A stretch of 22,533 nucleotides of DNA from a bacterium (GTDB taxonomy: Bacteria; UBA8248). Numbering within the stretch: the first letter of the stretch is position 1; every line of letters starts with the position of its first letter. A program made the position numbers and the translations under genes. The notes beneath the pieces are model-generated. The model was not told where the DNA came from, did not search any database, and saw nothing but the letters and a program-made list of their open reading frames with translations. The stretch is taken from NCBI GenBank assembly GCA_965202625.1, contig CBDBBI010000008.1, forward strand, positions 1 to 22,533, given 5' to 3'. Of this stretch, positions 1-22,533 are shown piece after piece.

Positions 1-1
1 T

Positions 2-151
2 AGGATATTTTCTTGAGAACCGAATTGCGATTTGGTAGGGGGTCATGAATGGTCGTCCAAAATGGTGATTTGGGTCACGATCGCTCCTTATAGGTATGTC
101 CAAAACCTCAACGATTTTATCTTCTAACTTGAGGTTGTCCCAATCCGACAT
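2..151 (-). CDS. Partial hypothetical protein running off the left edge (MSDWDNLKLEDKIVEVLDIPIRSDRDPNHHFGRPFMTPYQIAIRFSRKYP...)
   Basis: ATG at 151-149 with an upstream AAAGGAGAGG RBS. The frame is open to the window edge and AT-richer than the core genes. It is not in the ORF track. Confidence 0.6.
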   Translation of the reverse strand, partial: MSDWDNLKLEDKIVEVLDIPIRSDRDPNHHFGRPFMTPYQIAIRFSRKYP

Positions 152-193
152 GAATTTCCTCTCCTTTGATTCGATTCCCTGCAAGTTTCATAA

Positions 194-276
194 TGCCCGG
201 AGCCGGACTCGAACCGGCACGGCCTCTCGGCCAAGGGATTTTAAGTCCCTAGTGTCTACCATTCCACCACCCGGGC
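194..276 (-). tRNA. tRNA-Leu (anticodon TAA), 3' CCA not encoded
   Basis: Reverse complement GCCCGGGTGGTGGAATGGTAGACACTAGGGACTTAAAATCCCTTGGCCGAGAGGCCGTGCCGGTTCGAGTCCGGCTCCGGGCA. It shows a 7-bp acceptor stem, anticodon arm AGGGA-CTTAAAA-TCCCT, a long variable arm and a GGTTCGAGTCC T-arm. It is followed by TTA rather than CCA. Confidence 0.97.
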
Positions 277-587
277 TGGTTCGAGGAGAATACCCCACGA
301 GACGGCGTTTATTCCACTTTGATACTTCGCGCGAGACGCAAGAGAGGAGCGGGAAGGAGGCGCGCATTTTCCCGTTGACGTAAAGGATGACCATATTCGG
401 CACCAATGGCCATGCGCGCGCAAGGCATGGTCGCAAACGAAAGAAGAGCGGCGGCCACGAGACGTAACTTCATCCCATGGGTCGCGCGACCCCCTTCGCG
501 CGTCAAGTGGAAATTCAAGCCCCGCGAGAGTATTTCATACCCTGAAGATCCGGACCTTTCGCTCAGATCACCTGTAAAAGGTGCAGC

Positions 588-1862
588 CTAGCCCATGTAC
601 TCCAGAATGTGCAGGCCCAGCCCCCAGCGGTCGGCCATGTAGATGAGGCCCGTATCCTTGTCCACCTGAACGTCGTTGCTCTGGGGGCAGCAGCGCTCCT
701 TCGTGCCGGCGGGGATGTAGTAGCCCACCTCCTTGGGCCGGAAGGGATTCGACCAGTCCACCACCCGCAGCCCCGCGTTGAACCAGCAGATGTACATGAG
801 GTCGTCCTTCGTCATGTCAAGCCAGATGTTGTGCGCGCCGTGGCGCGAGCCCGTCTCGCTCCATTTCCTGTCGAGGGGCCGCATTTCAACGGGGTCGATC
901 TCATAGGGCATGAAGGTGCTCACGGGCAGAGGCGCAAGCGGGTTTCTCAGATCGTAGAAGGTGACGAACGCCGGAGGATCATCGCAGTTCACCGTGGTGG
1001 TCTCCTGCGTCACGATGCCGAAATCCGACCCCTCCGGCACCAGAAAGCTGTGATAGCAGCCCGCCCAGCCGTGCGTCTCATGGGGGTTGTGTCGCCACAC
1101 GAGCTCAGGCGCGGCCGGATCGGTCAAGTCGAACAGGGCGACGCCTGCGTCCCAATAGCCCGCGGTGACGTAGTTTCCCCAAGGGTTCCCCTCGTGAATC
1201 CAGGCTCCGTCGCCCACGATGTCCGGATCCCAGGAGGGCTCCTCCCCCTCCTTCTGGCCGGGTATAGCGCCCATGCCGATGAACTCCGGTGCCCAAGGGT
1301 CCTTCATGTCGTGGACGAGGAGCACCTTGCCCCGATAGCCGTCCTTGAAGCCCGAGCTGTACATGAGCTGCCGCTTGCGGTCGTAGATCGGCCGGTGGAT
1401 TCCAAAGCCGTCCACCTCCACGTAGTTCACGAATTTAGGATGGAACGGGTCGCGGTTGTCGAAGACGCGCAAGCCACCGATGGCGTCCGGATATTTCTCT
1501 CGCAAGGCGGGCCGCAGCTCGGAGTTCGTGATCAGCACCTCGTCGTTGATGCGCAGCACCTTGTGCGTGCGCGCCGCGGGGCTGTCCACAATCTGGTTGA
1601 TGATTTTGGGATTCGCCGGATCTTTGACGTCGAGAATCGTCATGCCGTCGTGGCCGTTCACGCCCGAGGCCGCGACGTAGCAGATGCCGCCGCCCACCTG
1701 AATCTGAAACGCGTCGCCCCAGCCGTTCAGGTCCGAATGGGCGACGAGGCGGACGCCCTGCGCCTCCTCCTGCCAAGGCTCGGTGAGCACGTGATCCACT
1801 CCCGTGTAGGCGTCGTTGCCACCGCCTCGAATGGGGTTTGGGTGATACGAGGGTCTGGGCAT
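588..1862 (-). CDS. LVIVD-repeat beta-propeller protein
   Basis: Repeated motifs such as GMTILDVKDPANP, GLRVFDNRDPFHP, GVALFDLTDPAAP and WFNAGLRVVDWSNPFRPKEVGYYIP. Start placed at ATG 1862 (GGAGG RBS) rather than 1949. Confidence 0.85.
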   Translation of the reverse strand: MPRPSYHPNPIRGGGNDAYTGVDHVLTEPWQEEAQGVRLVAHSDLNGWGDAFQIQVGGGICYVAASGVNGHDGMTILDVKDPANPKIINQIVDSPAARTHKVLRINDEVLITNSELRPALREKYPDAIGGLRVFDNRDPFHPKFVNYVEVDGFGIHRPIYDRKRQLMYSSGFKDGYRGKVLLVHDMKDPWAPEFIGMGAIPGQKEGEEPSWDPDIVGDGAWIHEGNPWGNYVTAGYWDAGVALFDLTDPAAPELVWRHNPHETHGWAGCYHSFLVPEGSDFGIVTQETTTVNCDDPPAFVTFYDLRNPLAPLPVSTFMPYEIDPVEMRPLDRKWSETGSRHGAHNIWLDMTKDDLMYICWFNAGLRVVDWSNPFRPKEVGYYIPAGTKERCCPQSNDVQVDKDTGLIYMADRWGLGLHILEYMG

Positions 1863-2004
1863 GGTTCCTCCGCGAAAAAAATAGACGATGACGAATGAAG
1901 CGAACTCGCGAGTTTCACTATATGAGAAAATTCCGGCTTGCGAAAGCACGGGAGGGAGCCGGCTTCTATTGCCTCTTCATTCAAGCCATCCCCTCCTGAG
2001 GGGG

Positions 2005-3126
2005 TCATTCTTGCCGGAACAAGCGGATGAAATCCGCAAAGGGGGCGGGCGGGATTTTGGCGACCTCCATGTTTTCCAGAACGTGAGAGATCTGGCGCAT
2101 TCCCACGAGGGCGACGGCCACGCCGGGTGCGCTGCGCGTGAACTGAATGGCGCGCTGCGCATCGGTGGAAAAACCGGAAAACGTCTCCCCCACGACGGCG
2201 GGAAGCCCTTGGGCCGCTTGTCCCTGAAGCATTGAGCCGCTCGTCATGACGGTGAGGCCGCTCTGGGCGGCGGCGGCCAGAAAACTCTTCATCTCTCCGC
2301 CTTGGTCCTGATTCGGCCGGGAGAAAGCCTCGGTCATGCCCAGGTTCAGGGGCAGCTGCACCGCCCGAAAATGGTGATCCTCCCCGCCCGCCGCCCGCGC
2401 CGCCTCCAACACCTCGGCGAGCGAGAGATACTCCCCCTCGTCCGGTGCCAGGCGATAGCCATTCCAGGTGGCCGTGCCGTAGGTACGTATCTTCCTTTCC
2501 GCCACGGCACGCTCGCACTCCTCGAAAGCGTCCCGCAGCCGGCCCAGAAAAATTTTTCGTGAAACCGCCTGCAGCTGCGTCTCGGGGTTGTGGAGGTAAT
2601 AGACGTCGATGGTCTCAAGTCCCAGGTTCCGAAGGCTCGCTTCCAGTTCGTGCCGCAAATACGCAGGCGTCATGCAGTGACAATTTGCGACGACGTCCGC
2701 AGGGGTGCAGATACGAGGCGCGAAATAGGTTTTTCGCATGTAATCCTCAAAATCTTCCCGCCCCTGGGGCGGATGCGCGTCGAAGGGAATGAATCCCCCT
2801 TTCGAGGATATGACCAGCCCCTCCCTGCGCGCATCCCCTGCGGCGAACGCATCCTCCAAAGCCGCCCCGGCGCTCCTCTCGCTGCGCTGAAAACGATAGT
2901 TCACCGCCGTGTCGATGACGTTGCACCCGCTGCGGACGGCGGCTGCCAGAGACGCGCGATACGCCTCGTCCGTCGCCTCATCCGCCTCTCCGAGATAGGT
3001 GCCGACCCCGATCGAGGAGAGCCAGAGGCCGTTTGATTCCCGGAAATGCGCGGGATGGCAAGTGGAGGAGTGCGTTTGCGCATAGCTTCGCGTCCCCTCG
3101 GTCGTAGCGAAACCCGGATGGGACAT
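2005..3126 (-). CDS. Aldo/keto reductase family oxidoreductase
   Basis: AKR motifs SSIGVGTY, NVIDTAVNY..QRSE, SSKGG, SLRNLGLETIDVYYLHNPE and ALVGM...HVLEN. Confidence 0.9.
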   Translation of the reverse strand: MSHPGFATTEGTRSYAQTHSSTCHPAHFRESNGLWLSSIGVGTYLGEADEATDEAYRASLAAAVRSGCNVIDTAVNYRFQRSERSAGAALEDAFAAGDARREGLVISSKGGFIPFDAHPPQGREDFEDYMRKTYFAPRICTPADVVANCHCMTPAYLRHELEASLRNLGLETIDVYYLHNPETQLQAVSRKIFLGRLRDAFEECERAVAERKIRTYGTATWNGYRLAPDEGEYLSLAEVLEAARAAGGEDHHFRAVQLPLNLGMTEAFSRPNQDQGGEMKSFLAAAAQSGLTVMTSGSMLQGQAAQGLPAVVGETFSGFSTDAQRAIQFTRSAPGVAVALVGMRQISHVLENMEVAKIPPAPFADFIRLFRQE

Positions 3127-3429
3127 CAGGGGATTATCCGCTCGGCCAATGGGAGGCGAGGTCGGCAGCGTTCAGGGCGAACGCGGGAAGGGGCTGAATG
3201 AGGTTTTCTGCGGCGGTGCGGATGGTCATTCACGGCATGAATCCCTCGCCCGCAAGGTCTTTTCTGATCTCTATTGCCTCTCCTGCTCCGGGCCTGTCAA
3301 TGTTTCGCGAGCACACTCTATCAGACAAGACGGGAAGGTTCATACTTTAGAGTGAAGCGTCCACACATGATACAACCAAGGGCGGAGAAGATGAACGAAA
3401 AAAGCCGCTTTTCGTCAAAAATTGCCTCC

Positions 3430-3458
3430 TTGACACGCCCCCCCACTTCACCGATAAT
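3430..3458 (+). promoter_or_regulatory. Putative sigma70 promoter of the coxSLM-like operon
   Basis: TTGACA (3430-3435), 17-nt spacer, GATAAT (3453-3458), about 115 nt upstream of the TTG start. Confidence 0.6.
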
Positions 3459-3573
3459 ACACCCATCCGATAATTTCATTGAGGGCGAGGTCGCTATTTG
3501 CACATGATAGAGAAGCTGTTTTCCTCGTTGGGGAGCGCGCTTTGGACGTCTTTCACGAGAGGGGCTGAAGACC

Positions 3574-4038
3574 TTGGAAATCACCCTCACCATCAACGGC
3601 GAGAGCCAGACATACGACGCACCGCCCAGAACCCTTCTGGTTCACCTCCTGCGCGATGAGGCGGGGCTTACGGGTACCCACGTCGCTTGCGAAACCTCGA
3701 TATGCGGGGCCTGCACCGTCCTGATTGACGGCAAGGCGGTGAAAAGCTGCACCCTGCTGGCCGCACAGGCGGACGGCTGTGCGATCACGACCATTGAGGG
3801 GGTGGCCTCGGGCGATGCGCTTCACCCTCTTCAGGAGCAGTTCTGGGAGAAGCACGGCCTTCAGTGCGGCTACTGCACGCCGGGCATGATCATGACGGCA
3901 CACCAGCTCATCGCGTCGAACCCCGACCCGAGCGATGCGGAAATCCGGCACGGCATCGAGGGGAACGTTTGCCGATGCACGGGTTATCAGAACATCGTCG
4001 ACGCCATTTCCGCCGCGGCGGCCCAGATGAGGGAATAA
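3574..4038 (+). CDS. coxS: (2Fe-2S)-binding small subunit of a CO dehydrogenase/xanthine dehydrogenase family enzyme
   Basis: Fe-S motifs [10 protein letters not shown] and QCGYCTPG...[12 protein letters not shown] start with GAGAGGGG RBS. Confidence 0.92.
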
Positions 4039-4041
4039 CAG

Positions 4042-6375
4042 ATGGCACAGGCTCCCAAGTTCATCGGCGCGCCCATCAAGAGACGAGACGATCCGCGTCT
4101 CATTCAGGGCCTCGCCCATTACGTGGACGACTTCAACCCGCCCGGCACCCTGCACATGGCGGTGGTGAGAAGTCCATACGGCCACGCCGCCATACGCTCG
4201 GTCGACGCGTCGAAGGCCCGGGCTGCGGAGGGCGTCGTCGCCGTATATACGTATGAGGACACGAAAGGGATCGGCCCCGTTCCAGTAGGCGGCCTCGTGC
4301 CTGACGCCAAGGTGCCCGAGCAGCCGGTTCTGGCGAACAAGAAGGCGCTCTTCGCCGGAGAGCCCATCGCCGTGGTCGTCGCGCGGACGCGCTATGGTGC
4401 GCGAGACGCCGCGGAACTCGTGGAGGTCGATTGCGATCCGCTCGACGCCGTGGTGGACGTCGAAAGCGCCCTGGACGCCAACGCACCCAGGGTGCACGAG
4501 GCGTATGAGAACAACGAGGCGTTCAAATGGGGGATATCCGGCGGGGACGTGGAAGCCGGCTTCAGGGCGGCCGACGTCATCGTCAAGGAGCGCATCACGA
4601 ACGCCCGCGTCGCTCCGCTGGCACTGGAGCCTCGGGGCGTTCTGGCCCACTACCTGCCGGGCGAGGACAAGATGACGCTGTGGACCTCCACCCAGGTACC
4701 GCACAAGGTGCGCACGCTGGTGGCGGGCCAGATTGGCATGCCGGAGAATCGCATGCGCGTCATCGCACCCGAGGTGGGCGGCGGCTTTGGCAGCAAACTC
4801 AACATCTACCGCGAGGAGGCACTCGCCGCCTACGTCTCGCGCGAACTCGGCTTGCCGATCAAATGGGTGGAGAGCCGCTCAGAGAATTTCATGGCCACCA
4901 TTCACGGGCGCGGCCAGGTGGGCGAAGTGGAGATGGGGCTCAAGAGCGACGGCACCATCACCGCCTTTCGCTACAACGTCCTTGCCGACTGCGGCGCCTA
5001 CTATCAGCTGCTCACCGTGGCCATCTTCACGCTAACGGGCCTCATGCTTCCCGGTCCCTACAAAATCGACAACGTCGAGATGAACGCCACCGGCGTGTTC
5101 ACGAACAAGATAGCGACGGACGCCTACCGGGGCGCCGGCCGTCCCGAGGCCACCTACATTCTCGAACGCATGATGGACGTCGCGGCGAAAAAGCTGGGGA
5201 TGGACCCCGCGGAAATCCGCCGAAGGAATTTTCCGGACAAGGCCGACTTCCCCTTCCCTACGTCCGCCGGCCTCACCTACGACAGCGGGGATTACCACGC
5301 GGCACTCGAGCGCGCACTCGAGGCCGCCGACTACCCCGCCATGCGCGCCCAGCAAGAGGAGGCCCGAAAGGCGGGTCGGCATCTGGGAATCGGCCTTTCC
5401 ACCTACGTCGAGATTTGCGGTATGGGGCCTTCCGCCGCCATGGGCGGCCAGGGATGGGAGAGTGCGCGCGTGCGCGTGGAGCCCACGGGCAAGGCCACCG
5501 TATTCTCCGGCGCCTCGCCCCACGGCCAGGGCCAGCAAACCTCCTTCGCCCAGATCGTGGCCGACGGGCTGGGCATCGGGGTGGACGACGTCACCGTCAT
5601 TCACGGGGACACCGACGTGGTACCCTATGGCGTGGGCACCTTCGGCAGCCGGGGCACGGTGGTGGGCGGCTCGGCGGTCGTCTGCGCGCGCGACAAGGTG
5701 CGCGAGAAGATGGCCAAATTCGCGGCGCTCGAATTCGAGGCGGACGCGAGCGACGTCGCCTTCGAGGGCGGGGAGGTTTTCGTCAAGAGCGCACCCGAGA
5801 AGTCGGCCGCCTTCGCCGACATCGCGCAGCTCGCCTACAGTGCCATCAAACTTCCGGAGAACACCGATCCGGGGCTTGAGGAGACGCACTTCTTCGAGCC
5901 GAGCAACTTCACCTTCCCCTTCGGGGCGCACGTCGTTCTGGCCGAGGTGGATTCAGAGACGGGGGACGTGGAGATTCTCCGATACGTAGCGGTGGACGAC
6001 GTGGGCAACATGATCAACCCGCTGCTCGTCCAGGGCCAGATTCACGGCGGCATCGCCCAGGGGATGGGACAGGCACTGGAAGAGGAGATGCTCTACGGCG
6101 AGGGCGGACAGCCGCTCAACGCATCCCTCATGCACTACGCCCTCCCCAAGGCGAATCGCCTGCCCCGCTTCGAGCTTCTCCACACCACCACGCCGACGGA
6201 CGTCAACCCGCTCGGGGCGAAAGGCGTGGGCGAGGCCGGCACCATCGGCTCCACCCCCGCCGTGGTGAACGCCGTCATCGACGCCCTCGCACCCTTTGGC
6301 GTCACCCACATCGACATGCCCCTGCGCCCCGAGAAGGTATGGCGCGCCATCGCCGGAAAGAAGGGTCTCGCATGA
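4042..6375 (+). CDS. coxL: Molybdopterin-binding large subunit, form II (putative) CoxL-like molybdenum hydroxylase
   Basis: Motifs EVGGGFGSK, AYRGAGRPEA (form II; form I CODH has AYXCSFR), HGQG, GTFGSRG, GQIHGGIAQG and GAKGVGEAG. Confidence 0.9.
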   Translation: MAQAPKFIGAPIKRRDDPRLIQGLAHYVDDFNPPGTLHMAVVRSPYGHAAIRSVDASKARAAEGVVAVYTYEDTKGIGPVPVGGLVPDAKVPEQPVLANKKALFAGEPIAVVVARTRYGARDAAELVEVDCDPLDAVVDVESALDANAPRVHEAYENNEAFKWGISGGDVEAGFRAADVIVKERITNARVAPLALEPRGVLAHYLPGEDKMTLWTSTQVPHKVRTLVAGQIGMPENRMRVIAPEVGGGFGSKLNIYREEALAAYVSRELGLPIKWVESRSENFMATIHGRGQVGEVEMGLKSDGTITAFRYNVLADCGAYYQLLTVAIFTLTGLMLPGPYKIDNVEMNATGVFTNKIATDAYRGAGRPEATYILERMMDVAAKKLGMDPAEIRRRNFPDKADFPFPTSAGLTYDSGDYHAALERALEAADYPAMRAQQEEARKAGRHLGIGLSTYVEICGMGPSAAMGGQGWESARVRVEPTGKATVFSGASPHGQGQQTSFAQIVADGLGIGVDDVTVIHGDTDVVPYGVGTFGSRGTVVGGSAVVCARDKVREKMAKFAALEFEADASDVAFEGGEVFVKSAPEKSAAFADIAQLAYSAIKLPENTDPGLEETHFFEPSNFTFPFGAHVVLAEVDSETGDVEILRYVAVDDVGNMINPLLVQGQIHGGIAQGMGQALEEEMLYGEGGQPLNASLMHYALPKANRLPRFELLHTTTPTDVNPLGAKGVGEAGTIGSTPAVVNAVIDALAPFGVTHIDMPLRPEKVWRAIAGKKGLA

Positions 6376-7247
6376 TTCCAGCCCCTTTCGACTACGTTCG
6401 TCCCAAGACGCTTGCGGGCGCCCTCGCGCGTCTCAAAGAATCCGGAGACGATGCGAAACTCCTCGCCGGCGGCCACAGTCTTCTGCCCGTGATGAAGGCG
6501 AGGCTCGCGCATCCGCGCGTCCTCATCGACGTCGCCCGGGTTGAGGGGCTGTCGGGCATCGCAGAATCAGACGGCACCCTTCGCATCGGGGCGATGACGA
6601 CCCACGCCGAAATCGAGGCGTCACCCGTAGTGGGGGAGAAATGCCGGCTCCTCGCCGAGGCTGCGGGTGCGATTGGCGACGCGCAGGTCAGAAACCGGGG
6701 CACGCTGGGCGGTGCTCTCGCCCATGCCGATCCCGCCGCCGACTACCCGGCGGCCATGCTGGCGAGCGGTGCGGAAATCATCGCGGCGGGCGAGAACGGG
6801 GAGCGCGTCATCGGTGCTGACGACTTCTTCACCGGAACGTATGAAACCGCCCTCGCCCCTGGCGAGATTCTCGTTTCTGTCCGCATACCCGCTTCACCAG
6901 CGCGCAGCGGAGGGGCGTATCTCAAGGCGGCACAGCAGGCCAGCGGCTTCGCCGTCTGCGGCGTGGCGGCCCGGCTCGCACTGGGTGCGGACGGCTCCGT
7001 CTCCTCCCTTCGCGTGGGCGTGACGGGCGTCGCCACTCCCGCCTATCGCGCCAGGAGCGTCGAGAACGCCCTCATCGGCGGGACACCGAGCGCGGAGGAA
7101 ATCCAGGCGGCGGCGCGGACGGCCGGCGAGGGCGTCGAGGCACTCGATGATTTTTACGCCGGAGCGGATTTCAGACGCCACCTTGCCGGAGTCTACGCCG
7201 GGCGCGCCATCTCCAAAGCACTGGCGCGTGCCTCCGGCGGCGAATAG
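6372..7247 (+). CDS. coxM: FAD-binding medium subunit (CoxM/CutM family)
   Basis: Motifs MIPAPFDY, LLAGGHSL, IGAMTTH and IGDAQVRNRGTLGG..AHADPAAD. ATG at 6372 overlaps the coxL stop (ATGA). Confidence 0.9.
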   Translation: MIPAPFDYVRPKTLAGALARLKESGDDAKLLAGGHSLLPVMKARLAHPRVLIDVARVEGLSGIAESDGTLRIGAMTTHAEIEASPVVGEKCRLLAEAAGAIGDAQVRNRGTLGGALAHADPAADYPAAMLASGAEIIAAGENGERVIGADDFFTGTYETALAPGEILVSVRIPASPARSGGAYLKAAQQASGFAVCGVAARLALGADGSVSSLRVGVTGVATPAYRARSVENALIGGTPSAEEIQAAARTAGEGVEALDDFYAGADFRRHLAGVYAGRAISKALARASGGE

Positions 7248-7331
7248 ATACACCCACGTCCCAGCGACGCAATCCCATGCTCTCCATTCGCGGCGCACGG
7301 CGCGCTTTTTCTCTCCTCCAGCGATGCCGGC

Positions 7332-8171
7332 ATGTGCTCCCTGACGTTGGCTAAGCCTCCGCTCCTCCCCTCCATCCCCTGGCTTGCGCGTGAGAACGCG
7401 CGTCTCATCTCCCGGCTCCGCGCGCTCTCCGACGCCGATTGGCGAAAGCCCACTTTCTGTCCCGCCTGGGACGCGCGCCAGCTCGTCGGCCACATGACGG
7501 GAGGTGCCATCTCCTATCTCGAGCGGATACAGGCGACGCGGCAGGGCGACGTCATCCTCTCTCTCGGTGCCGCGACGCCGGAGGAATTCCAGGCGGCGCG
7601 GGATGCGATCATGAAAAAATCCGCCGCCATGTCTTCGGCGGAGCGCATCGACTGGCTGGAGAGGAGCCAGGACGCGCTACAAGATGCGCTGGCGCGTCTC
7701 ACGCCCGGCGATCTGGATCGGCCGCTCTGGCATAGAAAGGGAGACACGCGGCTTCGATCTTTTCCCGATCAGAGGCTTTATGAGGTAGCGCTTCACTGCT
7801 GGGATTTGAAGAACCATTCCGCCGCACCTCTTCACGCCGACGCATTGGGCGCGCTCGTGGACGTCCTCAGGACGAGGCTTCCCCTGCAGTGCAACCGCGC
7901 CGCGGCGGCGGGAATAGAAGGCACGTTTCGTTTCGAGACAACCGCGCCCAAAGCGGCGTGGGAGATGACGATAGCCGACGGCGAGGCATCGCCCAGTGCG
8001 CGTCTTTGCGAGGCACCCGACGCCTCCCTCTCCGCGTCCGCCAGCGACATGGTACTCTTGTACGCGGGCCGGGCGTGCCGTGCTGCGAAGATGGCGAGCG
8101 GCGACCTCCTCGTCCAGGGAGACGCGCGGGGAGCGGCGCGACTCATGGACGTCCTGTTCCAGCCCTTTTGA
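7332..8171 (+). CDS. Maleylpyruvate isomerase N-terminal (MDMPI/DinB-superfamily) protein with SCP2-like C-terminal domain
   Basis: DWRKPTFCPAWDARQLVGHM and EVALHCWDL metal-binding motifs. C-terminal PDASLSASASD...GDLLVQGD is SCP2-like. Start uncertain. Confidence 0.75.
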   Translation: MCSLTLAKPPLLPSIPWLARENARLISRLRALSDADWRKPTFCPAWDARQLVGHMTGGAISYLERIQATRQGDVILSLGAATPEEFQAARDAIMKKSAAMSSAERIDWLERSQDALQDALARLTPGDLDRPLWHRKGDTRLRSFPDQRLYEVALHCWDLKNHSAAPLHADALGALVDVLRTRLPLQCNRAAAAGIEGTFRFETTAPKAAWEMTIADGEASPSARLCEAPDASLSASASDMVLLYAGRACRAAKMASGDLLVQGDARGAARLMDVLFQPF

Positions 8172-8181
8172 AGGATCACGT

Positions 8182-8697
8182 ATGCGGCTCCTCATTGACG
8201 GCTACAACCTCATCCCCGCCATTCCGGAGCTCAGGCGAACGCTTCATCAGGACCTTGAGGCCGGGCGCGACGGCCTCATCAAGACGCTTCAGGACTATCG
8301 CAGAAACTCTCCGCTGAAACCGCTCATCACCGTCGTGTTCGACGGCAAATCCCGCCACGACCGAGGCGGAAGCGGAAAAGCGAGCGGGGTCGAGGTGCTG
8401 TTCTCCAGAGGCGAAATTGCCGACGCGCTCATCTTGCGCCTTTTGAAAAACGAATACAGGGGCGCCGTTCTCGTCACATCGGACAGAGCACTCGGTGCAT
8501 CGGCGGCCCCTTACGCGGCGACGGTCGTGCGGACGGGAGAATTCAGAGAACGCCTCTATGAGGCGTCCTTCACCGATGAAGAGAAAGACTGCGATGAAGC
8601 CCCCATACGCCCAAGGAGCGACACACGGAAAAAGGGAAACCCGAGGCGCGCCTCCAAAAAAGAGCGCAGGCGCAACAAACATCTCAGAAACCTTTGA
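8182..8697 (+). CDS. YacP-like NYN-domain protein
   Basis: LLIDGYNLI, VVFDG, FS..EIADALI and LVTSDR motifs, with a basic tail KKGNPRRASKKERR. ATG at 8182 with AAGGA RBS. Confidence 0.85.
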   Translation: MRLLIDGYNLIPAIPELRRTLHQDLEAGRDGLIKTLQDYRRNSPLKPLITVVFDGKSRHDRGGSGKASGVEVLFSRGEIADALILRLLKNEYRGAVLVTSDRALGASAAPYAATVVRTGEFRERLYEASFTDEEKDCDEAPIRPRSDTRKKGNPRRASKKERRRNKHLRNL

Positions 8698-8799
8698 GGC
8701 GCGCGCCGGTTCTTTCCAGGGTTTTCATATCCCCCCTGCGGCGGGTGCTCATTCCATGATCGAAAAACGCCCCATCCCTCGCTTGCCCCGGAGTTCACG

Positions 8800-9507
8800 A
8801 TGACCGCCGCGCATGACGCGTCGTTTCGCGTCGGCCTGTTGGTTCCATCGTCAAACGCCACGATGGAGCGCGATTTTCACAAAAACCTGCCTGAGGAAGT
8901 CTCCGTTTGCACCTCCCGAATGTTTCTGGACGAGACGACCAGGCAAGCCGAAATCCGCATGATCGAAGAATCCCTGCCCGAGGCGAGTCGGATGCTTCGG
9001 ACGGCTCATCCCCATTTTTGCGTCTTTGGCTGCACGTCGGGAGGCGCGCTCTTTGGAAGGGCGCACGACAGGAGAATACAAGCGCGGATCGAGGCGCAAA
9101 CCGGCGCCGAGACGACCACCATTCTCTCGGCACTCTCCAGGGAGTTCTCCGAGATGGGCGCGAAAAAGCTGGTGGTGCTCACGCCCTATATTGATGAGTT
9201 GAACGCGCCCATCCGCGCCTCCCTTGAAGAAGACGGACGTGAGGTTCTCTCCATAGACGGCATGGGGATGACGAACAACGTCGCCATCGGAAACACGGGG
9301 GCGGAGAGAATCCTCCAATTCTCGGACGAGCACCTTTCGGCGCAAACCTTGAAAAATGCGGACTGTCTTTTCATCTCCTGTACGAACCTGCCCGCTCTCG
9401 ACGCCCTGCCCCAGATTCACGCCCGCTACCCCGGCCTGGCGGTGATGACGAGCAACCTGGCCGCACTCCTGGCAGTGCGCAGAAAACTGAAGGAAAAATC
9501 GGTGTAA
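8800..9507 (+). CDS. Maleate cis-trans isomerase / Asp-Glu racemase family protein
   Basis: VGLLVPSSNATME, FGCTSG, LTPY and FISCTNL, with both catalytic Cys present. Confidence 0.85.
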   Translation: MTAAHDASFRVGLLVPSSNATMERDFHKNLPEEVSVCTSRMFLDETTRQAEIRMIEESLPEASRMLRTAHPHFCVFGCTSGGALFGRAHDRRIQARIEAQTGAETTTILSALSREFSEMGAKKLVVLTPYIDELNAPIRASLEEDGREVLSIDGMGMTNNVAIGNTGAERILQFSDEHLSAQTLKNADCLFISCTNLPALDALPQIHARYPGLAVMTSNLAALLAVRRKLKEKSV

Positions 9508-9622
9508 GATGCCCGTTCTTCTCACACGCACCGAACCCATGCGGCATCCAAGGCCGCCTGGGGGACCATAGGCTCTGGTGCGGAATGCGCATACGCCTCA
9601 TCACCATGGAGTGAACCCCCTC

Positions 9623-10999
9623 GTGGAAGTGCGCGTGCTCTCTCCTTGCGGCGTCATCGACTCCGGCTTTCCGGAGAGCTCCTTCGAGCGCGGACTGTCC
9701 ATGAAGCCCCACGTCATCGCCTGCGACGGGGGCTCGACGGACAACGGGCCCGCGTCTCTCGGCTCGGGGAAGCCAAACTTCTCCCGCTCGGCCACCAAGC
9801 GGGATTTGCGGCTCATGCTCAAGGGGCGTGAAAGTCTGGGCGTTCCCCTGATAGTGGGTTCGTGCGGCACGGCGGGCGGTGACGCGGGGCTTGCGTGGAT
9901 GCGCGGGATTTGTCTGGAAATCGCCCGGGAGGAAGGCGCGCGTTTCAGGCTCGCTCTGATTCGGGCGGAGCAGGAGAAGGCGTATCTCCAGAAAAAATAC
10001 AAAGAAGGCCGCATTCAGGGGCTCGATCCGGCACCTCCGCTCAACGAGGAGGTGATAGAGCACAGCGCGCACATCGTGGGCATGATGGGCGATGCGCCCA
10101 TCGCCGAGGCACTCGAGGGGGGAGCGGACGTCGTGTTGGCGGGCAGGGCATCGGACACCTCTATTTTCGCCTGCCATCCCGTCCGGATGGGGGCGGACCG
10201 AGGGCTCTCCTGGCACGCGGCCAAGATACTGGAATGCGGGGCGGCCTGTGCCGTGCATCGCGCGCGGCCAGACGGCTGCTTCGCCTGGATTCGGGACGAT
10301 CACTTCGTGGTCGAACCCCTGAACCCCCAGATGTATTGCACCCCGCAGAGCGTGGCCTCGCACACCCTGTATGAGAACATAGACCCTTTCCGCATCACCG
10401 AACCCTCGGGCGTCCTGGATACCAGCCGCTCCGTCTATGTGCCCGAAAGCGCGCGTGCCGTGCGCGTTGCGGGCTCCGCCTTTCATCCGGCAAAGCGATA
10501 CTCGATCAAGCTCGAGGGAGCGGAGCTCGTAGGCTACCAGTCCGTCATCATCGGCGGAGTGCGCGACCCCATGATCCTGAAGCAGCTGGACTCCTGGCTC
10601 GACGGCGTCCGGAAGGGCTTTGAGAAGCGCGCGCGGGAAATTTTCCCCGACCGGAAAACCCCGCCCGCACATCAACTCCACGTCCGCGTGTTCGGGCGGG
10701 ACGCCGTGATGGGAGCACTCGAGCCGGAGAGGAGCCGCGTCCCGCACGAGGTGGGCGTTCTCTTCGAGGTGACGGCGGAAGATCAGGCGTCCGCCAACAC
10801 GATGGCGGCCACCCTCGCCCACTTCGCGCTTCACTACCCCGTTCCGGAGTGGAGCGGCCTCATATCGACTCTCGCGTTTCCCTTCGCGCCGGCGGAACTT
10901 GAAAAAGGCCCCGTCTATCGCTTCAACCTGCACCACGTCGTCTATCCAGATACTCCCTGCGAGATGTTCCCGACCGAGATCATGGAGGTGGCGAACTGA
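9623..10999 (+). CDS. Acyclic terpene utilization AtuA-family (DUF1446) protein
   Basis: IACDGGSTDNGP..LG, IVGSCGTAG, GADVVLAGRASD, WHAAKILECG and SVASHTLYE. The GTG start (9611 or 9623) is uncertain. Confidence 0.8.
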   Translation: MEVRVLSPCGVIDSGFPESSFERGLSMKPHVIACDGGSTDNGPASLGSGKPNFSRSATKRDLRLMLKGRESLGVPLIVGSCGTAGGDAGLAWMRGICLEIAREEGARFRLALIRAEQEKAYLQKKYKEGRIQGLDPAPPLNEEVIEHSAHIVGMMGDAPIAEALEGGADVVLAGRASDTSIFACHPVRMGADRGLSWHAAKILECGAACAVHRARPDGCFAWIRDDHFVVEPLNPQMYCTPQSVASHTLYENIDPFRITEPSGVLDTSRSVYVPESARAVRVAGSAFHPAKRYSIKLEGAELVGYQSVIIGGVRDPMILKQLDSWLDGVRKGFEKRAREIFPDRKTPPAHQLHVRVFGRDAVMGALEPERSRVPHEVGVLFEVTAEDQASANTMAATLAHFALHYPVPEWSGLISTLAFPFAPAELEKGPVYRFNLHHVVYPDTPCEMFPTEIMEVAN

Positions 11000-11316
11000 T
11001 GGCCACGCTCGGCGAACTCGCCAAACTCATTCGCTCGAAAAACGCCGGACCTTTCCACCTCACGTTCGACGTCATGTTCGACGAGGAGGCCGTCTATCGG
11101 CGCGTGGTGGACGCAAACGTCCTCACCAAAGAGGCGTTTTGCCGCATCTACAATCTGGAGGAGGAGAAGGTGCTGCTCGTGTGCCACGACGCCGCGCGGG
11201 CGATTAAAATATCCATTCCGCGCCCCGTGTTCTCCTGCGACCTGGAGGATGGCGACTGCTACGGTGGGCAGCAGTTCGGCCCCCTCGTCAACCTGGAGAT
11301 TCCGGAGATTTCATAA
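10999..11316 (+). CDS. DUF4387 family protein
   Basis: LAKLIRSKNAGPF.LTFD...AIKISIPR...GDCYGGQQ. Start overlaps the AtuA stop, and this is the usual partner of that AtuA subfamily. Confidence 0.8.
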   Translation: MATLGELAKLIRSKNAGPFHLTFDVMFDEEAVYRRVVDANVLTKEAFCRIYNLEEEKVLLVCHDAARAIKISIPRPVFSCDLEDGDCYGGQQFGPLVNLEIPEIS

Positions 11317-11425
11317 AACGCAAGGCGCGGACCCGGCGAGCGGTACTTGGACGCGCACCCGGATGACCAGCCTTTCGGTTTCAGGCACCTCAGCCCGCGC
11401 GCCCAAGTCATGAGGGAGAAGGAAA

Positions 11426-12034
11426 GTGGCGATTCAGACGAACGCAGATGAGATTCGCGCGCTTTTCCCTGAAGTGTGCCAAATTGAAGATGCGGAGTTG
11501 CGCGAAGGGGTGATACGCATCTGGCTTGAGGTGGCCGAGGAAACCGCCTGGGAGCGTCTTGAGGACGTCCCCAAAAACCTGAAGGAAGAGAAGCACATGA
11601 CGCTCATCGGCCACGTCCAGGGCGTCACGCGCATGGCTCTCGCCATGGCCGACGTCGCCCAGAAACTTCACGGCGTCGCCATCGACCGCGACCTGCTGAT
11701 CGCCTCCTGCCTTCTGCACGACGTCTCCAAACCCCTGGAGTCCGCCCCTCATTCCGGCGGCTCCCCCACGGGCGGGCGCGTGCCGCCGGCCAGAATCACC
11801 GAATTTGGCGAGAAAATCCAGCACGGCGTTTACGGAGCACACAAAATATGGAAACGAAGCCTCCCCAAAACCCTGGAGCTGGCCCACCTCGTCATCACCC
11901 ACACGCGCGCGAGCAACACGCGCGCAAAAAGCTATGAGGCCGCCCTGCTCTTCTACGCCGACTGGGCGGATTCGGACGCCGGCATCGTCTCAGGCGGCGG
12001 GACGCCCTTCTCCGCAAGATGGGTGGAGGGGTAG
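11426..12034 (+). CDS. HD-domain metal-dependent phosphohydrolase
   Basis: H(GHV)...LLHDVSK...HGVYG...TH...AD pattern. GTG start with AAGGA RBS. Confidence 0.8.
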   Translation: MAIQTNADEIRALFPEVCQIEDAELREGVIRIWLEVAEETAWERLEDVPKNLKEEKHMTLIGHVQGVTRMALAMADVAQKLHGVAIDRDLLIASCLLHDVSKPLESAPHSGGSPTGGRVPPARITEFGEKIQHGVYGAHKIWKRSLPKTLELAHLVITHTRASNTRAKSYEAALLFYADWADSDAGIVSGGGTPFSARWVEG

Positions 12035-12090
12035 GGGGAGGCACCCCCGGCCTTCGCATTCAGAAAACACTCTCATGTTCCCGAAATAGA

Positions 12091-12119
12091 TTGACGTCCG
12101 GATAACTTTGTCCTATAGC
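12091..12119 (+). promoter_or_regulatory. Possible sigma70 promoter for the lipoprotein operon
   Basis: TTGACG (12091-12096), 17-nt spacer, TATAGC (12114-12119). Confidence 0.35.
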
Positions 12120-12229
12120 ATTACGTTTTAGAAAGACCACATAAAAAACATCAAGACATCCTTGGCACATTCTGGGAGCTTTTCCGTATGAAGTGGCGCA
12201 AAATAGAAGGAAAAATAGCGCATACAGTT

Positions 12230-13201
12230 ATGAGAGCGGGATTTTTCCTCAAGAGATTTCCGTTTATTCTTCTCCTCTTTACGACTGGCTGCGCCACGGT
12301 TGCTCCTTCCACCACTCCGGTGGAAGCTCCCGTATCTAGGGCCGCCCAGAAAAAAGCGCAACAAAAGGCTCTCACTCCCCAGAGAAAGATACTCAAGCGC
12401 AAAATCGCGATTGGCCGCTTCACCAACGAGACGCGTTACGGCAAGACTTTCTTGCGAGACGGGGACACCGACCCTTTAGGAAAGCAAGCTTCCGACATGC
12501 TCGCCAATCGCCTCGTAAGTTCCGGGAAATTTCTGGTTTTTGAGCGTCCGGACCTTGTGAAAATCAAGCGCGAACAAAGCGTCCTAAAAAAATCCAACCT
12601 GATCGGCGTGGACGTCCTTATCTTGGGGTCGGTGACGGAGTTCGGTCGCTCCACCACGGGCCAGTCCGGCTTCTTGAGTGCGACGAAAAAGCAGACTGCG
12701 CAGGCGAAGGTCGAAATACGTATGGTGGACGTACGGACGGGGCACGTGTTTTTCTCCGCCTCCGGCTCAGGAGAGGCAAGTACCGAATCGGGGGAAGTCG
12801 CCGGCTTCGGCAGTCGGGCGGGCTACGACGCCACGCTGAATGACAAGGCGATTGGCGCCGCCATATCCGACTTCCTGAATTCCCTTATCTCGAAAATCGA
12901 TGAGAGAATTTGGAGAACGGACATCCTGCGAATCAAGGGAAGCGAGATCATCATCACTGGCGGCAGACGGCAGGGGATTCAGATCGGTGACGTATTAAAC
13001 GTGATGAGAGAAGGAGAACGGGTGAAGAGCAGGCAAACTGGCTTTGAAATTTCGCTTCCCCCTTCAAAGGTCGGCGAAATACGGATTGTCAGCCTTTTTG
13101 GAGATACCGAAACCAATGAAGGGTCAGTGGGCACAATCTTGTCGGGAACGTTTCCTGGAAGTCGGACGGATGGACTCTTCGTTTCAGAGATAAGGAAATA
13201 A
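12230..13201 (+). CDS. CsgG/HfaB-family outer-membrane lipoprotein with C-terminal FlgT_C-like extension
   Basis: Lipobox FTTGC, then KIAIGRFTNET, LVSSGKFLVFER, LILGSVTEFGR and AKVEIRMVDVRTG. ATG 12230 gives a normal-length signal peptide; the ORF track starts at 12188. Confidence 0.85.
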   Translation: MRAGFFLKRFPFILLLFTTGCATVAPSTTPVEAPVSRAAQKKAQQKALTPQRKILKRKIAIGRFTNETRYGKTFLRDGDTDPLGKQASDMLANRLVSSGKFLVFERPDLVKIKREQSVLKKSNLIGVDVLILGSVTEFGRSTTGQSGFLSATKKQTAQAKVEIRMVDVRTGHVFFSASGSGEASTESGEVAGFGSRAGYDATLNDKAIGAAISDFLNSLISKIDERIWRTDILRIKGSEIIITGGRRQGIQIGDVLNVMREGERVKSRQTGFEISLPPSKVGEIRIVSLFGDTETNEGSVGTILSGTFPGSRTDGLFVSEIRK

Positions 13202-13206
13202 TTTCG

Positions 13207-13536
13207 ATGAAATTATTTGTTGCGGGCTTTCTGCTCATGCTCCTCACCGTTGGTTGCTATCCATCAAGCGAGGTTCGGGTGACGGACAGTAGACCGAGGC
13301 TAGCCATCAAGAACGCCCCAAAGAACGCCATCATCTATGTCGATGGGCTGAATTTGGGATTCGCGAACCAATATAGCGGAGATCAGTCGAGTGACGAGAG
13401 TGGAGAGGTGCGCGTCCTTTTGTTAGAGCCGGGAAGGCACCTGATTGAGGTGAAGAGCGACGGCGAAACATTCCTTTCCGAGGATGTTTTCCTTGGAGAA
13501 GGGACACTGAAAACGCTGACAGTGAAACAGGAGTGA
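13207..13536 (+). CDS. Small lipoprotein with PEGA-like beta domain
   Basis: Lipobox LTVGC, NAIIYVDG and LLLEPGRHLIEV. Confidence 0.7.
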   Translation: MKLFVAGFLLMLLTVGCYPSSEVRVTDSRPRLAIKNAPKNAIIYVDGLNLGFANQYSGDQSSDESGEVRVLLLEPGRHLIEVKSDGETFLSEDVFLGEGTLKTLTVKQE

Positions 13537-13546
13537 GTAAAACGAA

Positions 13547-13921
13547 ATGATCACCAAAAGATTGTCCGTCCTGCTCGTCTCCATCCTGATTTCAGCTTGC
13601 GCGCAGACAAAATACCATTGGGGCGGGTACGAAAACGCTTTATATCAATACTATAAAAGTCCAGCGGAGCTTGGGAGTCTCGCGAAAGAGTTAAGAGGTG
13701 CAATCACCCAGGGGGAAGAGGATGAGAAAGTTCCGCCCGGCCTTTATGCCGAGCTCGGTTATGTGCTCCTCGTCCAAGGAAAGAAGCAGGAAGCCGTCAC
13801 TTACTTTCAAAAAGAAAAGAAATTATGGCCTGAATCAGCCAAATTGATGGATACGATGGTTAAAATGGCGAAAACCTCCGGAGGCGTGAAATCTGCTGGC
13901 TCCAAGGGAGAAAATCGATAA
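13547..13921 (+). CDS. DUF4810-like TPR lipoprotein
   Basis: Lipobox ISAC, YHWGGYE..LY.YYK, VPPGLYAELG and FQKEK.LWPES. Confidence 0.8.
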   Translation: MITKRLSVLLVSILISACAQTKYHWGGYENALYQYYKSPAELGSLAKELRGAITQGEEDEKVPPGLYAELGYVLLVQGKKQEAVTYFQKEKKLWPESAKLMDTMVKMAKTSGGVKSAGSKGENR

Positions 13922-14590
13922 ATGCTATCAAAAACATTCGCATCAGGAGTTCTTGTTACGATATTGCTCGTCTCAGGTTGCGCTGCTCGCCCAAAACCAT
14001 CGGATTTCACCAAATTCCGCAACGAAAATCCCAGATCGATTCTGGTCGTGCCTGCCATCAACAAGGCCGTTGAAGTCAACGCTCCAGATTATTTTCTTTC
14101 AACTATCTCGAAGCCTGTCGCTGAAAGAGGATTTTACGTATTTCCCGTGAACGTAGTGAAACGTGTAATGGAAGACGATGGTCTCGCCGATGCGAATTTG
14201 GTTCACAATGCCGACCCGAAACGCTTGGGAGAGATATTTGACGCCGACGCCATTCTTTACGTCTCGATAGATAGATGGGACGCGCAATATATTGTGTTCT
14301 CCACCCAGGTGACGGTGGAATTCACTTATGTTCTCAAGAGCGGTCGCACCGGCGAAGAGCTGTGGCGACGAACGGCAAAAATGGTGTATTCGCCTCAAAG
14401 CAGCACGAATACGGGCAACCCTCTTGCCACTCTCATCATAATGGCGGCCCAGGCAGCTATTACGAAAGCGGCGCCGAACTATATCCCCTTGACCCAACAA
14501 GCCAACTTTTTAGCAGTCATTGAACCCGGACAAGGATTGCCCGCAGGCCCTTATCGAAAAGATTATCTGAAAGATCAGGACAAATTCTGA
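13922..14590 (+). CDS. DUF799 / GNA1162-family lipoprotein
   Basis: Lipobox VSGC, PRSILVVPAIN, PVAERGFYVFPV, FDADAILY and GLPAGPY. Confidence 0.82.
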   Translation: MLSKTFASGVLVTILLVSGCAARPKPSDFTKFRNENPRSILVVPAINKAVEVNAPDYFLSTISKPVAERGFYVFPVNVVKRVMEDDGLADANLVHNADPKRLGEIFDADAILYVSIDRWDAQYIVFSTQVTVEFTYVLKSGRTGEELWRRTAKMVYSPQSSTNTGNPLATLIIMAAQAAITKAAPNYIPLTQQANFLAVIEPGQGLPAGPYRKDYLKDQDKF

Positions 14591-14596
14591 AGAACC

Positions 14597-14712
14597 ATAG
14601 TCGAAGTCGCTCTCTACTGAGCCGGATAGCCCGGCCCGGGGAGCGTCTCAGCGATCCTCCCCGTCGGCGATGCACGACGTCGTTCCCCGCAAAATTTTGA
14701 CCGGGTGCGTCT
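14597..14712 (-). pseudogene. Degenerate duplicate of the 3' end of the prpE-like gene (left boundary repeat of the island)
   Basis: Aligns in direct orientation to 20436-20599. Shared blocks include ATAGTCGAAGTC, CTCTACT, CCGGATAGCCC, CCGTCGGCGATGC and CGTTCCCCGCAAAATTTTG, with a ~47-nt internal deletion. It translates to KILRGTTSCIADGE and IAETLPGPGYPAQ*, versus KILRGTMSRIADGE and IAETLAGLGYPGK* in prpE. Confidence 0.85.
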
Positions 14713-14789
14713 GAACGGATGGGCGGCGAACAACAAGCTGAGGGCGGGACGTGCGCGAACCGGTAATAGGTTTTAGGTTTGTCCGAAGC

Positions 14790-14885
14790 CGCAACGCGCG
14801 GGCGATGAACACCCTCCGCCAGATGCAGTCTCTTGCTCGTGGATTTCAAGGCAAACGACTGACCTGGCAAGACCTCACGAAGTGA
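14790..14885 (+). pseudogene. C-terminal remnant of an IS1595-family (ISXO2-like) transposase
   Basis: Translates RNARAMNTLRQMQSLARGFQGKRLTWQDLTK*, matching the R.N.R..DT..QM.....G..GKRLTY..L terminus I recall for IS1595 transposases. The upstream DDE part is absent. Confidence 0.7.
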
Positions 14886-14987
14886 ATCACGCCCATATCT
14901 GGGACGCTTGACTCAAAAATCTACCTCATATCGAGTGAAAAAAGTTGAGAGCTCCGCTGGAGGACCGGAGCTATCGTTGGAAGGGGC

Positions 14988-15737
14988 TCATGCAGACCGC
15001 CTCGTCTGCTCTGCTGAAATATCCATAATACCCTGAGATTTCAATACCTCATCTCTGAGGACTACGCCTACAACGTCCAAGACCTGCTTTAACGCAATGC
15101 CATTATTATAGGCGGACATTTGCATTGCTTCCCGTGGTATTTTTTCCGTTAAATCATCAAGGAGATTTTCTTGGGCATACGCAAAGCACATCTCCTGTAT
15201 TTCGTAGGCATTCTTGTCTTTACCGCTTATTTGTTCCTTTAATGCTTCTGCATATCCCGAAATCCATTCGTTGATTTGTATTTCTTCAGCAACCCTTTCC
15301 CCCAGTTCGCTGAGCCTGCGCGGGCTATCGGATTCCGTTGTTTCGGGAGGGGGCAATCGCGAAAAAATAGATTTTATGTCTGCTCGTATTTCCTTTACCT
15401 CATTTTTGATTTCGCTTCGTATTGCATTTGTTTCATTTTTGATTTCCGCTCGTATTGCATTTGTTTCATTTCTGATTTCAGCTCGTATTGCATTTGTTTC
15501 ATTTCTGATTTCATCTCGTATTTCTTTTGTTTCATTGCTGATTTCATCTCGTATTTCTTTTATCTGATCTCGAATTTCTCCCATAAATGTCGATATGCTC
15601 TCTCCCTTTTCGTTTACTTTTGCAATCCATGTTGCAGCGCGTATTGCAGCCCATATTGCAAGAGCAAAGAGGACGACAATAATGAGTAATATATTTCCTT
15701 TGAAGGCTTCAAGGAGAAATACGTTGATGGAGCTCAT
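14988..15737 (-). CDS. Membrane-anchored coiled-coil hypothetical protein with 11-aa repeats (probable IS1595 passenger)
   Basis: N-terminal TM helix (ILLIIVVLFALAIWAAI), then IRxEIxNETxx repeats, then SPRRLSELG and a helical domain. AT-rich. Confidence 0.8.
   Translation of the reverse strand: MSSINVFLLEAFKGNILLIIVVLFALAIWAAIRAATWIAKVNEKGESISTFMGEIRDQIKEIRDEISNETKEIRDEIRNETNAIRAEIRNETNAIRAEIKNETNAIRSEIKNEVKEIRADIKSIFSRLPPPETTESDSPRRLSELGERVAEEIQINEWISGYAEALKEQISGKDKNAYEIQEMCFAYAQENLLDDLTEKIPREAMQMSAYNNGIALKQVLDVVGVVLRDEVLKSQGIMDISAEQTRRSA
15384..15560. repeat. Intragenic 33-bp tandem repeat, 5 full units plus a partial unit
   Basis: TCGTATT recurs at 15384, 15417, 15450, 15483, 15516 and 15549. 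Consensus TCGTATTGCATTTGTTTCATTTCTGATTTCAGC. Confidence 0.9.
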
Positions 15738-15904
15738 AGCAAGACCTCACAAAATGAAAGGCATCCTTTGCTATTTGCTAACCTGTTGTTTTGGATTTCT
15801 TGTCCGCCGCCCGTAAAAATGGATTTAGCGATTTCCTGCGCGGTTGCGGGCAGGGGTTTGATGACGTTCTTCAAAGTCCGGCCCGGCGACTTTGAAGTGT
15901 TCAT
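15734..15904 (-). CDS. Small hypothetical protein (MNTSKSPGRTLKNVIKPLPATAQEIAKSIF...), translationally coupled to the downstream gene
   Basis: ATG at 15904 with AGGGGGG RBS. Its stop overlaps the next start (ATGA, 15734-15737). Confidence 0.5.
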   Translation of the reverse strand: MNTSKSPGRTLKNVIKPLPATAQEIAKSIFTGGGQEIQNNRLANSKGCLSFCEVLL

Positions 15905-16001
15905 AGGCGCCCCCCTATGGCGACATATCATGTTCAGGTGAAAAATCCACCTGAGCAAATTTACCATATCACACCTTAAAAGAAACCTAATTTCATTATC
16001 C

Positions 16002-16031
16002 TTGACAAGTCAAAAACCGTTCTACTATACT
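16002..16031 (+). promoter_or_regulatory. Near-consensus sigma70 promoter for the beta-barrel gene
   Basis: TTGACA (16002-16007), 18-nt spacer, TATACT (16026-16031), with an AT-rich upstream tract. Confidence 0.6.
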
Positions 16032-16210
16032 CTCGCCTATCGTCAAGCAACTTGCAGAGCGGCCTTGGCTACCGTGTCGCCTGCCAAACGCAAAACCGCT
16101 CCGCGTGGGCGGAAACAGGCAGGAACCCACCACTGGGCTGTGCGTTGTTTGGCGACGGACCCGGCTTTGTCATTAGGCATGTTTCTTTTTTTCAGGGAGG
16201 AGGTCTCAAC

Positions 16211-16876
16211 ATGAAGAGATGGGGATTTCTGTGCGCAGCGGCTGCTCTCATTTTGGTCTTGTCGGCTCCCCTCATGGCAAGAGCACAAGAGGGGGTAAGT
16301 CAACAAGAGGGGGCGGGGAAATGGTATTGGAAATTCAACGTGGGGATATTGTCGCCAAGAGATTTGGAGAGCACCGCACCACCCTCACCTACCCTCAACG
16401 CGGACATTGATACCGGGGTTTTCGTGAGCACCTCCGTTGGCCGTTCTTTCGGTCGCCTGAGGGGAGAGGTGGAGGTTTTGTATGGAGAAGTCGATTACAC
16501 ACTGGACGCAACTACAAGAGGCGTGAACGGAGACGTCGTCGACATCACTCGCATCGGGGGGGAGTTCGCGGAGTTCGAAGCCAAAATTACGGGGCTGATG
16601 TTCAACGCATGGTTTGACCTGGGCGCGAGCGACTGGGCACTCAACCCCTACGTAGGGGGAGGGGTTGGAGTGATGCATCTCGACGTGCCACGTGGTACCG
16701 ACAGCGGCTTCTCCTGGCAACTCGGTGCGGGCGCAATTTTTCCCATAGGCAATAATCTGGCACTTGACGCCAGCTACCGGTTTCTGAACACCGCCTACGA
16801 ACCTGAAATTTTCTCTATTGTGTATGAGGATATCGAGGCACACGCATTCTTGCTGGGCATCAAGCTCACGTTCTAG
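16211..16876 (+). CDS. Outer-membrane beta-barrel protein (8-stranded OmpA-TM/Opa/Ail-like)
   Basis: GGAGGAGG RBS and a signal peptide ending ARA-Q. Motifs LRGEVE, LMFNAWFD, LNPYVGGGVG, FSWQLGAG and LDASYRF, with a C-terminal Phe (GIKLTF). Confidence 0.88.
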   Translation: MKRWGFLCAAAALILVLSAPLMARAQEGVSQQEGAGKWYWKFNVGILSPRDLESTAPPSPTLNADIDTGVFVSTSVGRSFGRLRGEVEVLYGEVDYTLDATTRGVNGDVVDITRIGGEFAEFEAKITGLMFNAWFDLGASDWALNPYVGGGVGVMHLDVPRGTDSGFSWQLGAGAIFPIGNNLALDASYRFLNTAYEPEIFSIVYEDIEAHAFLLGIKLTF

Positions 16877-16889
16877 TCCGATTCGCACA

Positions 16890-16928
16890 AGGCCGGCCCC
16901 TGCTGATGCGGGGCCGGCTTTTGTTTTT
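16890..16928 (+). terminator. Rho-independent terminator
   Basis: GCCGGCCCC(T)GC-TGAT-GCGGGGCCGGC stem followed by TTTTGTTTTT, right after the OMP stop. Confidence 0.85.
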
Positions 16929-17155
16929 GTGCTCGTTGCCCAAGGGAGTCGCCAACCCCAAAAACACCCAGCGGGCACAGGAATTGCTCGGCAGCGGGGG
17001 CCGGGGAGGCAGCTGGCTTTGCTTAAGAGGTGAGGAGAGATTTCTCCTGAATGGTTCTTGATGGGTTGATTCCAAACGCTTGAGGCGTGGACGTCTGTAG
17101 CAATCTGAACGCGGTTTGCAAGCCCTTTCCCTATAAAACTTCCATCCCGCATCTG

Positions 17156-17374
17156 TTAGTCATTTTTTTCTTTTTCACTTCGCAACGATAATCCTGCGAA
17201 TCGTTCAATGGGAACACAGTATGGAACTGGCTTTACATGCGCAAAACGATTGGCAATATCCTCTATTCTGGCAAGCGATTGTGATGATGTTCTAGCACTC
17301 ATTACACTTCGTTCTATAGCTTCAATCACAGAATCTACCGCACGCACATTTCCATCCTTTTTGTATGTCATCAT
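17156..17374 (-). CDS. Small hypothetical protein coupled to the SDH-type protease
   Basis: ATGA overlap with the upstream gene at 17371-17374, GGGAG RBS, and the same AT-rich composition. Confidence 0.6.
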   Translation of the reverse strand: MMTYKKDGNVRAVDSVIEAIERSVMSARTSSQSLARIEDIANRFAHVKPVPYCVPIERFAGLSLRSEKEKND

Positions 17375-18261
17375 TGACTCCCCGATGTCGGCACATGCCT
17401 GCTATGCAGGTAAAAGCGGTAGTTCAACCGATCAATATAACCTGTCAATCGATCGTTGTACGCTCTTATGGCATGGCTTAAGCTATCCTTTTGAGAATAA
17501 TCATCAATCTCGATGCGCAAGCTGGTTAATTTCTCCACATTCAAGCTTCTTCCGTGCGATTTCCATTTCTTATGATTTGCCAATTCTGTTGCAATTTGCT
17601 CTGCTCTTTCTTCTTTCTCTTGATCAGTTACAGGTTGCCCCTTCTTATTCTCGTTCGTTCGATGTTCTGTCCAATTTCTGAACTTGTACTTGACTAACCA
17701 ATCTTTTAGGAGATCAATAGATAGATCTCTTGCTTGTTCATATAAAGCCAATTGTCCCAAATCCAAACTTTTCAATAAAACAACATCAGCTTCTGCCAGC
17801 TGTCCCTTTCCAGTTATTTCTTCTACCTTATCGAGGTATCCCATAGCTGGCACATAACCTTGTGATTCTGTTGGCAATGGGACTTGAGGATCGACAGGAC
17901 CTAATGTTGAGGCATAATCCATGAAAATCTTATCTCCGGACAAACAAAATATTGTGCCTGCTGAATACGCTATATCTGGGACAATAAAGAAAACCTCTTT
18001 ATAATGATGCCGCAAAACACCAACCATTCTTTCTGTGGTTTCTGCCGAGCCTCCTGCAGTCCTTAAAACAACTGCAATTGCATCTTCTTTCCTTTTAGAT
18101 TTTTGTTTCACTTCCTCGATGAAATTACGAAAAGCCCGGAAATACTCTGGGTAAATGCCCCCATGATAAAAAACAACATCTGCAAGAATTGCCTCTTCGA
18201 GGTGGGTGCAATTAGCATTTACAAGTTCAAGGATGGATTGATCTAGGATATCTGGTGCCAT
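17371..18261 (-). CDS. SDH-family (serine dehydrogenase proteinase; ClpP/crotonase fold) serine protease
   Basis: LRTAGG, IVPDIAYSAGTIFCLSGDKIFM, LGPVDPQ and WKSHGRSL, giving Ser, Asp and His candidates. Confidence 0.8.
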   Translation of the reverse strand: MAPDILDQSILELVNANCTHLEEAILADVVFYHGGIYPEYFRAFRNFIEEVKQKSKRKEDAIAVVLRTAGGSAETTERMVGVLRHHYKEVFFIVPDIAYSAGTIFCLSGDKIFMDYASTLGPVDPQVPLPTESQGYVPAMGYLDKVEEITGKGQLAEADVVLLKSLDLGQLALYEQARDLSIDLLKDWLVKYKFRNWTEHRTNENKKGQPVTDQEKEERAEQIATELANHKKWKSHGRSLNVEKLTSLRIEIDDYSQKDSLSHAIRAYNDRLTGYIDRLNYRFYLHSRHVPTSGSQ

Positions 18262-18463
18262 TTTAAGGACTCATTTTCGCCAACGGGCATTTATCATCAT
18301 CCTCTTTGTATGTATGATTGACTGCAACATCCAAAAAGTCAAGGAAAGAGGAAGAGACGCTACTTTGACTCCGGCTGCTGTTCCTAGAGCACCAAAGCGC
18401 ATATACCGCATTGATCAAGGATTTCCGTCTTCGTCTATAGTTGAAGTTCAGACTTGAACACGC

Positions 18464-19067
18464 TCATTCACACACCACCCCATCCCCGTCGCGCATGAAG
18501 CGGTAGGCCGGAGGCGGACGCCGGCACACCCTCCGCGAAAACCATCTCGGTAGAGGCACATCGGGAGAGCACGCCCTCCAGAGCGTCGGCCTCGCGGCGG
18601 TCGATGGTCAAAGCGTATTTCCGGCGCACGTCCACCACGCGCCGGGCGAACCAGCACTTGTTCATCTTCGGCATTCATTCGGCGGGGTCCTTCCCGCTTT
18701 TCTCGTGGCGGTTCACACGCGGGCCGGCGAGGGTGAGGTTCAGGAGGTCGGCGGCGAAGCGCCGCTTCGCCGCCGCGTCCGCCGCGCAAAACCCGCTGTC
18801 GTGGGCCTCCGAGGTTGCCACAATGTGTTCAATGTCCGTCTGGTGCCTGCTGGAAAACGTCCGCCCGGTGTATGGCCCATACGTCCGGCCCCCAAGACCG
18901 GCAACGATGCGGGCCTCAAGAGATTGCGAATACGGATAGTCGCGCCGCTTGTCGTAGGGTGCGCACCGGTGCTCGGGTGCGACCACGAGGCCGCGCCAGG
19001 TGTCAGCGGCCCACATGGTTGCGGGAGTGAGCGCAACGAGAGCGAAAACGAATATACACAAAATCAC
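18464..19067 (-). pseudogene. Secreted HNH (DUF1524/GmrSD-C-like) nuclease with Excalibur Ca-binding tail, disrupted
   Basis: Signal peptide, then DIEHIVA..EAHDSG and DLLNLTLA...VNR..KSGKDPAE. An in-frame TGA (18677-18675) sits where Trp is expected, and the frame continues MPKMNKCWFA. An out-of-frame tail PAYRFMRDGDGVVCE* lies at 18511-18464. Confidence 0.75.
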
Positions 19068-19097
19068 CCTTCATCCACCCCCTCGGTGCCGACCGCC

Positions 19098-19418
19098 TTA
19101 ACGGTTTCCCTCTTTGCATCGAACGCGGTAATAGATTCGGCTCAGCGCAGATTGGCCAAGTGCCCCCCGAATCACTTTCCGCCCGAAAATCTCGTATCCA
19201 CCGGGGCACAAGTCGTTGTCAGTGAGGTAGAGCCTGAGCCTCGATAGCCTGCTGGATTCAGCGGCGGCCCTCTCCGTCGGAAAAAACGCGCCAGATATCG
19301 CCTCGTACTCAAACGTCCCGTCGTCCAATGCCCTGAATTCGGTCGGGTACCCAGGGGCGTGCGCACTACAACCCATTAATGCCAGGACTGCAAAAACGGC
19401 CAGGCGTTTCGCAAACAT
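19098..19418 (-). CDS. Small lipoprotein, copy 1 (106 aa)
   Basis: GGAGGAGGAG RBS, MFAKRLAVFAVLALMG-C lipoprotein signal, and conserved LCPGGY and VRC cysteines. Confidence 0.85.
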   Translation of the reverse strand: MFAKRLAVFAVLALMGCSAHAPGYPTEFRALDDGTFEYEAISGAFFPTERAAAESSRLSRLRLYLTDNDLCPGGYEIFGRKVIRGALGQSALSRIYYRVRCKEGNR

Positions 19419-19511
19419 CGGCTCCTCCTCCCTCAAAAACTCCGCGCCATCCAGCACACCTCTCCCAACACCTCTGCGCGCGCGGCCACAGCGAACAGGC
19501 TGCCGACCGCC

Positions 19512-19832
19512 TTAACGGTTTCCCTCTTTGCATCGAACGCGGTAAAAGATTCGGCTCAGCGAAGAATGGCCAAGTGCCCCCCGAATCACTTTCCGCCCGG
19601 AAACCTCGTATCCACCGGGGCACAAGTCGTTGTCAGTGAGGTAGAGCCTGAGCCTCGATAGCCTGGTGGATTCAGCGGCGGCACTCTCCAGCGGAAAAAA
19701 CCCGCCAGCTATCGCCTCGTACTGAAACGTCCCGTCGTCCAATGGCTTGAGTTTGGTCCGGCCCCCAGCGGAGTGCGCAGTACAACCCATTAATGCCAGG
19801 AACGCAAAAACGGCCAGGCGTTTCGCAAACAT
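19512..19832 (-). CDS. Small lipoprotein, copy 2 (106 aa)
   Basis: Same architecture as copy 1, with 21 aa differences from it. Confidence 0.85.
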   Translation of the reverse strand: MFAKRLAVFAFLALMGCTAHSAGGRTKLKPLDDGTFQYEAIAGGFFPLESAAAESTRLSRLRLYLTDNDLCPGGYEVSGRKVIRGALGHSSLSRIFYRVRCKEGNR

Positions 19833-19923
19833 CATCTCCTCCCTCAAAAACTCCGCGCCATCCAGCACACCTCTCCCAAAACCTCCGCCCCGCGCGGCCA
19901 CAGCGAACAGGCTGCCGACCGCC

Positions 19924-20244
19924 TTAACGGTTTCCCTCTTTGCATCGAACGCGGTAAAAGATTCGGCTCAGCGAAGAATGGCCAGGTGCCTCCCGAATCA
20001 CTTTCCGCCCGAAAACCTCGTATCCACCGGGGCACAAGTCGTTGTCAGTCAGGTAGAGCTTGAGCCTCGATAGCCTGTTGGCTTCAGCGGCGGCACTCTC
20101 CGGCGGATAGAACCGGCCACCTAGCGCCTCGTACTGAAACGTCCCGTCGTCCAATGGCCTGAATGTGGTATCGTACCCAGGGGTGTGCGCAGTACAACCC
20201 ATTAATGCCAGGACAGCAAAAACGGCCAGGCGTTTCGCAAACAT
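19924..20244 (-). CDS. Small lipoprotein, copy 3 (106 aa)
   Basis: Same architecture as copy 1, with 21 aa differences from it. Confidence 0.85.
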   Translation of the reverse strand: MFAKRLAVFAVLALMGCTAHTPGYDTTFRPLDDGTFQYEALGGRFYPPESAAAEANRLSRLKLYLTDNDLCPGGYEVFGRKVIREAPGHSSLSRIFYRVRCKEGNR

Positions 20245-20258
20245 CGGCTCCTCCTCCC

Positions 20259-20399
20259 TCAAAAAGTCCGCGCCATCCAGCACACCTCTCCCAACACCTC
20301 CGCCCCGCGCGGAGGCGGGATTGGCTCCCACGCCGGATGATCGCTCTCCAGAATCCACCGCCCCTCCACCCACACCGCGCGCTTGACCAGCAAGCCATC
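20259..20399 (-). pseudogene. C-terminal remnant of a peptidase S24 (CI/LexA-like phage repressor) gene
   Basis: Translates DGLLVKRAVWVEGRWILESDHPAWEPIPPPRGAEVLGEVCWMARTF*, showing the VKR, L.SD(N/H)P and G.V.W pattern of S24 C-termini. The HTH and catalytic-Ser regions are missing. It is not in the ORF track. Confidence 0.75.
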
Positions 20400-20453
20400 T
20401 CGGTAGAGGCACACGTCGGCCTTTGTGCTTGTTCGATAGTCGAAGTCCCTCCT

Positions 20454-22349
20454 CTACTTCCCCGGATAGCCCAGGCCGGCGAGGGTCTCGGCGATCTCGG
20501 GCAGGATGGCCGGGTCGTCAATGGTGGCAGGCACCTTGTATTCCTCGCCGTCGGCGATGCGCGACATCGTTCCCCGCAAAATTTTGCCCGAGCGCGTCTT
20601 GGGCAGGCGCTTCACCACCGCCGCCTGACGGAATGCGGCCACGGCGCCGATCTGGCGGCGCACGAGCTGCACCACCTCGCCGACGACCTCCGCATCCTCC
20701 CTCTCAACGCCCGACGTCAAGACCAGAAAACCGAGGGGAAGCTGGCCCTTGAGCTGATCCTTCACTCCGATGACGGCACACTCCGCCACGTCGGGATGCG
20801 AGGTCAAGACCTCCTCCATCGCGCCCGTGGAGAGCCTGTGGCCCGCCACGTTGATGATGTCGTCCGTCCTCGACATCACATAGACGTAGCCCTCCTCGTC
20901 CACGTAGCCGGCATCGCCCGTTTTGTAGAAGCCCGGGTATTCGCTCAGATAGGAATCGACAAAGCGCGCGTCCGCGTTCCAGAGGGTGGGGAGACAACCG
21001 GGCGGCAGGGGCAGTTTGACGCACAGCGCGCCCATCTCGCCCGCACCCAGTGCGCGGCACTCGCTGTCGAGAACCCGAAAATCGTAGCCGGGAACGGGCT
21101 TCGTGGGGGAGCCGTATTTGACGGGCAGATGCTCGATTCCGATGGAGTTCGCCAGCATCGGCCAGCCGCTCTCCGTCTGCCAATAGTGGTCGATGACGGG
21201 AACCCCCAGCTTATCCTCCGCCCACTGCACCGTGTCCGGGTCGGATCGCTCCCCCGCCAGAAAAAGGGTGCGGAAACAGCCGAGGTCGTAATTTCGCATG
21301 AGTTCAGCGTCCGGATCATCGCGCTTGATAGCGCGAAACGCCGTGGGCGCCGTGAACAAAACCTTCACCCCATGCTCGGAGATGACGCGCCAGAAAGCGC
21401 CTGCGTCGGGCGTGCCCACGGGCTTGCCCTCAAACAGGATGGTCGCGCAGCCGTGGAGCAGCGGCGCATACACGATGTAGGAATGCCCCACCACCCAGCC
21501 TACGTCGGACGCCGCCCAGAACACCTCGCCCGGCGCCGCGCCATACACGTTTCGCATCGACCACTTGAGCGCCACCATGTGGCCGCCGTTGTCTCGAACC
21601 ACCCCCTTGGGCTGTCCCGTCGTGCCCGAGGTGTAGAGGATATAAAGGGGGTCCGTGGCGGCGACGGGAACACAGGCCGCAGGCATCGCGCCCCGCAGCG
21701 CATCGCCCCATTCGACGTCGCGGCCCTCGATGAGCTCCGCCTCCGCCTGGGCGCGCTGCAGGATGACGCACTTCTCCGGCTTCACGCTCGAGAGGCTGAT
21801 CGCCTCATCGAGCAGGGGCTTGTAGGCGATGACGCCCGAGGGTTCCACTCCGCACGAGGCGGATATCATGAGTTTCGGCTTTGCATCCTCGATCCGCGCC
21901 GCCAGCTCGTTCGGTGCGAACCCACCGAAGACGACCGAGTGCACCGCGCCGATGCGCGCGCAGGCGAGCATGGAGATCGCCGCCTCGGGTACCATCGGCA
22001 TGTAGATGATGACGCAGTCGCCCTTCTCCACCCCCAGGGATTTGAGCGCGCCCGCGAAATGCGCCACCTCGCGCAGCAACTCCCCATAGGTGAACTTTCG
22101 GGCAGGCGCACCCGTGATGGGGGTGTCGTATATCAGGGCGAGTTGATCCGCGCGTCCCGCCTCGACGTGACGATCCAGTGCGTTGTAGCAGGTGTTGACC
22201 TCGCCTCCTGCGAACCAGCGATAGAAAGGAGGGCGGGAATCATCCAGCACCCTCTCCCATCTCTTGTGCCAGTGCACGTCCTCCGCCGCCTCCGCCCAGA
22301 ACGCCTCCGCGTCCGAGAGAGAGCGGGCGTGAACCTCTGCGTAGCCCAT
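20454..22349 (-). CDS. prpE: Propionyl-CoA synthetase (acetate/propionate-CoA ligase)
   Basis: NTCYNALDRH, YILYTSGTTGQPKG, WAASDVGWVVGHSY, DHYWQTESG, YKTGDAG, NVAGHRLS and LPKTRSGKILR. Confidence 0.88.
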   Translation of the reverse strand: MGYAEVHARSLSDAEAFWAEAAEDVHWHKRWERVLDDSRPPFYRWFAGGEVNTCYNALDRHVEAGRADQLALIYDTPITGAPARKFTYGELLREVAHFAGALKSLGVEKGDCVIIYMPMVPEAAISMLACARIGAVHSVVFGGFAPNELAARIEDAKPKLMISASCGVEPSGVIAYKPLLDEAISLSSVKPEKCVILQRAQAEAELIEGRDVEWGDALRGAMPAACVPVAATDPLYILYTSGTTGQPKGVVRDNGGHMVALKWSMRNVYGAAPGEVFWAASDVGWVVGHSYIVYAPLLHGCATILFEGKPVGTPDAGAFWRVISEHGVKVLFTAPTAFRAIKRDDPDAELMRNYDLGCFRTLFLAGERSDPDTVQWAEDKLGVPVIDHYWQTESGWPMLANSIGIEHLPVKYGSPTKPVPGYDFRVLDSECRALGAGEMGALCVKLPLPPGCLPTLWNADARFVDSYLSEYPGFYKTGDAGYVDEEGYVYVMSRTDDIINVAGHRLSTGAMEEVLTSHPDVAECAVIGVKDQLKGQLPLGFLVLTSGVEREDAEVVGEVVQLVRRQIGAVAAFRQAAVVKRLPKTRSGKILRGTMSRIADGEEYKVPATIDDPAILPEIAETLAGLGYPGK

Positions 22350-22406
22350 GCCTTCTCCTTCCAGGGAAAACCTGTATCTTTATTTTCATGATCACGTGAA
22401 GACGCA

Positions 22407-22532
22407 TCATACCAAACTCCGCCTCTGCCTGCCTGGAGGATTCTTCGCAGATGCACAAACCCTCGATGCGCGCGACGCCGCCAGTCCCGAACCCATCATC
22501 AAAAACGGGATGGCGAGGCCCCATAATAAAAC
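22407..22532 (-). CDS. Possible C-terminal end of an upstream membrane protein (partial)
   Basis: Frame open from the right edge: VLLWGLAIPFLMMGSGLAASRASRV...SLV*. It has a hydrophobic segment but is short, so support is weak. Confidence 0.25.
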   Translation of the reverse strand, partial: VLLWGLAIPFLMMGSGLAASRASRVCASAKNPPGRQRRSLV

Positions 22533-22533
22533 C

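Follow-up and report, generated by a model that had tools for sequence, protein, structure and literature searches.

Why does a bacterial chromosome carry three intact, non-identical copies of one small lipoprotein gene side by side, and why do these copies differ mostly by substitutions that change the protein? This question is raised by a 22,533-nt stretch of bacterial DNA (contig CBDBBI010000008.1, positions 1 to 22,533), here called the window. We address it through the anatomy of the array, the tests of selection, the predicted fold, the strain variation at the locus and the phage genes associated with it.

Three intact lipoprotein genes in tandem

The sole array that Tandem Repeats Finder reported in the window lies at 19087-20312, with a period of 412, 3.0 copies, 92% matches and 0% indels. 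A repeat search placed 300-nt repeats at 19087, 19501 and 19913. Each unit of the array holds one lipoprotein gene, and the three genes, c1 to c3, are listed with their surroundings in Table 1. The lipobox L-M-G-C occupies residues 14-17 in 5/5 paralogues, namely c1-c3 and two further copies in a sister haplotype described below, and c2 has an extra ATG one codon 5' of its start. A first-pass annotation, made from the sequence, had described three intact 106-aa lipoprotein genes in tandem units, each with its own ribosome-binding site (RBS), that had outlasted decayed neighbours. This description was borne out in each part: the units lie on the minus strand at intervals of 414 and 412 bp, GGGAGGAG precedes all three genes, and the peptide strings quoted in it agree exactly with the translations, whereas the adjoining nuclease gene has an in-frame TGA and the repressor gene persists as a 3' remnant only. 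The make-up of both spacers is supported by an alignment with the units of the sister haplotype. Neither spacer gave significant RNA structure, and a search for a sigma-70-type promoter inside the repeat units found none; the acyl-CoA synthetase gene 5' of the array is a possible source of read-through transcription.

Table 1. Features of the array and its flanks (window coordinates)
Feature	Position	Strand	Description and evidence
Haplotype-specific slot	17087..18752		SDH ClpP-like protease gene at 17371-18261
Secreted DUF1524 (PF07510) nuclease pseudogene	18468..19067	-	30 nt 3' of c1; Pfam GmrSD_C, E=5.5e-6
Lipoprotein gene c1 (last in array)	19098..19418	-	106 aa; ORF and translation; family profile E=4e-29
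93-nt spacer	19419..19511	-	Copied final codons of the repressor gene, TGA stop and GGGAGGAG RBS; repeat family D2
Lipoprotein gene c2	19512..19832	-	106 aa; ORF, translation and family profile match
91-nt spacer	19833..19923	-	Repressor tail, TGA and GGGAGGAG, as in the other spacer; repeat family D2
Lipoprotein gene c3 (first in array)	19924..20244	-	106 aa; ORF, translation and family profile match
S24/CI-type repressor gene, 3' remnant, and RBS, 5' of c3	20245..20414	-	51-aa ORF; repressor match
Acyl-CoA synthetase gene, chromosomal flank 5' of array	20454..22349	-	Pfam AMP-binding, ACAS_N; 99.4% nucleotide identity with the sister haplotype (C10)

Diversifying selection among the copies

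Counts of amino-acid-changing against synonymous-only codons were 21/1 for c1-c2, 21/3 for c1-c3 and 19/3 for c2-c3, and the recount reproduced exactly the hand counts that the first-pass annotation had given for the pairs involving c1. The corresponding Nei-Gojobori omega values were 8.14, 2.50 and 2.14, with one-sided Fisher p values of 0.007, 0.09 and 0.17, a single pair thus being significant alone. Joint maximum likelihood (ML) over the three copies gave an omega of 3.15 (likelihood ratio test (LRT) against 1, p=0.013); estimated separately, omega was 6.29 for the mature part (p=0.0013) and 0.14, not significant, for the signal peptide. Further ML tests used an in-house implementation on five sequences (c1-c3 and the two sister-haplotype paralogues). 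Under M0 omega was 2.56, with omega=1 rejected (p=0.0009), and the comparison of M1a with M2a gave 2dlnL=44.0, with 35% of sites at omega ~9. The site-model LRT was 44-56 across all four topologies tried, and none of 45 parametric null replicates exceeded 10.1. Variable nucleotides were distributed over codon positions 1, 2 and 3 as 16, 15 and 6. Amino-acid-changing substitutions are in significant excess, and the diversifying selection proposed at first pass is supported by the three-copy ML estimate, by M0, by M1a versus M2a and by the topology and null-replicate tests.

Other sources of this signal were considered and rejected. Recombination or gene conversion does not account for the site-model result, as the PHI test among the five copies was not significant (p=0.36-0.52) and the LRT was kept on every topology. 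Incompatibility affects 28% of the informative site pairs, however, so that sites do change repeatedly or are to some extent exchanged. A hidden overlapping gene could suppress synonymous change, but the five other frames gave no strong purifying signal (omega 0.5-2.3). A search for reverse transcriptase (PF00078) had no match in the genome and matched control genomes; a diversity-generating retroelement is therefore excluded, and the changes are not confined to one base.

Variable segments on a fixed fold

An AF2 model of the lipoprotein (pLDDT 85.2) has a beta-beta-alpha-beta-beta fold, with strands at residues 27-30, 36-42, 75-84 and 93-101; residues 51-67 form the helix. The mature protein has 89 residues, and 17 of its 26 selected sites fall in coil or loops of the AF2 secondary structure. 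The selected sites are concentrated in three segments: an arm that follows the lipidated cysteine (18-29), the loop between beta2 and the helix (41-48) and the hairpin loop that joins beta3 to beta4 (86-96). Core and helix are fixed, and the mature protein has two invariant cysteines, C71 and C101. The earlier suggestion of a small scaffold with variable loops agrees with this distribution. Selected sites also coincide with the variable, indel-prone positions of the wider family described below (entropy 2.76 vs 2.03, p=0.002). Foldseek searches of the PDB and BFVD returned no match at E<=0.001, the best PDB match being a ribosomal protein S6 permutant with a TM of 0.44, and a PDB sequence search gave E>1 matches only. 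Mean-field DCA on 149 sequences yielded a signal dominated by gap artefacts, to which we give no weight.

Two haplotypes differ in copy number and alleles

The window (contig C8) represents a minority strain haplotype of a two-copy chromosomal locus: it has three lipoprotein genes, and the sister haplotype (contig C10) has two. Pooled over nine flanking genes, the haplotypes differ at ~0.7% of synonymous sites (pS=0.0069, pN=0.0016); their lipoproteins share only 64-74% identity, and c1 differs from its positional counterpart by dS=0.126 and dN=0.22. The repressor gene, intact in the sister haplotype, is deleted in the window save for its tail remnants. In other haplotypes, the haplotype-specific slot beside the array is occupied by defence genes (a type II R-M system; DUF5131/PDC-M41B). 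An outer-membrane protein barrel gene, at 16211-16876, also neighbours the array. This comparison of two-copy and three-copy haplotypes is new.

The source DNA was found only in sponge metagenome runs and in 'organism A' runs (4/4 runs listed, from 2 studies). Contigs of these runs contain haplotype-specific segments, among them an exact 198-nt piece of c1, and one contig has a possible hybrid lipoprotein allele. The run contigs are short, none spans the array and exact matches cover little of the c2-specific part, so that they are silent on copy number.

The repeat units derive from a Mu-like prophage

In the sister haplotype, a 313-aa S24 repressor gene (Peptidase_S24, phrog_4) is followed by the two lipoprotein genes. 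Its stop lies 14 nt before the first of them, and the genes are co-oriented with it, in the lysogeny module. Divergent from these genes is an N-terminal stump of MuA, 417 aa long (HTH_Tnp_Mu_2, phrog_310). The sister haplotype thus has the arrangement by which we recognize a Mu-like prophage, an S24 repressor divergent from a MuA-type transposase. The window's own prophage traces are repressor-tail remnants only: positions 20262-20408 correspond to residues 265-313 of the sister repressor (92% match), and every repeat unit consists of a repressor-gene tail, an RBS and a lipoprotein gene. The repeat units were left by a decayed Mu-like prophage. No intact sister prophage was found, and a repressor search of 60 related genomes recovered distant S24 proteins only.

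A sporadic family with members in phage modules

The three genes belong to an unnamed lipoprotein family of at least 307 sequence clusters, and a lipobox-like motif is present in 131 of 150 family representatives. The window copies matched no family in Pfam, NCBIfam, PHROG or PADLOC, and therefore no Llp, Cor or Ltp model held there; 71 family members searched against Pfam gave 2 stray single-member matches. The distribution is sporadic. The family profile matched in 1 of 50 genomes of the phylum, and a narrow profile in none of 40 relatives. The narrow five-sequence profile had no match in genome, viral or metagenome collections, a word-index protein search recovered the genome's own copies only, tblastn against phage and plasmid records found no match, and single-protein viral scans recovered nothing beyond the query contigs. 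In the ESM Atlas the matches were unnamed clusters, one of them labelled viral, which we treat as a lead only.

Family members are present at four loci in viral contigs (L021-L024), and the family sits in phage lysogeny and tail modules. At L021 the member begins 15 nt after a phrog_4 CI repressor gene, whose product is dissimilar to the sister-haplotype repressor (BLASTP E=0.13), and at L023 the member is near an Ant anti-repressor gene. At L022 two tandem members, in antisense orientation, are flanked by a minor tail protein gene (phrog_290) and a tape-measure gene, and a single member occupies the same position at L024. This tail-module siting is a feature of the relatives; the window copies lie elsewhere. 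Several members are chromosomal (Dongia, a Tectimicrobiota MAG), and phage genes were not seen within 4 kb of them. Among 20 neighbouring ORFs of family members, 12 had no Pfam match; a further set of ten neighbour ORFs gave few matches, probably owing to wrong frames.

Proposed phage exclusion and its alternatives

The first-pass annotation had named phage-receptor exclusion, toxin immunity and host-surface interaction as possible functions. The context favours phage exclusion among these, because a prophage remnant marks the locus and family members occur in viral contigs. Our best explanation, to which we give a little less than even credence, is that the array may encode phage-exclusion lipoproteins of several specificities. 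The genes are paralogues within an unnamed family of ~100-aa lipoproteins, cargo of temperate phages. A Mu-like prophage sited one such gene 14 nt past its repressor gene, a position that should lead to production in lysogens, and the prophage decayed later with the lipoprotein genes retained. Unequal crossing-over between units of repressor tail, RBS and gene would have changed the copy number to give three in one haplotype and two in the other, and positive selection has altered the three segments on a fixed core, helix and cysteine pair. We infer that each paralogue is located at the envelope, where it would either bind a distinct variant of an incoming phage component or block a receptor, and an array of this kind would exclude several phages. 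Ltp, Llp and Cor are exclusion lipoproteins that act singly. Several points count against phage exclusion. The proteins match no family or fold in the libraries searched, several family members are chromosomal, a secreted nuclease gene adjoins the family at two loci, the repeat units gave no sigma-70-type promoter and the ML tests draw on five sequences. Diversifying selection would not obviously be expected of a receptor blocker that acts on a slowly evolving host protein, and the conserved and variable nucleotide blocks, together with the change in copy number, are equally typical of tandem immunity arrays.

Such an immunity array is the main rival. It would be a phage-borne set of immunity or orphan immunity lipoproteins against periplasm-acting toxins of competitors (type VI effectors, bacteriocins), with one paralogue per toxin variant, and we consider it unlikely, if worth serious weight. 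The anatomy of the locus is that of EsaG and TipC arrays, in which near-identical blocks accompany variable regions and copy number varies among strains (PMC9484751): conserved blocks are seen in the unit alignment, the haplotypes differ in copy number and one run contig has the possible hybrid allele. An omega above 1 is expected of proteins that track polymorphic toxins, and the sponge metagenomes from which the DNA comes represent a dense community. However, neither the 22.5-kb window nor the 10-kb sister locus showed a gene for a toxin or a secretion system, and the positions of members in viral contigs, after a repressor gene and in the tail module, are those classically taken by phage-exclusion genes. 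PADLOC and Pfam gave no hint in either direction. A further and more novel reading, which we rate as more doubtful, is a domesticated and heritable envelope repertoire: the prophage is dead, and the host lineage would keep, duplicate and diversify three loops of a fixed scaffold, the allele sets varying among strains as in immune-receptor or immunity-gene repertoires.

The lipoproteins might act on the animal host, in which case a sponge-associated bacterium would diversify its surface or envelope proteins under host recognition. The origin of all listed runs agrees with this idea, and selection and recombination are known to act on the lipoprotein families of bacteria that live with hosts (PMC11389397), but the family occurs mostly in free-living-type genomes and phage contigs and the gene arrived with a prophage; we find it improbable. 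Slightly more improbable is a role as inhibitor or anchor of the secreted nuclease encoded directly 3' of the array. The signal-peptide DUF1524 nuclease gene begins 30 nt past c1, and at the metagenome locus L029 a family member lies 7 nt past the end of a gene for a signal-peptide SNase-family nuclease, so that two distinct nuclease folds adjoin the same lipoprotein family. Nevertheless, the nuclease is broken in all three haplotypes and 5/5 lipoprotein genes are intact: an in-frame TGA (18675-18677 in the window), at a Trp position conserved in the nuclease family consensus, is shared with contig C3, and the C10 nuclease is a fusion after ~residue 105. Over its first 315 nt the nuclease gene is identical in the window and its sister haplotype, whose lipoproteins differ at 29-36% of residues. 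The nuclease family was found in 5 of 40 related genomes and the lipoprotein family in none of those 5, and a secreted nuclease adjoins the family at 2 of 15 non-redundant loci (the window and L029, the own-genome locus being counted once) and not at the other 13. Co-folding the mature lipoprotein and the core of the nuclease gave a score of 0.00, which speaks neither for nor against binding. An artefact, either an assembly chimera of strain alleles or neutral drift after duplication, is hardly credible. The window belongs to a set of nine small contigs, and six of these (C1, C2, C5, C7, C8 and C9) are more than 50% covered by C10 matches of at least 95% identity, and the run contigs fail to bridge the array and scarcely cover the c2-specific part. 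But c1, c2 and c3 are distinct from one another and from both sister copies, and therefore stacking sister alleles cannot yield them; haplotype-specific segments, including the c1 piece, recur in run contigs; three frames are intact beside two decayed genes; and neutral drift predicts an omega near 1, which the ML tests reject.

If the lipoproteins of such an envelope repertoire recognise incoming phage proteins directly, the array would be a multi-allelic exclusion system with specificity in a few loop residues, expanded by unequal crossing-over. Small infection-blocking phage lipoproteins are known from a few model phages, in each case as a single gene, and our literature search turned up no paper in which exclusion lipoproteins form tandem arrays under positive selection. 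Here, one natural population combines tandem expansion, strain differences in copy number and alleles, and supported positive selection on an arm and two loops. The short list of residues for swaps and the compact protein could be used to test how the specificity of envelope exclusion or immunity is coded and evolves. Should the function prove ordinary, the family would still be a new entry among the catalogued cargo genes of prophages.

Comparison with known systems

[quoted passage not shown] The genes described here follow a repressor gene directly and in the same orientation (14 nt in the sister haplotype, 15 nt at L021), and the change of Ltp specificity by few residues has a counterpart in the allelic change driven by selection. 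Ltp is the product of a single gene, its host is Gram-positive and its two repeat domains are rich in helix, whereas the present mature proteins have 89 residues in a predicted beta-beta-alpha-beta-beta arrangement and are encoded by a tandem array; in sequence the two are unrelated (0 Pfam or PHROG families).

Llp of T5 is a 61-residue lipoprotein with one disulfide that acts at the outer membrane and binds the host receptor FhuA, and genes of the Llp/Cor type adjoin tail and receptor-binding genes (PMC9586334). The array shares with Llp and with Cor (phi80, N15, T1) the very small size of its lipobox-Cys lipoproteins, and the relatives at L022 and L024 lie in a tail module. Sequence and fold, in contrast, show no match, and the portion of PMC9586334 available to us reports neither arrays nor positive selection for Llp or Cor.

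EsaG and TipC arrays consist of non-identical paralogues in which conserved blocks flank variable regions and block recombination leads to copy-number change; TipC has a lipoprotein signal (PMC9484751). They are found beside toxins at Firmicutes type VII secretion loci, whereas the present array lies in a prophage remnant, with no toxin locus in the window or the sister locus, and the PHI result sets its five copies apart from the block recombination of tandem immunity arrays. In overall form, the array is like EsaG, TipC and the tandem lpl lipoproteins of S. aureus: a string of non-identical paralogues, with conserved and variable blocks and a copy number that differs between strains.

Near-identical flanks and diverged lipoprotein genes

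Most of the window (contig C8) matches C10:1039325-1063431, on a 2.9-Mb contig of the same genome, at 99.4-99.8% identity. Of the nine small contigs, six (C1, C2, C5, C7, C8 and C9) have more than half their length covered by C10 matches at 95% identity or more, so the window represents another strain's version of a chromosomal locus. Two more lipoprotein paralogues lie in tandem on C10. Pooled over nine flanking genes, the two haplotypes differ by pS=0.0069 and pN=0.0016, and the gene that adjoins the array downstream is identical over its first 315 nt, whereas c1, the last gene of the array, differs from its positional counterpart in C10 by dS=0.126 and dN=0.22, and lipoprotein identity across haplotypes is 64-74%. 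The three-copy haplotype and this contrast between near-identical flanks and a strongly diverged array are new here. The paralogues cluster by haplotype in the tree (bootstrap 100 and 97), so each lineage underwent its own duplication or homogenisation.

Parts of the window are present on run contigs of two studies (sponge metagenomes and 'organism A'), none of which bridges the array. Unitig word depth is about 2 in the C8-specific segment and about 9-10 in the adjoining shared segments in the same runs, which hints that C8 is the minority version. One 198-nt run contig (X3, record 22; window 19636-19833) joins a c3-type N-terminal variable block to a c2-type middle block; this mosaic could represent a genuine recombinant allele, or else a de Bruijn artefact formed at low depth over 34 identical nt.

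Elsewhere in the locus, the content of the slot between the OMP beta-barrel gene and the nuclease gene varies by haplotype. The barrel gene itself shows 99.9% identity between C8 and C10 but only about 86% in C3, the remainder of which scarcely matches C10. Window 12188-14590 is a lower-GC block with a lipoprotein trio (CsgG-like, DUF4810 and GNA1162-like).

Positions and descriptions of the features discussed
Feature	Location	Strand	Description
c1	window 19098-19418	minus	ORF, 106 aa
c2	window 19512-19832	minus	ORF, 106 aa
c3	window 19924-20244	minus	ORF, 106 aa
Nuclease gene	window 18468-19067; C3 copy, L008 63-680		PF07510
Barrel gene, stretch compared	window 16070-17006; C3 3800-4715		OMP beta-barrel
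Slot, C8	window 17087-18752		SDH ClpP-like protease gene
Slot, C10	L007 2392-3225		DUF5131 (PADLOC PDC-M41B)
Slot, C3	L008 695-3760		type II restriction-modification pair
C10 repressor		minus	313 aa, Peptidase_S24, phrog_4; stop 14 nt before first lipoprotein gene
C10 genes after repressor		minus	two lipoprotein genes, then signal-peptide nuclease-like gene
C10 stump		divergent from repressor	417 aa, MuA DNA-binding domain (HTH_Tnp_Mu_2, phrog_310)
L021			member begins 15 nt past phrog_4 CI-type repressor gene; the latter is divergent from CII-like and primase genes
L022	3672-4291	antisense	two diverged tandem members between minor tail protein and tape-measure genes, siphovirus tail module
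L023			member near Ant anti-repressor gene
L024			single member, same minor-tail/tape-measure position as L022
L029	3509-4294		signal-peptide SNase-family nuclease gene, ending 7 nt before member
L032			member beside HNH gene
L033			member beside integrase gene
L034			member beside methylase- and Vsr-like ORFs, named from translations alone
AF2 elements	residues		signal helix 3-14; strands 27-30, 36-42, 75-84, 93-101; helix 51-67

Diversifying selection on the mature lipoproteins

Tandem Repeats Finder resolved 19087-20312 as one array (period 412, 3.0 copies, 92% matches, no indels), and a repeat search returned three 300-nt copies spaced by 414 and 412 nt. Each gene is preceded by GGGAGGAG and encodes a signal peptide ending in L-M-G-C. 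The peptide strings and invariant motifs quoted in the first-pass annotation match the translated ORFs exactly. Its hand counts of amino-acid-changing versus synonymous-only codons, 21/1 (c1-c2) and 21/3 (c1-c3), were right on a codon-by-codon recount, which gave 19/3 for c2-c3.

Nei-Gojobori omega was 8.1, 2.5 and 2.1 for c1-c2, c1-c3 and c2-c3, respectively, with one-sided Fisher p values of 0.007, 0.09 and 0.17, so that c1-c2 is the sole pair significant individually. Fitted jointly by ML (GY94, F3x4, star tree), the three copies gave omega = 3.15 (p=0.013 versus omega=1); omega was 6.29 in the mature part (p=0.0013) and 0.14, not significant, in the signal peptide. Among the five paralogues of both haplotypes, all ten pairwise omegas exceeded 1 (range 1.2-8.1). 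The claim of diversifying selection was borne out by the site models on these five: M0 omega was 2.56 (p=0.0009), with a likelihood that iqtree2 reproduced, and M2a was favoured over M1a (2dlnL=44.0), assigning an omega of about 9 to 35% of sites. This statistic was 44-56 across all four topologies tried, and none of 45 parametric null replicates rose above 10.1. The ML tests used five sequences and our own code, and the variable blocks were defined after the data had been seen. Counts of variable nucleotides at codon positions 1/2/3 are 16/15/6 for the three window genes and 17/17/3 for the two on C10.

An overlapping gene was rejected as the cause of the omega excess, low omega being absent from every other reading frame. 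No reverse transcriptase was found in the genome. The PHI test for recombination was not significant (p=0.36-0.52), and 28% of informative site pairs among the paralogues are incompatible.

Predicted fold and selected sites

An AF2 model built with a 71-sequence alignment had a mean pLDDT of 85.2 and a pTM of 0.70. Posterior probability for omega>1 exceeded 0.8 at 27 sites, one in the signal peptide and 26 in the mature protein; 17 of the latter lie in coil or loop (18, 21-26, 32, 44, 46, 48, 86-89, 91 and 92), eight in strands and one in the helix. Across the wider family, too, the selected sites are those that vary and are prone to indels (mean entropy 2.76 versus 2.03, p=0.002), the largest indel hot spot following residue 88. 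From the order of hairpins and helix in the model, we infer that one end of the sheet brings together three segments: the arm preceding strand 1, the loop between strand 2 and the helix, and the loop of the strand 3-4 hairpin. The turn joining strands 1 and 2, which is invariant, is predicted at the opposite end, as are C71 and C101. Foldseek searches of PDB and BFVD returned no match at E<=0.001. The best PDB match was to ribosomal protein S6 permutants (TM 0.44), and among viral proteins the best match was one of 98 aa, uncharacterised, from Stenotrophomonas phage IME-SM1 (TM 0.59-0.63, E=0.013).

A sporadic family with members in phages

A word-index protein search matched only the genome's own copies, and a PDB sequence search and models from Pfam, NCBIfam, PHROG and PADLOC gave no match to the lipoproteins. 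A full HMMER profile search recovered 307 cluster representatives at E<=0.001, 41 of them at E<=1e-10. Their length is close to 100 aa in nearly all cases, 131 of 150 representatives carry a lipobox-like motif, and their source names are 'hypothetical protein' only. Residues C17, E54, R57, C71, R80, Y97 and C101 are invariant in the 71-sequence alignment. The family is sporadic among relatives: a narrow profile found it in none of 40 other related genomes, and among 50 further genomes from the phylum the family profile found it in one.

Four viral contigs (L021-L024) carry members. The L021 repressor has no detectable similarity to the C10 repressor (BLASTP E=0.13), so the repressor-then-lipoprotein arrangement recurs in an unrelated lysogeny module. 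Ten further genome or metagenome loci hold one member apiece; in some the neighbours are mobile-element genes (L032, L033 and L034), and at others they are housekeeping genes (short-chain dehydrogenase, citrate synthase). For 12 of the 20 neighbour ORFs that were scanned, Pfam gave no match. The L029 nuclease is a second secreted nuclease adjoining the family, unrelated to the PF07510 one. Also new here are the family's size, its occurrence in lysogeny and tail modules of viruses, its fold elements and the robustness tests of the selection signal.

Origin from a decayed prophage

The C10 region with the repressor and the stump is the left end of a Mu-like prophage that has decayed. Each unit's "intergenic" part repeats the final repressor codons together with their TGA and the ribosome-binding site. 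Of the repressor gene itself, the window retains only a remnant at 20262-20408, and the array is now preceded by an acyl-CoA synthetase gene of the same orientation. At C10 1061175-1061303 (L007 ~7176-7304), a fourth and more diverged repressor-tail copy (74% identity) adjoins the acyl-CoA synthetase gene; recombination of this copy with the true repressor tail would yield the window's arrangement. Searches of the array spacers gave neither a sigma-70-type promoter nor a significant RNA structure; co-transcription of the lipoprotein genes is therefore likely. The data show that the lipoprotein family is phage-borne and that this lineage retained it after the death of the prophage, enlarged it through unequal crossing-over and diversified it by selection on the arm and two loops.

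Possible functions

The secreted, signal-peptide-bearing nuclease encoded directly downstream of c1 is a very improbable partner for the lipoproteins: it is a pseudogene in every haplotype, it is invariant where they vary, and five of 40 relatives have it without the lipoprotein family. In C8 the gene is interrupted by a single in-frame TGA (18675-18677) where the family consensus is Trp, past which the frame runs for 68 codons. C3 carries this stop as well; the C10 copy has a different break, a fusion after about residue 105. As the main rival to a phage-directed role, the genes could form a tandem array conferring immunity to toxins that act in the periplasm. Known arrays of this kind share block architecture and copy-number behaviour with the lipoprotein array (PMC9484751). 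We consider this reading unlikely.

Phage exclusion at the envelope fits best, which we propose tentatively and at somewhat under an even chance. It is favoured because the gene occupies both slots where phages keep exclusion genes, because the slot adjoining the array holds defence genes in other haplotypes, and because known exclusion lipoproteins give precedents. These precedents are Ltp, whose exclusion spectrum is allele-specific (PMC3952083), and Llp, a tiny lipoprotein with a disulfide that acts by blocking a receptor (PMC9586334).
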